Below, piece after piece: positions 1 through 64,000 of a DNA stretch of 64,000 nucleotides. Made by a program: the position numbers and the translations under genes. Source of the DNA: an uncultured Eubacterium sp. GTDB lineage: Bacteria > Bacillota > Clostridia > Lachnospirales > Lachnospiraceae. The notes beneath the pieces are model-generated. The model made no database searches. It saw nothing but the letters and a program-made list of their open reading frames with translations, and had not been told where the DNA came from. Each line of letters starts with the position of its first letter. The stretch's first letter is position 1. The stretch lies in contig CANOET010000001.1 of the NCBI GenBank assembly GCA_947564835.1, positions 8,667-72,666 on the forward strand, read 5' to 3'.

Positions 1-55
1 CCTTTCCCCTCATCTGGCGTCCGCATCTCCAATCAAAAACGCAACACAATGTCAA
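1..55. repeat. Partial copy (right end) of the dispersed palindromic element also seen at 51851-52125
   Basis: ccctcatctggcgtccgcatctccaatcaaaaacgcaacacaatgtcaa closely matches ccctcatccggcgtccgcatagccaacaaaaaaacgcaacataatatcaa at ~52078-52127. Confidence 0.7.
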
Positions 56-71
56 TTCCTGCCGCCCAGAA

Positions 72-434
72 TCAAAAAATCTCCTTCACAGCCTCCTTCA
101 CCTTTTTCAGCATTGGAAGCAGCTGATTTTCCAATGCATCGGCAATCTGCCGGTCTTCCTGACTACGCAAAGCATCCGCCAGTTTCATAACGGCATCATT
201 AATTTCACTCTTACTTAGTTTTTCCTCTTCCTCATTGATCAGGGATAAAGTACCGTTCAGCACCCCCATCTCCCAGTTTACTGCATCCGTAACACTTTTC
301 AACAATTGGTCCGTATCTTCTTTTTTTAAAGTAGTCAGTTCATCGATCAAAATTTCTGTATTTGCGATAAATTTCTCCTGAAAATCCGCCAATACTTTTA
401 CTGCTTCCAATTGTTCTTTTCTGTTGTTTTCCAT
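72..434 (-). CDS. Small helical protein of flagellin glycosylation islands, unknown function
   Basis: 120-aa ORF with AGGGAGG RBS, last gene of the leg operon; C-terminal D-x-x-I-A-D-A-L-E-x-x-L motif resembles the protein at 14398-14736. Confidence 0.7.
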   Translation of the reverse strand: MENNRKEQLEAVKVLADFQEKFIANTEILIDELTTLKKEDTDQLLKSVTDAVNWEMGVLNGTLSLINEEEEKLSKSEINDAVMKLADALRSQEDRQIADALENQLLPMLKKVKEAVKEIF

Positions 435-451
435 AGTATCCTCCCTGATTT

Positions 452-1066
452 TTATATCATATCAACAAAATCCCTCAAATCCCGGCAGACGAAATCAGCA
501 GTTACTTTCTGTTCCAGCCGCCGCGTACCATACCCGCTTTCCAGCAGCACCGTTTTTAATCCGGCATTCTGCCCGCAGATCACATCAGACGCCCGGTCTC
601 CGACGAGATAGGATCGCGCCATATCGATCGGAAACTGCTCCTGCGCCTGCCGCAGCATACCCGTCCGCGGTTTCCGGCAGCCGCACTGCTTCCGGTAAGA
701 ACCTGTTCCGTCAGGATGATGCGGGCAATAATAAATAGCATCCAGCCCCGTCTGCTGCTTTAGGTACGCATGGATTTCCTGCAGCGTTCCCTCGCTCATC
801 ATGCCGCGCGCGACAGCTGACTGATTTGTAATACAGACCGCAAGATAGCCTTTTTGGTGCAGCAAACTGATACAATCTTTTGTGTAAGGAAAGATTTCCA
901 ACTCTTCTGCTTGGGTAACATAGCTTTTTTCCACGCACAATACACCATCTCTGTCTAAAAATACTGCCGGCCTTTTTTTGTTATCTCTCTTATAACTGTT
1001 ATCCTTTTCCATGATTTTTTGCACCAACATCAGCCTTTTATTTTTTCTGCACTTTTTCCCTTTCAA
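452..1066 (-). CDS. gmhB: HAD-IIIA phosphatase (GmhB / heptose-1,7-bisphosphate phosphatase-like)
   Basis: FLDRDGV motif I, TNQS motif II, CPHHP...CxCRKP zinc motif, GDRASD motif; true start may be the ATG at 1012. Confidence 0.85.
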   Translation of the reverse strand: MKGKKCRKNKRLMLVQKIMEKDNSYKRDNKKRPAVFLDRDGVLCVEKSYVTQAEELEIFPYTKDCISLLHQKGYLAVCITNQSAVARGMMSEGTLQEIHAYLKQQTGLDAIYYCPHHPDGTGSYRKQCGCRKPRTGMLRQAQEQFPIDMARSYLVGDRASDVICGQNAGLKTVLLESGYGTRRLEQKVTADFVCRDLRDFVDMI

Positions 1067-1313
1067 ATGGCATTATAGTCTTAACAATTATATCATATTT
1101 CCATCCGCTTGCAAAGCAATAAAAAAATGAATTGCTTTATACGTACAATGTGGTTACAGTTCGCAGCTGTCCTGCTTTTGGGACAAGTGTGAACGGTAAC
1201 GATTTTTATTCTACACCGCTGTCTTGCACATAGATTGGTATAGCGCCTGGAAATATTTTGTGATATACTAATGGCATAACAAGAATACTATTTAAGTGAA
1301 CGGAGGTAATAAT

Positions 1314-1490
1314 ATGCCAAATAATGAAAAAGAATACAACGGATATCTTTTAGATCAGCTTGAACTAATCGAAAGGCTCGAAATGGCAATAGAAGATAAT
1401 AACATTGAGACGGTAAAAAAACAACTAGCACTTGAAAAAAAATTTGTTGAGCGTAAGTTGTACCAAAAACCACCGTTAAAAAGTGAATAA
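1314..1490 (+). CDS. 58-aa acidic/coiled-coil small protein, antisense to the operon
   Basis: GGAGGT RBS at 1302-1307, ATG 1314, TG-x-TATACT extended -10 near 1259-1269; AT-rich. Confidence 0.65.
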   Translation: MPNNEKEYNGYLLDQLELIERLEMAIEDNNIETVKKQLALEKKFVERKLYQKPPLKSE

Positions 1491-1567
1491 TATAGTTAAA
1501 TAGGATGTTAAGCGGCATCCTTTTTATCGTTAAAACAGACAGAATATCTGTTACTTTTCACGGGTCA

Positions 1568-1592
1568 GGAACGCGCACTAGCTGCGCGTTCC
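1568..1592. repeat. GC-rich perfect hairpin (REP-like or bidirectional terminator) between convergent genes
   Basis: GGAACGCGCA-ctagc-TGCGCGTTCC, 10-bp stem. Confidence 0.6.
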
Positions 1593-1649
1593 GTAAGAAC
1601 ATGATTCAGGAGTCCGGGGCATTTTTGCGAAGCCTTGAACCATAGGCAG

Positions 1650-2729
1650 CTATTCAGCCTTTAGATTAAGCTTCTGTTCCATCCGGCGCATTTCTTCAAA
1701 TTCACCCATATCTAAAAAAGAATCCTCGCTAATCGGATACATCCCGACCTGCATTCCCTTCTTTAACAAATCATCCGCAAGATCTGTCATATGATAAAAC
1801 GTATCTTTCGGAATACAGTCCAATAATTCCGGATTCAGAATATACATGCCCGTATTTACAAAATACGACATCTTCGGCTTTTCTTCCATGGAATTGACAA
1901 TCGCATTCTCCTTTGCATGAATGACCCCATACGGCACCACAATATTTTTCAGCGCTGTTACAATCGTCATCATATTCCCAGACTTGCAGTGATGCCGGTA
2001 AATATCGGCATAATCAGCGTCAATCAGGATATCGCAGTTCGTCACGATAAACGGCCTGCCAAATCCCGTTTCAATCAGCTTTAAGCTTCCCGCCGTACCA
2101 AGCGGCTTGGACTCTTCCACATAATCCATATGATAATTCGTCATTAAATCTGCAAAATAGGACTTAATCATCGTTTTGCGGTAATTCAGCGTCGCAATAA
2201 AATGCTTCACCCCATAATCGCAAAACCGTCCGATAATACGCTCCATAATCGGAACATCCCCGATCGGAATCAGCGGCTTTGGCAGAACCTTCGTATAAGG
2301 GTACAAACGTGTCCCCTTCCCGCCCGCCATAATAACAACATCTACATCCTGCAGTAAATGTTTTGCGAGGACTGGTATTTGCACACTGCCGCTTCCATCC
2401 CTGACAGCAATATCTACTACTTTGCCAGCCGGATTCAATACAGGCAGAACATTGATCTGCATCCGTTCCATATATTCTGATGCTGTGTGGATTTCCTTTA
2501 GACATATATATTTTGGAGATTTGTTCATCATCTCCGATATACGCTGCTGGAGATTCGCTGTTTTAATGATCCACCGGCGGATATCACCATCTGTAACGAC
2601 CCCTTCAAGCCTGCATCCTTCATCTACGATAAATAAGATCCCTTTTGCATTCGCATCAATTTTCTGCATGGCTTCTACGACAGTAATATTTCCCGCTGAT
2701 AAAAAACCTTTCAACTGCTCACTATTCAT
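1650..2729 (-). CDS. CBS-domain nucleotidyltransferase (PtmE/LegX-like sugar-phosphate guanylyltransferase)
   Basis: Two CBS domains (VVTDGDIRR) followed by MAGGKGTRLYPYT-KPL NTP-transferase motif; start set at MNSEQ (2729) with GGAGG upstream. Confidence 0.9.
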   Translation of the reverse strand: MNSEQLKGFLSAGNITVVEAMQKIDANAKGILFIVDEGCRLEGVVTDGDIRRWIIKTANLQQRISEMMNKSPKYICLKEIHTASEYMERMQINVLPVLNPAGKVVDIAVRDGSGSVQIPVLAKHLLQDVDVVIMAGGKGTRLYPYTKVLPKPLIPIGDVPIMERIIGRFCDYGVKHFIATLNYRKTMIKSYFADLMTNYHMDYVEESKPLGTAGSLKLIETGFGRPFIVTNCDILIDADYADIYRHHCKSGNMMTIVTALKNIVVPYGVIHAKENAIVNSMEEKPKMSYFVNTGMYILNPELLDCIPKDTFYHMTDLADDLLKKGMQVGMYPISEDSFLDMGEFEEMRRMEQKLNLKAE

Positions 2730-2929
2730 TTCTCCATCGTCCTCCCTGACTTCCTTCGCAAAACAGGGCATTCTCAATCCCTGCAGTCTTCCTGACTTCC
2801 TTTCGCTGTATAGAAAATTCCGATTATTTTCTATCGTCTTCCTGACTTCTTCTATAGATCTGTTTATACTAACTTGCACATGTAACTTTATACACACGCG
2901 GTATCTTTCATTAAAACGATCATGAGATT

Positions 2930-4111
2930 TTATTTACGCATATCTGTTATCGTTTCCATAACTTCCTTTGCCACATACCGGATTTCATCCTCCGTAATCT
3001 GTGTACTGCAAGGAAGGTTTAAAATACGTCTGCTATAATACTGCGCTCGCTCAATCTGATAAGCGATTGCCTGCTGATAAGGCTTTTGCTCATGGATCAG
3101 CCCCCAGATCGGCCGTGTCTGTATACCCTTCTCCTGTAGACGGCTGATCAGGTCAAACAGATCCCCTTTCAGTTCCCCAATCTCAATATCCAGCGAATAA
3201 AACCATTGATTTGAGCTTGTCCCTTCACGGAACGGCAGCAGCTGCCCCAAAGGAAACCCTTCAAACAGTTCCTGATAAAGCTGATAATTGCGCTGCTTTC
3301 TTTGAATAAACTCCGGCAATTCCTCCATCTGTGCCACGCCAAGCGCTGCCTGCAGATTTGTCATCCGGTAATTATATCCCACTTCATGATGAATATAGTT
3401 ATGCGGATCATCCTTGGCCTGTGTGGACAAATAACGCATATGCTCTACATCCTCCGCTCTCCGCGCAGTAACGGCGCCTCCGCCGCCAGTTGTAATAATT
3501 TTATTGCCGTTAAAAGAAAATGCCCCAAAATCCCCGATCGCACCGGCATATTTTCCGGCATACCTGCCTTTGGTATATTTCGTGCCAAGCGCCTCCGTTG
3601 CATCCTCAATCACCCATAAGCCATATGTATCCGCAATCTGCATGATCGCTTCAAGATCTGCCAGATTGCCAAAGACATGCACTACAATCAGTGCCTTTAC
3701 CCTTTTCCCTGTATCTTTATGCACGAGCCCGCCATCCGCCTTTACACATTCCTCCCGACAGAACCGCTCCAGCTTCACCGGATCCATACACAAGCTGTCA
3801 TCACAGTCCATAAAAACCGGATCCGCAAACTGGTATCTGACCGGATTAACTGCTGCAATAAACGTCAATGCCGGCACAACCACCAGATCCCCCGGCTGAA
3901 CACCGCATTTAATCAACGACAAATGCAATGCCGCAGTGCCGCTCTGGCAGGCCGCCGTCTGTTCCGTATGCAGAAAATCAGACATACGCCCCTCCAGTTC
4001 CCGGATATAAGCACCGCCGGTAGACACCCATCCCTGGCTGAGTGCATCATTCACATATTTCGCTTCATTTCCTTCAAAATTCGGAATGGATAATGGTATC
4101 ATAGTATTCAT
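2930..4111 (-). CDS. legC: LegC-family PLP aminotransferase (DegT/DnrJ/EryC1/StrS)
   Basis: SGTAALHL, EDATEALG, FSFNGNKIITTGGGG, GYNYRMTN motifs; adjacent to legB. Confidence 0.9.
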   Translation of the reverse strand: MNTMIPLSIPNFEGNEAKYVNDALSQGWVSTGGAYIRELEGRMSDFLHTEQTAACQSGTAALHLSLIKCGVQPGDLVVVPALTFIAAVNPVRYQFADPVFMDCDDSLCMDPVKLERFCREECVKADGGLVHKDTGKRVKALIVVHVFGNLADLEAIMQIADTYGLWVIEDATEALGTKYTKGRYAGKYAGAIGDFGAFSFNGNKIITTGGGGAVTARRAEDVEHMRYLSTQAKDDPHNYIHHEVGYNYRMTNLQAALGVAQMEELPEFIQRKQRNYQLYQELFEGFPLGQLLPFREGTSSNQWFYSLDIEIGELKGDLFDLISRLQEKGIQTRPIWGLIHEQKPYQQAIAYQIERAQYYSRRILNLPCSTQITEDEIRYVAKEVMETITDMRK

Positions 4112-4163
4112 CGATCAGCCTCCCGCTGCACATTCTTCCTTTTATATTTCGGACAAATTCCGG

Positions 4164-5144
4164 CTAAATATTATAGATATCCGTTTTATAATGATCCATA
4201 TGTTCCCTGAGCCATGCAATCGTTTCCTGAATCCCCTGTGCAAAAGTATATTGCTGCTTCCAGTCTGTGAGCGCTTTTATTTTCTCATTAGAACCAAGCA
4301 GGCGGTTAACCTCGCTTTTCTCCGGACGCAGACGCTGTTCTTCACATACAATGCTGGCATTAGGGTTAATCTGGGAAATAATCTCCTTTGCCAGATCACC
4401 GATCGAAATCTCCTGCTGCGTTGCGATATTAATTTCTTCCCCAACCGTCCGGTCTGATTCCGCAATAGCGATAAAGCCTGCCGCCGTATCTTTTACATAA
4501 TTGAAATCTCTGGTCGGCGTCAGGGAACCTAATTTGATCTCCTCTTTACCTGCCAGCAGCTGCGTAATAATTGTCGGAATCACTGCCCTGGCTGACTGTC
4601 TTGGGCCATAGGTGTTGAACGGACGCACAATAGATACCGGAAGCCCGAAGCTGCGGTAAAAGCTCTCCGCCAGGCGGTCTGCTCCGATTTTCGTTGCGGA
4701 GTATGGAGACTGGCCCTGGAATGGATGATGTTCATCGATCGGAACATATTGTGCGGTACCGTAGACTTCTGAGGTGGATGTTACAAGTACACGCTGCAGA
4801 TCCAGATCCCTGGCCGCCTGCAGGACATTTAACGTGCCTTTGATATTGGTATCCACATAGGAATCCGGGGAATGGTAGCTGAATGGGATGGCTATAAGAG
4901 CTGCCAGATGGAAAACAGCATCTGTGCCTTTTAGCGCCGTGCGTACGCCGTTCGGGTCGCGGATATCTCCGGTAAATACTTCGATCTGGTCCAGCTTTTC
5001 CTTTGGAAGCGTGTCCAGCCAGCCCCAGGTGTTGAAGGAATTGTAGTAGGCAAATGCCTTTACTTCGTAACCTTTTGCCAAAAGGCTTTCTGTGAGGTGG
5101 CTTCCGATGAAGCCGTCGGCTCCGGTAACTAATACTTTTTTCAT
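4164..5144 (-). CDS. legB: NAD-dependent nucleotide-sugar 4,6-dehydratase (LegB)
   Basis: TGADGFIGSH Rossmann motif, HLAALIAIPFSY, YSATK, RPFNTYGPRQS typical of LegB. Confidence 0.9.
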   Translation of the reverse strand: MKKVLVTGADGFIGSHLTESLLAKGYEVKAFAYYNSFNTWGWLDTLPKEKLDQIEVFTGDIRDPNGVRTALKGTDAVFHLAALIAIPFSYHSPDSYVDTNIKGTLNVLQAARDLDLQRVLVTSTSEVYGTAQYVPIDEHHPFQGQSPYSATKIGADRLAESFYRSFGLPVSIVRPFNTYGPRQSARAVIPTIITQLLAGKEEIKLGSLTPTRDFNYVKDTAAGFIAIAESDRTVGEEINIATQQEISIGDLAKEIISQINPNASIVCEEQRLRPEKSEVNRLLGSNEKIKALTDWKQQYTFAQGIQETIAWLREHMDHYKTDIYNI

Positions 5145-5303
5145 GGGAATATTGTCTCCTCTTTCTTATCATTTTCTTATACTATAACATGTTTCCTGAA
5201 TGCTGCATACTACTTTTTGATTCAATTATATTTCGTTTGCTTTTTTAATGATTGTATGTTATACTTAATTACAATCTTATTTTTAGAAGGAAGCTGTACA
5301 ATT

Positions 5304-6797
5304 ATGGACTTATTATACGATATTGATAAATGCATCAATGAGGCAAAAAATATCTTTGATCTTGTAGCAAACTGTTTTGACCTCCTATGCAGTCATATTA
5401 CCAATCATGCATTGTTCATCAGCCAATACATAGATCAGGGACAAGGTGATATAACGAACCCTAATATAGAAAATTTAAATGATTTTTCTGAAAAGGTTAT
5501 TAGAATATTAGATCATTATGCCCCGTCCAAATATTTTGATGTACAAAAAGAAATCATGCATCTTATAAATAATTTTAATTTAATCCAATTTCTGAATGAT
5601 CAGGAGAATCATTATACAATTATTTATTGTATACTATGTGCTATAGACGCCGCAGCAATGGAGTGGGACAGAAAATGGCTTACCTCTTCTTTCGGGCCAT
5701 TAAACAAGCAATCCAACGCAAGATACCGGGTCTACTTCCATACACACCGGACAATACATTCTGATTATATAGACCAGATTCATCGAAATCGGACTCACCC
5801 AAGTACATTTTTTGAACAGTTTCAAAGTTTCAGATTTATCGATTCCAGCCGGTGGAAAGAAAATATAAATGTACCGTATATAAAGTATTTGCCAGGAAAC
5901 TATATAAAAAAGAAACCTGAGGATATGCTAAACCCAGAGTTAAAATTAAAAATAGCCGTTATTCCTGTATCCTGTAATCAGAATTTTGACTTTAAACCTG
6001 TGATCGGAAGTGCGTTTCGGGTAGACTATTCAAAGAATGATCAATCAGCAGCAACAGAAGCTATTATAAAATCTATCGAAAAAGCGCTTCTTGCCGAATG
6101 TAATATTATTGTTCTTCCAGAATATACAATTAGCCCCGTAATCCACGAAGCTATACAAAAAACATTAAGAAAACATTCTTTTCAGAACTGCAACGGAAAT
6201 AAACTTTTTGCAGTATTTGAAGGCACAACCTGGACAGATGATGATAACAATATCATGCGCATATTAGATCCATTCGGTGATGAAATCGGAAGATATTATA
6301 AATACAGTCAATTCACAAAACCTAACACCGCAAAACATGGCTTTCACCACGTAGAAAGACTTACCAATCCCGGAAAACAATGCGACATGCTGGCACTTGA
6401 AGGAATTGGACTATTTCTACCGGCTATATGCAGAGATGTAATTGACGGTGAATATACCGCAGAAATTGCCAAAGCACTTTTTCCTGCATTTACAGTAATT
6501 TCTGCCTGGAGCCCTTCTGTAGCTTCCTTTGAAAGCCGGGAAAAAGAATTAGCCAATAAATATTTTACATCTTCCATTTTTGCAAATGCATGCAGTTCGG
6601 TCGACAAAAACTCGCATACGATTTGTAATGGATGTATTGTGAATAAAGAAAATACAATAGCAGGCGCATGGATCCGTAATCTTGACAGAAACAATTGCAT
6701 CGCAACTTGTACGAAAGAAGCGTGTGTTTTTATTATGGAATATGATTTTACTTTTGGATCAGGCCATAATACTTGCATAACAGCACAAAAAATATAA
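5304..6797 (+). CDS. Protein with C-terminal carbon-nitrogen hydrolase (nitrilase-fold) domain and unknown N-terminal half
   Basis: KIAVIP, IIVLPEY (Glu), RYYKYS (Lys), PAICRD (Cys) triad pattern; AT-rich, antisense to the operon. Confidence 0.7.
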   Translation: MDLLYDIDKCINEAKNIFDLVANCFDLLCSHITNHALFISQYIDQGQGDITNPNIENLNDFSEKVIRILDHYAPSKYFDVQKEIMHLINNFNLIQFLNDQENHYTIIYCILCAIDAAAMEWDRKWLTSSFGPLNKQSNARYRVYFHTHRTIHSDYIDQIHRNRTHPSTFFEQFQSFRFIDSSRWKENINVPYIKYLPGNYIKKKPEDMLNPELKLKIAVIPVSCNQNFDFKPVIGSAFRVDYSKNDQSAATEAIIKSIEKALLAECNIIVLPEYTISPVIHEAIQKTLRKHSFQNCNGNKLFAVFEGTTWTDDDNNIMRILDPFGDEIGRYYKYSQFTKPNTAKHGFHHVERLTNPGKQCDMLALEGIGLFLPAICRDVIDGEYTAEIAKALFPAFTVISAWSPSVASFESREKELANKYFTSSIFANACSSVDKNSHTICNGCIVNKENTIAGAWIRNLDRNNCIATCTKEACVFIMEYDFTFGSGHNTCITAQKI

Positions 6798-6889
6798 TAT
6801 CTACACAATGAATGATATCATTATTGTTGAAAAATTTGTCATCACATGATAAACTATTTATAAATAATATAGAAAAGAGATGCATCAAT

Positions 6890-7735
6890 ATGAAGCAGCT
6901 AATTACTATTATATCTAATTATATATCAAAAAGAGAAATTATACCGGATGAATATCTATACGAATTTTCTACTGAAATTACATCCGCAATTGAATCTAGT
7001 GATACAGAACGCATTCCTGATGAATTTTGGCAATTAGCAAATTATGTAGAACTGTACTGGAGAGGCCAAAAATATACTTGCGATGATAGTCCGGAAAGGA
7101 TATATCAAATGGGCCAGTTACTGTCTTTTACTAAAATGATCGATATCTGGTTTGATCGAATAGAAACGAGTACTTCATTAACCGAATATGCGATCATCAT
7201 GAATAGCAAATACTCCTTCTTCAAAAGCATTCATGACGAATCCGGCATTACCCACAAAGAATTGGCCAGCAGGATGCATACAAGTGTATCTTCTTTATCG
7301 CAATTTGTCAATAAAATACAAGGGAACGGATTCTTTATTTCCCGTCCTATGGGCAGGGAAAAGCATTACTATTTAACACAAAAAGGCGAGAAAATTTATG
7401 AACTGATAACAAAAAGGCAATACGCTGCTGTATCAAAAAATTCGACTACAGTATATGGGAGTATATTATATGGGGGTATATTTAGCAGCCAGAACAAACA
7501 ACAATATTATTCTAGTCCACATAAACTTTTAAATTCCAGATACAATTACAATACAGAAAATGTTAGCATAGATTTTACTGAAAATCCTCGAATTATTAAT
7601 CTAATAACATCTAATGTTAGCATTGATATTACTGAAAATCCAGGTATTATAAAACTAATAACATCTAATTATAGAAGTGAGGTAAGAGAATGGAGCAAAA
7701 ACAATTTACTGAAAAAGATAGAATTCAACTGCTGA
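6890..7735 (+). CDS. MarR-like winged-helix protein with low-complexity C-terminal tail
   Basis: GITHKELASRMHTSVSSLSQFVNKI...GREKHYYLTQKG wHTH pattern. Confidence 0.7.
   Translation: MKQLITIISNYISKREIIPDEYLYEFSTEITSAIESSDTERIPDEFWQLANYVELYWRGQKYTCDDSPERIYQMGQLLSFTKMIDIWFDRIETSTSLTEYAIIMNSKYSFFKSIHDESGITHKELASRMHTSVSSLSQFVNKIQGNGFFISRPMGREKHYYLTQKGEKIYELITKRQYAAVSKNSTTVYGSILYGGIFSSQNKQQYYSSPHKLLNSRYNYNTENVSIDFTENPRIINLITSNVSIDITENPGIIKLITSNYRSEVREWSKNNLLKKIEFNC
7559..7666 (+). repeat. 54-bp tandem duplication (2 copies) in the tail of the MarR-like gene
   Basis: NVSIDFTENPRIINLITS / NVSIDITENPGIIKLITS. Confidence 0.85.
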
Positions 7736-8388
7736 TCACAGAACTTCTGCAAACTTCATCCGGAGACCAGACAGATCTAGCCTATGCAGTTTATGAGCTA
7801 ATTGAACAATCCGAACATTTTAAACCAGAATTATTCATGTTTTTTATTGAAACTTCAGAAGATCTTGATACCAGCGAAGAAAAACGTATTGAAAAAATAT
7901 TTTCTGAAGAAGAAAAATACCAATACGCCAGAGATTATGGCAAAATTATTGATGGGACATTAGAAGCGCTATTAAAAAAACATTATGAAAAAGAAAAATT
8001 CTATCAGGAACTTTGGAATTTCATAGAAGAAAACCCTTTGCTTGACACGAAAAAGCTCAAAGCCTTTGCACTTTTTTATATTTGGGTAGATATTAGACTG
8101 CCTTATTATGTACTCGATGATGGTATCAAAATGTCTGATGACGATTACCAGGATATCTGTCAGAAGCTTTCAGAAGACATCAAAAAAGCCCGATTTATTT
8201 TACACGTACCTACCGAGCAAAAAACAGAACGTGCTTCCAGAATCGTAAAATTACTGGAAAGCTTACAGGATGACAAAGAAAAGGCTGTCCTTATGGCACA
8301 TATTTTAAAATTAAGCGACCATTCTGATATGATTTTAAATCGCTTAGCAATCAGAGCAGAAAAACTATCTAAAAATGAAATTTCTTAA
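7690..8388 (+). CDS. Acidic all-helical hypothetical protein, third gene of the AT-rich cassette
   Basis: 232-aa ORF with GAGGT RBS, overlaps upstream gene by 46 nt. Confidence 0.75.
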   Translation: MEQKQFTEKDRIQLLITELLQTSSGDQTDLAYAVYELIEQSEHFKPELFMFFIETSEDLDTSEEKRIEKIFSEEEKYQYARDYGKIIDGTLEALLKKHYEKEKFYQELWNFIEENPLLDTKKLKAFALFYIWVDIRLPYYVLDDGIKMSDDDYQDICQKLSEDIKKARFILHVPTEQKTERASRIVKLLESLQDDKEKAVLMAHILKLSDHSDMILNRLAIRAEKLSKNEIS

Positions 8389-8484
8389 CAGGTTAAATTG
8401 CGTCCCTGACTATTTATGATACAATATACTGGAATAATCCTTTCCAATATATTGTATCATATTGCAGCCGTTGGCTCCAAAACT

Positions 8485-9177
8485 TCAACTTGTTTTATAA
8501 TTTTTCATATATGTTTCTATCAGCAGAAAATCAATTATAGTATCAATATCCACAGACCGTTCATTTGGCATAATATAAGCATAAGAATCTTTATCATACA
8601 AATTTCCATGCTTCATCAAAAATTCCACATTCACCAGATAAATTGCCCCATTAATCCTATAATTCGTAGGCAGCTGCTGCCTTGGCAGCTCATATTCCGG
8701 ACACTGAAACGCCTTCATATTTCCATCCTCCGATAATGTATTGCACCATAACGGTGTATGCTCCATCTCACATACACCAATTACTGCCTCTGCATTTTTT
8801 TCCTCTATCAAAGAAAATGCATTTTGAATATCCCCTGCCGTACGCAAGGGGGAGGTCGGCTGCAAGAGCATCACACGATCAAATTTCTGCCCCATTTTTT
8901 CATATTTGCATAGCACATCCCGCACCGCATCCCAACAATCGGCTGAGTCTGATGCCAATTCTTCCTCTCTTAAAAACGGTACCTCTGCTCCATATTCTTT
9001 TGCAATCTGTGCATATTCTTCACTATCCGTAGAAACATGGATACAGTCAAAGCATTCTGACATGTGTGCCGCTTCTATGGAATATGCCATTAATGGTTTT
9101 CCGTGTAATCGTTTTATATTTTTATCCTTTAATCCCTTAGATCCGCTTCTGGCTGTTATAACTGCTATATTCCTCAT
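8485..9177 (-). CDS. neuA: CMP-nonulosonate synthetase (acylneuraminate cytidylyltransferase), copy 1
   Basis: ARSGSKGLKDKN, LQPTSPLR, NGAIY, SVDID motifs. Confidence 0.93.
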   Translation of the reverse strand: MRNIAVITARSGSKGLKDKNIKRLHGKPLMAYSIEAAHMSECFDCIHVSTDSEEYAQIAKEYGAEVPFLREEELASDSADCWDAVRDVLCKYEKMGQKFDRVMLLQPTSPLRTAGDIQNAFSLIEEKNAEAVIGVCEMEHTPLWCNTLSEDGNMKAFQCPEYELPRQQLPTNYRINGAIYLVNVEFLMKHGNLYDKDSYAYIMPNERSVDIDTIIDFLLIETYMKNYKTS

Positions 9178-9257
9178 TTCGACACCTACTTTGCATAATC
9201 AAATTTTATACTATATTAGCATATTTTTGAACAATCAGCAATCACCTGGCTAAAATA
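8500..9257. repeat. Direct repeat A: neuA plus 3' remnant of the GT-D gene
   Basis: Matches ~10656-11414 (offset ~2156); ~8735-9153 appears identical by eye; includes tatttttgaa-aatcagcaat-acctggctaaaata from the GT-D 3' end. Confidence 0.9.
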
Positions 9258-9292
9258 GGGTGCAGATAGAAATAGTAAATAATATGTAAAAA

Positions 9293-9339
9293 AGTTTCCT
9301 TTGCACATCTACCTATAAAGGCAAAACAAAGGAAACTTC
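9293..9339 (-). terminator. Probable terminator after the SecB-like gene
   Basis: aagtttcctttg ... caaaggaaactt 12-bp inverted repeat, followed by a U-run on the minus strand. Confidence 0.5.
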
Positions 9340-9349
9340 TTTCTTTGTA

Positions 9350-9730
9350 TCAACGATTTAATTTTGCCGTATTAATTGGCGGCAAAACAATTGGCATCAT
9401 TCCTGGTTGTGTTGTCATTAATGAAACCTGACTCCTAATAAATGGAAACATAATCGCTATTGTATTATTATTCACAATGCTCTCTTCACGTTCATAATCA
9501 TCCGCTTCATATATGAATACTGCTTCTGCTTTTAAAAATAGTTCAAAATCAACTTTACTAATCGTTAATTCAGCTTCAACATTATAATTATGATTACCCA
9601 AATTAATGATTTTTCTTTCAAAATTAGCATTGTACTCACCATCTGCTATTTTTTGTTCTCTCTTAAAAGCACATTTACTGAAAAACAAATTTTCCATTTT
9701 AAGACTTGATTCTAATTTTTTTATGTCCAT
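9350..9730 (-). CDS. SecB-like chaperone (TAC-type)
   Basis: 126 aa; NNTIAIMFPFIRSQVSLMTTQPGMMPIVLPPIN matches the SecB C-terminal signature (FPY/F-R...T...P...LP-IN). Confidence 0.85.
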   Translation of the reverse strand: MDIKKLESSLKMENLFFSKCAFKREQKIADGEYNANFERKIINLGNHNYNVEAELTISKVDFELFLKAEAVFIYEADDYEREESIVNNNTIAIMFPFIRSQVSLMTTQPGMMPIVLPPINTAKLNR

Positions 9731-9742
9731 ACATTCCCTCCC

Positions 9743-10009
9743 TTATGCAGCAAGCTCTAACTCAGCTGTTACATTACACTCAACAATATCCATGTAACTA
9801 TCTGCTGCAAAACTTGTCACATAATTGTTATATTCCAATCGTTCATCAGAATACCAATCTGGAATCGTATGCTGATCCGCCTCCTGCAAGAAACTACCGC
9901 CAAAAATTTTTTCAAATGAATCTGGAGCATCCGATTCTGAAACTGTCACATTCACACCAAAACTCTCCTTTGCAAACGCAATAAAGTCCTGTAACATTTT
10001 TTCCATCAT
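9743..10009 (-). CDS. Putative antitoxin with aromatic/acidic chaperone-addiction-like tail ending in LAA
   Basis: 88-aa acidic ORF between toxin-like and SecB-like genes; GGAGG RBS; C-terminus ...AELELAA. Confidence 0.65.
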   Translation of the reverse strand: MMEKMLQDFIAFAKESFGVNVTVSESDAPDSFEKIFGGSFLQEADQHTIPDWYSDERLEYNNYVTSFAADSYMDIVECNVTAELELAA

Positions 10010-10024
10010 GAAAGACCTCCTTTT

Positions 10025-10594
10025 TCATCTTATATTTTCTAATATAGTATTATCTTTGACACAATATATTGTTTCTATTCCAAAAACCATATCTAATTTT
10101 TGAGCAAACTCAATTGCATGTTCGTATAATGGCTGAACTCTTTGTCTAAAATGTCCAATCACGAGTTTCTTTTGAAATGTTTGAGTATAATATGCTATAA
10201 ACATTGCCCTCAACTGTATAATTCTTTCGTGTTCATCATTAATATCCTGAATGTGAACCTCTTTCCCAGATAAAATCCGAGAAACAAATTCTTCAAAATT
10301 ACAAAGATCTTTATGTACGCGCATATCAAATATTTTTTCTTTATCAATATCTATAATATCAGCAAAAATAACTGCAGATTGTATCTTTTTTCCCGTCATC
10401 TCCTTTATTTGCCTGCACTTTCTGTCCGCCGCCCACCATGCCTTTGCTTTTATATCATAAAAATACACTCCTTCTCCACACCAATTCCCATCAGCCTTAC
10501 TCAAAACAAACCCATTTTTCTTTATTTTATTAGCAGAAATCACATCTGTTCCATGACACAGATCCCTAAATGTCTCTGTATACATCTTTAGCAT
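10025..10594 (-). CDS. ADP-ribosyltransferase-like toxin (CmdT-like)
   Basis: CHGTD...GF...WCGEGVYFY pattern of H-Y clade ARTs; start may be ATG 10585. Confidence 0.7.
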   Translation of the reverse strand: MLKMYTETFRDLCHGTDVISANKIKKNGFVLSKADGNWCGEGVYFYDIKAKAWWAADRKCRQIKEMTGKKIQSAVIFADIIDIDKEKIFDMRVHKDLCNFEEFVSRILSGKEVHIQDINDEHERIIQLRAMFIAYYTQTFQKKLVIGHFRQRVQPLYEHAIEFAQKLDMVFGIETIYCVKDNTILENIR

Positions 10595-10643
10595 CTCCTG
10601 TTGTCTTTTGCTGTTCTATGATTAATCAAATTACCGACTTTTG

Positions 10644-11333
10644 TTATCCCTTAATTTGATTCATATACGTCTCTACCATTAAAAAATCAACCATATTATC
10701 AATATCCACAGAACGTTCATTCGGCATTATATAAGCATAGGAATCTTTATCATACAAATTTCCATGTTTCATCAGAAATGCCACATTTACCAAATAAATC
10801 GCCCCATTAATCCTATAATAAACAGGCAGCTGCTGTCTTGGCCGTTCATATTCCGGACTCTGAAATGCCTTCATATTTCCATCCTCCGGTAATGTATTGC
10901 ACCATAACGGTGTATGCTCCATCTCACATACACCAATTACTGCCTCTGCATTTTTTTCCTCTATCAAAGAAAATGCATTTTGAATATCCCCTGCCGTACG
11001 CAAGGGGGAGGTCGGCTGCAAGAGCATCACACGATCAAATTTCTGCCCCATTTTTTCATATTTGCATAGCACATCCCGCACCGCATCCCAACAATCGGCT
11101 GAGTCTGATGCCAATTCTTCCTCTCTTAAAAACGGTACCTCTGCTCCATATTCTTTTGCAATCTGTGCATATTCTTCACTATCCGTAGAAACATGGATAC
11201 AGTCAAAGCATTCTGACATGTGTGCCGCTTCTATGGAATATGCCATTAATGGTTTTCCGTGTAATCGTTTTATATTTTTATCCTTTAATCCCTTAGATCC
11301 GCTTCTGGCAGTTATAACTGCTATGTTCTTCAT
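10644..11333 (-). CDS. neuA: CMP-nonulosonate synthetase, copy 2
   Basis: Near-identical to 8485-9177; same motifs. Confidence 0.93.
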   Translation of the reverse strand: MKNIAVITARSGSKGLKDKNIKRLHGKPLMAYSIEAAHMSECFDCIHVSTDSEEYAQIAKEYGAEVPFLREEELASDSADCWDAVRDVLCKYEKMGQKFDRVMLLQPTSPLRTAGDIQNAFSLIEEKNAEAVIGVCEMEHTPLWCNTLPEDGNMKAFQSPEYERPRQQLPVYYRINGAIYLVNVAFLMKHGNLYDKDSYAYIMPNERSVDIDNMVDFLMVETYMNQIKG

Positions 11334-11414
11334 TTCAACACCTACTTTACATGATCACCTTCCGAGACTATATTATCATATTTTTGAAAAATCAGCAATA
11401 ACCTGGCTAAAATA
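10656..11414. repeat. Direct repeat B: neuA plus 3' end of the intact GT-D gene
   Basis: Partner of 8500-9257. Confidence 0.9.
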
Positions 11415-12434
11415 TTCTTTATCTTCGATTGCTTTCGGATTTTCTCCCCCTGCAATCTCATTATTATATTTTCCCTCAACAGCTGTCCGCCGCCCTTCTC
11501 CTTTTAAAAACCACTCATATTCCAAATCAATATGCCCAATATCAACGGCCTGGAAACCTGCCTGAAACAGATCATAGGCAAGCACTGAAGCCGTAGGACC
11601 CAAGGCCAGCAAAAACAATCTGTCTTTTGGCTGTTTCAAAGAAAAATCCAGGATCTGATTGTATCTGAAAAATGCATTCTCTGCTGGCGCCAATATACGT
11701 TGAATCGATTTTGCATTCATAAATAACTGGTTTCCAACACCCATCCCTGTCTTGCTGCCTTCTACAAAAATACAATCCCTGCCATCCCATATCTGCCTGA
11801 TTTGCTGAAACCGTTCTGCGGGAGCATTCGTCTGATGATCAGCATACATGACATAAGGGCGCGTAATATATGCATGATAATAAATTCGTTCTTTCTTTAA
11901 TAGATTTAAATGCTCTCTGCGCACACCCCTTGTCATATAATGCCGAATTTCTCTTTTTGCCTGTGCTGTATATTGTTCCAGACTGCCATAATTATCAGCA
12001 ATTGCAATCAGCATGTTCTCCTCATTAGAATCTAATACTGCCTTTAACCGCTTTGCTAGCTGTTCATCATTTACCGTTTGGAACTTGTGGCGGATGCGGC
12101 CCTGGATTGCTGCAAATTCTCCGTCACCAAACCGGGCAATTGACGCATGGTTAAGAAGCAGCCGATGCATTGTTTCTTCTCTTGATACAATCTGTGGATA
12201 CCAAAATTCTTCTGGCTCCTTGATATTTCGGTAATCCATAATCTCGAAATATATATTATCTCTATAATGTTCTATATCATCCAGCGTATCATCCATCCAT
12301 TCTGTAAACTTCCTCTGCGACTTTACTAAAATCTGATTTGCTTTCTCTAATGAAATGATACGCTGTTGCATATTTTCTGAAATTGCTGCTAATTGTAAAA
12401 ATTGGTTGTACAATTGCTGTTCCTGCTCATTCAT
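11376..12434 (-). CDS. GT-D fold (DUF1792) glycosyltransferase with N-terminal coiled coil
   Basis: SIARFGDGEF, LALGPTASVLAYDL, DIGHIDLEYEW motifs. Confidence 0.85.
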   Translation of the reverse strand: MNEQEQQLYNQFLQLAAISENMQQRIISLEKANQILVKSQRKFTEWMDDTLDDIEHYRDNIYFEIMDYRNIKEPEEFWYPQIVSREETMHRLLLNHASIARFGDGEFAAIQGRIRHKFQTVNDEQLAKRLKAVLDSNEENMLIAIADNYGSLEQYTAQAKREIRHYMTRGVRREHLNLLKKERIYYHAYITRPYVMYADHQTNAPAERFQQIRQIWDGRDCIFVEGSKTGMGVGNQLFMNAKSIQRILAPAENAFFRYNQILDFSLKQPKDRLFLLALGPTASVLAYDLFQAGFQAVDIGHIDLEYEWFLKGEGRRTAVEGKYNNEIAGGENPKAIEDKEYFSQVIADFSKI

Positions 12435-12527
12435 TTGCTATCTCCAACTATGTATTACGATTCTTACAGACATTCTCCATCCCGCTCTTAATCAAAATCG
12501 ATCTTATTTTTAACCTCCAGAAATATG

Positions 12528-14411
12528 TTACTCATTGATTGACTCCCTTTTACTAAATATTTCAGTTGCATACTCTTCAAATGCATCAGAAAGCTTCTTA
12601 ACATTTTCCATATAAATTATGCCTTTTCTTGCAATCTCCTTACCTTCCTTCTGCAATGTATCCTCTGACAGGAACTGTTCATTACTTAATATATAGTTAG
12701 CGTTTGACATTGTCATATTCACAAGCTGGTATACGTCCATCTGTGTGATTTCCTTAATTCCTTTTCTTAACTTTTTCATAACTGACAAATATTCCTGCTG
12801 ATTGATATTTTTTTTCGAGCATAATCGATTTAATTTATGATATTGCTTTTTCATTTTATTCGCCCGCAAAGATAATGTATGAAAATCCTCAGATAGATTC
12901 AGCAAATAATTTTCCGCCCACTTGTATTCTTCTTCTGATAACATTGGCTTCAAATCTTTGATACGTTTTGCAATATCAGCTTCTTTTGTACATACCTTAT
13001 GAATCGCGTCCTTTAAAGTCATGATCTCGGTTCCCTTTATTTTGGCGCCACCCTCGGTAGCATTAATAACGCAAAACTGTTCTCCTCTGTTTTTCTTATG
13101 TTCCGTACATCCCTGAATATATTGCTCATACCATTTAATAAATATTTGAAAGGAATAAGGAGCTGGAACTTTATCTTCGCAATTTCCCTCAACCATGATA
13201 TAATTGCTTGTATCACATTCTTCCATTACTTCCTGAAAGGTACCGTCCGCATGCGATCTGTTATTTGTAAAAGCAAGATCCTGCCCTACTAATATAATTG
13301 TTGTAATACCTATCATATACATAAAAGAAAAAGCGCTTGTTGCCACAGACCCTCCTGTTGCAACTCCTCCTATTATCTGACCGGATTTCTGGAAAATCCT
13401 GTCAGCAAACTGATAACCTTGATTATAAAAAATTTTCATGCCTGTATGATAATCTAATACCTCACTCGCTGCGCTTAAAGATGTAAGCAAAGGTATCTCT
13501 TTTACACCTTCAGCTTCAAATAGGCTTAACGGTTTCATCCCATCAATCATCGCTATCATATGCGGCACGATACCTTCTCGCAATAAAGGCTTCACCGCCG
13601 TATCAACTGCTATTATAAACGACTTTCCCTGCGCTTCTTTAAGATCCTTGATATTTTTATTGAGTGAAGGTCCTGCCGCCACTAATATTCCAGGCACATC
13701 CTTTGGTACAAGATTAATTAATTGTGTTGTTTTATATCCTTTGCACAAATATCTCGCATTAGATAATAAGTTCTTCACCATCACTTTTGAAAAAATGATA
13801 TTCGTATTATATTGTACCGCTTCTTCTGCGGCAGCATCGCGGCAGATACGCATAAAATCAACCGCTTCCTTCTCAAATAGAATTTCATAATTCGGTAAAA
13901 TGAAATACTTCACATATACAAGCATCTCATAAATCAATGTTTTTTTTATCACTGGCTGCAATTTTTGCAGTCCCATTTCCTCTAATCCATTCACCCAAAA
14001 TATAATTAAATGTTTTTCCATCCATCGCTCCAAATCTGCCATTTCTAAAAATTTCAAGAATATCTGTAAGGATGGTTCATATACTATAATAGTAATTTTA
14101 TTTTCTGTCTGTTCCGCAAGCTCTTTTAAATAGGAAGGATTTCCTGTTCCCATCATAATAATGGGAGTATTCTGCTGCAGTTCACCCAATGCATCTCTCC
14201 AAAGCAAAGCCGATTCTTTACTGTTGCGTTTTCCATTTAAATAATACATCTTTCCATTTTGCCGTATTCTTAGAATACGGCCTCCATCGTCTGCTGTTTC
14301 TTCTATAATTTCAAAATCTGGCTTAAGTTCTTTTCTCCCTTTTTCAATTAATTCATCAAACTTATCATAATATTTTGAAAGTACCTTTAAGTTTTTCTCA
14401 TATTGCGTCAC
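12528..14411 (-). CDS. maf: Motility-associated factor (Maf/DUF115, MptE-like) flagellin glycosyltransferase
   Basis: LVAAGPSLNKN, IAVDTA, GGSVA, LVGQDLAF, INATEGGAKIKG motifs; immediately downstream of flagellin. Confidence 0.88.
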   Translation of the reverse strand: MTQYEKNLKVLSKYYDKFDELIEKGRKELKPDFEIIEETADDGGRILRIRQNGKMYYLNGKRNSKESALLWRDALGELQQNTPIIMMGTGNPSYLKELAEQTENKITIIVYEPSLQIFLKFLEMADLERWMEKHLIIFWVNGLEEMGLQKLQPVIKKTLIYEMLVYVKYFILPNYEILFEKEAVDFMRICRDAAAEEAVQYNTNIIFSKVMVKNLLSNARYLCKGYKTTQLINLVPKDVPGILVAAGPSLNKNIKDLKEAQGKSFIIAVDTAVKPLLREGIVPHMIAMIDGMKPLSLFEAEGVKEIPLLTSLSAASEVLDYHTGMKIFYNQGYQFADRIFQKSGQIIGGVATGGSVATSAFSFMYMIGITTIILVGQDLAFTNNRSHADGTFQEVMEECDTSNYIMVEGNCEDKVPAPYSFQIFIKWYEQYIQGCTEHKKNRGEQFCVINATEGGAKIKGTEIMTLKDAIHKVCTKEADIAKRIKDLKPMLSEEEYKWAENYLLNLSEDFHTLSLRANKMKKQYHKLNRLCSKKNINQQEYLSVMKKLRKGIKEITQMDVYQLVNMTMSNANYILSNEQFLSEDTLQKEGKEIARKGIIYMENVKKLSDAFEEYATEIFSKRESINE

Positions 14412-14736
14412 TTTCCTTCTCCTCCTCTTCCGGACTACAAAACATTTTCAAATACTCCAAAATACCATATGCCAATGCATCGTTCATCAGTACCATATCA
14501 TTCTGTTCCGCTGCTTCCAGCATATCCTTTAAACTATTCAACAAGTCTCTGCACATCATCACATATACTTCTTCTTCTATGCCTAACGGATTTTTTTTCA
14601 GAAACCATGTTACAAACTCCTGGATTGCAGCTATATTTTTATAGGTCTTTTTTATAATGCTCCGATCTTGATAGATCATAAATGCTGCTGTATCATTTCT
14701 CAACGTTTTATATAATTCCTTAATCTTAGTATCCAC
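14398..14736 (-). CDS. Small helical protein coupled to maf, unknown function
   Basis: 112 aa, GTG start with AGGAG RBS, overlaps maf start; NDMVLMNDALAYGIL motif. Confidence 0.7.
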   Translation of the reverse strand: MDTKIKELYKTLRNDTAAFMIYQDRSIIKKTYKNIAAIQEFVTWFLKKNPLGIEEEVYVMMCRDLLNSLKDMLEAAEQNDMVLMNDALAYGILEYLKMFCSPEEEEKESDAI

Positions 14737-14760
14737 ACTTCTCTCCTAATTTAATTTATA

Positions 14761-14789
14761 AAAAAGAGCTGGCATTGCCAGCTCTTTTT
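14761..14789. terminator. Intrinsic terminator of the flagellin gene (symmetric)
   Basis: aaaaagagctggca-t-tgccagctcttttt perfect inverted repeat with T-runs. Confidence 0.85.
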
Positions 14790-14828
14790 ATAAATAATGA
14801 TCTGTACGAAGTACAGCTTAACATCATC

Positions 14829-16040
14829 TTACTGCAGTAACGATAATACACCCTGCGTAGATTGATTTGACTGTGCAAGCATAGATTGCCCTGCCTGTGC
14901 AAGAATATTATTCTTACTGTACTCAACCATTTCAGAAGCCATATCTGTATCACGAATACGAGACTCTGCTGACTGTGTATTTTCTGCTACATTATCCAAA
15001 TTAGCAATTGTATGCTCTAATCTATTCTGTAAAGCACCAAGTGCGGAACGCTGTGATGAAACTTTGTTAATCGCATTCTGTACAGCAGTAATTGTTGCAT
15101 TTGCTTCCGCATAACTATTTACTTCCGGTTTTGCTAATGTAAAACTCTCACCACTTGTTGCAACTGTTGGACTCTTGCCTGTAACCTCTGTCGTCTCGGC
15201 GTAAGTAATGAAGCTAGATAGAGTACCTAAATCAGTAGACACATTGCTTTTTGCAGCCGAAACATCTGCTGCCATAGCTTGAGAAGCTGTTGAATATTGA
15301 GAGCCTGCTGCATCTATAAAGAAAATACTTGTACCAGAAATCTGCTGTGCATAGTCATCCTCTGATGCCTGCTTATCAATAGAATCCTTAATCTGAGCTA
15401 TCGCTGCATCCTGATTCGCTGATAATGCCTTCGAGTCATCATACTGATAAGTATGCCCATTATAAGTCACTGTAGAAATTTCTTTACCTTTCTGAACATC
15501 GCCCTGCTTCATACCCTTAATGCTTCTTAAACCTAATGTCGCAGCATCCATATTATTAATACTGATCGTAATCTTCTGATTTGCATTTGCTCCAACCTGG
15601 AGATTCTTGCTGTCAAAAGTACCGTCTAACAGATTCTGTTTATTGAACTGTGTAGTAGTAGAAATTCTGTCAAGCTCCTGTGTCAAAGCATCTAACTCTT
15701 CATTAATCGCATCACGGTCAATGTTTTCATTTGTATCGTTAGCGCCCTGAACTGCTAATTCATTCATTCTCTGAAGGATGGAATGAGCTTCATTTAAAGC
15801 ACCTTCTGCTGTCTGAATAAGAGATACGCCGTCCTGTGCATTTGTTGAAGCTTTATTTAAGCCACGAACCTGACTTCTCATTTTTTCAGAAATCTTTAAA
15901 CCAGCAGCATCATCGCCTGCACGATTGATTCTGTAACCAGAAGATAATTTTTCTGAAGATTTAGACTGTGCGCCTGTTGTAACGCCTAACTGACGGTTAG
16001 CATTCATTGCTGTAAGATTATGCTGTACTACCATTGCCAT
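14829..16040 (-). CDS. fliC: Flagellin (major)
   Basis: MAMVVQHNLTAMNANR...LSSGYRINRAGDDAAGL N-terminus; ESRIRDTDMASEMVEYSKNNIL...VLSLLQ C-terminus; AAGGAGG RBS. Confidence 0.97.
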   Translation of the reverse strand: MAMVVQHNLTAMNANRQLGVTTGAQSKSSEKLSSGYRINRAGDDAAGLKISEKMRSQVRGLNKASTNAQDGVSLIQTAEGALNEAHSILQRMNELAVQGANDTNENIDRDAINEELDALTQELDRISTTTQFNKQNLLDGTFDSKNLQVGANANQKITISINNMDAATLGLRSIKGMKQGDVQKGKEISTVTYNGHTYQYDDSKALSANQDAAIAQIKDSIDKQASEDDYAQQISGTSIFFIDAAGSQYSTASQAMAADVSAAKSNVSTDLGTLSSFITYAETTEVTGKSPTVATSGESFTLAKPEVNSYAEANATITAVQNAINKVSSQRSALGALQNRLEHTIANLDNVAENTQSAESRIRDTDMASEMVEYSKNNILAQAGQSMLAQSNQSTQGVLSLLQ

Positions 16041-16063
16041 AATAATTTCCTCCTTGAATATAC

Positions 16064-16081
16064 TGCATCTTCCATGATGCA
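16064..16081 (-). promoter_or_regulatory. CsrA-binding hairpin in the flagellin 5' UTR
   Basis: mRNA UGCAUC-AUGGAA-GAUGCA: 6-bp stem with ANGGA loop, just upstream of the SD; csrA and fliW are in the window. Confidence 0.75.
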
Positions 16082-16177
16082 AACGATAATTTTTATGTTG
16101 CTGACAGAATCTCTATCGGCCGTACGCTCCTAATGGAAACCCTGCCCTTTTAAGTAATGTTGCTTTACTTGTATTAT

Positions 16178-16204
16178 ATATCGGATGAACATTTGGATAC
16201 TTTA
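16178..16204 (-). promoter_or_regulatory. sigma28 (FliA/SigD) promoter of flagellin
   Basis: TAAA-N15-TCCGATAT on the minus strand. Confidence 0.85.
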
Positions 16205-16247
16205 TAGCCATTTTTAAAATTTTTCATCTCTTTCATCTCGGAGGCAT

Positions 16248-17646
16248 TTAAGTCTGACGGAATCCGCGGAACGCCGTATTTCTGTTAAAATACAGGTCTG
16301 CACATACTGCCTCCATATTTTTTGACTGCACTTCCTGATATTTCTTAATCAGCTTCATATTCGTCCGATAGAGGGCGCGATATACCTCATCATCGGTATG
16401 CCGCGTAAAATTCACAGCTATCAGGTCAGAATTCAGATGTTTATTCTCATAAAAATCTTCCACACCTTCCAGCAGATGATGCTCCACCGCATAATCAAAC
16501 AATTCGCTTCCAGGATACGGCGTCACCGGACGAATCGTTCTCAGCTGTGCATGGTTATCATATTTCAGTAAAAATTCTACAGCATCATCCAATGCACTAA
16601 GTGGTTCATTAATGTTTCCAAAGATAATATTCAGCCCCGGGCTAATACCTACTTCTAAGGTATTTTCTACACCCCGGATAATCATATCACGGTTTAATCC
16701 TTTATGCATCACTCTTAACGTATCATTATCCAATGATTCTATACCATAATTAACAAACACGCATCCTGCATCTTTCATTTTTTGCAGCACTTCTATATCC
16801 GCAAAATTGAGTCTGCCATTACAGTCCCATTTCACATCTAAATCCGCATCTATAAATGCCTGACAGAGCTCCAAGGTACGATCCTTTGAGCTCATCAACA
16901 ATTCATCTGAAAAAGTGATAAACTTAATATTATATTCTTTTTTTAAAAATTGTATTTCGTCTATAATACTCTGCGCACTTCTCGGACGAAATCCTTTGTC
17001 CAAGCGATAACAAAAATTACACCTAAAAATACATCCTCTCCCCGAAAGAACAGGCATCCAACGCTCACGATTCGTTATATGTGGTACACGCAGCAATGGA
17101 TAAAAAGTCATATCAAATAAATCATACGCAGGCCATGAAATCTGATCAATATTTTTAATTAGTTCTCTTGGTTTTGTCCTGATATAATTTCCGTCTGAAT
17201 CTAAAAATGCAATTCCATCAACTGATTCAAGCGCACCCCCCCCTCTTAAAAGCGTCCAACAGTTCAACAAACGTAATCTCGCCTTCACCAATCCCGACAA
17301 CATCTGCTCCGGTTTTCCTCAAAAAATACTCCGGCGCCGCAGCCGGACCATGTCCGCCAATTGTATATTTAAAATTCTTTCTGTTTTTAGAAGCATTAAT
17401 CGCTTCTGACAAAGATAACAATTTCCGATATTGATAATACCCTCCGATAATACTGATCTCAACCACATCAAAATCATGATTGTCCAGGTATTCCGTTAAA
17501 TGACAATCCGGCCAATGATAAATATCCTGCTGATAAACACAGACCTCATGCCCTGCATCTCTGGCCGCAGCGGCTAAATAAGCAAGCCCTTGCGGAAACC
17601 ATGCTATGTAGGAATCATTGTCATAAACCACCATCAATATTTTCAT
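16248..17646 (-). pseudogene. B12-binding radical SAM enzyme split by a frameshift in a G8 tract (phase-variable OFF, or sequencing error)
   Basis: N-part (PQGLAYLAA, GGHGP, GEGE) and C-part (SGRGCIFRCNFC, GIES) in different frames; junction at C8 run 17236-17243; G7 gives a continuous ...DAFKRGGALESVDG... Confidence 0.85.
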
Positions 17647-17697
17647 ATATTCTTCCTTCCTTTCTTTCATAAACTGACGTAATCAGCAAAGAAGGCT

Positions 17698-18366
17698 TTA
17701 AAGTTCTATTTCCTTCAGCACACGGAATGCTTCTGCATACTCCACATTGCATGCTGCCGCCCGATACTTTGCCAACCCACGGATCGCCTGCTCGTTCCTC
17801 GGGAAAGGCGATTCCTTAATTTCATTCTTATACTCTTTCATAATTGCAATCTTTTCTTCCAGGTAACCACTGATATCTACATAATAATTTGGAACGTACC
17901 CCCCCCCACACATTTCCGGAGCATAATCTGTTTCCGAGATAATTTCCATACACAAAATTTTTGTCACACTCGGATAACGGAATGACTTCGTGCTTGAATA
18001 TGCAGCTTCAAATACGATCTTATGGTCAGAATGCACGTCATTCGAATAAGGCAGAATTACAATATCAGGCTGAATCCTTCTTACTTCGCCTGAAAACATT
18101 TGCACCAATTCAGACGTTCTATATCGGTCAAGCCCCGCTGGTTCCAGCTGCAGATCTATGTATTCTTTCATCCGATACCTTGCGGCAACTCTTTCTATTT
18201 CTTCTCTGCCCTGACTTTCCTCCTCTTTCGTATACCCGTACTCTTCTTTTACATTCGTCACATTCAGCCAGTACAGTTCATCGCCTGCATCTGCATGTTT
18301 TAACAAAAACCCTCCCGCTCCCAATGTTTCATCATCTGTGTGCGGAGAAACAACCAGTATTTTCAT
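17698..18366 (-). CDS. PIG-L/LmbE-family N-deacetylase with in-frame G9 tract
   Basis: SPHTDDETLG, DVHSDH motifs; C9 run at 17899-17907 encodes GGG. Confidence 0.88.
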   Translation of the reverse strand: MKILVVSPHTDDETLGAGGFLLKHADAGDELYWLNVTNVKEEYGYTKEEESQGREEIERVAARYRMKEYIDLQLEPAGLDRYRTSELVQMFSGEVRRIQPDIVILPYSNDVHSDHKIVFEAAYSSTKSFRYPSVTKILCMEIISETDYAPEMCGGGYVPNYYVDISGYLEEKIAIMKEYKNEIKESPFPRNEQAIRGLAKYRAAACNVEYAEAFRVLKEIEL

Positions 18367-19268
18367 GATAAATATTCTCCTTCCGTTAGAACAATCCGGT
18401 CACAATCTGTAATATGCACTAATTCATCATACGCTTTGACATAAAAATCTGTCTCTGAAACTACTTTTATCACCTTGCCCGGTTCTATATGTTGATATTT
18501 CTGCCCATCTAACCTTTCTGTACGCCACACTTTATATATTCTGTCTTTATGAGTAAAATGCGCACCTATATAGGGATGACTTAATGCTCTGACCAGATTA
18601 TAAATAGCTGCTCCCGACATTCGCCAATCAATTAAGCCATCTTTCTCCCCCCTCTTTCGCCAGGCATTCCCAGCTGCCGCCTCCTGTTTTCTCTTTACAC
18701 AAGATCCTTGCTCAAGAGCAGAAGTAAATTCCAAAATCTGCTCACATTCAGCTTTTGTAATCTTATCGTACAGATCCCTTGCATAATCCGTATCTTCAAT
18801 TTTAATCGTTCTCTGTGAAATAATGTCGCCCGTATCAGCATTTTCATCCATAACAAAAAAAGTAGATGCTGTATATTTCAGCCCCAATACCAAAGCCCAT
18901 ATAATTGGATGTCTGCCCCGATTGTATGGCAGCTCAGACGGATGTGTGCCTATTACACCCAGCGGCGGAATATCCAGGATTTCTTTTTTGATTAGCTGAG
19001 ACCATCCAAAACAATAGATCACATCTGGCCGACAATTCCTCACATATTCAACTGTATCCGCATCATTTATATTCTTCGTGTATTTACAGCTAATCCTATA
19101 CTGATCCGCCAGCGGTTTTAAATCCACAAAATCTGCATTAAATTTTGAGGCTTCTTTCGTAACAACTCCTACAACATCCTTTTTATGTTCCAGCAATAAC
19201 TTTAATTCCAGATAAGATGATTCTACGCACCCCACAAATATGATCCGCATATGATCTACCTCTTCCAT
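18363..19268 (-). CDS. N-formyltransferase (Fmt-like, sugar/amine formyltransferase)
   Basis: GTHPSELPYNRGRHP, DENADTGDII motifs plus Fmt C-terminal domain. Confidence 0.85.
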   Translation of the reverse strand: MEEVDHMRIIFVGCVESSYLELKLLLEHKKDVVGVVTKEASKFNADFVDLKPLADQYRISCKYTKNINDADTVEYVRNCRPDVIYCFGWSQLIKKEILDIPPLGVIGTHPSELPYNRGRHPIIWALVLGLKYTASTFFVMDENADTGDIISQRTIKIEDTDYARDLYDKITKAECEQILEFTSALEQGSCVKRKQEAAAGNAWRKRGEKDGLIDWRMSGAAIYNLVRALSHPYIGAHFTHKDRIYKVWRTERLDGQKYQHIEPGKVIKVVSETDFYVKAYDELVHITDCDRIVLTEGEYLS

Positions 19269-19295
19269 ATCTTTCTCTCTATAACATGTCCTGCA

Positions 19296-19973
19296 TTACA
19301 ATTTATCTGCATATGCTATAAACAACTCCACGGTAATTCCTCTGTCTGTATACAAATCATAATCTATCTGCACATTTTGGAATCCACTATCCAACAGCAT
19401 TTTTTCCAATGCCTCTTTATCAAAATAATGCGTAATCCCTCTGCCAACCAATGCCCCCTCTGTCATATTCACAAAAGTATCCTTCTCCAACACTTCTCCA
19501 GATCCATATCCATCTGTCTTTTTCCCAAAACACGTTGTGAAAAATTTGCCGCCAGATTTTAGCATTTTATACACATTTTGATACATGACCTGAATATTAG
19601 TTAATAAATTGCTATAGATACATACATTATCTATAACTGCATCAAAAAAGTTATCCGGATAACCTAAATCCAAAGCATCCGACACTTGGAAATGTGCCTC
19701 TAAATGTTCTTTTTCCAGCCGTTGCGTTGCTTTCCTTACAGCACTTTTGGAACCGTCAAAAGCATAAACATCAAATCCTTCCCTGGCTAAATACCATGCA
19801 TGGGCTCCTTCACCACAGCCAAAATCTAAAATCCTAGTTTTTCCCCTATCTAATTTATAATAATTACGTGCAACAAACCGAATCACATGTTCAGTCGGAT
19901 AAATTCCCCATTCCTGTGTACTATGTACATATTCCCATTCTTCATGAAATGACTTCGTAAAACATCCATTCAT
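19296..19973 (-). CDS. Class I SAM-dependent methyltransferase
   Basis: ILDFGCGEG motif I, FDGSKSAV, FDAVID. Confidence 0.88.
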   Translation of the reverse strand: MNGCFTKSFHEEWEYVHSTQEWGIYPTEHVIRFVARNYYKLDRGKTRILDFGCGEGAHAWYLAREGFDVYAFDGSKSAVRKATQRLEKEHLEAHFQVSDALDLGYPDNFFDAVIDNVCIYSNLLTNIQVMYQNVYKMLKSGGKFFTTCFGKKTDGYGSGEVLEKDTFVNMTEGALVGRGITHYFDKEALEKMLLDSGFQNVQIDYDLYTDRGITVELFIAYADKL

Positions 19974-19992
19974 TTCTTAGTTCTCCTTCTTA

Positions 19993-21075
19993 TCAATACC
20001 GATACTGAATATAAAATGAATTATTCTCATTAAAGCCGCTGTCTGTCTCTGCTCTTACCCTCATTAACTGAGCATATTTCTCTTCATCAAAAATACTCCT
20101 CCCTATATAAAACGGAAGCATCCCTGTCTTGTTAAACTTCTTTTTATATCGAAACAAAGAATCCTGATCTGATAATCCTCCGCCAAGATGAAGCTTCTGT
20201 ATTCCATGCTCATTTGCCCATTTCGCAGCTTCTACCATAATAAGATTTTCAAACGGTACATTGGGTGCATTCACATCCCTGCCGCCCAAATGAAAATGCA
20301 TATACCGCTGATCATACAAATATAAAGATGCGCCTACAGCCTTATCGTCCAAATACGCATAAAAAAGAATCAGATGCTCCTGAAAATGGCAGATCAGATA
20401 TTCATAGTATTCTTTTGAAAAAAAATAAAAATCATCTGCCTGATGCATTTCCATGGTAGCATTATATAGACGTATAAAATCATCTATTCTCTCGCCCTGG
20501 TCTGTTACTATCTTTACTCCCGCCTCAGCAGCTTTCCTAATCTTTCTTCTGTATTGTGAATCCAATTGCGCGGTAACCCTGTCTTTATCAGATGTATCCA
20601 TATAAATCGTATTCTTATGCATACCTATTCTGTCAGCAATCAGTGTACTTCTTTTTTCAAACATCAAAGGATAAAAACGTATAAACTGTGTAATAATTCC
20701 TTCATTTCTGCATAGCTTTTTCAAACTGCTTCGAAAATCAGCCATTATTGCTTCTGTCACCTCAAAATCTCCATAAAACAAAGGCCCACCATATCCATAA
20801 GGAGATTCCGCATCATAAAATATTCCATTCGGAATCACTCCCTGAAACTTTTGATGCAAAGCTATATCCTGTATAATAAGCGCATAAATTAACCCACTAT
20901 CATCACTCCCATAATTGATCAAAACCGGCACACCATTTAAATAATTTGAAATCGAGAATACATATTCATATTGATAATATACATCTGTAATGTCCTTATT
21001 TCTTAAAAATTCTTTCCATTTTTTTTGTTCTTTAATAAACCACAACTGATATTTACACATGACATTTCTCTCCAT
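19993..21075 (-). CDS. GNAT/FemAB-like acyl- or aminoacyl-transferase
   Basis: DAESPYGYGGP, FIRFYP, RRKIRKA, LHLGGG, LFRYKKKF typical of FemAB-like GNATs in glycan clusters. Confidence 0.8.
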   Translation of the reverse strand: MERNVMCKYQLWFIKEQKKWKEFLRNKDITDVYYQYEYVFSISNYLNGVPVLINYGSDDSGLIYALIIQDIALHQKFQGVIPNGIFYDAESPYGYGGPLFYGDFEVTEAIMADFRSSLKKLCRNEGIITQFIRFYPLMFEKRSTLIADRIGMHKNTIYMDTSDKDRVTAQLDSQYRRKIRKAAEAGVKIVTDQGERIDDFIRLYNATMEMHQADDFYFFSKEYYEYLICHFQEHLILFYAYLDDKAVGASLYLYDQRYMHFHLGGRDVNAPNVPFENLIMVEAAKWANEHGIQKLHLGGGLSDQDSLFRYKKKFNKTGMLPFYIGRSIFDEEKYAQLMRVRAETDSGFNENNSFYIQYRY

Positions 21076-21568
21076 ATGCTACGAACTGTTCTATATCATT
21101 CCCCTGATCCGAATACCGGATATGATCTATCTTACACTCTTGAAAACCGCATTTTGTCAGTGTTAGACACAATTCATCCGTTGTTGTAAAATGAATCCGT
21201 CCTACCCCGGATAAATTTACTCTGGTAATACCTTCAAAGGTTCCTGTTTCTCTTTCTTTTCCTAATCCATAGCCAGTTGTTGCATAGCCAAATCCACTAG
21301 ACAGTAGTCTCCCCTCCCCTTAAGAATTTGATGTATCTTTTTATACATCTTTACACAGTCCTCATATTTATTGCAACATATACAGCCCACATCAATAACC
21401 GCATCAAAAAAGTTATCCTCATAAGGCAAATTTAATGCGTCATATACACCTAAATTCGCTGAAAGTCCTTTTCTATTTAGCTTTTGTTCTGTCTTCTTCA
21501 CAGCATCTACTGTCCCACTCAACAGTGCTATGCAGCTCATTCCACCTGGAATCCATCGATTGTTCCAT
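21053..21568 (-). pseudogene. Degraded paralog of the methyltransferase at 19296-19973
   Basis: Three frames align to the intact paralog: MEQSMDSRWNELHSTVEW, then GTVDAVKK...FDAVIDVGCI..., then GRLLSSGFGYATTGYG...FVAYGEK; SAM motif I deleted; second frameshift at GGGGAGGGG (~21311-21320). Confidence 0.8.
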
Positions 21569-21782
21569 TATTTTATCTCCTTTATCCTTTTACATTTCAG
21601 GTTCTGTATTCGATCAAATACAAAGATTCCCTCTGTTCATATTGTTGTTCTTTTCTCTCTAAATTTAATCAGACTCTGATCAGCCTCCCTATCAAATATT
21701 ATCTTTCCAATGCAAAGATTCAGCAGCCCTTTCCAGGTAAAATGCTGTTTGAATGGCAGCAGGCTCTTCTTAAACTTATTGA

Positions 21783-22790
21783 TCAGACATCTTCCCACAA
21801 AATCTTCTCTTCAACAGCAATATCCCGCTTTAACTCCCTGCCAACTAATATCTCCGCATATTCCGGCCATATACCATCTCCAGGACGCTTATAACAAAAC
21901 ATCTCTTTTGACAAAATTGTCCCCCGCTTTAAATCCTGGTTCGCTAAAATACTGCGGCGAACCTGGTTCATAATATCCTTTTCATGCTCCGTCGGCTTTT
22001 TCCTGCCATCTCCCAAAAGCAGCTCCGCATTTCGTATATGCCTCACATATTCGAGGAACTCTTCCGGCGGCATAGAAGCTTTGTGATCCGGGCCTGGCAG
22101 ATCCCGGTCGAGAGTGATATGCTTTTCTATTACAACTGCACCCATAGCTACTGCGGCAACTGCAGCTTCAAAACCAAGCGTATGATCCGAATAGCCGACT
22201 GGCACATGAAACGCATGCTTTAAAGTCAGCATCGCATTCAGATTCACATTTTCAATCGCCGTAGGGTAATCCGTAGTACAATGCATCAATGTAACATTCA
22301 GATTACCTGTTTTATATATAGTATCAAGCGCTTTCTCAACCTCTCCCAGCGTACTCATTCCCGTAGACAGAATCACTGGCTTGCCAGATTCCGCAATTTC
22401 TTTTAAAAAGGGGGCATTTGTTACCTCTGTGGATCCTATTTTAATCAACGGAACATTTAGCTTCAGCAAATACTGCAGGCTTTCTGTTCCATCCGGTGTG
22501 GAAATAAAATCTATTTCCTTCTCATTACAGTATTTTTGTAATTCCGCAAAATCCTCAAACGGCAGTTCCAGCTTGCGTATCATCTCCAATTGTGTTTCCT
22601 GGGTAGGATCGTTATTTTTTTGGTATGAGGCTTTCTCTGCATGTCTTCCGGTACTCTCTTCCGCTTTAAACGTCTGGAACTTTACCGCATCAGCCCCTGC
22701 ATCCTTTGCCATATCGATCAGCTGTTTCGCAAGCCTGATATCTCCATTATGATTCACACCTGCTTCTGCAATAATATAAGTCTTTTTCAT
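21783..22790 (-). CDS. neuB: Nonulosonic acid synthase (NeuB/LegI)
   Basis: IIAEAGVNHNG, KFQTF, GYSDHT, EKHITLD...GPDH, C-terminal SAF domain. Confidence 0.95.
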   Translation of the reverse strand: MKKTYIIAEAGVNHNGDIRLAKQLIDMAKDAGADAVKFQTFKAEESTGRHAEKASYQKNNDPTQETQLEMIRKLELPFEDFAELQKYCNEKEIDFISTPDGTESLQYLLKLNVPLIKIGSTEVTNAPFLKEIAESGKPVILSTGMSTLGEVEKALDTIYKTGNLNVTLMHCTTDYPTAIENVNLNAMLTLKHAFHVPVGYSDHTLGFEAAVAAVAMGAVVIEKHITLDRDLPGPDHKASMPPEEFLEYVRHIRNAELLLGDGRKKPTEHEKDIMNQVRRSILANQDLKRGTILSKEMFCYKRPGDGIWPEYAEILVGRELKRDIAVEEKILWEDV

Positions 22791-23938
22791 ATCGCTTCTA
22801 CCTTTACTTTATTTTTGTCAATAAACTGTTCGTGCAATATCTCTCGTATTCTCTGCGATGTCCTTCCATCACCCCAATAATACAAATCACCATCAGGCAC
22901 GTCCAACTGTATTGCTTCCAAAACTGCCTTTTGAATACTGTCATAGGTTTCCGTACATGAAATAACATTCGCACACTTATACCTTCCGGACTGCCTGTCT
23001 CCAATATCTACAACAGGCACCTTAAGCATAGGCGCCTCTATAATACCGCTGCTGGAGTTGCCAAGCACAAAACCCACTTGCTTCATATAGCTCAAATACC
23101 TCTGGCTCCCAAGAGAAGCAATCACCTTTATTTTAGACGGATGATCTTTCGCAATCTGCTCAAGCATCTCATTAATATACCTCCCCCCAAAGTCCGCATT
23201 CGCATAGGTGGCAACTACCTGAACCCCTTCCAATTCCAAAAGAACCTTCAAACAATTTTCTACTGCTGCCAAATTAGATGTAAGGCTGTTCAATGTTACT
23301 GCATGATAAGTAAACAAAGCCCACTTTAAATGACAGTCCAGCCCCAGCATGTCCGCCAGCTCCTGCCTGGTATAAAGTGCTTCTCTAAAATATGCATCTA
23401 ACCCGGGTTCACCAACCGTCCAGACATTTTTATCAGAGCCGCGCATACGCACAATATTATCCCTACTTGCCTTTGTTCCCGGAAAATGATAATCTGCCAG
23501 CATCGTAACGGCATTTCTTACTCCATTATCAATCAACCCTTCCGTAACATCGCCGCCTGATAAATGAATAATCGGAATCCTCATAATAAATGCTGTACTG
23601 CAAATTGACAAAAGTTCATAGCGATCCCCCAGAATGACCAAATAATCAGGTTTCAATTTTTCCAAAGCATCTGCAAGTGACTCTGCCATACGGCCCATAG
23701 ATGCTGCTATTGCTGCTTCTGATTTTGTGTCCAACTGCGCATCAACAACCGTATCAATTTGAAATCCATCTTTTATGATCTGGTCTATCGTATGTCCCTG
23801 CTCTTCCAGTAAATGACCTCCTGTTACAATTAATTGAAGTTTAAAATCAGAGCTTTTGGAAATATCATACATCAGCCATTTTAACAGTCCGTATTCAGAT
23901 CTTGCAGCTGTAACAAAACATAATTTTTTCATCTGCAC
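22787..23938 (-). CDS. neuC: Hydrolysing UDP/GDP-GlcNAc 2-epimerase (NeuC/LegG)
   Basis: TAARSEYG, LGDRYE, HLSGGD, GNSSSGIIEAP, IGDRQ motifs. Confidence 0.93.
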   Translation of the reverse strand: MQMKKLCFVTAARSEYGLLKWLMYDISKSSDFKLQLIVTGGHLLEEQGHTIDQIIKDGFQIDTVVDAQLDTKSEAAIAASMGRMAESLADALEKLKPDYLVILGDRYELLSICSTAFIMRIPIIHLSGGDVTEGLIDNGVRNAVTMLADYHFPGTKASRDNIVRMRGSDKNVWTVGEPGLDAYFREALYTRQELADMLGLDCHLKWALFTYHAVTLNSLTSNLAAVENCLKVLLELEGVQVVATYANADFGGRYINEMLEQIAKDHPSKIKVIASLGSQRYLSYMKQVGFVLGNSSSGIIEAPMLKVPVVDIGDRQSGRYKCANVISCTETYDSIQKAVLEAIQLDVPDGDLYYWGDGRTSQRIREILHEQFIDKNKVKVEAI

Positions 23939-24030
23939 TCCTATATGATATATTTTTAAATTGTTTGTAAGCGGGATTCTTTGCTGTATATATCAAAATC
24001 CCGCCCAACCCACTCCATTGGACATTTATA

Positions 24031-27000
24031 TCAGAGTCCCTGCAAAAGCTCTAAAACTTGATCCTTATCCCGTTTTCTTTGCGACAGCATAGCCTCAGCC
24101 ACCTGCGTCAGTATAGAAGCAGCCGCATAATCTACTGCTTCTTTCGCCATATCCGCATCACGGATACGGCTCTCAGCAGCTGCCAGATTCTCAGCTGTCT
24201 GGCCCAGGTTTTGTATAATATGCTCTAAACGATTTTGATAAGCCCCATAGGAAGCGCGGATTCTTGAGACTTTTGTAACAGCATTCTGGATCACTGTTAT
24301 CGCATCTCCCGCATTTTCCTCTGTAGAAATATTCAGGCCCTGCATTTCCAAAGCCTTAAGAGAAAAATAAAACCTCGGTATTTCCAGCTTTACTCCAGCA
24401 GTTGCACCGACCTGCAGGATAATTCCTCCATATTTCTTCTTGTCATAACTATTATTCGAATCACCTGGATTTGGTTTCGTAATATATTCCGGCTTTTCCG
24501 CTGGTTTCGGTTTATCCTGCTGCGCAACACGGAATACACCCGCATCTGGATAGAACTTCAAATCAAGCACAGTAGATCCCTGATGGGTTACGCCTGTATC
24601 ATCCGTATAGTCATAAGTAATCGTAAGCTTTTGCTCGTTGTTAGAATTTCCTGTTGGAAGCCAGATAAAAACGTAATTCTCATCTAACGGCTCATGCCGC
24701 AAGTCTGGCGTCCATGGCCCCACCCCACTCTGATCAGATGAAATCTGGATATTACTAATCTTGTCTTTGCTGACACCTGATATCATATCCAATGGCAGCA
24801 GTCCAAAGTTTTCCAGCTGTTTACCTGCATCAAGCACTGCATTGTCTTTAAATAAGTAAACTGGATAAGCATAAACTGGATTGCCATTTTGGTCTTTGGA
24901 ACCAGAAGTACTATACAATCCTTCGCCCGAACTGCCAGGACGCAATGTCGTACCATTTCCAGTTACTGTTATCGTACCCGCGCTATCATCACTATGTGAT
25001 TTGTCTGTATAAGAAAGGATATTGCCTCCATTATGCGTCATGCCGCCAATTGCCGTAACAATTACCTTATTCTCCGGATTATTTATATCTCCAATCGTAA
25101 TATTTCCGCTTGTAGAGCCGCGTCCTGACCCGATACCGGTAGAATCTGTCTTACCTTGGGCTAAAACCGTTCCTTTCTTGATATCGATATCCCCGGTGGA
25201 AGATACCATATCCGTTTCACCACTGTAACCGGATCCGATCCCGACGCCATTCTCTCCGCCGTAAGCCTTAACTTCCCCATTCGTATCGATCACAATATTG
25301 CCAACATGACTGTCATCGTTTCCGGAACCAATACCAGCGCCACTATCACCGCCTCTGGCCTCATCAATAACAGCGTCTCCTGATATTTCAATATCTCCGC
25401 ACTCACCAAGCCAGGAAGCCCCAATCCCGGCTCCATCATCGCCGCCTTTTGCACTGATAATATGTGCATCACCGTTAATCGTAATTTTCCCGCTATTGCC
25501 CTGACATCCCGCACCGATACCGGTTCCATGCATCGTACTGGATGCAGTAATATCCCCGCCGGATATGGTAATCGTTCCGTTCGTGGCTGTCGATGTCCAG
25601 CCGCCTCCGATACCTGCTCCGTGTTCATTGCTGGATGCATCTACCGTACCATCGGTGATCAAAATATCGCCAACCTTTGCACCATATGCACCACCGATAC
25701 CTGCGCCGCCGGAACCGCCTTTTGCTGTGATGTTTCCTCCTGAAATGTTTATATCGCCAAACTCCGCCCGATTTCCGGCGCCGATACCAGCTCCATATCT
25801 CCCGCCGGTCGCCTTGATTTCCCCGCTCCTGATTTCTATACTGCTATTTGCCGCATTACTATTATTACTGCAGCCAATACCTGCACCATTTGTCCCACCG
25901 GTCGCTTCCAGCTTGCCTGACCCTAATAAGCCATATTCATTTTCCACAACCAGGCTGGTATTCTCCCCGACACGTATCCCGGCAGCATTATTGCCGCTTT
26001 GAAACTGATTATTTTGTCCGTCTTTCAGCTGTAAAGTAACCTGATTCCCGTTTCCAAGATCCAATGCGCATCCTGACGCAGGCTTGCATGTTACCCCATC
26101 CAGCAAAATATTCACATCTGCTCCCAGCTGATCATCCAGCCTGATGCTGCCATTGATATCGCCGCCATTCACTCCTGAAATCGTGCCGCCGGATATCGTG
26201 TAATTCCCTGCCTGCTTGATCACTAATTTTTCGCCTTCATAGACATAGTCCGTCCCCTCCTGTGCGGCAGCTCCATTCTTTAGCACCTGAAACGGGCCAA
26301 CCCACTCAAAGCCAGGATTCGCTGCTGTAGGATCAAATTTCGCCAGCAAGGTCTGGGATACACCGTCAGCGTCTGTAACCGTAACCTTATGCAGCGTTGA
26401 CTGCGAAGAGAGCGCATCTGCCGTCATCCACAATGTCGCCTTCTCACCATTGCCGATAACCATATCAGACTTCACACCATCAAAACTGATCGATACAACA
26501 TCAGCTGTTAATCCGCCAAGCTTATCCGTCCAAGGCAGATCAATCGCATACAAAGCCTCACCTGAAGAATTTTTCTGCGGTGCCGGCAAGTCAGCTGTAA
26601 CAGAGGCATTGTCTATTTCGATATCTGATGCAACTATCTGCCCGCTGCCATTTGTTCCGACCGAAACAGCCCCTCCATGAAACCGGACCGTATTTGTTTG
26701 ATCACTTGTAAAATCTCCCGTCTCCAGCCTGCCAGTACCGTTAAATGTAACATCCGTACCATTGTCCAGTGTAATGCCTCCCAGTTCGCTAACCCCGGTA
26801 TATGTAATCTCTGTATCCGTCTTTACAGTAAGCGCATCTGCTGCATCAAGATTTAAGTTATTTAATGTAACCTTTCCGGTACCCTGCAATACGATTTTGC
26901 CGTTTGACGGTGAAGTCAGCCCATCTTTTAATGAGATCTGCACATCACTGTTTCCGCTGACCGTCAGTGTTTGAGTAACCGCATCGTAGGTGACATCGCC

Positions 27001-28782
27001 GCTTGCCGCTCCTTTCACTACAAAGTCCCCATACTCAGTTCCCCCGGTCTGTCCAGGATTATATCCGGTTGGCGGCGTTCCTGATGTACTCGCTGCACCG
27101 CCTGAATAGACTTTATACCCATCCGGGTAAAGATTCTTAACACCCGTATGATCCGGATCCAGCTGAAATAAATGAACCGTAGTCCCCGGACTGCTGTCAG
27201 GCGTCAGATCCGCAGCTTTTAAATCGCCGGAAACGATTCCTCCCCTTCCCGAACCTGTCGCCGCAAGTAATTCGCGGGTAAAAGCTGCCGCATCCTGCAA
27301 TCCTGCATCAAACTTTGTTTGAAAATCTGCGCAGCTTTGAAATGTTCCATTTGTCAGCTTATTAATTGCCGCATCCAATGATTCTCCGCCGATTACCTGA
27401 TTCAATAATTTCGAAAGTCCGTCTGAAATGGTCGCAGCACTCACTACTGAAGAACGGGTACCGCCTCCTTCAATGACAGCTCCCAGATACATACATGCCA
27501 GATAACCTGTCCCATATTCGCTGGCAGTAGTTCCTGAACCAAGCTGATTTCTCTGGATTGCAGCCTGAATCTGCGAATCCGTCGACTGGTCTGTGATCTG
27601 GAAAGTAGAAGATGCCAGCCAGTTTCCAGGGCCGGATGCCGTCTGTGCCATCCCTTCTACAAACCACTTAGGAAATCCATCCACATTCTGTGTCAGGCTC
27701 CCGCCCGTAGAACTTTCCATTTTGCCAAACATGCCTGCCGTAGTAGCCTCATCCATAAAAGCATGAATCATCTCATGAGCAATCGTAGCCTCTAATTCAT
27801 CCAAATCAGCCCTGTTTTGAATATTTTGCAGAACACTTGTATTTACACCAAGTGTATATGTAATATAATCGTCCCTGCTTACAACTGCACCAGAAGAATC
27901 CACACTTCCTGAAGACCTGACCTGGCCCTTAACATAAGCAAGCGTTGTTGTCCCGCCAGACGAACCGCTGGAAAAATACTCCAGGCCAATACCAATATTG
28001 GATCCCTTCAGATAAGAAAATGCCGGATAATGTTCGAGAATATTGTTGACCGTATTCGGTATAATCTCTGTTTTCAAAATCTGGCTGAGTGTTTTTCCTT
28101 CAATCATAATATCATTGCCTGCAAGCGTACTGCTGCCTTCAGGTGTCTGTGTCGCGCTAACAGCTTGATCCACCCGCTCTGCTGTTGTATAAATAATATT
28201 AATCTCATTATCCGGAGGATTAGCAACGAATCCATTCAGCGTTTCAGACAGGTCCACCTTCGTGTCCATCGCCTGCTGGCTGCTTCGTACATCCATCTGC
28301 TCCGCCTGAGAATACGCTGAATAATCCCCATAAGTACATTCATATTCATAACCATCATCCTGAAAAAGCGATATCCTGTTATAATTCGTCGTCTTCGCGA
28401 TCCGTTCAATTTCACTGCAGATATGCTCTAACTCATCCTGCATCCCGTCACGGTCACCATTTACATAAGTCCCATTTGCTGACTGAATCGAAAGCTCTGA
28501 TAAGCGGTGCAGCATATCATGCACCTCATTCAATGCCCCGTCTCCAATCTGAATCAAACTGATTCCCTCCTGTGCATTTAACGCTGCACGGTTCATCCCG
28601 CGCACCATTGCACGCACCTTTTCTGAAATAGCAAGGCTTGCCGCATCATCCGCAGCTGTATTGACCCGATAGCCGCTTGACATGCGTTCTGTTGTATTCT
28701 CTTTTTCCTTTTTCTTGATATTGATTTGTCTTTGTGAATTTAATGCAGCCAGATTATGTGCGATAATCACTGATAGGAACAC
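24031..28782 (-). CDS. Giant flagellin with gluzincin metallopeptidase (flagellinolysin-like) domain and glycine-rich beta-helix repeats
   Basis: Flagellin N (HNLAALN...SSGYRVN) and C (ESRIRDADMA) termini; AHEMIH at 27763-27777 followed by WFVEGMAQ; many GAGIG(A/G/S)G repeats ~25100-25900; start may be GTG 28770. Confidence 0.9.
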   Translation of the reverse strand: MFLSVIIAHNLAALNSQRQINIKKKEKENTTERMSSGYRVNTAADDAASLAISEKVRAMVRGMNRAALNAQEGISLIQIGDGALNEVHDMLHRLSELSIQSANGTYVNGDRDGMQDELEHICSEIERIAKTTNYNRISLFQDDGYEYECTYGDYSAYSQAEQMDVRSSQQAMDTKVDLSETLNGFVANPPDNEINIIYTTAERVDQAVSATQTPEGSSTLAGNDIMIEGKTLSQILKTEIIPNTVNNILEHYPAFSYLKGSNIGIGLEYFSSGSSGGTTTLAYVKGQVRSSGSVDSSGAVVSRDDYITYTLGVNTSVLQNIQNRADLDELEATIAHEMIHAFMDEATTAGMFGKMESSTGGSLTQNVDGFPKWFVEGMAQTASGPGNWLASSTFQITDQSTDSQIQAAIQRNQLGSGTTASEYGTGYLACMYLGAVIEGGGTRSSVVSAATISDGLSKLLNQVIGGESLDAAINKLTNGTFQSCADFQTKFDAGLQDAAAFTRELLAATGSGRGGIVSGDLKAADLTPDSSPGTTVHLFQLDPDHTGVKNLYPDGYKVYSGGAASTSGTPPTGYNPGQTGGTEYGDFVVKGAASGDVTYDAVTQTLTVSGNSDVQISLKDGLTSPSNGKIVLQGTGKVTLNNLNLDAADALTVKTDTEITYTGVSELGGITLDNGTDVTFNGTGRLETGDFTSDQTNTVRFHGGAVSVGTNGSGQIVASDIEIDNASVTADLPAPQKNSSGEALYAIDLPWTDKLGGLTADVVSISFDGVKSDMVIGNGEKATLWMTADALSSQSTLHKVTVTDADGVSQTLLAKFDPTAANPGFEWVGPFQVLKNGAAAQEGTDYVYEGEKLVIKQAGNYTISGGTISGVNGGDINGSIRLDDQLGADVNILLDGVTCKPASGCALDLGNGNQVTLQLKDGQNNQFQSGNNAAGIRVGENTSLVVENEYGLLGSGKLEATGGTNGAGIGCSNNSNAANSSIEIRSGEIKATGGRYGAGIGAGNRAEFGDINISGGNITAKGGSGGAGIGGAYGAKVGDILITDGTVDASSNEHGAGIGGGWTSTATNGTITISGGDITASSTMHGTGIGAGCQGNSGKITINGDAHIISAKGGDDGAGIGASWLGECGDIEISGDAVIDEARGGDSGAGIGSGNDDSHVGNIVIDTNGEVKAYGGENGVGIGSGYSGETDMVSSTGDIDIKKGTVLAQGKTDSTGIGSGRGSTSGNITIGDINNPENKVIVTAIGGMTHNGGNILSYTDKSHSDDSAGTITVTGNGTTLRPGSSGEGLYSTSGSKDQNGNPVYAYPVYLFKDNAVLDAGKQLENFGLLPLDMISGVSKDKISNIQISSDQSGVGPWTPDLRHEPLDENYVFIWLPTGNSNNEQKLTITYDYTDDTGVTHQGSTVLDLKFYPDAGVFRVAQQDKPKPAEKPEYITKPNPGDSNNSYDKKKYGGIILQVGATAGVKLEIPRFYFSLKALEMQGLNISTEENAGDAITVIQNAVTKVSRIRASYGAYQNRLEHIIQNLGQTAENLAAAESRIRDADMAKEAVDYAAASILTQVAEAMLSQRKRDKDQVLELLQGL

Positions 28783-28871
28783 TCCCCTCCATGGTTTTCT
28801 CCTGTGATACGGTCAGGCATTTTCAGCCTGACCCAGGTACATGCAAATCCATTGCATTCTAAAATTGTTCT

Positions 28872-29246
28872 TCAATCCCATCGTCCAATCAGATCCAAAG
28901 TGATCCTCTCCTTACACTTCGGACACGAAACCTCTCTTGCATCCCGCGGAACCGGTGTAACCGGGCTGCTGCAATCCGGGCAGACACCCCAGATATGCAT
29001 TTCCTGTCCGTTTTCTGTCTGCTGATATGTTACATCTGTAGCAACAACCAGCTTTTTACACCTGATGCAGAACGCGGCATTGCGTTTGATCTGAAACCAT
29101 TCGCTTGCTTTAACTGCAGCTGCCTCTTTTTCATTGTGTACGGCAGCTATTGCCGTCTCCCGTTCACAGTCCGCCAGTCCTCCGCCGATAAATAATTCTG
29201 TATGGTAGCCGCACTTCGGACACAAGGCCTTAATGATTGATCCCAT
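28872..29246 (-). CDS. Double zinc-ribbon protein (four CxxC), upstream of the giant flagellin
   Basis: CPKC, CIRC, CPDC, CPKC pairs; AGGAG RBS; directly behind a sigma28 promoter. Confidence 0.75.
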   Translation of the reverse strand: MGSIIKALCPKCGYHTELFIGGGLADCERETAIAAVHNEKEAAAVKASEWFQIKRNAAFCIRCKKLVVATDVTYQQTENGQEMHIWGVCPDCSSPVTPVPRDAREVSCPKCKERITLDLIGRWD

Positions 29247-29307
29247 ATTTTACTCCTAATATTTTTTAATCTATCTTTGTACTTGTATTTAACTATAATA
29301 TACAGAT

Positions 29308-29334
29308 ATATCGGTAAAAAATAAGATAACTTTA
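29308..29334 (-). promoter_or_regulatory. sigma28 promoter for the zinc-ribbon/giant flagellin operon
   Basis: TAAA-N15-ACCGATAT on the minus strand. Confidence 0.8.
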
Positions 29335-29451
29335 GAACTTTTATTTAGCTTTATACCCTTTTGCGCCAATCGTTTTATTGTATATAATATATAGTTTTGC
29401 AAATACTAAAAAACAATTATTTAGTATTTATATCCAATTTTTTCTTTTATG

Positions 29452-29480
29452 TTGACAAAATGCAAAAAAGAAGATATAAT
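29452..29480 (+). promoter_or_regulatory. Consensus sigma70/SigA promoter
   Basis: TTGACA-N17-TATAAT. Confidence 0.8.
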
Positions 29481-29564
29481 ATCTGAAAGTCTTAGACTAC
29501 AGTTATATAAATATGTTTTTGTATAGCTGTGTTAATAAAAATATTGAAACGGAGAAGGGGAATA

Positions 29565-29759
29565 ATGGAAGGTTTAGAATGGAAAACAGAAGGTTTAGAC
29601 CTGGATGTAAAAAAAGTTGTGCAAGGTACTTTGCAGTTCGGAAAAACAGATTCGAGTGCATTTTTATGTATGAAAGAAAATCAGGTTTGTTCAAATACTC
29701 TCCCCAGTCGTCCAGCCGATCGACACTTTCATGTGGATCTAGACGAAATTGATTTTTAA
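29565..29759 (+). CDS. 64-aa small protein, unknown function
   Basis: GGAGAAGGGG RBS before ATG 29565; lies between the consensus promoter and a hairpin. Confidence 0.6.
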   Translation: MEGLEWKTEGLDLDVKKVVQGTLQFGKTDSSAFLCMKENQVCSNTLPSRPADRHFHVDLDEIDF

Positions 29760-29814
29760 TTTGCCGCCAAGACAGGATAACATCGTATTTATATATTTGC
29801 ATTTTATATGTGAT

Positions 29815-29846
29815 AAAATCTGTCTTCTTTTCAGAAGACAGATTTT
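29815..29846 (+). terminator. Intrinsic terminator-like hairpin between the small ORF and the 914-aa gene
   Basis: aaaatctgtcttct-tttc-agaagacagatttt followed by atttt. Confidence 0.7.
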
Positions 29847-29892
29847 ATTTTACTTAAATTAACTACATACGAAAAACAGGGGAGATTTAGTT

Positions 29893-32637
29893 ATGGAAGT
29901 GGATATTTGCAGACAGTTTGTATTACATAATGATTTTATTCCTCCAACAAGTGATATACATAGTTGGGATTACCTTGCATTTGGTTATATAGACGGTATT
30001 TCAATAGCTGAGAGAAACCTTTTATCAGCCAGTAAAAAGCCACTAAAATACTTATGGGAAAACAATGCAGCTACAAAAGGAGAACTATTAAAACGTGAAT
30101 CAAGGCAAGTCGTATACGGATTTAGAACAGAAAATGAAGCAGCCAACGAAGATACATTATTTTGGGAGAATATTCAGCACAGCTTTGATTATCCTTTTTT
30201 ATTCTTTATCATGATACAATTTGAGGATCAAGGGCGAAAGAATCTTTCCAAACTATTAGAAAGCCGTGAATTAGTTGAACGAAAATTTAATCAGGAAAAT
30301 GTAAAAGGAATTACTTATCTAACTTTAGATAACAGTAACTTACTTTTGATATTAAAAAGTCGCTTTTATGAAGACGGAGCCGAAATTATAGACCAGATTC
30401 ACCGCAAAGAACCATTTTTTTCAGATTCAGAAAACATCTGGAAAGTAAAATACAGTTTTACCATACCTGCTGTAAGTAAAGAATATTTAAATGATTCTAA
30501 CTTTGAGACACTTAATAATAAGAAGATGTACCAGGCATATATTTATGCAATGGAATTGTCATTAGGAAGTATTCAAGCATTTTATAAAAAACTGTTCTTT
30601 GAAATAAAGAAGGATTTAAAGCTGAATGATGAAAATGAACTAGCGAATCATATTTGCAAACAGTCTATTCTTGGATATAATGATGAATTAATTATCCTTA
30701 AGGACATTCCTTGGAAAACTTTTTTAACATTTTTTAAAGATTCCACTGGCTTATTAAATCATTCAAATAATACATATCAGAAATATATTTCTTGCTTAAC
30801 AACTATTATCGGATTACGCCAGAATGCCGAAACATGCAACTTTGGATATCAATCCGGCATGTCTGAAACGCAGCGTAAATTTTTTATTTTTTTGCAAAAA
30901 AGATTAGAGGGTTTCGTTTCTAAGTATGAGAATAATTCATACAGTGACAGTATGTTTCTGTCTATTTACCATTTACTAAATTCTCTTTCTAAGTTTGAAA
31001 AAGACAATATTAGTGAAAATATGTTTCTGCCCTCTGCACTTTCTATATTTTTACTAGTAGAAATCCTGATCGATACTTATGACAATAAAGTGATTTTTAA
31101 TATCAATAATATTTACAGAGAATATAGAGCCTTTTTAAACGGATTAAATTCATATGCGCAAAATCCTATACGATCAGACAGACAGATTACGCAAATAATT
31201 GAGTTAAATGTAAGAACATATAATTTACCAATTAAGCTAAATGCTTTTTACAATGCATTTATTTATTTAGTACGGGATTTTTTAAATGAAACAGAAGGTG
31301 AAACCGAACACTTTTACGAGTTTTTGACATGTCCAGGGGTTTCGCTGCATGTATATACTAAAGAATTATTTGAAGGGTATTCATCAAACAAACGATTATG
31401 TCTGGTAAATATTCCCGAAAGCCAAGTCTATAACCTGGAACAAATGATGATTATTCTTGGTCATGAAATTGGACATTATGTAGGTGGACAGATAAGAAAT
31501 CGTTCTGCAAGAGTTATTTGTTTATTTAAGGCACTTTCCCGCATGATAATAATCTATTATAAAAATAAATTAACCCTAGACCAGGATATATCTATTGATC
31601 TTTGGAATGAATTAGAAAAAACTCTTTGCGGGCATATAGAAAAAGACTATCAAGATTATTATGATATTAATTATATTAGACAGAGATTTACTGATAATGA
31701 AGGAAGATCAAGTAGTAAGTACTGTAACAACCCAGAGGAGCTTGCTCATTTTCGTAAACAGCATCAAGATCATGGTATTATTTTAAAAAATGCATTTTTA
31801 GATTCATCGATACATTCCATAAGAGAAAATGAAGATAAGCTTTTTCAGAAGTTTTTGTATGATATTTATATGGAAAGTTACAAAAAATCGGATTTTAACA
31901 AAAAAGTAGCTCAAAGCAACCGAAAAAAATTAGAGAATGAAATAGCAAGAGCTTCGCGCCGTTTATTTCAGATATCATCATACGGTACTGACAATATAAA
32001 TATTGAAAGTTTGATAAGTACACTTTTGTCTCTTTGTAAAGAATGTTTGTCAGATATCATTGTTATTATGACTTTAGAATTACGTGTGGAACAATATATG
32101 GAAACATTCCTTGATAATGCAAAGGAACAAGGTCAGCTCGAACAACTAATGGCCAATCCACTTAATACAACTTTGATCCGGTTATCTTTAGTGTTTATTT
32201 GTATGATGATTACTAGTAAAAAACGAAATTTAGGTTACGGATGGAAACAAGATTATACGCTATCCATCAGTTCATCTGACGATATGGTTCGTCTACAAAC
32301 CGATATTAATTTATTTATTAACAAATATTATGTAAATAATTGTTCCAACAATTTTGAACCTATAGGATACATAGTGAATCCAGATTTTTGCTTAGATTAC
32401 TATGTTTTAAATGAAATTCTAAAATACCTTTTAAAATGTAGAAAATGTTGTGCAGATTTAATTCACAGAAAAAAAGATAAGCAAAAAAAGATTCTAGATA
32501 TTTTCGGAGTATGCAATACTGAAAATATAGAAACAGCCATGCTGCAAATAGAAAACTTTGTTGGTGAGTATCGGGAACAAGTTTTACAAAAAATGGACAA
32601 TATCGTTAATATCACAAATATGGAGAGATCAAAATGA
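29893..32637 (+). CDS. Large hypothetical protein with zincin metallopeptidase motif
   Basis: 914 aa; LGHEIGH at 31462-31476 and downstream ECLSD (E-x-x-A/S-D) ligand motif; AT-rich. Confidence 0.7.
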   Translation: MEVDICRQFVLHNDFIPPTSDIHSWDYLAFGYIDGISIAERNLLSASKKPLKYLWENNAATKGELLKRESRQVVYGFRTENEAANEDTLFWENIQHSFDYPFLFFIMIQFEDQGRKNLSKLLESRELVERKFNQENVKGITYLTLDNSNLLLILKSRFYEDGAEIIDQIHRKEPFFSDSENIWKVKYSFTIPAVSKEYLNDSNFETLNNKKMYQAYIYAMELSLGSIQAFYKKLFFEIKKDLKLNDENELANHICKQSILGYNDELIILKDIPWKTFLTFFKDSTGLLNHSNNTYQKYISCLTTIIGLRQNAETCNFGYQSGMSETQRKFFIFLQKRLEGFVSKYENNSYSDSMFLSIYHLLNSLSKFEKDNISENMFLPSALSIFLLVEILIDTYDNKVIFNINNIYREYRAFLNGLNSYAQNPIRSDRQITQIIELNVRTYNLPIKLNAFYNAFIYLVRDFLNETEGETEHFYEFLTCPGVSLHVYTKELFEGYSSNKRLCLVNIPESQVYNLEQMMIILGHEIGHYVGGQIRNRSARVICLFKALSRMIIIYYKNKLTLDQDISIDLWNELEKTLCGHIEKDYQDYYDINYIRQRFTDNEGRSSSKYCNNPEELAHFRKQHQDHGIILKNAFLDSSIHSIRENEDKLFQKFLYDIYMESYKKSDFNKKVAQSNRKKLENEIARASRRLFQISSYGTDNINIESLISTLLSLCKECLSDIIVIMTLELRVEQYMETFLDNAKEQGQLEQLMANPLNTTLIRLSLVFICMMITSKKRNLGYGWKQDYTLSISSSDDMVRLQTDINLFINKYYVNNCSNNFEPIGYIVNPDFCLDYYVLNEILKYLLKCRKCCADLIHRKKDKQKKILDIFGVCNTENIETAMLQIENFVGEYREQVLQKMDNIVNITNMERSK

Positions 32638-34076
32638 GCAGCCAATCAGCAATAAATCAACGATTTCATACTATATTGAAAGAACTTTTTAAAGAAATAT
32701 ATGAAAACTTCAAATTAGAAATTTTCTATGTCATTACGCAGAAAGAAAATAATAATTTACGCTATAATGTGATAGAGAATGTGGAAGATATTGCAGCATA
32801 TAAACTTCACACTAAGTTTGAACAGAAAATGGATAAACCCTGGAATAAATATAAGACAGATAAGGAGGATAAATACTCTCTATACTGGGAAATATATGTC
32901 CTTAACGATTTTTATTTCATAAATAATAACGATTTACATAATCAAGTTATTGAAGAATTTTTTGAGATTTTTCTTGAAAATCTTGTGGAAGGTTTTGTTG
33001 ACTATGAAATGTTTACAACATTGAACCAAAATAACGATACGGAAAATGAAGTTGTATTGAAACATCTTTTCTCATGTGTAAACGATCCGATACTGCTTCT
33101 TAATATGTTTGTAGATAAAATTTTAAAAATGAAGTTTCTCCCAGAAAAAAATGAAATAATACAACTGTCGGCACAAATGTATGAAAAGCGCCCAATACAT
33201 GGAAGTATTTGTTTCGTCCCAGATCAAACATGTAAGAAACTGTTTCATACACCTATTCCAGGAACTTGTCTGGATTTAAAGTTTTTGCCACCTACATTCC
33301 GTACTATAGAAACAAATAACCTCCGGGGACTACGAAAACTCTTAGAATTAAACACAGACGAAACCACTATGATCGCTGTTAATAAATCAGAAAAAGATAC
33401 TACAGAAAGTATATTTGCAGGAATTATAGCTTATACAGATACTATAAAGAGCTCCCTGGAAAAATATCCACAAATTAAATTCAATGGATACTTAAATTGG
33501 CAGCTTTCCATCAATAATACGGAATGGTTCTCTTATAATAATGGAACTTACAAAATTTGTTATGAGAGCAGAGAAAATCTATGGAAAAGAACACTAGACC
33601 CTCTAGATTTAGACCCACAAAAAACTACTGATTTATTAGAGATTATAACACTCCTTTCCAAAGAGTCACATGGTACATCTGTCATATTTATTGATAAAGA
33701 TATTTTGACCAGTATAGATGATAAACAAGGTGAAGTTGACAGACTTAATAATAAAAACCGGTGTATAAAAATCTATGATGCAGAAGGCAATCCATCTTGC
33801 ACTATGAATTTAATAGATTACCTACACAACATCAAAGGAATCACATCCATTGATGGTGCGATCATTGCAGACCTGGACGGAAACATACATGCAATTGGCG
33901 CCATACTGGACGGAGAAGCTAAAAAAATTGGAGATGTGAGTAAAGGAGCCAGACATAATTCTGTAAACAATTATCTTTCTGTTATTAAAAGTAAATATAC
34001 AGGATCCAATATGTTTGGTGTCATCGTCTCTGAAGATGGAAATATAGAACCGGTAATACCATCTTCCCAGGCCTGA
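32634..34076 (+). CDS. DisA_N/DAC diadenylate-cyclase-domain protein with N-terminal sensor-like domains (DACNG/DACNH-type architecture)
   Basis: HGTSV, SIDGAII, GAILDG, KGARHNS, VIVSEDG motifs of the DAC fold; ATGA overlap with upstream gene. Confidence 0.82.
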   Translation: MSSQSAINQRFHTILKELFKEIYENFKLEIFYVITQKENNNLRYNVIENVEDIAAYKLHTKFEQKMDKPWNKYKTDKEDKYSLYWEIYVLNDFYFINNNDLHNQVIEEFFEIFLENLVEGFVDYEMFTTLNQNNDTENEVVLKHLFSCVNDPILLLNMFVDKILKMKFLPEKNEIIQLSAQMYEKRPIHGSICFVPDQTCKKLFHTPIPGTCLDLKFLPPTFRTIETNNLRGLRKLLELNTDETTMIAVNKSEKDTTESIFAGIIAYTDTIKSSLEKYPQIKFNGYLNWQLSINNTEWFSYNNGTYKICYESRENLWKRTLDPLDLDPQKTTDLLEIITLLSKESHGTSVIFIDKDILTSIDDKQGEVDRLNNKNRCIKIYDAEGNPSCTMNLIDYLHNIKGITSIDGAIIADLDGNIHAIGAILDGEAKKIGDVSKGARHNSVNNYLSVIKSKYTGSNMFGVIVSEDGNIEPVIPSSQA

Positions 34077-34087
34077 ATCTCCATTCC

Positions 34088-34117
34088 TGGACCAGCCAAA
34101 TGCCTTTGGCTGGTCCA
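34088..34117. terminator. 13-bp perfect hairpin after the DAC gene, between convergent operons
   Basis: tggaccagccaaa-tgcc-tttggctggtcca; no clear U-tract. Confidence 0.55.
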
Positions 34118-34337
34118 CAGGCAGACTCTAATGAATCATCAAATAGGTATTACCAGTACGGTTCACCATAATATTCGATCCCATCCCATGTTGCAGTATA
34201 AGCAAAGGTAGTATCTGTTATTTTAATGAATTGCAGATTTTAAAGGATACATTTTACGGCAGAAACAGATAGCGCGCCGATCATTCTCAGCAAACCCATT
34301 AAAACCGTCACCTGCCCTATCTGATCAAATCATTTTT

Positions 34338-35189
34338 CTATGCATTCTTCTTCTCCCGAATCAAATTCCGCAGCGCCATAAACTTCCGATCCAACGCCGC
34401 ATCCTTATACCTGGAATCCATACTTGATCCAAAACTGCTGCCGCTCATATACAGCCCAAAGCTCTCGCTCATCGTATTCACATATTTCTTCTTCCTGATA
34501 TGGAACACTTTACGGATCACCTGGCGAAACTGCGTTGCCTCAATGTCCTGATAAAAACATTCTGAAGTAGATTCTCTGTAAATCATTCCTGTAGAAATAT
34601 CCACATCCCCAACATACAGCAAAATCTCTTCCTCTGTCATATAGTAAATAGATACTTCTATCAAAAGTGAACGCAATATTTCATCAGACCCTATCATATA
34701 CGCTTCCTTAGGATCGTATTCCTTCGCTTCCTTATGCAGCAGCACTTTCATCCATGTGATAAAATATTTCACGACACCCATTCTGCGCATGGCATTCATT
34801 TTAGCCAGTTGAAAACTATCACTCGGCCTGGCTCCGGAACCAATCAACATAATCGGCTCTATTAAAGCCACCTGCTCCTTAACCAGATTCAGCTTCTCCA
34901 TTCCATGCGGCCCCAACGCTTTTACAATTTCAACTCTTGCTTTATCTACCTCTTTTTCACCTTTAAATTGGTCCTCCAGCAGCCAGCTGATTCCAAGTCC
35001 GCCCAGCAGCATTCCAAACAGCATAAAATAAGTCCCGCTTTTATAATAACTGATCAGTCCGCCTAATGCCATTGGAGTTCCTAACAGCAGCAGCACTACC
35101 GCACTCAGAACACTATGCTTCTCCTTAAAATACTTTCGAATTTTTTTCGTCTCCGCCGGATCAACCGGTACGATTATGTATTTTTCCAT
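34338..35189 (-). CDS. Membrane protein (2 N-terminal TM helices), unknown function
   Basis: 283 aa, hydrophobic segments at ~26-70; GAGGAG RBS; last gene of the SPFH operon. Confidence 0.75.
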   Translation of the reverse strand: MEKYIIVPVDPAETKKIRKYFKEKHSVLSAVVLLLLGTPMALGGLISYYKSGTYFMLFGMLLGGLGISWLLEDQFKGEKEVDKARVEIVKALGPHGMEKLNLVKEQVALIEPIMLIGSGARPSDSFQLAKMNAMRRMGVVKYFITWMKVLLHKEAKEYDPKEAYMIGSDEILRSLLIEVSIYYMTEEEILLYVGDVDISTGMIYRESTSECFYQDIEATQFRQVIRKVFHIRKKKYVNTMSESFGLYMSGSSFGSSMDSRYKDAALDRKFMALRNLIREKKNA

Positions 35190-35219
35190 AACTCCCTCCT
35201 CTGTTTCCCCTGCTGAAGA

Positions 35220-35813
35220 TTATAAGCCTGACGCATATTCTAACGGCACAAATTCAGATAATTTTGTAATGTCCTGTCTGTTCAGCCCTGCTTCTGCCGC
35301 AATCCTCATCACTTCCTGAGAAGTCGGTGAGGTGCGGAAGCATTTTTTCTCATAAAAATCTTTCTTGATATATGCCAGAAAGTAATAATAGATTCCCTTC
35401 GGTTCCATTTCAGTCGCTGCAGAAACATATTCTTCAATTTTAGCAATCACGGATTTTTGTACTAAAAACGGCCGCTTGCCATGCAGCATAGCTACTCCTG
35501 CATAGAAATATGCTTCCGCATACTCTGTATCATCTTCAATGGCTTTTTCAAAATATGGCAATGCCTTATCATACAGCTTTAGTTTCAAAAAACAGAATGC
35601 CATTGTGAGGTTTAACTCCGGCTGATCCGGATGGCTGGATAATACTTTGCTGTATTTATTTGCATATTTTCTGGCATCCTCGTCTGCCATGGACGCAGCG
35701 CTGTCAGAGTTAGTAATCACAATCTGCCGGTAACACTGCGGACATTGTTTCGTATTGGTTGTTACATGATAGCCGCACCCTGGGCATTCTAAATCGATTA
35801 CTTCATAAGACAT
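35220..35813 (-). CDS. Zinc-ribbon + TPR protein
   Basis: CPGC...CPQC then TPR-like AFCFLKLKLYDKALPYFEKAIE...AEAYFYAG. Confidence 0.8.
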   Translation of the reverse strand: MSYEVIDLECPGCGYHVTTNTKQCPQCYRQIVITNSDSAASMADEDARKYANKYSKVLSSHPDQPELNLTMAFCFLKLKLYDKALPYFEKAIEDDTEYAEAYFYAGVAMLHGKRPFLVQKSVIAKIEEYVSAATEMEPKGIYYYFLAYIKKDFYEKKCFRTSPTSQEVMRIAAEAGLNRQDITKLSEFVPLEYASGL

Positions 35814-35826
35814 CTTACTTTCCTCC

Positions 35827-36732
35827 CTATTTTTTCATTTGTTCTGCCCGGATCTTTAACTGCATAGATATTTCCTGACAGGACTTCAGCATACGTGCAG
35901 CCGCAGGTGCCCTGTCTGTGTTTGGATCTGATGAAAAATCAGACATTTCCTTCGCTAGTTTTTCAAACTCCTGATGAATCAAACGCTCGCAGGATAACAC
36001 CTGGGGTCCTCTCTCGCCAAAACTGCTTTCATTTCTCAGAAAACCGGTTATTTTTTTCAATTCATACACTACTTTTTTTAATACTGGGTCATGTTCACTT
36101 TTCGCTTTTTCTAAAAGCTGTTCAAAGTATAGATATACATCCGTTTTCTCTTTCGTATTTTCATTGATATTATTTAATTGAAATATGTTCTCATGCAAAT
36201 GTGTATTTAGAACATCGTCTTTATGATCTATTTTATTGCTTTTCACCAGTTTTTTTTCCGATGCATGCAATCCATAATGTCTTTCATCAGAAAATCCCTC
36301 TAAACATGGTTCAATGATCTTATCCGTGCATACTTCTTTTATTGCCACATCCCAATCGTTCCTTTTGTACATCAGAACAGACTGAATCATATCCAGCCGC
36401 ATTTCAAATCCGTATGTAAGCTTTGCCTGCTCAATATATAGAAGAATGCATTTTTTCTTTATCTTCAGCATATAGTTTAACTCCATCCTGCAAAAGTCTG
36501 ATTTCATATATGCATTGGATAAAAAAGCAATTCCTACCTCTGCCTGCCTTAAATGTTCCGCAATAACTTCCGGAAATTCGCTGCCGATCGGGATTGCGGC
36601 ATCATACCAAAATCTGCATCCGTATCCCGTCATCCATGTCATAATTTTGAACACGGTTCCTTCATCTTCATGACAATAGCTAATAAAACAATATTTTTCG
36701 TTTCCTTCATATGCTGTTGGTTTGTTGGCCAT
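35827..36732 (-). CDS. TIR-domain protein with C-terminal helical bundle
   Basis: AYEGNEKYCFISYCHED, FWYDAAI, FLSNAYMKSDFCRMEL (catalytic-type Glu). Confidence 0.88.
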   Translation of the reverse strand: MANKPTAYEGNEKYCFISYCHEDEGTVFKIMTWMTGYGCRFWYDAAIPIGSEFPEVIAEHLRQAEVGIAFLSNAYMKSDFCRMELNYMLKIKKKCILLYIEQAKLTYGFEMRLDMIQSVLMYKRNDWDVAIKEVCTDKIIEPCLEGFSDERHYGLHASEKKLVKSNKIDHKDDVLNTHLHENIFQLNNINENTKEKTDVYLYFEQLLEKAKSEHDPVLKKVVYELKKITGFLRNESSFGERGPQVLSCERLIHQEFEKLAKEMSDFSSDPNTDRAPAAARMLKSCQEISMQLKIRAEQMKK

Positions 36733-36833
36733 CGATTCATCTCCACATTTGTTCTTCTTTTTCCTGATCTGAGGAACCGGAAATAACTTGTTTTACAGTT
36801 CCTTTGCTTGAAATCTCTTCCTCTAATATATCC

Positions 36834-38009
36834 CTAGATTTGAAAACTGTTTAGCTTCAGTGTTGAACCATCCAGCAAGTAAACAAATGCCGCGGTGTTA
36901 TTTCCATTGTAGCTTTGATTCGTTACTTCTCCGTCCCAATGAGTTACTTCATACAATTCGCTGTAATCATAATTTAGGTTTATATGAATGTAAACCGTGC
37001 CATCATCATTATAATAAGAAGCCTCCGGCTGTATTTCCCCCACCGCCAGGCTGAGTTTCCTTCCGGACTGGATTTGTTGTGCCAGATATAAATAATTACT
37101 TATGACATCTTCTTCAGACTCTGGCAAAATAGAGATTCCTTGTAATCCGGATTCATCTTTATTTTGAAATGCAGCCTTATAGATCTTTTTTAGATCGTCA
37201 GCTGCCTGGGTAACTGCTTCCTGCATGGCTTCCGGCTTTAATTTCATTGCATCTGCACTGCAAGATCCCTCCGACGTATCTACGAGCATCGTAAGGTCTT
37301 CCATGTTCTCTTTTGAGACCGTTACTTCATAGTAACCCTTAAAAATTTGCGGAATCACATATCTTGCATTGCCATACTCTCCTTCCTGTAAATACTCTGC
37401 CTGCAAGTTCACTCCGTCTACCGTTACAGCCGCTCCTTTCGGTACATTTATAATAAAATCTTTGACAATATAATCACTCAGATCCGGCTTCCAGTCATGG
37501 AACAAAAGCAATTTTTTAGAACTGCCCAGATTCACCTGCACCCCATTACGATGGGTTCCGCCTTCCTGATCCGTCAAATGGATCGAAATATAACTGCTGC
37601 CTCTGTCCCGATTGGCAGCTGCTTTGCCAACAAACACTTTATGGTAAAAACCGTCCTCAGAAGAAGGCTCTTCTACCTGATATTCTTTGTAACTCTTTGT
37701 CTGCATTCTCTGCTGGACATTTACAAATGCCTCTTTGCTCATAAATGCATCAACATCACCGGAAAGATCCAGGTCATCATAAATACTGTCATAATCGGCA
37801 TTGATCAGCTTTACGGCATACGCCTTTGCTTCCCGTTCCGGGCTGTACCTTACATAACCTGTATAGATAAACAGGCGCGCAGCCAGAAATGCCAATACCA
37901 TTTGTACAATACAAAGTCTGGCCTTTGATTCCCGGATATATCCCCATACTCTGTTTATAAACCGTTGGATTACTGCCATAACAAATCCTCTCTTCCCATG
38001 TCTATTCAT
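36834..38009 (-). CDS. Membrane-anchored extracytoplasmic protein (TcaA/YvbJ-like, PEGA-like domain)
   Basis: Single N-terminal TM, NVPKGAAVTVDGV...IFKGYYEVTV; likely start 37979. Confidence 0.65.
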   Translation of the reverse strand: MNRHGKRGFVMAVIQRFINRVWGYIRESKARLCIVQMVLAFLAARLFIYTGYVRYSPEREAKAYAVKLINADYDSIYDDLDLSGDVDAFMSKEAFVNVQQRMQTKSYKEYQVEEPSSEDGFYHKVFVGKAAANRDRGSSYISIHLTDQEGGTHRNGVQVNLGSSKKLLLFHDWKPDLSDYIVKDFIINVPKGAAVTVDGVNLQAEYLQEGEYGNARYVIPQIFKGYYEVTVSKENMEDLTMLVDTSEGSCSADAMKLKPEAMQEAVTQAADDLKKIYKAAFQNKDESGLQGISILPESEEDVISNYLYLAQQIQSGRKLSLAVGEIQPEASYYNDDGTVYIHINLNYDYSELYEVTHWDGEVTNQSYNGNNTAAFVYLLDGSTLKLNSFQI

Positions 38010-38637
38010 TTAATTCATTCCGGCGCTGTGCCAGAAGTTCGATATTATCATGCTGCAGTTCTGTCATATAATTTAATGGATTTTCATTCATTTCATCCAC
38101 ATAATATCTGCCTTCGTACCAGTCGAATTGTTCATAGTACGCCCTTTTTTCATCATCACGGAACATACATCCTGTTCGTGCATAAATATAGTTGATCGCA
38201 TCCTGCACTTCTGCCTTCGTTGTCAGGCTTCTGACATCTGCGGCTGTTAATCTTTCTTTGTAGCTGTTCGGAAAAGCAAATTCATCGGCATCCGCTGTAT
38301 TCTCTTCATCCGTACTTTCATCATCTAAAATTTCTTCATCCGTATTTTCTCCATACGAAGCTGTCTGGGTGCTGCCTTTTTTCGTATTATCTGCACTGAC
38401 TTTAAATCCTTTGATCGCAGAATATGTCTGTCCCTCATCTTCGAATCTGGACTCCATTTCGTTTTCCAGCCCCAGATCAGCAGCGCTTTCTATCTGCTTC
38501 CCTTTTGCAGCATTTACCCTTTTCCAAGGCGGTGCTGTCGTAATCCACACGTAGACTGTCAGGAGTACAAACAATGCAATGATAACCGGTAATATTTTAT
38601 TTGCCGTCTCCAATATTTTTTCTTTTTGTTTTTTCAT
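38002..38637 (-). CDS. Membrane-anchored YARHG-domain protein
   Basis: N-terminal TM, acidic linker, AINYIYARTGCMF (YARHG variant). Confidence 0.8.
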   Translation of the reverse strand: MKKQKEKILETANKILPVIIALFVLLTVYVWITTAPPWKRVNAAKGKQIESAADLGLENEMESRFEDEGQTYSAIKGFKVSADNTKKGSTQTASYGENTDEEILDDESTDEENTADADEFAFPNSYKERLTAADVRSLTTKAEVQDAINYIYARTGCMFRDDEKRAYYEQFDWYEGRYYVDEMNENPLNYMTELQHDNIELLAQRRNELNE

Positions 38638-38709
38638 AATTCTCTCCCATATCCTTTCCTTGCAGTAACGATTCATTGCTATACAAAACACACCCATCAA
38701 TCTGCCAAG

Positions 38710-39606
38710 CTACAGTTTTGCTCCGCAATTGCTGCAGAATCTTTGGCCTGGCGCGCAGATAGCATTACAATTGCCGCATATTTTTGAGCCATTGCTTTCT
38801 AATTGACTGCTGCGCAGCATCCGGAGCCCTTTTCCTGCATCCTCAAAGCTTGCATTTTCAGACCGTTTTGCAATCTCTTCAAAAACGGTATAAGAACGGT
38901 TCGTTTCGTAAAAACTGCTCCCCAAAGCCATTTCCTGCTTATACTTTTGAAGCAGCTGGTACTCTTCCTTCGGAGGTGTAATAGACGCTATGTAAAAGTT
39001 CTGTATTTCTACACCAAACCGTTCAAATTCATCGGAAATGGCATCCTGGCATTGTTCCGATAATTCATCCAGCCAGGCGGTAACTTCTAAAAACGATATT
39101 TGTTTCCGTATCATAAATTTAGAAATAACCGTTTTTATTTTCGTTGTAAGCAGCGCACTGAAATAGGTGGCAATCATCGTATAATCAATCGCCGCTCCCT
39201 TTTGCATTGTCCCTGTCAGTTCAGAAACAAACATTTTTGCATTCTGGATTCTCAGACCGTATTTTCCATACGAACGGATGGATAGAATCAGGCCGTATTT
39301 AGGATCTTCTAATTGAAAGGGCGTCTGTGTTCCCCAGTTCATATCTAATTTTGAAGTGATGTTTACAAAATAGATTTCTGCTGAAAACATCTCACCTGTT
39401 CCGGCAGATGTATGATTTGAATAAAGTACATGCGTCCCAGATTGATAGACCTCACAGTTTTTCCTGCCCTGAAATATAAGCACTTCCTGTCCCTGCTTTA
39501 CAACAAGGCGGGTGCCTGGCACAAACTGCTCACCCGGATATTTATAAATAAGCCATGGTTCTCCGTTTTGATTTCCATCAAATTTAATTGTTGTCACATA
39601 TGTCAT
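38710..39606 (-). CDS. SPFH/band-7 (YdjI-like) protein with C-terminal zinc ribbon
   Basis: LVVKQGQEVLIF, AEIYFVN, WGTQTP...DPKY; CGNC...FCSNCG tail. Confidence 0.85.
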   Translation of the reverse strand: MTYVTTIKFDGNQNGEPWLIYKYPGEQFVPGTRLVVKQGQEVLIFQGRKNCEVYQSGTHVLYSNHTSAGTGEMFSAEIYFVNITSKLDMNWGTQTPFQLEDPKYGLILSIRSYGKYGLRIQNAKMFVSELTGTMQKGAAIDYTMIATYFSALLTTKIKTVISKFMIRKQISFLEVTAWLDELSEQCQDAISDEFERFGVEIQNFYIASITPPKEEYQLLQKYKQEMALGSSFYETNRSYTVFEEIAKRSENASFEDAGKGLRMLRSSQLESNGSKICGNCNAICAPGQRFCSNCGAKL

Positions 39607-39891
39607 AATTCCTGCTCCATATAATTATAATAAGATACATGCTATGATAAAAATACTATCCTATACATTCTACTATATGTGCCGACATTTTTCAACAATA
39701 AATTTCATTTATTTTCATATTATAACCATTATTACAACAAAAAAAGCTTGCACACCTATCTGAAATAAATCTCCGGAAGTTCCCTGCAAAAATCCTCAGC
39801 ATAATCCGTGATACCCCTGATTTCTACAAGCTGCTTCCGAAAACCCATTCCCATTAAAATGTACAAGCTATTTCTATTAAAATGATTCCCT

Positions 39892-41637
39892 TTAAAACAC
39901 CGCTTCAAATTTCCTCGAAGTCTCTTTCAAAAACTCCACAAATTCCAAAAATTTAAAGTTCTTCGATTTATGAATATACCAATAAATCAAACTCTTATTC
40001 CTATTCTCATATTCAATCATCTTATATACTTTTGAAACCTTACTTATATCTTTATCTTCCTTTAACCGTTCAAACCGAATCTGAAGCCCCTGGCTGCTCA
40101 ATTCATTAATCTTACTTTGAAAAGTCTTTGCCTTCTTATTATACATCTCAAATTTCATACCACGCTGGCCAAAATAGCTCTCCAATTCTTTCAGCCAGAA
40201 TAGCTGCTTTTGCAGTATCCGAATATGATTATCCCTATCCTCCTCATTCATATCCTGATCCCTTTGATTGTTTTCTATTTCTTGCTCAATCTCTTCGATG
40301 CGTTTACTGTTTAATTCGTTGCCGATACTTGTGCCGTTGATCTCTTCGTTATTCGCTCCGAAAATATAATGAAAGCTATCCTGCTGTGACTGCGGGAGCT
40401 GGTCCATTATCATGCGGAATTCTTCTTCGGACTTCCAGATCGGCTGCTTGCGTTTTTTACGTTCTAAGTATTCTTCTACACATCCGTTCGTTTCACTATG
40501 ATCTAACTGTTTCATCAGAAAAAGGCAGTCACCGTCATTCAGCAATTTGATATGCAATCCGTTCGCCGTCCGTACGCCCTGCTGCCCTAATGCATCTCTT
40601 TGAAAGATCCCCTGCTGGCTTTGATCAATTTTAAAATGCTTTTCTATCGCGGCCAGACATTGCTCTACCAGATAAGAATCATAAATAACTACAGGATGCG
40701 CCTGTATCCATCTGCGTTCTGCATCGTAAGACAGGATCACATTATCTATTGTGCTCAATGCGTTTTTCTTATAAGCCAGCGAGTAATTTCCATCTTTCTT
40801 TTTAATAATTGTAACACTCTCCAGCAGTCTTTCTACATCGATTGTTGTGTTGTCAAATCCGGACATTTGCGTATCCCTTATGATGTAATCCAACCGGTCT
40901 ACATCTATAATACTGGAATTAAGCAATTGTATCAATGCATTGCGTACACCTTTTGAAGATACCGATTTTTTCTGATATGTAATTCCTAAGATCGCTCTTG
41001 CAAACAAATCAATATCTACCTGCAGTTCTTTCATAAATGAGATATAGACACTGATTGCAACAATCACGCTCATAATTTCATGCGGTTTTGCCACAACTGC
41101 TTTTCCATCATAATTAACGCTGCCTGAAACTGTATAGGAAAAATCCGTTAAAAAAGCTTCAAACGCTTTTTTATCCAGCATTTCCTGCATGGTCTCAAGC
41201 AGTTGATTATATAACACCTCTATCTCAGGCTGGCTTGTCTGCCCCAATGCTTTCTTCATGATATGGAATGTATCTGCTTCCTTTTGGGTCAGCAAAAAAT
41301 CTTCTCCGCTGTGCGAAAACGGGGTATGTCCAACGTCATGCAATAAACAGGCAATATCAAATGTATTTTGCAAATGACTCCAGGCTGTGTCATCCATTCC
41401 GTGAAAAAGATCGGATGCATTCTTCTTTAGTGCCTTAAACGCTTTATGCCCCAAATAATATACGCCCAGGGAATGTATAAATCGATTATGGCTGGAACCA
41501 GGATATAAACTGTCGTAACTTGTCTGGCGTATATTTCTCAACCGTTGGAACTCAGAAGAGTCCACAATGTTTTTAATATAGGAATCCTTTAACTTGATAT
41601 ACCCATGAACCGGATCTTTTATCAGCTTTGTATCCAT
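39892..41637 (-). CDS. HD-domain phosphohydrolase of the dNTP triphosphohydrolase (SAMHD1/EF1143-like) family
   Basis: IKDPVHG, FQRLRNIRQ, HNRFIHSLG, LLHDVGHTPFSH, DVDRLDYIIRD motifs. Confidence 0.9.
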   Translation of the reverse strand: MDTKLIKDPVHGYIKLKDSYIKNIVDSSEFQRLRNIRQTSYDSLYPGSSHNRFIHSLGVYYLGHKAFKALKKNASDLFHGMDDTAWSHLQNTFDIACLLHDVGHTPFSHSGEDFLLTQKEADTFHIMKKALGQTSQPEIEVLYNQLLETMQEMLDKKAFEAFLTDFSYTVSGSVNYDGKAVVAKPHEIMSVIVAISVYISFMKELQVDIDLFARAILGITYQKKSVSSKGVRNALIQLLNSSIIDVDRLDYIIRDTQMSGFDNTTIDVERLLESVTIIKKKDGNYSLAYKKNALSTIDNVILSYDAERRWIQAHPVVIYDSYLVEQCLAAIEKHFKIDQSQQGIFQRDALGQQGVRTANGLHIKLLNDGDCLFLMKQLDHSETNGCVEEYLERKKRKQPIWKSEEEFRMIMDQLPQSQQDSFHYIFGANNEEINGTSIGNELNSKRIEEIEQEIENNQRDQDMNEEDRDNHIRILQKQLFWLKELESYFGQRGMKFEMYNKKAKTFQSKINELSSQGLQIRFERLKEDKDISKVSKVYKMIEYENRNKSLIYWYIHKSKNFKFLEFVEFLKETSRKFEAVF

Positions 41638-41655
41638 CTCAACATCCTGCTCCTA

Positions 41656-42012
41656 CTATAGGCTTATAACTGTCTTTACACTTACGCGGTTAAAAACTTT
41701 CAGCATCGCATAGGAAAGCGTCCATCGGAATTGTTCTTTTAATTTCCGTATGTCAACATTATCTTTCAGGCAGATATACTTTTGATCTTTTTCTTTGATG
41801 TCAAAGTAATCTGAATAATTGATTACCATTCCCTGAATGTCTTCCGGATTGAAAATCAGCACCGCCTCGGTTTTGTTTTCCCTATTATATTGCTCCACTA
41901 CTGACAAACCAAAGTCTGCAAGCTGGGAAAAACTAATTTCCTGAATGCCGTCTTCGTATAATTCGATCAAGGCATTTGCTGCTATACATTCCACTCCGAT
42001 AAAAGTCCGCAT
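41656..42012 (-). CDS. 118-aa hypothetical protein coupled to the HD gene
   Basis: Tight spacing (4 nt after rSAM, 18 nt before HD); IGVECIAANALIE motif. Confidence 0.75.
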   Translation of the reverse strand: MRTFIGVECIAANALIELYEDGIQEISFSQLADFGLSVVEQYNRENKTEAVLIFNPEDIQGMVINYSDYFDIKEKDQKYICLKDNVDIRKLKEQFRWTLSYAMLKVFNRVSVKTVISL

Positions 42013-42016
42013 TTTG

Positions 42017-42910
42017 TTACTCCTCCTTGTTTTCCGTTATTAATTGCCCACAATTCATATGGTCGTTCTTCTTTGCATAGAATACATAACTATTCATACC
42101 TTCCTTCTGCAAAAACTGGTGGAATTTCTCCATTACTTCAATTTCTGCAGGATACAAATGGTTCCTTTTAGAAGCTTCTGTTTCATTTAATTTAGAAATG
42201 CGAATAATGACCTTATCTTTAATATCTTCCATCTTACGTGCAAAATTTTTAAAATCCTGCTGGTCATCATTGATCCCCTTCATTAAGATATAATTAAACC
42301 GGTAATAAGCCTGATGGGATTCTTTCATAAATGCAATCACTTCATCTAATAGATATTCTTTTTGTCGGTAAATCGGTATGATCTCAGACCGCCTTTCATC
42401 AGAGTCTGTAATATATGTTAACTGGACATTTCTAATACGGATCTGGCTGCTTAATAACTCCACTTTCCGCAATAATTCTGCATTCCATAATACAGAAGAC
42501 AACGTTACGCTTACATTCGTATAATCCTTTAATCCTAATAAAAAACGCTCGACATTGTCATAATTGTAGAAAATGTCCCCCATCCCGGTCATTGTTAACA
42601 ATACATATTTATGATCCTTTAAGGTATTTTCTGTGTAAAGATATTCAAATAACTGCATTAATATATCTGCGGTAAAAATATAAAAATTCTTTATTCCGGA
42701 GGTTGCACAAAAACCGCATTTGCTGGGACAGCCATAGCTTTGCGGCAGTTCCAGAACAGATTTGACCAATGTTCCATCCTTATAATGCTCAAAGTAACCC
42801 GCTTCTACATTCCGGCCATCCAGATCTAAAATATATTTCGTTGTTTTTTCAAAATCCCAATTACTTCCTGCATAATCATTCTCTACACAAATTTTTTTAA
42901 TTAATCTCAT
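42017..42910 (-). CDS. RlmN/Cfr-like (class A) radical SAM enzyme lacking the N-terminal domain
   Basis: SYGCPSKCGFC cluster motif, MTGMGD (cf. MGMGE), C-terminal NCGQL (cf. ACGQL). Confidence 0.82.
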   Translation of the reverse strand: MRLIKKICVENDYAGSNWDFEKTTKYILDLDGRNVEAGYFEHYKDGTLVKSVLELPQSYGCPSKCGFCATSGIKNFYIFTADILMQLFEYLYTENTLKDHKYVLLTMTGMGDIFYNYDNVERFLLGLKDYTNVSVTLSSVLWNAELLRKVELLSSQIRIRNVQLTYITDSDERRSEIIPIYRQKEYLLDEVIAFMKESHQAYYRFNYILMKGINDDQQDFKNFARKMEDIKDKVIIRISKLNETEASKRNHLYPAEIEVMEKFHQFLQKEGMNSYVFYAKKNDHMNCGQLITENKEE

Positions 42911-43746
42911 AAACCATCCTCCAGATTTACTGGTTTACAAATATTTTCGTTCTCAATCATTTCTGAGAAATCATTGTCAAAACATCTGGAATAATCTACG
43001 CCTGTTTCCAATTCCAATAAAAAACTGTTTGAGCTGTTTGTCGTACTATAAATATATGGAGAAATAAAACACTTGTGATCTGTTCTTATGTACATATAAG
43101 ATACCTGTTTTAAATCCGTATAAAACACCCGCAGCCTTTTTCTTTTATCTCTGGGCACGCCGCGAAGAATGATCCTCATTTCGTAACAGGTTCTTTCAAC
43201 TTTATTTAAATTCCGTTTCTGATCTTCGTTGCGTTCTGCTGCTTTAATTTTTGAAATATCTGGCTCTTCACCAGATAATATAATTCGTACTGCGTTTCCT
43301 CTTTTTAGTAATTCAGTCACTTTTCCTACAAACAGTGTTCTATATTCGTCGTCAAACCAATTGCTGATAGCATGCCCTATTAAATCTAATTTATTCGACG
43401 ATGATAATAATATATCTTTCCAGAATTTACCATCCCTGTCATAATATGATTTTTTTCGGATACTAACAATTCCGCTGTCATATAGTTCATTTTGAATCCG
43501 CAGCTTTTCATTCATTTCTTTTAAGCGATCTACAATGTCCTTTTGTTCATTCGAGCTAATAGAAAGCTGCAGCACACTGTACAAAATAGATGCAATGATG
43601 GAGCAGAGCACACTAAGTCCGATATTCTGTAATAACCCTGTCATATCAGGCTCGTTTTTATTCAGTTCGTTGGATATTAAAACAAACACAAAAAATCCAC
43701 TAATCCCCAAAAAGACAATATAGCCCCAAATGTATTTCTTTTTCAT
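42907..43746 (-). CDS. 2-TM protein with C-terminal PLD-like (DUF5919-type) domain lacking HKD
   Basis: Two hydrophobic helices, coiled coil, then KLDLIGHAIS...VRIILS...YIRTDHKCFISPY; AGAGGA RBS before ATG 43746 (ORF open to 43830). Confidence 0.65.
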   Translation of the reverse strand: MKKKYIWGYIVFLGISGFFVFVLISNELNKNEPDMTGLLQNIGLSVLCSIIASILYSVLQLSISSNEQKDIVDRLKEMNEKLRIQNELYDSGIVSIRKKSYYDRDGKFWKDILLSSSNKLDLIGHAISNWFDDEYRTLFVGKVTELLKRGNAVRIILSGEEPDISKIKAAERNEDQKRNLNKVERTCYEMRIILRGVPRDKRKRLRVFYTDLKQVSYMYIRTDHKCFISPYIYSTTNSSNSFLLELETGVDYSRCFDNDFSEMIENENICKPVNLEDGL

Positions 43747-43829
43747 TCGTTTTCCTCTAAATCCTTTTTGTGAAATAAAATCTACGTACAAATGACTGTA
43801 ATCCGATCGTTTCAATGTACTGGCCGACA

Positions 43830-43853
43830 TATTTTACAAGCCCTTGTAAAATA
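43830..43853. promoter_or_regulatory. Perfect 11-bp inverted repeat in the leader of the four-gene operon
   Basis: TATTTTACAAG-cc-CTTGTAAAATA. Confidence 0.5.
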
Positions 43854-43895
43854 CAAGAAGAAAGATACAGAAAACCTCTTTGATTTATTGAGATT

Positions 43896-43924
43896 ATTAT
43901 AAAACTCTGCCTATTCTTTGTCAA
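43896..43924 (-). promoter_or_regulatory. Consensus sigma70/SigA promoter of the TM-rSAM-HD operon
   Basis: TTGACA-N17-TATAAT on the minus strand. Confidence 0.8.
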
Positions 43925-44259
43925 TCCAGTTTTTGTATTTTACTCAGTACGATTTGTATAGAAAAGAACAACTGCATTCAGGATGTTTTATCTTTCGTAA
44001 GTATCCGCTCTCATTTGACATCCCGCATGCAATTGTTCCTTGAAGATTATTATACATGATTATACAATTTTTGACAAGCAAAAATTTATTTTTTTCGCCA
44101 AAGCTTATCCGCATAAAAAGAGGAAAGGATCAAATTCATGGCATTTATCATTTGTTATCCCCGTAATAATCCCCGCCCCGAAATTGATTCTTTCCATCTA
44201 TTACTCTATCACATTCTGCAAATTTTGACAAGTAAAATTTGCATATTTTTCAAAAAAGC

Positions 44260-46326
44260 CTAACTGATTGACGTCCCATTTGGTACGCATTCATCCACAA
44301 ACAGCAGCTCGCAGCCGCAGATACTATTCGTTGCCGCAAGCAGCATCCCATTCGACGTTACGCCGTTGATGCGCGCCGGCTCCAGATTGACAATGACGAC
44401 AATCTTGCGGCCGATCAGCTCTTCCGGTTCGTATTCATCCTTAATGGAAGATACGATCACCCTTTCGCCAAGCCCGTCGTCCAGCGTGATTTTATAGCAA
44501 TGGTTCGACTTGCGGATTTCCTGGCATTTGATGATTTCGCATACGCGCAGATCCATTTTCCGGAACAGCTCAAGCGAAATCTGCTCTTTCAGCGGCTGCA
44601 CCGGATCTGCTTCTTTGCCTTCACAGATTTTTGCTTTATGGACTTTCTTTTTCGCCTTTTCAGCTTCCAGTTCTTCTGCGGCTTTTTTTGCCTCTGCTTC
44701 AAACCGGATTTCTTCTTCTGTCTTCGGATATGAGAAATCCAGCAGCGGCAGATACTGATCCTTTTCAATCGCATACAGGAACAAATACAGCCTCGGGCCT
44801 TTTTCCTTGCCGATTAAAAGCTTGTACACATTTTGGAAAAATGTCCCCTGCAGCTTTTTACGCTCTTTCCCGGTATCTTCCAGCTTGTAAACGTCTACCG
44901 GAATTGCGTAAATCTTCTGGTTTAATTCTTCCAGGTTATAATTTCCTTCCAGAAGATAATCATAAAGATTCTTAATCTCGATTTTTTCTTCCTCAGTAAA
45001 TGTCTCGTAAACATCCCAGTTTCTGTGCTGGCATAAGCGGTTTACATTTTCCGGGCTGCACAGCTCCAGCCAGTTTTGGGCCAGCTCCAGACGGTCCGCA
45101 AAATCCTGTTCTTTATATGGAGTCCCGATCTTTTCGAATACAGTCTCCAGCACCTGCGGATTAAAGTTCACTACGGAACCCAGCTGCACAAGCAGCCCCA
45201 TCGGAACCGTTGATACCGTATGGCCTGCAACCTGGCAATTGTACATAATGGAATTTGTCCTGTCATCCGCATCAGAGGACATAAACTGGTCATACATTTT
45301 ATCAAATTCAAAATACTGCTTTAAGATGCCGTCGTCAAAGCAAAAATCGAAGGAACGGGTCGGTTCTGCTCTGGAATACAGCCAAAGGATTACTTCCGGC
45401 TGATAGATCTTTAACAGTGTTTCCGGCGTCAGATTCAGGCCGGTTGACCCTGACATTTTTCCAGTCGCGCCGCGGAGCCCGATAAATTCATACGCCTGAA
45501 ATACCGGAGGCTCATGGTGGAAAATTTCTCTTGAAATCACGCTGGAAGTATCATAGCTGCCGCCCGGCGCCGCGTGGTCTTTGCCGCCTGGTTCAAAGTC
45601 TACATCTTCATACAGCCACCGCATCGGCCAGTCGATTTTCCATGCCAGCTTGCAGTTATAGTTTGTATTAAAATCAAAGTGGTCTTTATGGCCGCAAGTA
45701 CATTCGTATTCCGCGGTCATATCTTCTTCCCGGAAAGAAATAATCTTTGTCGTGTCCTTTCCGCATTTGGAACAATAGATGGAGACCGGGTAGTAGTTCT
45801 CACGCTCGCCCGGCTTTGCTTCCTGTGTGCGGAAAGAGTCCAGGATATCAAAAATCTTGTGGCGCTCTTTTAACGCCTGCTTGATATACGCAGTATATTT
45901 TCCGGAGCGGTACATGGCAGCCTGATAGCGGTAATCAATCTCGATGCCGAACTTTTGTATGGACTGCATAAATTCCTGTTCAAAATGCTGTGCGTAGGAG
46001 GATTCGCTGTCGCTTGTGAATGGATCTGGTACATCTACATATGGATATCCGATATATTTTTCCATATCCGGGTTTACGTTTGCCACGTTGACCGGTATTT
46101 TGCGCAGACGGTCTAATTCATCCCAGCTATGCATTAACCTGGCTTTTTTCCCGAGCTTGCGTAACGCCAGTACAACAAAATAACTGGTCGCGATATCCCG
46201 GAAGTTGCCGATATGAATAGAACCGGACGGGCTGATTCCGGTTGCACAGACGTATTCTTCTTTGTCCGGCTTTTGTTCGATTATTTTTCTTGCTATCTCT
46301 TCTGACCAATGCATTTTTTTACACAT
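44260..46326 (-). CDS. lysS: Class I lysyl-tRNA synthetase fused to a C-terminal tRNA-binding OB (Trbp111/MetRS-C-like) domain
   Basis: GISPSGSIHIGN, EPGGKDH, GKMSGS motifs; tail MDLRVCEI...NLEPARINGVTSNGMLLAA. Confidence 0.92.
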   Translation of the reverse strand: MCKKMHWSEEIARKIIEQKPDKEEYVCATGISPSGSIHIGNFRDIATSYFVVLALRKLGKKARLMHSWDELDRLRKIPVNVANVNPDMEKYIGYPYVDVPDPFTSDSESSYAQHFEQEFMQSIQKFGIEIDYRYQAAMYRSGKYTAYIKQALKERHKIFDILDSFRTQEAKPGERENYYPVSIYCSKCGKDTTKIISFREEDMTAEYECTCGHKDHFDFNTNYNCKLAWKIDWPMRWLYEDVDFEPGGKDHAAPGGSYDTSSVISREIFHHEPPVFQAYEFIGLRGATGKMSGSTGLNLTPETLLKIYQPEVILWLYSRAEPTRSFDFCFDDGILKQYFEFDKMYDQFMSSDADDRTNSIMYNCQVAGHTVSTVPMGLLVQLGSVVNFNPQVLETVFEKIGTPYKEQDFADRLELAQNWLELCSPENVNRLCQHRNWDVYETFTEEEKIEIKNLYDYLLEGNYNLEELNQKIYAIPVDVYKLEDTGKERKKLQGTFFQNVYKLLIGKEKGPRLYLFLYAIEKDQYLPLLDFSYPKTEEEIRFEAEAKKAAEELEAEKAKKKVHKAKICEGKEADPVQPLKEQISLELFRKMDLRVCEIIKCQEIRKSNHCYKITLDDGLGERVIVSSIKDEYEPEELIGRKIVVIVNLEPARINGVTSNGMLLAATNSICGCELLFVDECVPNGTSIS

Positions 46327-46429
46327 CCTATCTATTTCTTTTTTCTAATTTTTTTCTTGTATTTGTTAACCATGCGGGAAGCGCTGATGGTTCTGGTTCC
46401 TTCTTGTGAAATCTTGTACAATGCGTATT

Positions 46430-46458
46430 ATTATACCATTTATACTATAAAAATACAA
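46430..46458 (-). promoter_or_regulatory. sigma70 promoter of class I lysS
   Basis: TTGTAT-N17-TATAAT with TG extension. Confidence 0.6.
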
Positions 46459-46459
46459 G

Positions 46460-48400
46460 CTAAAAATTTGTCTCATAGGATTGAAAGGACATAGTATCTG
46501 AAAACCTGCCTCCCATCCCTCTTCCCATAGAACCCATATCTGAAATGGTAATGTCCGACGCATCAATCAGCGCTTCACTATTCTGCGCCTGCCCTCCGGA
46601 TGTGGACGGAACCGTGCCGTCCAGCTGGCCCTGAATACTTTCTGCACGAAGCAGGCAAAATTGCTTTAACGCCGCGGTACCTGTTTCAAATTGTTCGTAG
46701 GTGCAGAATTTTGTCGGATCTTTTTCTACATATGGCGCAATCATGTCTGAGACAGAATCGATCAATTGTGTAAAGTAGCCGCTTGTAAAATAACTGGAAA
46801 TAAATTCTGCAAAATACTGATGATAAAGTTCCGTATATGATTCATTGTTCAGAATCCATGCCAGCATCGGCCGGGAGTCTGTATCCCCTCCGGAAACCGG
46901 TGTATCGATTGGATAGTTGACCAGCCCTGTTGCGTCTGACTGCGGCTGGAAGCCGCCGAATGCAAGATTGTAATCCCACGGAATCATGGACATCCGGCCG
47001 TTTTCTTCATATAGATAATAATTATGAATCACGCTTCCTGTGTAGCTGTCAAAATTACATACAAAATTATGCACAACAAAGTAGCGGATCACCTGGTCGG
47101 TGTCAACTGTATTTTCCAGATCTGTGCCTTCGTTCATTGCTTTGAGTGATTGGATCAGACGGTCTTTATCAGCGTCCGTAATATCTGTTTTGGCATTTTC
47201 AAAAATATTGCTGTAGCTGTCATATTTATCATCTGTATAAATCAGCGAAACATCGTCGCTTTTCCTGCCGTCTTTTCCATTTCCCGGAAAACCTCCCGGT
47301 TTGTGCCTGTCTTTTCCCTGTTCCGGAAAACCATCTGATTGTCCGCCGTCTTCTGCTTTTTGTGCTGTATCCGGCATTTCTGCATTTTCCGAATCCTGCA
47401 TCGCCCCCGGAACTTCTCCATTTCCTGCTTCTGGCATTGCTCCCGGTATTTCTCTATTTTCTGCATCTGGCATTGCTCCCGATATTTCTCCATTTCCTGC
47501 ATCTGGCATTGCTCCCGGTATTTCTCCATTTCCTGCATCTGGCATTGCTTCTGGAACTTCTCCACTTTCTGGATCTGGCATCGCTTCCGGCATTTTTCCA
47601 TCTCCGGCGTCTGGTATTGTTTGCGGCATTCCATCCGGTATTTCACGATCTCCTGACGCTGGAAGGTCTGGCGGTTCTGCATCGGAAGATGAGTTTTCCG
47701 ACTGTCCGCTGTTTTGCGTATCACGTTCCTGCTGGAATTTCTCCGGATCGAATCCTCCGCCGTTTCCGCGGCCGCCGCCCATATCCATTTGATCGGGTTT
47801 ATACAGTTCTCCGTAGCTGTTTCCGTAATTTCTCTGCAAAAAGCTTTCCTCTACCCCTTCTACGGCAAGGTACAGCCCCCAGTCTTCTCCATTGATGGTT
47901 AAGTATGCATAACTGCACAGCGGCGCGCTGACACCGAAATCTCCCATCATCTGGTAGGAAAGAAAATCTTTCATATACGTATTGTCCTGGATAATGTTGT
48001 TCAGGCTCAGTTTATCCAGTCCGTAATACGTTTTTGTGCTGTCATAATGGTCAAATTCGATCTTAAAGCTGTACCGGTTATTTCCATACTGGGATACCAT
48101 ACTGAGGGAGGTATTTCCTTTTGCACGGATTCCTACATTATTATATGCCTCCTGATCGATGACTACGGAACATAACTCATATTCTTCATTTTCACAAGTT
48201 TCCAGAAAACCTTCCCAGTCATCCATTACAAGATCAATCGTATGCACTTTTTCACTGTTGAACAGCCTTTGTTCATAACCTGTGCCGGCAGATACGGTTA
48301 TTACGCCAAACTGCCCCGCATGGATAAATACTGCTGTCAGAATCACTACAAATGCAAGCACAATACAACAGATTTTATCAATATGTTTACTTGTTGACAT
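46460..48400 (-). CDS. CotH kinase family protein with N-terminal TM and internal repeat insert
   Basis: RAKGNTS, RYSFKIEF, VEGVEESF, LYKP, HNYYLY, IPWDYNLAFG. Confidence 0.9.
   Translation of the reverse strand: MSTSKHIDKICCIVLAFVVILTAVFIHAGQFGVITVSAGTGYEQRLFNSEKVHTIDLVMDDWEGFLETCENEEYELCSVVIDQEAYNNVGIRAKGNTSLSMVSQYGNNRYSFKIEFDHYDSTKTYYGLDKLSLNNIIQDNTYMKDFLSYQMMGDFGVSAPLCSYAYLTINGEDWGLYLAVEGVEESFLQRNYGNSYGELYKPDQMDMGGGRGNGGGFDPEKFQQERDTQNSGQSENSSSDAEPPDLPASGDREIPDGMPQTIPDAGDGKMPEAMPDPESGEVPEAMPDAGNGEIPGAMPDAGNGEISGAMPDAENREIPGAMPEAGNGEVPGAMQDSENAEMPDTAQKAEDGGQSDGFPEQGKDRHKPGGFPGNGKDGRKSDDVSLIYTDDKYDSYSNIFENAKTDITDADKDRLIQSLKAMNEGTDLENTVDTDQVIRYFVVHNFVCNFDSYTGSVIHNYYLYEENGRMSMIPWDYNLAFGGFQPQSDATGLVNYPIDTPVSGGDTDSRPMLAWILNNESYTELYHQYFAEFISSYFTSGYFTQLIDSVSDMIAPYVEKDPTKFCTYEQFETGTAALKQFCLLRAESIQGQLDGTVPSTSGGQAQNSEALIDASDITISDMGSMGRGMGGRFSDTMSFQSYETNF
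47390..47640. repeat. 36-bp coding tandem repeat (~6-7 degenerate copies, GEIPGAMPDAGN)
   Basis: tctccatttcctgcatctggcattgctcccggtatt units at 36-nt period. Confidence 0.85.
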
Positions 48401-48429
48401 ATCCCTTCACCTGCCTTTTCCAAACGGCG

Positions 48430-49101
48430 CTAGCCCATGTATTCCCCGTTATAGCTTACAAGGACCGCACTGTTAATTCCGTTCATTTCCGATAAGATAT
48501 TGATAAAATCCGTATTGTCTTCGCGCATCCGGATCTCCATATTCAGCTCTATCGCACCCTTTTGTGCAGATTTGCTCTTTACAACGCACCGCTGTACCTG
48601 CTTGTTTAAAAATTCCTTTGCCATGCATTCACTTTCATAATCGCGGCAGCTGAGTACAACGATATAAGGATTCAGATAGGTTTTTTTATTTACAAACAGA
48701 AGCAATACCATTCCAATCACAATGCTCCCCGCTACCGCCAAAAGAATCATGCCCGCTGCCAGCGTAATACCGGCTGTTAAGGACCAGAATAAAAACGCAA
48801 TATCCAACGGCTCTTTAATCGCAGTCCGAAACCGCACAATCGACAGCGCACCGACCATGCCGAGTGACAGCACGACATTCGACGTCACTGCCAGGATCAC
48901 AACTGTCGTAATCATTGTCATCGCAATTAGTGTGACGCCGAAACTGGATGAATACATAACACCTGTAAAAGTCTTTTTATACACAAAAAAGATAAATAAC
49001 CCAAGCCCAAACGCCAGCAGCAGCGCAATCGCCATATCAATCAGGCTGACGCTGGCCACATTTTCCAAAAAACTGGATTTAAAGATATCCTGAAATGTCA
49101 T
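48430..49101 (-). CDS. DUF4956 membrane protein
   Basis: SLGMVGALSIVRFRTAIKEP signature. Confidence 0.92.
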   Translation of the reverse strand: MTFQDIFKSSFLENVASVSLIDMAIALLLAFGLGLFIFFVYKKTFTGVMYSSSFGVTLIAMTMITTVVILAVTSNVVLSLGMVGALSIVRFRTAIKEPLDIAFLFWSLTAGITLAAGMILLAVAGSIVIGMVLLLFVNKKTYLNPYIVVLSCRDYESECMAKEFLNKQVQRCVVKSKSAQKGAIELNMEIRMREDNTDFINILSEMNGINSAVLVSYNGEYMG

Positions 49102-49125
49102 AATTTTTCTCCTTTACTGTCTTGC

Positions 49126-49797
49126 TTACCCATACATCCGGCAAATCTGGTATTTGGAAAATGAAGAAGTCCGTCTTCCTTGCAGCTGCACTAGATCTTT
49201 GATAATATCCGGTAAAAACGCATCCCATTTCACTTCCAAAACAGCAGTCTGATCTCCTGCCGGAATCATGATACAATCGGGATTCAGAAAATCTGTGCTT
49301 TGCAAACCGGTACGTATATGGTAGTCCAGCGTTACCCTGACATTTCCGGGCCCATAGACAAACGGCTCTCTTGTATAATCTACAATAGTTTTTGCCCGAA
49401 GCCCCTGTGACAGAAGTTTTGTATACAATTCCCGTATCAGCTCGCTGCCGCTTTTGATCATCCAGTCCCAATCGCCATGTACGATTGCCAGTGCCTGCTG
49501 ACTGGTCAATACCTCGCTCTGTTTTGTGCCGAGCCCGTCGTACTTGCTCTTTTTTTCTAACCATATCCTGGACGTATCAAAGTTATAATAACGAATACGG
49601 AATTTTTCCCGGCATTTGATCCCGTTCGCCTTTTCCAGCAAGACTTTATCTTCGGCATTGTCAAAATACAGGCTCCGCACTTTATATTTTCCCTGAACCG
49701 CATGCGGGTCTGTCTGCAAAACCGCCCGCAGCCGCTGACGGAGCAGCAGCAGATCTGCGGCGTTGATCTCATGCTTCCATTCATGGCGCATAACCAT
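49126..49797 (-). CDS. VTC/polyphosphate polymerase domain protein
   Basis: RHEWKH, RSLYFD, REKFRIRYY, LEKKSK, RVTLD, LEVKW, FSKY. Confidence 0.92.
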   Translation of the reverse strand: MVMRHEWKHEINAADLLLLRQRLRAVLQTDPHAVQGKYKVRSLYFDNAEDKVLLEKANGIKCREKFRIRYYNFDTSRIWLEKKSKYDGLGTKQSEVLTSQQALAIVHGDWDWMIKSGSELIRELYTKLLSQGLRAKTIVDYTREPFVYGPGNVRVTLDYHIRTGLQSTDFLNPDCIMIPAGDQTAVLEVKWDAFLPDIIKDLVQLQGRRTSSFSKYQICRMYG

Positions 49798-49928
49798 AAT
49801 CTGTTCCTCCTTTCTGAACTAGTACTGCATTTTGCAATTAATGGTGAATACAGCGCCTGCCTTTTGCTCCAGCACTGTATATAATTGAAAATTACAATAC
49901 TGTGTTTTCTGTATCTGGATTTTACATG

Positions 49929-49950
49929 ATGAAACTTAGATGAGCCTTAG
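49929..49950 (-). promoter_or_regulatory. 11-bp-period direct repeat, OmpR-family box upstream of the VTC operon
   Basis: CTAAGGCTCAT CTAAGTTTCAT on the minus strand. Confidence 0.5.
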
Positions 49951-50052
49951 AAAAGAACGCTGGTTTTGTGAAAAATGTGTGTAACCATTGAAAGTAATCT
50001 CGCAACAGCTGCAAATGTGCATATTATTTTAGGCCATATCCTCTGTTTACAC

Positions 50053-50097
50053 TTGACAAAATGGAAGCCATGTAATATAGTATACTTAGTAATACTA
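50053..50097 (+). promoter_or_regulatory. sigma70 promoter with overlapping palindromic operator for the PadR gene
   Basis: TTGACA-N17-TATAGT; TAGTAT-N8-ATACTA at 50078-50097. Confidence 0.65.
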
Positions 50098-50115
50098 AAT
50101 AGCAAGGAAAAGAAT

Positions 50116-50457
50116 ATGAATGATAAATACATACGTCAAATGAAAAAAGGCGTCTTAGACATGCTTGTCTTAAAATTATTAGAGACAGAGCAAAAATATG
50201 GTTATCAGCTGATCAGTGAATTAAAAGAAAAAAGCGGGGAATTGTTTATCTTAAAGGAGGGCACGCTGTATCCGATTTTATACCGCCTGGAAGATGACGG
50301 ATTGGTGGAAAGCTGCTGGAGCAGCCCAAAGGGAAAGCAGATGGCCAGAAAATATTATCAGATTACAGAGCAGGGCAGGACTGCGCTGGAAGAGATCGGA
50401 CAGCTTTGGATACAGATGTGCGACGGAATCCGGCAGATTATGGAGGGAAAACAATGA
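50116..50457 (+). CDS. PadR-family transcriptional regulator
   Basis: QMKKGVLDMLVL, YGYQLI, EGTLYPILYRLE, RKYYQITEQG. Confidence 0.93.
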   Translation: MNDKYIRQMKKGVLDMLVLKLLETEQKYGYQLISELKEKSGELFILKEGTLYPILYRLEDDGLVESCWSSPKGKQMARKYYQITEQGRTALEEIGQLWIQMCDGIRQIMEGKQ

Positions 50458-51101
50458 CAGCACAGGTTTATGTCAATCAGATTGCAAAGAAAGTAAAATG
50501 CTCCAAAACAAAACGGAAAGAAATCTGCCGGCAGCTGTTGGCAGACATTCAGGCCGAGGCAGATCAGGGCGTGCCGTTTGACGTGATTATGCTGCGCATG
50601 GGAGAACCGGCCGCGATTGCGGAAGAATTTAACCAGAACCTGCCGCAGCAGGAGTACAAAAAATATAAACGAAGCTTTTTTATAAAACTGGCAGCTGGCA
50701 TTGCGGCTGTACTGGCGGTCATTGTGATTGCAGCAGCATGGTTTTTGCCTGTAAGTCTGCGATTCGGCAGCAGCGGTCTGTATACACAGGCAGAAGTTGA
50801 GGCACGCAGCAAGGAAATCATCCGGCTGCTGGACGCTGAAGACTATGAGTCTTTGCAGGCAGCCATGGCTGACAATGTACAGGATATTCTGACGGAAGAA
50901 ATCATCCGATCAGCGAAAGACCAGGCAGGTGCGGACTGGGGATCATTCCGGGAATTTGGAAAATGTTATATGTCAGAACAAAGGATCCGCGGAAAGACAC
51001 GAGCGGTGGCACAGATAAATGCCGCTTATGAAAATATTGGGGTTACGTATACGTTGTTTTTTAATGATGATCTGAAATTGTCGGGGCTATATATTAAGTA
51101 A
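50454..51101 (+). CDS. PadR-associated membrane protein (HAAS-like N-terminus, DUF3887-like C-terminus)
   Basis: RMGEPAAIAEEF, single TM, KLSGLYIK end; ATGA overlap with padR. Confidence 0.75.
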   Translation: MTAQVYVNQIAKKVKCSKTKRKEICRQLLADIQAEADQGVPFDVIMLRMGEPAAIAEEFNQNLPQQEYKKYKRSFFIKLAAGIAAVLAVIVIAAAWFLPVSLRFGSSGLYTQAEVEARSKEIIRLLDAEDYESLQAAMADNVQDILTEEIIRSAKDQAGADWGSFREFGKCYMSEQRIRGKTRAVAQINAAYENIGVTYTLFFNDDLKLSGLYIK

Positions 51102-51132
51102 CCGTTTTTATACCGTCAGCGGATGGATTGCC

Positions 51133-51214
51133 TGTAATTCTGCAGCCGACGAATAGGATTGGAGAACTTAATGTGTAATTGTGCAGCCGATGGACAGCAT
51201 TAGAGAACTCAATG
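51133..51214 (+). repeat. 41-bp intergenic tandem duplication
   Basis: tgtaattctgcagccgacgaataggattggagaacttaatg / tgtaattgtgcagccgatggacagcattagagaactcaatg. Confidence 0.7.
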
Positions 51215-51242
51215 TATAATTATGAAGAAGGGAGGGATTTGT

Positions 51243-51560
51243 ATGATGTTTATATTATGTATATGGCTTATGGCCAGCGGATTGTTCGCAGTTATCGGAA
51301 TTGCGGCATGGAATGCAAAGAAGGCAGTCAGTTTTTGGAACCTGACGCAGCCAGTCCGGGTGTATGATGTGAAAAACTATAACCGGGCAGTGGCAAAAAT
51401 GTGGTTTGTTTTTGCCGGACTTTTTGCTGTAACGGGGCTTCCGCTGCTTGGAGGCCAAAATTCAGCCTGGATCGTATACAGCATATTAGGCTGTATGGCT
51501 TTATCAATAGGATTGATGGTGGTTTATATGCGTATCGAAAAAAAGTATCGGATCTATTGA
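51243..51560 (+). CDS. Small 3-TM membrane protein
   Basis: GGGAGG RBS; YNRAVAKMWFVF pattern shared with DUF3784-like proteins. Confidence 0.7.
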   Translation: MMFILCIWLMASGLFAVIGIAAWNAKKAVSFWNLTQPVRVYDVKNYNRAVAKMWFVFAGLFAVTGLPLLGGQNSAWIVYSILGCMALSIGLMVVYMRIEKKYRIY

Positions 51561-51850
51561 TAGATAGATGCGAAATGCGGCAGGTATTTGGTACTTAAAA
51601 ATGATTTCTTGCACTATACGTATAAAATTGCGAACATTTATGGGAGAATAGACCATTCAAAGTTACTAAAATCTCATAGATACTTCGAAATAAAATGTGA
51701 AGCATACTATCTGAAATACTTATGAAGGCCAGCTGATATCCCATACGCCACCATGATATCTGACCAGAAAGATCTTAGAACCTATATAGTAACCAGACTG
51801 CCGCTTAGCTATATTGTTCGGTACGATCTTCGTAAAGCCAGTGAAAACCA

Positions 51851-52125
51851 GCCGGATGAGGGGGCGGGGGACTGGATTTCAGCGACGTTGGAAGAATGTT
51901 TAGAAGCCCTTAGTATTCTGCCCAATAAATCAGGGGCGAAGCCCAGCGGCGCCTTTAGCTTCTGGCGTTTAGCCAGGGCGAACTAGGCGACGCGCCCGGA
52001 CGGTGCCACTGTGTAAATGCAGAATACTTAGGGATTCTTAACATTCTGGAATAGGAGCCGAAATCCAGTCCCCCGCCCCCTCATCCGGCGTCCGCATAGC
52101 CAACAAAAAAACGCAACATAATATC
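51851..52125. mobile_element. Non-coding long-palindrome element (REPIN/MITE-like)
   Basis: Perfect 30-bp inverted repeats 51851-51880 / 52060-52089, a further ~29-bp imperfect arm pair inside, and a second copy at the window start. Confidence 0.6.
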
Positions 52126-52192
52126 AAAAATGTTTCTTATCCAAGCAAAGATTATTGCATTTGCAATCAAATAAACGAAAGGTATAATAACC

Positions 52193-52546
52193 ATGAATAT
52201 AGGCACATCAATTGTTGGTTTGATCTCCTGTTTATTATGCGCGCTTCCTTTTCTTATTATGGGTATGAATAAGGAAAGCCAAACACCGATTCCTTTCTGG
52301 TCCGGAGACCAGACATTAAAGGATAAGGTTACCGATTTAAAAACATATAATGCAAGAATGGCAAAGTTATATCAAACAGCAGGAATCGGATTTTGCATTA
52401 ACGGACTGTGCTGTATCATTTCCATTGTGCTTGGGATACTGGGGCTGGTCTTATTATGTACCGTTGGATTTTATCTTTTTTTCAGAAGCTACAAAAAAAT
52501 ATTAAAAGCATGTTCAAAAAAAGCACAGGCAGATCCGGAATCCTGA
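52193..52546 (+). CDS. Small 3-TM membrane protein (DUF3784-like)
   Basis: PIPFWSG...YNARMAKLY pattern; AAAGG RBS. Confidence 0.7.
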   Translation: MNIGTSIVGLISCLLCALPFLIMGMNKESQTPIPFWSGDQTLKDKVTDLKTYNARMAKLYQTAGIGFCINGLCCIISIVLGILGLVLLCTVGFYLFFRSYKKILKACSKKAQADPES

Positions 52547-52620
52547 CGAAAATGGAGCGACAGATATCGCAGCTGTGCGGACGGCAAATATACAACGCAC
52601 AAAATGAGGGAGATGAAAAA

Positions 52621-53010
52621 ATGTGGTTTTGGGTATTTATGCTTATCAATAATATGGCCCTTCCAGTGCTTATGATTGTGTTCGGCCAGATATTTTTGAA
52701 ACATCCTCCTGGCCAAATCAACGGCTTCTACGGCTATCGGACAAAAATGTCCAGGCTGAATATGGATACATGGCAATATGCACACCGGTATTTCGGAAGG
52801 TTATGGCTGCGTACGGGATGGACGCTGCTGCCATTTTCTGTATTCGGCATGGTCTGCGTATATGGGAAAAATGAAAACCGGATTGGGATTGTCGGCGCAG
52901 CAGTTCTTGTCGTGCAGGTGACTGTGCTTCTGATTCCGATTGCGCGGACGGAAAAGGAATTGAAGAAAATATTTGAAGCGGATGGGACGCGGAAGCAATC
53001 ATACAAGTGA
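52621..53010 (+). CDS. SdpI/YfhL-family membrane immunity protein
   Basis: PPGQINGFYGYRTKMS...WQYAHRY signature. Confidence 0.85.
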   Translation: MWFWVFMLINNMALPVLMIVFGQIFLKHPPGQINGFYGYRTKMSRLNMDTWQYAHRYFGRLWLRTGWTLLPFSVFGMVCVYGKNENRIGIVGAAVLVVQVTVLLIPIARTEKELKKIFEADGTRKQSYK

Positions 53011-53102
53011 AAGTAAGGCACAGACACTGGCAGAAGCTGCAGGCAGGAAACAGCCGAAAACAGGAAGCAGCTGAAAACAGAAAGCAGGAGGCAGGCAGAT
53101 AT

Positions 53103-53792
53103 ATGAAATTATTATATGCTGAGGATGAAGCAGCGATGTCAGAGGCAGTTACGGATATTTTAACGTACCATAAATATATCGTAGATACGGTATCAGACGG
53201 CGAGGAAGCGCTGGCATATGCGCAGGCGGAAAAATATGACGGCATAATTCTGGATATTATGATGCCGAAGCTAAGCGGGCTGGAAGTGCTGCAGCGGCTG
53301 CGTAAAACGGGTTGCCGTACCCCGGTGCTGCTGCTGACCGCAAAGGCGGAAGTGGAAGACCGGATTGAAGGATTGGATCTGGGCGCAGACGATTATCTGC
53401 CTAAGCCGTTTGCAATGGGTGAGCTGTTGGCGCGGGTCCGTGCTATGTTAAGGCGGCGGGAGGAATTTACACCTGATATTTTATCGTGCGGCGATATTTC
53501 CCTGAACAGGAACAGCTATGAGTTAAAAGGCAGCAGGCAGGCTTTTGTTCTTCCCAAGCTGGAATACCGCCTGATGGAAGCGCTTATGCTGCACCAGGGC
53601 ATGTATTTGTCCTCCGAAGAGTTGTTAGTAAAAGTATGGGGATATGATACCGAAGCCGAAATCGGCGCAGTATGGGTGTATATTTCCTATTTACGCAAAC
53701 GGCTGGCAGCGCTGGGCAACCGGGTGACGATCCGGGCAAAGCGGAATATTGGCTATACATTAATCGAAGATAAGGAACCGTTCGCAGAATGA
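53103..53792 (+). CDS. OmpR/PhoB-family response regulator
   Basis: AEDE, LDIMMP, LLTAK, DDYLPKPF, VWVYISYLRK. Confidence 0.95.
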   Translation: MKLLYAEDEAAMSEAVTDILTYHKYIVDTVSDGEEALAYAQAEKYDGIILDIMMPKLSGLEVLQRLRKTGCRTPVLLLTAKAEVEDRIEGLDLGADDYLPKPFAMGELLARVRAMLRRREEFTPDILSCGDISLNRNSYELKGSRQAFVLPKLEYRLMEALMLHQGMYLSSEELLVKVWGYDTEAEIGAVWVYISYLRKRLAALGNRVTIRAKRNIGYTLIEDKEPFAE

Positions 53793-55138
53793 TCAGATTA
53801 TTACAAAAGAAATTTATTCTGACGGCACAGGCAGCAGTTTCCGTACTGCTGCTTGTCCTGATTTGTGCGATCAACGGCGCAAACATCTGGGTTACCGTCA
53901 GACAAACGGATCAGCAGCTGGAAATGCTGGCAGATACCGAACTGCAGATCAGCAGGCAGGAAACAGGAACCGACGGGTATACGCCCGGAGAGGAACGCTT
54001 TTCCGGGCCGCTCCCCTTTCCTAAAAATGAAAAAAAAGGCGGTTTGATGCGCCCACCGATGGACAAAGACCTTGCAATGTCTCTGCGTTTTTTTACCGTC
54101 AGTCTGGATCATAACGGGCAGATCATCCGCAGTGATCTCAGCAGGATTTCATCTGTCAGCGAAACAGAAGCCCAGACGTATGCGCAGCTGGCAGTTCGAA
54201 AGGAACAATCATCCGGGTATCTGGAACAGTTTAAATATAAGGTCCTGTCATCAGGCAAAACTGAAAACAAACAGAATAATAAATACAAACAGGATAATGA
54301 AATCATACAAGATGATGAAACGATCCTTCTATTTCTGGATGTGTCGGGGCAGTTTCATTCTATATGGACCATTCTGGTCTTATCGGCTGGCATTGCGGCC
54401 GGCTGCTGGCTGTGTATGCTGCTGTTTGTAGTGCTCCTGTCGCAGAAAGCGATCCGGCCGATTGCCCGGAATATCCAGAAGCAAAAGCAGTTTGTCACAG
54501 ACGCCGGACATGAAATCAAGACGCCGTTAGCCATTATCCAGGCGAATTTGGATGCCATGGAACTGATCAGCGGGGAAAACAAATGGAGCCGCAATATCCG
54601 CAGCCAGACCGTACGCCTTCACGGACTGATGCAAAATCTGCTGACCCTGGCCAAAATGGAAGAAGATATGCAGCAGCTACCAATGGAACATTTTTCATTC
54701 AGCGAATTGCTGGAGGAATCCATTCAACCATTTTACGAGGCCGCCGCATTAAAAGGAATCCTGATCGAAACAAAGATCTGTGCAGACACCGGGATCTATG
54801 CTAACCGGGAATATATGCAGCGCTTATTGTCGATCTTATTCGATAATGCGGTAAAATATACCGATTCTGACGGCAGCATGATTGTGTCACTGAAAAAAAC
54901 AGAACATAAAGTGATTTTAAAAGTGAAAAATACCTGCAGTGAACTGCCGCAGCAGGATGCAGAAAAGCTGTTTGACCGTTTTTACAGGGGCGACAGCGCA
55001 AGGACGCAGAAAAACGGCGGATATGGGATTGGGCTGTCAGCGGCTTACGCGATTGTCAAAGCGCATAAAGGCGAGATTTCCGCAGCGTATGCAGATGGGA
55101 ATGCGATCGAATTTACTGTAAAAATAGACGGGCATTGA
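53789..55138 (+). CDS. Sensor histidine kinase
   Basis: Two TMs, DAGHEIKTPL H-box, DNAVKY, FDRFYR, GYGIGL. Confidence 0.95.
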   Translation: MIRLLQKKFILTAQAAVSVLLLVLICAINGANIWVTVRQTDQQLEMLADTELQISRQETGTDGYTPGEERFSGPLPFPKNEKKGGLMRPPMDKDLAMSLRFFTVSLDHNGQIIRSDLSRISSVSETEAQTYAQLAVRKEQSSGYLEQFKYKVLSSGKTENKQNNKYKQDNEIIQDDETILLFLDVSGQFHSIWTILVLSAGIAAGCWLCMLLFVVLLSQKAIRPIARNIQKQKQFVTDAGHEIKTPLAIIQANLDAMELISGENKWSRNIRSQTVRLHGLMQNLLTLAKMEEDMQQLPMEHFSFSELLEESIQPFYEAAALKGILIETKICADTGIYANREYMQRLLSILFDNAVKYTDSDGSMIVSLKKTEHKVILKVKNTCSELPQQDAEKLFDRFYRGDSARTQKNGGYGIGLSAAYAIVKAHKGEISAAYADGNAIEFTVKIDGH

Positions 55139-55162
55139 ACTGTATTCCCGGTTTTGAAAATT

Positions 55163-55209
55163 AAAAATCTGCTATATTAAGGATTACGTCCTTTATATAG
55201 CAGATTTTT
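55163..55209. terminator. Bidirectional terminator between the kinase and the CAP-domain gene
   Basis: aaaaatctgctatat ... atatagcagattttt inverted repeat. Confidence 0.7.
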
Positions 55210-55294
55210 TGTAACAGTTCAATGGGTTATCTAAACTGTTATGATTTTTATCTACAGCTTTCCAAGCGGCAGCCGCACAGATCCTTCCTGTCAA

Positions 55295-57313
55295 TTATGC
55301 AATCTTTACCCCTCTGGATGCACTATATTTTCCATAAATTTTGCGCTCCATAGAATCAACCTTATACGCGCGTACCCTGATATAATAAATAGATCCCCGT
55401 TTCAGGTTTTTCAGCGTTTTTGTGGTGTAATAAGTCGACACTTTCTTTACATTCGATGCAAAATCCTTATTCGTAGAATAGCAGATCTCAAATCCTTCCG
55501 CACCGCTGATAGCGTCTATTTTTACTTTCAGCTGTCCGTTTTCATTTGCAGCAAAAGACGGCGCTGCTGCCTGTTTCGGCTTGGTGATTCTGACCCACTG
55601 GGCATACAGGACACACTCTTCATTCGGGATCGTTGTCCTGCTGACCTTGCGGCCGCCGGATGCTTTGGTATACCAGCCTTTGAATCTGTAATTCGCACGT
55701 TCTACCGTTGGCAGTGCGTCCAGCTCGTCTCCCTTTGCCAGGGATATTTTCTGATAATTCAGATTCTGCCCGCCGTTCGGATGGAAGAAGATTTCATAAA
55801 ACTGCGCGTCTTCATCCGGCGCCGGATCTGGTTTCTGCACATCATTTCCGGACGATGTGCCTACGGTGACATTTACTGTCTTCGACATGCCGTTATATGT
55901 AACAACAATGGTGTTCTGTCCGTTCGTCAGTGTGCGCTGGGAAACTGCGAAGCTGTATACGCGTTCAGACGTGCCGTTCGCATAATTCGCATGTACGACC
56001 ATCCCGTCAGATACATTTGCACCTGCATATTTTAAACCGTTATATACTGCCGTAATGCCCGTTAATGCCTTGCTTTCGCCCCAATAAGCATAATATGTCT
56101 GATTTTTGCTGATCGGCGTGGTTTCTGTCAGCCTGGTTCCCTGGCCGTTTTGCATCGTATACCAGCCTAAAAATTCCGCGTTTGCTTTTACCGGTACCGG
56201 AAGCGGTGAAATCGTGCCTAATTCGTTGACGATCACCGGCGATACCGCATTTCCGCCCTGGCTGTTAAAGGATACGGTATAGGTTATTTTCGGCAGCCCC
56301 AGATTGAAGAAATCTACGTTATAAGAGATATTTGTGCCTGCTCCGGTGATCGTTACCTGGAACGTGTCGCCGCTTTTGATGCTTCCGATGCTCTGCAGGG
56401 ACGGACGGAAGATGATGCATCCGGTCTGCCCGTAAGAATTATTATTCACATAAAAGTCTCCGTCTGCGGACGCATAAGAAAAATGCCAGGTTTTATAATC
56501 CCTGTATCTGGTCAGTGTTACCTGAATGTCATTTGCATTCACGGTATAGCCCAGGCTGTAGCTCCACGGATATCCTGCTTCAAAATATTCGACTGGCATT
56601 GTACGCGCCGGCCATGCAATGCCGGTCTCATAAGCCAGTGAATTGGTCGTATCTGCTACATACGCACTGCTGAAGGTACCTTTTAAGCCGCTTACCACGC
56701 CAAAGCCTGTCTGCTTCATCTGCGGATTTAACAGCCATCTGCGCTGTTCGAGCGTTGCCAGATCCGTGCCGTCCGGATTGCCCATCCACGCCTGGACGAT
56801 CGTTTCATTCAGGCTGCGGCTGCCCCAGGATGCGAAGGAATTGTTGCAGTAGGTAGCGCCCATCTGCGCTGTCTGGTACAGCGTATTGCCCATAGAATAC
56901 GGCCTGTCCGGATTATGGGACACCTGCCCGTTCAGATAATTGATAAATGCCGCCGCCTGCGCATATTCACAATACTGGCTGGAAATGGTGACATTGTCGG
57001 AAATACCCGCAATGTAACGGATCTGGTTCAGCATATTCACAGCGGACTGCTGTGTTGCTTCTGAGAGCCTGCCCGGATTGTACGGCAGTTCTACAAACGG
57101 ATCTGTCGCAAATACAAAGTTATCTTTCAAATCCGCACGGTTTGCCGCTACATAGCTGCGTATTTCCTGTTGGGTGCGGTACCTGGCATTAATCCCCTGC
57201 GACGCTGCGTGTGCTTGTATCTGGTTTTTGCCCATAAAACCTGCTATGCCCATTACAAAAAACAGAACCACTGTCAGGATGTAAGAATGCCTTTTTTTGA
57301 ATTGTAAGTTCAT
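55295..57313 (-). CDS. Secreted CAP/SCP-domain protein with InlB B-type repeats, Ig-like and FN3 domains
   Basis: Signal peptide (AHA), NQIRYIAG...QRRWLLNP..GFG, VSFNSQGG/FHPNGG...FxGWYT repeats, YYIRVRAYK tail. Confidence 0.8.
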   Translation of the reverse strand: MNLQFKKRHSYILTVVLFFVMGIAGFMGKNQIQAHAASQGINARYRTQQEIRSYVAANRADLKDNFVFATDPFVELPYNPGRLSEATQQSAVNMLNQIRYIAGISDNVTISSQYCEYAQAAAFINYLNGQVSHNPDRPYSMGNTLYQTAQMGATYCNNSFASWGSRSLNETIVQAWMGNPDGTDLATLEQRRWLLNPQMKQTGFGVVSGLKGTFSSAYVADTTNSLAYETGIAWPARTMPVEYFEAGYPWSYSLGYTVNANDIQVTLTRYRDYKTWHFSYASADGDFYVNNNSYGQTGCIIFRPSLQSIGSIKSGDTFQVTITGAGTNISYNVDFFNLGLPKITYTVSFNSQGGNAVSPVIVNELGTISPLPVPVKANAEFLGWYTMQNGQGTRLTETTPISKNQTYYAYWGESKALTGITAVYNGLKYAGANVSDGMVVHANYANGTSERVYSFAVSQRTLTNGQNTIVVTYNGMSKTVNVTVGTSSGNDVQKPDPAPDEDAQFYEIFFHPNGGQNLNYQKISLAKGDELDALPTVERANYRFKGWYTKASGGRKVSRTTIPNEECVLYAQWVRITKPKQAAAPSFAANENGQLKVKIDAISGAEGFEICYSTNKDFASNVKKVSTYYTTKTLKNLKRGSIYYIRVRAYKVDSMERKIYGKYSASRGVKIA

Positions 57314-57470
57314 GTTGTCTCCTTTCTGGATATGACCGCTTTTTATAATTTATTTTTATCTTGTTCACATCATGTTTCTATAACGTTCCTATCATATTTC
57401 CCTGATACTTTTCTCACATTTCTATCCTATTTTTTCTATTTGTATGATACAATGAACTGCCAGATAACTG

Positions 57471-59273
57471 CTAGCTGACCTTCTTTGCAACAATGACCAG
57501 ACGGCCATTCGGACGTGAATATTCGCAGGTCGACAGCATCACCAGCTGGTCGCCGTACTCCAGATCCACACCTGTGTCATACAGCTGGTTCTCTTTGATA
57601 AAATCCGCGCAATCCTGAAATTCCTGCCGGGTATCATAATGATAGAACCGGTAATAACGGAACCCTTCTTCATCCTGATATAAAATCCTGGTAATCAGGA
57701 CTGCGGCAATCTGGTAAGATCCGGTCTCATAAATCGTATCATACGTCAGCTTGGGATGCTTGTAATAAAAATCCGCGTCCTTATACTGCTCCAGGATCCC
57801 GAAATTATGTCCGTTGCTCATGTTATGCCCATAAATGACCGTATTGGAATCCTGCGGAAAACAGCTGCTTTTCTGCTCTACAAATAAAGAACCTGCTTCT
57901 GTTTTCTTTCCAGTATAATCCCTGTGCAAATAAAAATACCGTTCGCCCCGCGCTTCATCATCGGACTGCATCACCGGATGGTCAATTTCCGTCCCCGGAA
58001 TTTTCAGCCAGCCGAACAGGTCTGGATATTTCTGGTGAAAAGAAGCATACTGCGGCAGGATTTCGGGCAATTGTGCGGTCTGTTGTTCATTGACTGCCGC
58101 ACTGCCGTCCTCTTCCGCTCCTGTCCCCGCTGCGGCTGCATCTAATCCCGTCTCTTTTGTATTTCCAGCATCCGCATTGCCTGTATCCATATGGGATAAA
58201 TTATCTGGACGGCCCTCTGCTGGATCCGCTCCATACATACTTGCTGTCTGACTGCCCTGCAGATCCGCTGCATACAAATCTGCTGACTGGCCTTCGTTTA
58301 GATCTGCAATACTCGAATCTGCTATTTGGCCTTTCTGCGAATCTGCCGTCTGGCCTTCCCGTGGATCTGCTGTACTAAAATCTGCTGTCTGGCCGTTTTG
58401 CACATCTGCTGCATTGGAATCCGCTGGCTGGCCGTTCTGTGTATCCGCCGCATACTGCTGTGATGTCTGATTTCCCTGCAGCTTCTGCCCCGGTGTAACA
58501 TCTGTCACAGATCTTGCCCCGGAAAAGATCTTCTGCAGCTTTTCCCTGCCTCGTCCGCCGTCTGACTGCAGAAACAGCAGCAGGCAGATCACGCCGATCA
58601 GAATGCAGGCAGACAGTGTCAGAATGATCTTTCTCCTGACGGAAGGTTTTTGTACAGCTGGTACTTCCGGCGGTTCAATGAAATCTGCCTCCTCCTCTTC
58701 CTCCTTTTTCCCGTATCGCTCTTGCAGCACATTAATAAAAGCATCCCCCAGCCAGCTGGAAAAGTAATATTTTTCATCCTGCGTAAGGAGCTGAAGCGCT
58801 TTTTCCGCCTTCTTTTCGTCATCCCAATTACAGGTGGAACAGATCCTTTGGATCTTTGCGATATCATGCTGCAGCATCCTTTGTTCTTCGCTGATACCCA
58901 ATTCCAGCTTCACCGCAAGCTGCTCTGTAAATGCCCTGCCGAACTCTGTACCGAAATAAGCTTTCGGGTGTACTGACAGTTCCTGGTACTGGCTTTTCCA
59001 ATAAACATCGTGCTGGGCCTGTCCGTCCCGGATCAGTTCCTGCATTAAGTGAATATCTTTCTGCAGCTTTGACCAGTCGGGCGCTTTCCCGGTATCAATC
59101 GATTTTTGCAGAAATTCCAGAAAACGGATGCCAAGATCTCCGGCGAATACCAGTTCCTGCTGTTTTGACAGCTTCTGTACGTATTTTTCTAACTGATGCC
59201 CGCCCATGCGCCAGCATTCTGCTACCATATGTTCCATATTCTGCAGGTCAACCCATTCTATATTCCACTTCAT
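57471..59273 (-). CDS. srtB: Class B sortase with long N-terminal cytoplasmic domain and repeat-rich stalk
   Basis: WLKIPGTEIDHPVMQ, IYGHNM, YDTIYE, MLSTCEY...GRLVIVAK. Confidence 0.88.
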   Translation of the reverse strand: MKWNIEWVDLQNMEHMVAECWRMGGHQLEKYVQKLSKQQELVFAGDLGIRFLEFLQKSIDTGKAPDWSKLQKDIHLMQELIRDGQAQHDVYWKSQYQELSVHPKAYFGTEFGRAFTEQLAVKLELGISEEQRMLQHDIAKIQRICSTCNWDDEKKAEKALQLLTQDEKYYFSSWLGDAFINVLQERYGKKEEEEEADFIEPPEVPAVQKPSVRRKIILTLSACILIGVICLLLFLQSDGGRGREKLQKIFSGARSVTDVTPGQKLQGNQTSQQYAADTQNGQPADSNAADVQNGQTADFSTADPREGQTADSQKGQIADSSIADLNEGQSADLYAADLQGSQTASMYGADPAEGRPDNLSHMDTGNADAGNTKETGLDAAAAGTGAEEDGSAAVNEQQTAQLPEILPQYASFHQKYPDLFGWLKIPGTEIDHPVMQSDDEARGERYFYLHRDYTGKKTEAGSLFVEQKSSCFPQDSNTVIYGHNMSNGHNFGILEQYKDADFYYKHPKLTYDTIYETGSYQIAAVLITRILYQDEEGFRYYRFYHYDTRQEFQDCADFIKENQLYDTGVDLEYGDQLVMLSTCEYSRPNGRLVIVAKKVS

Positions 59274-59509
59274 AACGATCCTTTGCTTTTTATTTTGCAT
59301 ATCGGCAATTTGCATATTAATGTTTACTGCTATCTTAATTATAGCAATATTATGAACAGAACTCAAGTGTTTCCATCAATTCCAATATATGGAAAAAGTG
59401 TTTCCATCAATTTCTATAGATGGAAAAAAGCAGATTACCGAAAGATAACCTGCCCTTTGCGTTTCTTAATTCTATTTAAATTCTCCGCTTTCCTCAGCGG
59501 ATCAATGAT

Positions 59510-59989
59510 TTACTTCTTATTATCCATAAACTGCGCATCAATAAAATTCACCTTCGTCATATTCCGGTAATACTGCTGCACTGCATTCTGGCTGGCTTTT
59601 ACTTCGCGGATCTGCTTTTTGATATCACTGAATTTGCGCTGCGCCAGCTGATAGTTGCGCTGTTCTTCTGCCTGGATACTGTTGCTTTCTGCTGTAATAC
59701 TGCGGATCAGCTCCTGAAGCTTTTGAATCTGTTCCTGATACTGGTCTTTATGTGCATTGAGTTCCTCCCGAACGCGCTCATAGATTTGGTCAAATCCTTC
59801 GTCCAGCATTTCCAGGTTCTCTACCAGCTTTCCTTTACTTTCGATATTTTTTTCAAATTCATCCGGGCCAAGATTTTCGTCTAACAGCATTACCCGCTGT
59901 TCTTCATTTTTTTTCCGGATATCCCCCAGCACTGACAGCTTTTTGGTCAGGCTCTGGATTAATATTTCAAGATAATCATGTTCCTGCAT
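59510..59989 (-). CDS. flgN: Flagellar export chaperone FlgN-like
   Basis: Helical protein downstream of fliS; LQSLTKKL...EGFDQIYERV pattern of Lachnospiraceae FlgN-annotated proteins. Confidence 0.7.
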   Translation of the reverse strand: MQEHDYLEILIQSLTKKLSVLGDIRKKNEEQRVMLLDENLGPDEFEKNIESKGKLVENLEMLDEGFDQIYERVREELNAHKDQYQEQIQKLQELIRSITAESNSIQAEEQRNYQLAQRKFSDIKKQIREVKASQNAVQQYYRNMTKVNFIDAQFMDNKK

Positions 59990-60006
59990 GCGATACTCCT
60001 CGGTGT

Positions 60007-60390
60007 TTATGATTGTTGTGTGTTGGCAAGACGCATGACTTCTTTCCATGTATCCCGCATCGTACGCAAATGCCCCAATACTTCTTCTAAGATTTCTTTG
60101 TCTTTTTTCATATTTGCCTGAATCAGGCGGTCACGCAGATAGTTGTATACATTGTCAAAATCTTTTGCCACCTCGTATTTATGATTTAAGGTAGCCTGAA
60201 ATTCTTCGATGATTTTTTCTGCTTTGACGATGTTCGTATGGGCTTTTTCAATGTCTTTGTCTTCGATCGCTTTGACCGCTATATTACAGAACTTAATCGC
60301 ACCTTCGTAGAGCATGAGTGTCAGCTCCGCTGGTGTCGCTGTCAGTATTTTGTTTGTCGCATATGCGGTATATGCATTATTTTTTAACAT
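60007..60390 (-). CDS. fliS: Flagellin export chaperone FliS
   Basis: TATPAELTLMLYEGAIKF, LRDTWKEV-like end. Confidence 0.95.
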   Translation of the reverse strand: MLKNNAYTAYATNKILTATPAELTLMLYEGAIKFCNIAVKAIEDKDIEKAHTNIVKAEKIIEEFQATLNHKYEVAKDFDNVYNYLRDRLIQANMKKDKEILEEVLGHLRTMRDTWKEVMRLANTQQS

Positions 60391-60504
60391 CCCGAATCCT
60401 CCCTGATATTCCGACATGAAAGAAGGTTTGGATACATAAAGTATTCAAACCCGTGTCACAGGGCAGCCAAACTGTCCTGTGACTTTAAAATCCTGTATGG
60501 TACT

Positions 60505-62010
60505 TTAACCAAGCATACTTGTGAAGGAAGACATCTGGCTCTGCAGCTTGCCCAATGCTACTTCCATTGCGGAGAACTTCTTGTAATAAGAATCCTCGAT
60601 TTCTGCTACTTTCTTATTCCAATCTTTGATCTTAGTCGTATAGTCGCTGTAGCTCTTCGCCATCTCTTTATCGTTATATACGGTATAAGCGCTCTTGAGT
60701 GTCGTGGAGCCTTTAAGCTTATCATCCAGGTTTTTGTACAGCTTGGATGCTACTCCTTTGATAATTTCATTCACTGCTTCCGGATCGGAGTTGAGCATTG
60801 CCATTAATTTATCAGCATTTTCTGAAGAACTGCTGTCATCGCTGTCCCCGTCAATATGCAGTGCGTTTTTCTCATTCTTGGAGCTAGTGAAATATCCCAA
60901 GGTCTTAATGCCGAGATTCGCAAGTCCGAAATTCTTTCCGTTCACAGATACGGTTGAAGACATCGCTGTCGACATAGCGCTTATAATGCCGCCTAACGTG
61001 TTGTCCCTGCGCAGCAACGCGCCTTTTACTTTCTTTTCCCATTCTGCTACTTCGGAATCGGACATCGCTTCTTTTTCTTCGGAGGTCAGCGGTTCATAGC
61101 CTTTTGCAGAATCGGCGTTATAATAAGAGGACAGTTCATTGATCAGGTCATTGTAGCTGGTAATGAACTCCTTAATATTATCATACATTCCCTGCGTATC
61201 GGTGTCTGTGGTAATCGTCAGTTTTTCGTCCGCTCCGGTCACTGCGTTCGCCTGAATGGTCAGCCCGTTTACATTAAATGTATTTGTGGAAGATGTGTAA
61301 ACCGCTCCGTTTAATTCAATTTTCGCATCTTCCCCTTTGATTCTTCTGGCATCGTCTTCCGGAACATCCAGCCCGAGACTCTTAATCGCCGCGGTATCCC
61401 CTTCCAGCTTAATGTCTGTGCCTTCGCCTGTTTTTGTAGAAGAAAGGAAAATCCTCTGATTCTCTGCGTCAAAGGATGCTTTTACCCCTGTGCCGGATTC
61501 GTTGATCTGCTTGATCACGTCTTTAATCGTAGTGGAGGATGTTACATCAATCTCCAGATCCTTGCTGCCTTCTACCGATTCCAGCCCTTTGAGGGTAATC
61601 TTTCCGGAACCGCTGTATCCAAGGCTGCCGAGTGTATCGTCTGATGATACTTTACCATCCGCATCTGCCTTCTTTAATTCATCGCCTGTGATATAGCCGC
61701 CTGTCGCCAGGTTTTTAATCTTTAAGGACTGTGTCCCGCTTACAGCATTGCTGCCGGCGGTTACCGTTGCTTTTGTCGGATCGGATACCGTTGTTTTTTT
61801 CTTTACGGAAGTACCCAGACGAAGTTTATCCAGGCTCTTATAAAAATTAAAAATCTTCGTATTCAACGACTTCCAAAGATCCTGTGTCCAGGAAAGCTTG
61901 GTCTGCGACTTTACATACTTGTCGCCCTTTGCCTTATATGCAGAAACCAGTTCTGTAATAATCGCGTCTGTATCCAGACCCGAATTCATACCTGTTATTC
62001 TGATTGTCAT
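60505..62010 (-). CDS. fliD: Flagellar filament cap protein FliD
   Basis: RITGMNSGLDTDAII, SSTNTF, YYKKFSAMEVAL. Confidence 0.95.
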   Translation of the reverse strand: MTIRITGMNSGLDTDAIITELVSAYKAKGDKYVKSQTKLSWTQDLWKSLNTKIFNFYKSLDKLRLGTSVKKKTTVSDPTKATVTAGSNAVSGTQSLKIKNLATGGYITGDELKKADADGKVSSDDTLGSLGYSGSGKITLKGLESVEGSKDLEIDVTSSTTIKDVIKQINESGTGVKASFDAENQRIFLSSTKTGEGTDIKLEGDTAAIKSLGLDVPEDDARRIKGEDAKIELNGAVYTSSTNTFNVNGLTIQANAVTGADEKLTITTDTDTQGMYDNIKEFITSYNDLINELSSYYNADSAKGYEPLTSEEKEAMSDSEVAEWEKKVKGALLRRDNTLGGIISAMSTAMSSTVSVNGKNFGLANLGIKTLGYFTSSKNEKNALHIDGDSDDSSSSENADKLMAMLNSDPEAVNEIIKGVASKLYKNLDDKLKGSTTLKSAYTVYNDKEMAKSYSDYTTKIKDWNKKVAEIEDSYYKKFSAMEVALGKLQSQMSSFTSMLG

Positions 62011-62021
62011 ATCGTTACCTC

Positions 62022-62462
62022 CTATAATTTCTCATCTACCATAATACCTGCCATTTCCCACACTTTCTGTATCATATCCAGTGTCTGCTCCGGCGGATAT
62101 TCTTTTAAAATATCTTTTGATTCTTTGTCTACAATTTTAATCGTCACACGGTTTGTACCCTCGTGAATACCAAATACTGCTTCTGTCTGATGGTTGACGC
62201 TTTTTTTAAACTTTTCGATGGCCTGTTCCAGCTGCTTGTTGCCCTTCTGGCTGCCTCCCTGATAATCCCTGTTTTCTCTCTGTCCTTCCCTTGCGGGTTC
62301 AAATAGCTTTAGATCAGAGCCAGAGTCAACCGTTTCTTCCGGCTTCTCGGCTGTTGTTTCCGATACGGCCGGCTTGACAGCCGCTTTGCTTTTCGGATTT
62401 GCTGCGTTTGACACACGTCCCTGATACGTCGCGGCAGCTGCGTTCATTGCTTCTATTGCCAT
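62022..62462 (-). CDS. flaG: FlaG protein
   Basis: FGIHEGTNRVTIKIVDK...KEYPPEQTLDMI...GIMVDEKL. Confidence 0.92.
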   Translation of the reverse strand: MAIEAMNAAAATYQGRVSNAANPKSKAAVKPAVSETTAEKPEETVDSGSDLKLFEPAREGQRENRDYQGGSQKGNKQLEQAIEKFKKSVNHQTEAVFGIHEGTNRVTIKIVDKESKDILKEYPPEQTLDMIQKVWEMAGIMVDEKL

Positions 62463-62517
62463 ACATTATCACCTCCCTGCGAATGCTCTGGCTTGCCCAC
62501 TACTCCTATTGCTTTTT

Positions 62518-62544
62518 ATATCGGTAAAAAGAGTAAAAATGTTA
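62518..62544 (-). promoter_or_regulatory. sigma28-like promoter of flaG-fliD-fliS-flgN
   Basis: TAAC-N15-ACCGATAT on the minus strand. Confidence 0.65.
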
Positions 62545-62547
62545 ATA

Positions 62548-62763
62548 TCAAAACATATTTTTCAAGAGTTCCATATTGTCCGCGTTGGAAGCTTCTTCGT
62601 TTTCTTTCTGGATCTGGAGATAGACTTCCTTACGGTAGATTGGCACTTCTTTCGGAGCAGATACGCCGATCTTCACCTGATCGCCTCGGATTTCTAATAT
62701 TGTTACTTCAATATTATTGTTTAACACCAGTGCTTCGCCTTTTTTTCTGGTTAACGCCAACAT
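62548..62763 (-). CDS. csrA: Carbon storage regulator CsrA
   Basis: MLALTRKKGE...QVKIGVSAPKEVPIYRKE. Confidence 0.97.
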   Translation of the reverse strand: MLALTRKKGEALVLNNNIEVTILEIRGDQVKIGVSAPKEVPIYRKEVYLQIQKENEEASNADNMELLKNMF

Positions 62764-62767
62764 ATCC

Positions 62768-63223
62768 TTATTCACCTGCTTTCTTCTTATTTAAAATGTC
62801 ATAGATCATGTATTTGACTGGATAATCGTCTTCCACGATCAGCTGAACGCCGTGTAAGTTTTCCATGTTTATGATAAACGGAGCTTTCAGGTTGACTGAC
62901 ATTTTTTCGATTTCTTTCGGCACGGTGATCGTAACCAGTACAAATGTGCTTTCTTCTGGCATTTCACCCAATGATTTCAGCCCTTCTTCACTGACAGTCG
63001 GCCGGTAATCCGGTTTTACATCGAGCGGATTGAGCACAGGCATCGCAAATTCCGGATCGTCCATAGACTGCAGCCATTTTACACCACCCTTTCCTTCTTT
63101 TTCTTCATCATAGATCAGTGTGAAATTCTGTAAATCCGGGAATCCGATAATGCCTTCTTTTAATTTGATGATCTTATCATCCTGGATCTCAATCTCGCCA
63201 AATAATCTCGTATTTGCCTTCAT
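62768..63223 (-). CDS. fliW: Flagellar assembly factor FliW (CsrA antagonist)
   Basis: TRLFGEI, GIIGF, WLQS, NLKAPFIIN. Confidence 0.95.
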   Translation of the reverse strand: MKANTRLFGEIEIQDDKIIKLKEGIIGFPDLQNFTLIYDEEKEGKGGVKWLQSMDDPEFAMPVLNPLDVKPDYRPTVSEEGLKSLGEMPEESTFVLVTITVPKEIEKMSVNLKAPFIINMENLHGVQLIVEDDYPVKYMIYDILNKKKAGE

Positions 63224-63358
63224 TTCATACTCCTTTTGCCTTCCCATAAATTAGGGACGCCAAAAACAATATGCTGTTCCTGACGTCCGTGTCTTATCCT
63301 ATTCTATTATGCAGGCTGCTGTTTCAGTACCGTGTACGCTGAAGCACTCCCTGCAGTA

Positions 63359-64000
63359 TTAAATAAAGTCTAACAGTGTCATCTTGCCGATCTTTGCCGC
63401 TGCCTGCAAAGCTGCCTGATAGGCTACGGATGCTGCTGTATAATTGATGACCAGATCGGATAAATCCATATCTTCGTTGATCGATTTAAGTTCTTTAAAG
63501 GTGGACTGCTGCACGCTCATACGGCTTTTTGTCATTTCCACACGTTCCCCGCGTCCGCCCAGGTCAGTGATCTCCAGGTTCACGGTGTCGAGATAGCCCT
63601 GGAATCTGGAAATGTAACCGCTGTAGGTGTCATGCATATTCTGGTTGGCATAATCCAGCTGTTTTTTAGCTGCATCATACCATTTGTTCAGGTTTTCCAA
63701 CTCCGTGCCCGAATAATTGCCGGATTCTATTTTTTTCTTAATCTCGTCAACAGTCGTCTGCGCGGTCATCGCCATGCTTACAACGTCGATCAGTTCATCG
63801 ATATCCCGGCGGATATCAGAGCTGAACACTTCCCTTGCTTCGGTATTGATCTGCATCTGCTGGCCGCCTGCGATATTGTAATAGATCGCCTGTGTTTTCC
63901 AATTGCCCTTTTCATCAAAATTTTCATATACGATATCGTCGCGCTCCGTCATGTACCGGGTGCAGTCGAAGTAATTTTCCGGACGCAGCTCTCCCTCTTC
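63359..64000 (-). CDS. flgL: Hook-associated protein FlgL, 3' part (runs off the window)
   Basis: Flagellin-like C-terminus EDMDLSDLVINY...YQAALQAAAKI..TLLDFI; upstream of fliW. Confidence 0.85.
   Translation of the reverse strand, partial: EEGELRPENYFDCTRYMTERDDIVYENFDEKGNWKTQAIYYNIAGGQQMQINTEAREVFSSDIRRDIDELIDVVSMAMTAQTTVDEIKKKIESGNYSGTELENLNKWYDAAKKQLDYANQNMHDTYSGYISRFQGYLDTVNLEITDLGGRGERVEMTKSRMSVQQSTFKELKSINEDMDLSDLVINYTAASVAYQAALQAAAKIGKMTLLDFI

What the first reader, a model, noticed from the sequence alone, without database searches (positions are those of the whole stretch)
42017..42910. RlmN-like enzyme with a rewired active site
It keeps the CxxxCxxC motif, the methyl-carrier Cys (NCGQL) and the Glu of the VE motif. 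It lacks the N-terminal RNA-binding extension, has Glu where RlmN has the resolving Cys (VLELPQSYGC versus TLCVSSQVGC), and has MGD for MGE. This implies a different substrate or chemistry, e.g. a free nucleotide or a persistent covalent adduct.
Basis: partly seen in the sequence, partly recalled or inferred. Interest (0 to 1): 0.65.

Follow-up and report, generated by a model that had tools for sequence, protein, structure and literature searches.

The report
Defence-linked RlmN-like radical SAM enzyme
This gene encodes a shortened relative of the RNA-methylating enzyme RlmN in which one catalytic cysteine is always replaced by an acidic residue; it is always paired with a membrane protein and often with DNA-building-block-degrading enzymes, so it is probably the chemical engine of an undescribed bacterial anti-virus system.

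Summary
Window 42017-42910 (-) encodes a 297-aa RlmN/Cfr-type radical SAM protein. It keeps the cluster motif (C61/C65/C68), the methyl-carrier Cys287 (NCGQL) and Glu36. It lacks the N-terminal RNA-binding domain and has Glu54 exactly where RlmN has Cys118.

This is a family trait. In a tree of 136 representatives, one well-supported clade of 112 carries only Glu or Asp at that position, and it is nested among short relatives that still have Cys.

The enzyme lies in a promoter-led, tightly packed four-gene operon:
- a two-TM protein with a catalytically dead PLD/TrmB-like domain;
- the radical SAM enzyme;
- a conserved 118-aa protein;
- a SAMHD1/EF1143-type dNTPase.

The two-TM partner is adjacent or fused in 22 of 25 loci. 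Remote relatives swap it for ThsA-like SIR2-SLOG or add MazG. Other neighbours are defence dCTP deaminases, a Lamassu-type ATPase and restriction systems.

The best reading is a nucleotide-directed methyl synthase at the core of an undescribed conflict system, with a carboxylate as the resolving base. A permanent covalent adduct is unlikely. Substrate and product are inferred, not shown. I found no description in the papers, PADLOC or PHROGs searched.

The parts
43896..43924 (-). Perfect sigma-70-type promoter (TTGACA-17-TATAAT) ahead of the operon
   Evidence: Consensus scan scores 12 of 12; sequence read. A consensus match only; function not shown.
42907..43830 (-). Partner gene. The product has two N-terminal TM helices, a long helix and a C-terminal catalytically dead PLD-fold domain resembling the TrmB effector-binding domain. 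The real start is probably ATG 43746 (279 aa), which is preceded by AGAGGA. Its stop overlaps the radical SAM start by 4 nt.
   Evidence: ORF. Homologues are 275-300 aa with no Pfam domain. Hydrophobic stretches at residues 5-28 and 37-64. AF2 pLDDT 87. Foldseek matches TrmB/TrmBL2, FAM83 pseudo-PLD, NucT, Zucchini and PLD3/4 at E 1e-6 to 1e-4. The HxK motif is absent and the His is not conserved. Adjacent or fused in 22/25 loci. Homologous to the downstream partner of the Asp subfamily (hhalign 98.7%, E 3.5e-16).
42017..42910 (-). The finding itself: a 297-aa N-domain-less RlmN/Cfr-type radical SAM enzyme with Glu54 in place of the resolving Cys
42707..42730 (-). CxxxCxxC radical SAM cluster motif (C61, C65, C68)
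   Evidence: invariant in all alignments.
42749..42751 (-). Glu54 codon (GAA), at the position of RlmN Cys118; Glu or Asp in all 112 clade representatives
42050..42052 (-). Cys287 codon in NCGQL, equivalent to the methyl-carrier Cys355 of RlmN
   Evidence: Invariant with true RlmN.
42785..42787 (-). His42 codon (EHY); near-invariant in the Glu/Asp clade and absent from RlmN. Candidate second catalytic residue.
41656..42012 (-). 118-aa protein of unknown fold, always between the radical SAM and HD genes; starts 4 nt after the radical SAM stop
   Evidence: No Pfam, PADLOC, PHROGs or PDB match. 53 clusters at 53-94% identity, on the same contigs as the cassette.
39892..41637 (-). 581-aa SAMHD1/EF1143-type HD dNTP triphosphohydrolase with catalytic H55, H100-D101 and D245xDRxDY retained, plus a long C-terminal extension
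   Evidence: Pfam HD. PADLOC dGTPase, 40.7 bits. PDB 2o6i (EF1143) E 3e-26 and SAMHD1 E 1e-17. Motifs. Present in 11/25 loci, either downstream with the small protein or upstream.

Best explanation
**What it is.** The gene encodes a member of a large, monophyletic and apparently undescribed clade of class-A (RlmN/Cfr-type) radical SAM methyl synthases. The clade first lost the RNA-binding N-terminal domain. It then replaced the resolving Cys with a carboxylate: Glu here, Asp in a sister subfamily.

**Where it sits.** It is the constant enzyme of a horizontally mobile conflict module, most likely anti-phage. Its obligatory partner is a two-TM protein carrying a catalytically dead PLD-fold domain that resembles the TrmB effector-binding domain. 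In this window the module is extended by a conserved 118-aa protein and a SAMHD1-type dNTPase, all in one operon.

**Proposed chemistry (inferred from RlmN).**
1. A first SAM methylates Cys287.
2. A second SAM is cleaved at the C61/C65/C68 cluster to give the 5'-deoxyadenosyl radical.
3. That radical abstracts H from methyl-Cys287.
4. The methylene radical adds to an sp2 carbon of a purine (adenine C2 or C8) on a free nucleotide rather than on RNA.
5. Glu54 removes the ring proton and so resolves the enzyme-substrate adduct.
6. The Cys287 thiyl radical is re-reduced.

**Proposed role of the C-methylated nucleotide (inferred from context).**
- Favoured: a signal read by the partner's ligand-binding domain (membrane effector), by SLOG in the SIR2-SLOG fusions, and possibly by the allosteric sites of the HD dNTPase.
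- Alternative: a poison nucleotide whose effect is sharpened by dNTP depletion.

**Shown here:** fold, motifs, the conserved Cys-to-carboxylate swap, monophyly, partner pairing and fusion, neighbours and evidence of transcription.

**Inferred:** defence function, substrate, product and signal role.
For: **Enzyme identity**
- RlmN HMM E 2e-20, but 73 bits against a 290-bit cut-off.
- AF2 pLDDT 95, with RlmN structures as the best fold matches.
- Core SAM and cluster residues, and the CGQL Cys, are invariant with true RlmN.

**Swap and monophyly**
- Glu or Asp at the C118 column in all 112 members of one clade (support 0.996).
- That clade is nested in a grade of short Cys-retaining relatives.

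**Carboxylate is chemically plausible**
- C118 is now seen as the general base (PMC9692996).

**Not RNA-like**
- No N-terminal domain.
- Domain net charge about -1 to -2, against +9.6 in RlmN.

**Module**
- The partner is adjacent or fused in 22/25 Glu-type loci, with 6 fusions among the genome loci.
- More fusions appear among the representatives.
- A homologous partner lies downstream in the Asp subfamily.

**Partner fold**
- Two TM helices plus a dead PLD/TrmB-like domain.

**Nucleotide and defence context**
- HD dNTPase in 11/25 loci.
- PADLOC dCTPase at 386 bits, overlapping the radical SAM stop in L015.
- Two DCD genes upstream in L014, and a nucleotide cyclase in L006.
- Fusions to ThsA-like SIR2-STALD and to MazG.
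- A LmuB-like ATPase and a PNP-type effector around the MazG fusion.
- Type I R-M systems, HNH, RelB and recombinases in the flanks.
- Sister Cys clades lie next to HD, NUDIX and dNK genes.

**Accessory gene**
- 19 loci among one genome each of 185,579 species, spread over several Clostridia families plus an alphaproteobacterium.
- Local GC 0.34 against about 0.45 in the flanks.
- The cassette sits in different surroundings in different genomes.

**Operon**
- 4-nt overlap, then 4-nt and 18-nt gaps.
- Perfect promoter upstream.
- Contigs from RNA-labelled gut libraries bridge the gene junctions.
Against: - No experiment or direct computation identifies the substrate. Association with nucleotide enzymes could reflect defence-island crowding or co-effectors.
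- Frequent fusion of the enzyme to its supposed signal receptor is unusual for signalling systems.
- The position next to a Lamassu-type ATPase in L032 would fit an effector role.
- PADLOC has no model for the enzyme or the partner, so defence function rests on context only.
- Three loci lack the partner (L006, L013, L014). One of these (L013) sits between a U32-like gene and nusA, a housekeeping-like setting.
- PLD-fold domains can bind nucleic acids, so the partner might supply an RNA or DNA substrate.
- I could not inspect model coordinates to confirm that Glu54 points at the active site.
Confidence: 0.5

Rival explanations
1. Nucleic-acid-directed enzyme. The PLD-fold domain of the membrane partner replaces the lost RNA-binding domain and presents RNA or DNA to the radical SAM enzyme. 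The target would be incoming phage nucleic acid, or host tRNA/rRNA in an abortive-infection response. The enzyme C-methylates adenine in the polymer and blocks its use.
For: - The only known substrates of class-A enzymes are RNA adenines.
- PLD-fold relatives such as NucT, Zucchini and PLD3/4 bind nucleic acids.
- Obligatory pairing or fusion with the partner fits a substrate-delivery role.
- Membrane anchoring would place the enzyme where phage DNA enters.
Against: - The catalytic domain has lost the positive charge of RlmN.
- The best fold matches of the partner are ligand-binding or pseudo-enzyme PLD folds (TrmB, FAM83), and its conserved residues are aromatic rather than basic.
- In remote relatives the partner is replaced by SIR2-SLOG or joined by MazG, which are nucleotide-handling rather than nucleic-acid-handling modules.
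- Sister clades sit with NUDIX, dNK and HD genes.
Confidence: 0.2
2. Suicide trap. Without a resolving Cys, the methylene radical adduct is never resolved. Each enzyme molecule ends up covalently and permanently linked to its substrate.
For: C118A RlmN accumulates exactly such a cross-link (PDB 5hr7 is among the fold matches). No other conserved Cys is available.
Against: - The replacing residue is not arbitrary. It is Glu or Asp in 112/112 clade members over deep divergence. That is the signature of a functional general base.
- C118 itself is now thought to act as a base.
- A stoichiometric trap is a weak strategy for a low-expressed enzyme (low contig depth in RNA libraries).
Confidence: 0.07
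3. Metabolic enzyme rather than immune enzyme. An N-domain-less RlmN-like methyl synthase makes or salvages a methylated nucleotide for the cell's own use, working with dNTP-processing enzymes. An example would be methylation of a pyrimidine or purine nucleotide.
For: - Repeated neighbourhood with dCTP deaminase or DCD genes, HD, NUDIX and dNK.
Against: - The distribution is sporadic and patchy, the locus has low GC, and the genomic contexts vary.
- The obligatory two-TM partner, the ThsA-like and Lamassu-type associations, and the R-M, toxin-antitoxin and recombinase neighbours are hallmarks of conflict systems, not metabolism.
Confidence: 0.08
4. Ordinary housekeeping RlmN or Cfr paralogue that methylates A2503 or A37.
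For: One database record names a member RlmN (P0070). Fold and core motifs are RlmN-like.
Against: - It scores 73 bits against the 290-bit RlmN cut-off, and 47-51 bits against Cfr cut-offs of 468-550.
- It lacks the N-terminal domain and Cys118.
- It is rare and patchy.
- It is embedded in a four-gene operon with a membrane protein and a dNTPase.
Confidence: 0.02

Closest known systems
RlmN (23S rRNA A2503 / tRNA A37 C2-methyl synthase; PDB 3RFA, 5HR7, 6FZ6)
   Same: It shares the radical SAM fold with the beta-extension, the CxxxCxxC motif, the GxGE/D and ribose motifs, Glu105 (here E36), and the C-terminal CGQL loop with the methyl-carrier Cys. RlmN structures are the best sequence and fold matches.
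   Different: It has no N-terminal HhH-type RNA-binding domain and has Glu in place of Cys118. The catalytic domain is acidic rather than basic. It scores far below the family cut-off. It is an accessory gene in an operon with a two-TM protein and a dNTPase.
Cfr (A2503 C8-methyl synthase, antibiotic resistance)
   Same: Same class-A mechanism and the same motif set. Weak HMM matches of 47-51 bits.
   Different: Cfr keeps the resolving Cys (C105) and the N-terminal domain. There is no sign here of a resistance context. The scores are an order of magnitude below the Cfr cut-offs.
Viperin / prokaryotic viperins (pVips)
   Same: A radical SAM enzyme that acts on a free nucleotide as part of antiviral immunity. 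This is the only established precedent for the kind of role proposed here.
   Different: It belongs to a different radical SAM subfamily: Foldseek gives E 5e-4 at rank 24, against 4e-16 for RlmN. Viperin dehydrates CTP and has no methyl-Cys chemistry. pVips have no two-TM pseudo-PLD partner.
Thoeris (ThsB signal synthase with ThsA SIR2-SLOG, or a two-TM Macro effector in type II)
   Same: The logic is the same: a constant enzyme with interchangeable effectors that carry small-molecule-sensing domains. Remote family members are fused to a ThsA-like SIR2-STALD module (PADLOC ThsA, 89 bits). The usual partner is a two-TM protein with a ligand-binding-type domain.
   Different: There is no TIR ThsB in the operon, and the window's operon has no SIR2, SLOG or Macro domain. 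The enzyme is a radical SAM protein, not a TIR NADase. The TIR gene at 35827-36732 belongs to a separate neighbouring operon.
SAMHD1 / EF1143 / defence dGTPase (dNTP-depleting immunity) and defence dCTP deaminase
   Same: The operon's fourth gene keeps the H..HD..D motifs and matches EF1143 (E 3e-26) and SAMHD1. Other family loci carry the PADLOC dCTPase.
   Different: It scores far below the anti-phage dGTPase model (28.6 against 400 bits). It has a long extra C-terminal region. It is co-inherited with the radical SAM pair and a 118-aa protein, rather than standing alone.
TrmB effector-binding domain and FAM83 DUF1669 (non-catalytic PLD folds)
   Same: The partner's C-terminal domain, with its preceding long helix, matches these best (E 1e-6 to 2e-5). 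Like them, it lacks the HxK catalytic motif.
   Different: Here the domain is fused to two TM helices instead of a DNA-binding domain. There is no detectable sequence similarity (no Pfam hit).

Membership tests
RlmN/Cfr class-A radical SAM methyl synthases | CxxxCxxC [4Fe-4S]/SAM motif in a radical SAM fold | tested here: met
   C61/C65/C68; Pfam Radical_SAM at 32 bits; fold match to RlmN at E 4e-16.
RlmN/Cfr class-A radical SAM methyl synthases | C-terminal methyl-carrier Cys (C355 in RlmN, C338 in Cfr) in a CGQL loop | tested here: met
   C287 in NCGQL, invariant across the family and true RlmN.
RlmN/Cfr class-A radical SAM methyl synthases | Resolving Cys (C118 in RlmN, C105 in Cfr), 7 residues before the cluster motif | tested here: not met
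   Glu54 at that column in a gap-free alignment; Glu or Asp in 112/112 clade members.
RlmN/Cfr class-A radical SAM methyl synthases | N-terminal helical RNA-binding domain (PF21016) | tested here: not met
   The match starts at model position 79 of TIGR00048. PF21016 is present on true RlmN hits only.
RlmN/Cfr class-A radical SAM methyl synthases | Score above the curated family cut-off | tested here: not met
   73 bits against 290 (RlmN); 47-51 bits against 468-550 (Cfr).
RlmN/Cfr class-A radical SAM methyl synthases | Methylation of A2503 in 23S rRNA or A37 in tRNA | not testable with these tools
   Needs an rlmN complementation or an in vitro assay.
Prokaryotic viperin (pVip) | Viperin-type radical SAM fold and C-terminal nucleotide-binding extension | tested here: not met
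   No PADLOC hit. Viperin structures appear only at rank 24 or lower with E 5e-4 or worse.
Thoeris | TIR ThsB plus ThsA (SIR2-SLOG or 2TM-Macro) in one operon | tested here: not met
   No TIR, SIR2, SLOG or Macro domain in the four genes. ThsA-like fusions occur only in remote relatives.
PLD superfamily (partner protein) | PLD fold | tested here: met
   Foldseek matches NucT, Zucchini, PLD3/4, TrmB and FAM83 at E 1e-6 to 1e-3.
PLD superfamily (partner protein) | Catalytic HxK(x)4D motif | tested here: not met
   The sequence is GH(A/S)IS with no Lys. The His becomes R, K, N, T or Y in distant members.
SAMHD1/EF1143-type dNTP triphosphohydrolase (HD gene) | H...HD...D metal-binding motifs and homology to solved dNTPases | tested here: met
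   H55, H100-D101 and D245xDRxDY; 2o6i E 3e-26, SAMHD1 E about 1e-17.
Anti-phage dGTPase (NF041026 / PADLOC dGTPase) | Score above the curated cut-off | tested here: not met
   28.6 bits against 400. The PADLOC dGTPase match is 40.7 bits and covers only the N-terminal 90 residues.

The most novel reading that the evidence does not exclude
A class-A radical SAM methyl synthase, a chemistry so far known only from rRNA/tRNA modification and Cfr resistance, serves as the signal-making enzyme of a new family of bacterial immune pathways. On infection it would C-methylate an adenine nucleotide of the ATP, dATP, NAD or ADP-ribose type, using methyl-Cys287 and a carboxylate base. The methylated nucleotide would switch on a two-TM effector through a dead-PLD/TrmB-like sensor domain. 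It would act through SLOG in the SIR2 fusions, and perhaps through the allosteric sites of the SAMHD1-type dNTPase. The clade would also be nature's own demonstration that the 'resolving cysteine' of RlmN acts as a base rather than as a disulfide partner.
Probability: 0.3. Interest if true: 0.9.

Novelty: new variant of a known kind. Interest (0 to 1): 0.75.

Why it matters
- **For radical SAM enzymology.** A deep, diverse clade replaces Cys118 with Glu or Asp while keeping the methyl-carrier Cys. This makes a long-debated point directly testable: is the second Cys a general base or a disulfide partner? It also predicts a class-A enzyme that works on something other than RNA.
- **For phage-defence biology.** This would be only the second radical SAM chemistry recruited to immunity, after viperin. 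It comes with a new type of membrane partner (two TM helices plus a dead PLD/TrmB-like sensor). It is also linked to dNTP-depleting enzymes, to ThsA-like modules and to Lamassu-like modules.
- **For tools and chemistry.** If the product is a C-methylated purine nucleotide, it would be a new signalling or antiviral small molecule.
- **For follow-up.** The module is small (two to four genes), is transcribed in vivo, and is common in rodent and human gut Clostridia. It is therefore experimentally tractable.

Tried and rejected
- **Pairwise HMMER alignment to 6fz6.** It placed a 4-residue gap that shifts RlmN's Cys onto Lys50. I rejected this because all multiple and profile alignments are gap-free from -8 to the cluster motif, and because the closest Cys-retaining clades put Cys on the Glu/Asp column.
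- **An alternative resolving Cys elsewhere in the enzyme or the partner.** None is conserved.
- **Partner as an active PLD nuclease or lipase.** The HxK motif is absent and the His is not conserved.
- **Known defence system.** PADLOC and PHROGs give no hit for the enzyme, the partner or the small protein.
- **Published description.** Five full-text searches combining RlmN, RlmN-like, radical SAM, anti-phage, defense, defense island, dNTPase, ThsA, SLOG and SIR2 found nothing relevant. Two candidate papers mention unrelated radical SAM enzymes.
- **Phage-encoded or plasmid-borne.**
  - No family member was found in IMG/VR by pattern search, in 50,697 phage records or in 72,556 plasmids.
  - The 22-27% 'phage' hits I inspected are full-length canonical RlmN with Cys, in unverified faecal scaffolds.
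- **Link between L022 and L032.** The 691-aa downstream proteins in the two loci are unrelated.
- **Position of Glu54 and His42 relative to Cys287 in the model.** Model coordinates are not exposed to the Python box, so this could not be checked.
Full report
**1. The observation**

Window 42017-42910 on the minus strand is a 297-aa ORF. Pfam sees a radical SAM domain. NCBIfam places it nearest RlmN (TIGR00048, E 2e-20), but at 73 bits against a cut-off of 290. Cfr models score 47-51 bits against cut-offs of 468-550. The match starts at model position 79, so the N-terminal RNA-binding domain is missing. The Pfam domain PF21016 marks that region on true RlmN hits and is found on no member of this family.

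- C61/C65/C68, reading CPSKCGFC;
- Cys287 in NCGQL;
- Glu36 in VEAGYF;
- GMGD where RlmN has GMGE;
- Glu54 in VLELPQSYGC, 7 residues before the first cluster Cys, which is the position of RlmN Cys118.

One pairwise HMMER alignment introduces a gap there. All multiple and profile alignments are gap-free from -8 to the cluster motif. The closest relatives that still have a Cys carry it on exactly this column. An AlphaFold2 model is confident (pLDDT 95). Its best PDB matches are RlmN structures at E 4e-16 to 2e-14, far ahead of other radical SAM enzymes.

**2. A family trait, not a lone mutant**

A word-indexed search found about 80 clusters of 290-315-aa homologues. Scores drop sharply from that family to the nearest RlmN-type hits, from 182 to 85 bits. 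An exhaustive profile search of 1.84 billion representatives gave 107 proteins at E below 1e-30.

I aligned all listed hits to the family profile. The C118 column is Glu in the closer subfamily and Asp in a more distant one. The methyl-carrier Cys and the cluster motif are invariant. His42 is near-invariant in the clade and absent from RlmN.

A maximum-likelihood tree of 136 near-full-length domains was rooted on true RlmN. It shows a grade of short, N-domain-less clades that retain Cys. Next comes one clade with support 0.996, holding 112 representatives that all carry Asp (25) or Glu (87). Loss of the N-terminal domain therefore came first, and the swap from Cys to a carboxylate happened once and was kept. 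No other Cys is conserved in either subfamily.

**3. What the swap means chemically**

A 2022 review of radical SAM methylases (PMC9692996) summarises the evidence on C118:
- C118 (C105 in Cfr) is indispensable for resolving the protein-RNA cross-link.
- Since 2014 it has been viewed as a general base that deprotonates C2/C8 and triggers radical fragmentation, rather than as a disulfide partner.
- In the tRNA complex the residue points straight at C2.
- The resulting Cys355 thiyl radical is then reduced by an unidentified source.

A strictly conserved carboxylate at this position fits that base role well. It cannot be excluded without biochemistry.

**4. The surroundings in the window**

The gene is the second of four co-oriented, tightly packed genes:
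- A 279-307-aa protein at 42907-43830, whose likely true start is ATG 43746 behind an AGAGGA. Its stop overlaps the radical SAM start by 4 nt.
- The radical SAM gene.
- A 118-aa gene at 41656-42012, after a 4-nt gap.
- A 581-aa HD protein at 39892-41637, after an 18-nt gap.

A perfect TTGACA-17-TATAAT promoter lies at 43924-43896. GC content is 0.34 here against about 0.45 in the flanks. Contigs assembled from gut libraries labelled RNA-Seq match at 99% or more, cover all four genes and bridge the gene junctions. One of those libraries is labelled metatranscriptomic. This is consistent with one transcript made in vivo, with the caveat that such libraries can contain DNA.

The HD protein keeps H55, H100-D101 and the DxDRxDY motif. 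It is homologous to the dNTP triphosphohydrolases EF1143 (E 3e-26) and SAMHD1. The 118-aa protein has no match in Pfam, PADLOC, PHROGs or the PDB. It forms a well-conserved family (53-94% identity) found on the same contigs as the cassette.

**5. The partner**

The upstream protein has two hydrophobic helices and no Pfam domain. Its AlphaFold2 model (pLDDT 87) shows two TM helices, a long helix and an alpha/beta domain. The best structural matches of that domain are as follows (E 1e-6 to 1e-4):
- the TrmB/TrmBL2 effector-binding domain;
- the FAM83 pseudo-PLD domain;
- true PLD-fold enzymes: NucT, Zucchini and PLD3/4.

The catalytic HxK motif is absent, and the single His is not conserved. The conserved residues are mostly aromatic, plus a small-residue motif in TM2. 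I read it as a membrane protein with a non-catalytic domain, probably ligand-binding.

**6. Conservation of the module**

I examined 18 intact genome loci (Lachnospiraceae, Oscillospiraceae, other Clostridia, a Bacilli MAG and an alphaproteobacterium) and 7 further metagenome loci. Among these 25:
- The partner is adjacent or fused in 22.
- The HD protein is present in 11.
- The 118-aa protein is present in 8.

In six genome loci, partner and enzyme are one 583-609-aa polypeptide. Many such fusions appear among the representatives. The four-gene order is kept down to 39% enzyme identity (L030). In three loci a longer HD protein lies upstream instead.

The cassette sits in unrelated surroundings in different genomes: polysaccharide and flagellin-glycosylation regions, next to integrases, resolvases, type I R-M systems, HNH and RelB genes.

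In the Asp subfamily, a 2-TM protein of roughly 210-290 aa lies immediately downstream, or upstream in one locus. A profile-profile comparison shows it is homologous to the window's partner (98.7%, E 3.5e-16). The enzyme-partner pair is therefore ancestral to the whole clade.

**7. What else the enzyme associates with**

Where the partner or the HD gene is missing or supplemented, the neighbours are again nucleotide enzymes or defence parts:
- A defence-type dCTP deaminase (PADLOC dCTPase, 386 bits) overlaps the enzyme's stop in L015.
- Two tandem DCD genes lie just upstream in L014.
- A nucleotide cyclase lies upstream in L006.

Remote members show fusions:
- At the C-terminus, a ThsA-like SIR2-STALD/SLOG module (PADLOC ThsA, 89 bits).
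- At the N-terminus, a MazG pyrophosphohydrolase.

One MazG fusion is overlapped by a Lamassu LmuB-like ATPase gene and followed by a PNP-superfamily effector-type protein. A SLOG gene follows the pair in L035. The short sister clades that retain Cys sit next to HD, NUDIX, deoxynucleoside kinase and DUF7768 genes.

The catalytic domain has lost the positive charge of RlmN. Mean net charge is -0.9 in the Glu subfamily and -2.3 in the Asp subfamily, and -5 in the window protein. The same region of RlmN averages +9.6.

No member was found in IMG/VR patterns, in 50,697 phage records or in 72,556 plasmids. The weak 'phage' hits I inspected are ordinary full-length RlmN.

**8. Interpretation**

The following points are shown:
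- This is an RlmN-fold enzyme with an intact SAM/cluster site and an intact methyl-carrier Cys.
- It has a conserved carboxylate in place of the second Cys, and no RNA-binding domain.
- It is obligately paired or fused with a two-TM pseudo-PLD protein.
- It recurs alongside dNTP-catabolic and classic defence modules.
- It has a patchy, horizontally mobile distribution.
- The operon is transcribed.

The following points are inferred:
- It is the catalytic core of a conflict (anti-phage) system.
- It C-methylates a purine nucleotide by the RlmN ping-pong radical mechanism, with Glu54 as the resolving base.
- The product acts either as a signal or as a poison.

The signal role is favoured. The enzyme is the constant part, while modules with sensing domains vary around it: the two-TM TrmB-like partner and SIR2-SLOG. 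An allosterically regulated HD dNTPase also comes and goes. The alternative is a poison nucleotide whose competition with normal dNTPs is helped by dNTP depletion.

Three points count against the signal idea. Fusion of the enzyme to its supposed receptor is frequent. The Lamassu-like context would fit an effector. PLD folds can bind nucleic acids. I therefore keep a nucleic-acid-directed rival at 0.2. The suicide-trap, metabolic and housekeeping readings score lower, for the reasons given under the rival explanations.

**9. Novelty and limits**

PADLOC and PHROGs have no model for the enzyme, the partner or the small protein. Five literature searches found no description.

Earlier notes of this scan, which are AI notes and not evidence, reached similar readings for the same family in other genomes. 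I re-derived the key points independently here.

Two tests could not be run:
- I could not check whether the genome also has a canonical rlmN, because the genome search was shut.
- I could not inspect the model's active-site geometry, because model coordinates are not exposed.

I class the finding as a new variant of a known kind: a class-A radical SAM methyl synthase with a swapped catalytic base, a new partner and a new biological setting. There is a fair chance that the system as a whole is a new type of immune pathway.

Noticed in passing
L028 1523-2386; L049 2357-3301: Short, N-domain-less RlmN-like clades that still keep the resolving Cys form a grade just outside the Glu/Asp clade. They sit next to NUDIX and deoxynucleoside kinase genes (L028), or directly after an HD gene and before a DUF7768 gene (L049). 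This suggests that the move to nucleotide contexts predates the Cys-to-carboxylate swap.
   Followed up: partly
L032 4560-9928: A Lamassu LmuB-like ATPase gene (PADLOC, 138 bits) overlaps the start of a 606-aa MazG-linker-radical SAM fusion. It is followed by a 691-aa protein with PNP-superfamily effector matches, and a second PNP-domain gene lies nearby. This could be a Lamassu-like variant that uses the radical SAM domain.
   Followed up: partly
P0287, P0300, P0307, P0309; L045 4091-6499; L046 390-2804: About 800-aa proteins fuse the Asp-type radical SAM domain to a ThsA-like SIR2-SLOG/STALD module. This architecture was not mentioned in any paper found by the searches.
   Followed up: partly
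L011 and L018 (both on the 6.35-Mb contig AQFT02000001.1 of Eubacterium plexicaudatum ASF492): A second, decayed copy of the partner-enzyme pair lies near the other end of the same contig. Only fragments of the ORFs remain, and the flanking gene families are the same as at the intact copy. It is either a degraded duplicate island or an assembly overlap of a circular chromosome.
   Followed up: no
L013 7028-8921: In one Oscillospiraceae MAG the enzyme has no two-TM partner. It follows a U32-peptidase-like gene and precedes nusA. This is a housekeeping-like context and the odd one out among 25 loci.
   Followed up: no
window 35827-39606, compared with L001 11292-15096: The neighbouring SPFH / YARHG / 391-aa / TIR operon is syntenic in the 85%-identical Lachnospiraceae MAG. 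There, the 391-aa and TIR genes match in several pieces, which suggests frameshifts or assembly errors in that MAG.
   Followed up: no
window 44260-46326; L001 4563-6617: A 688-aa lysyl-tRNA-synthetase-like gene with a C-terminal extension lies immediately upstream of the operon. It is conserved at 94% identity in the same position in L001. It is separated from the operon by two strong promoter-like sites (44077-44049 and 43924-43896).
   Followed up: no
L022 1582-5967: Upstream of the partner-enzyme pair in this locus lies a cluster of a QueC-like gene, an N6/N4 methyltransferase, a radical SAM gene and an unknown gene. Downstream are large unknown proteins of 691, 366 (ParA-like, weak), 747 and more than 2100 aa. 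This looks like a dense defence island with further uncharacterised systems.
   Followed up: no
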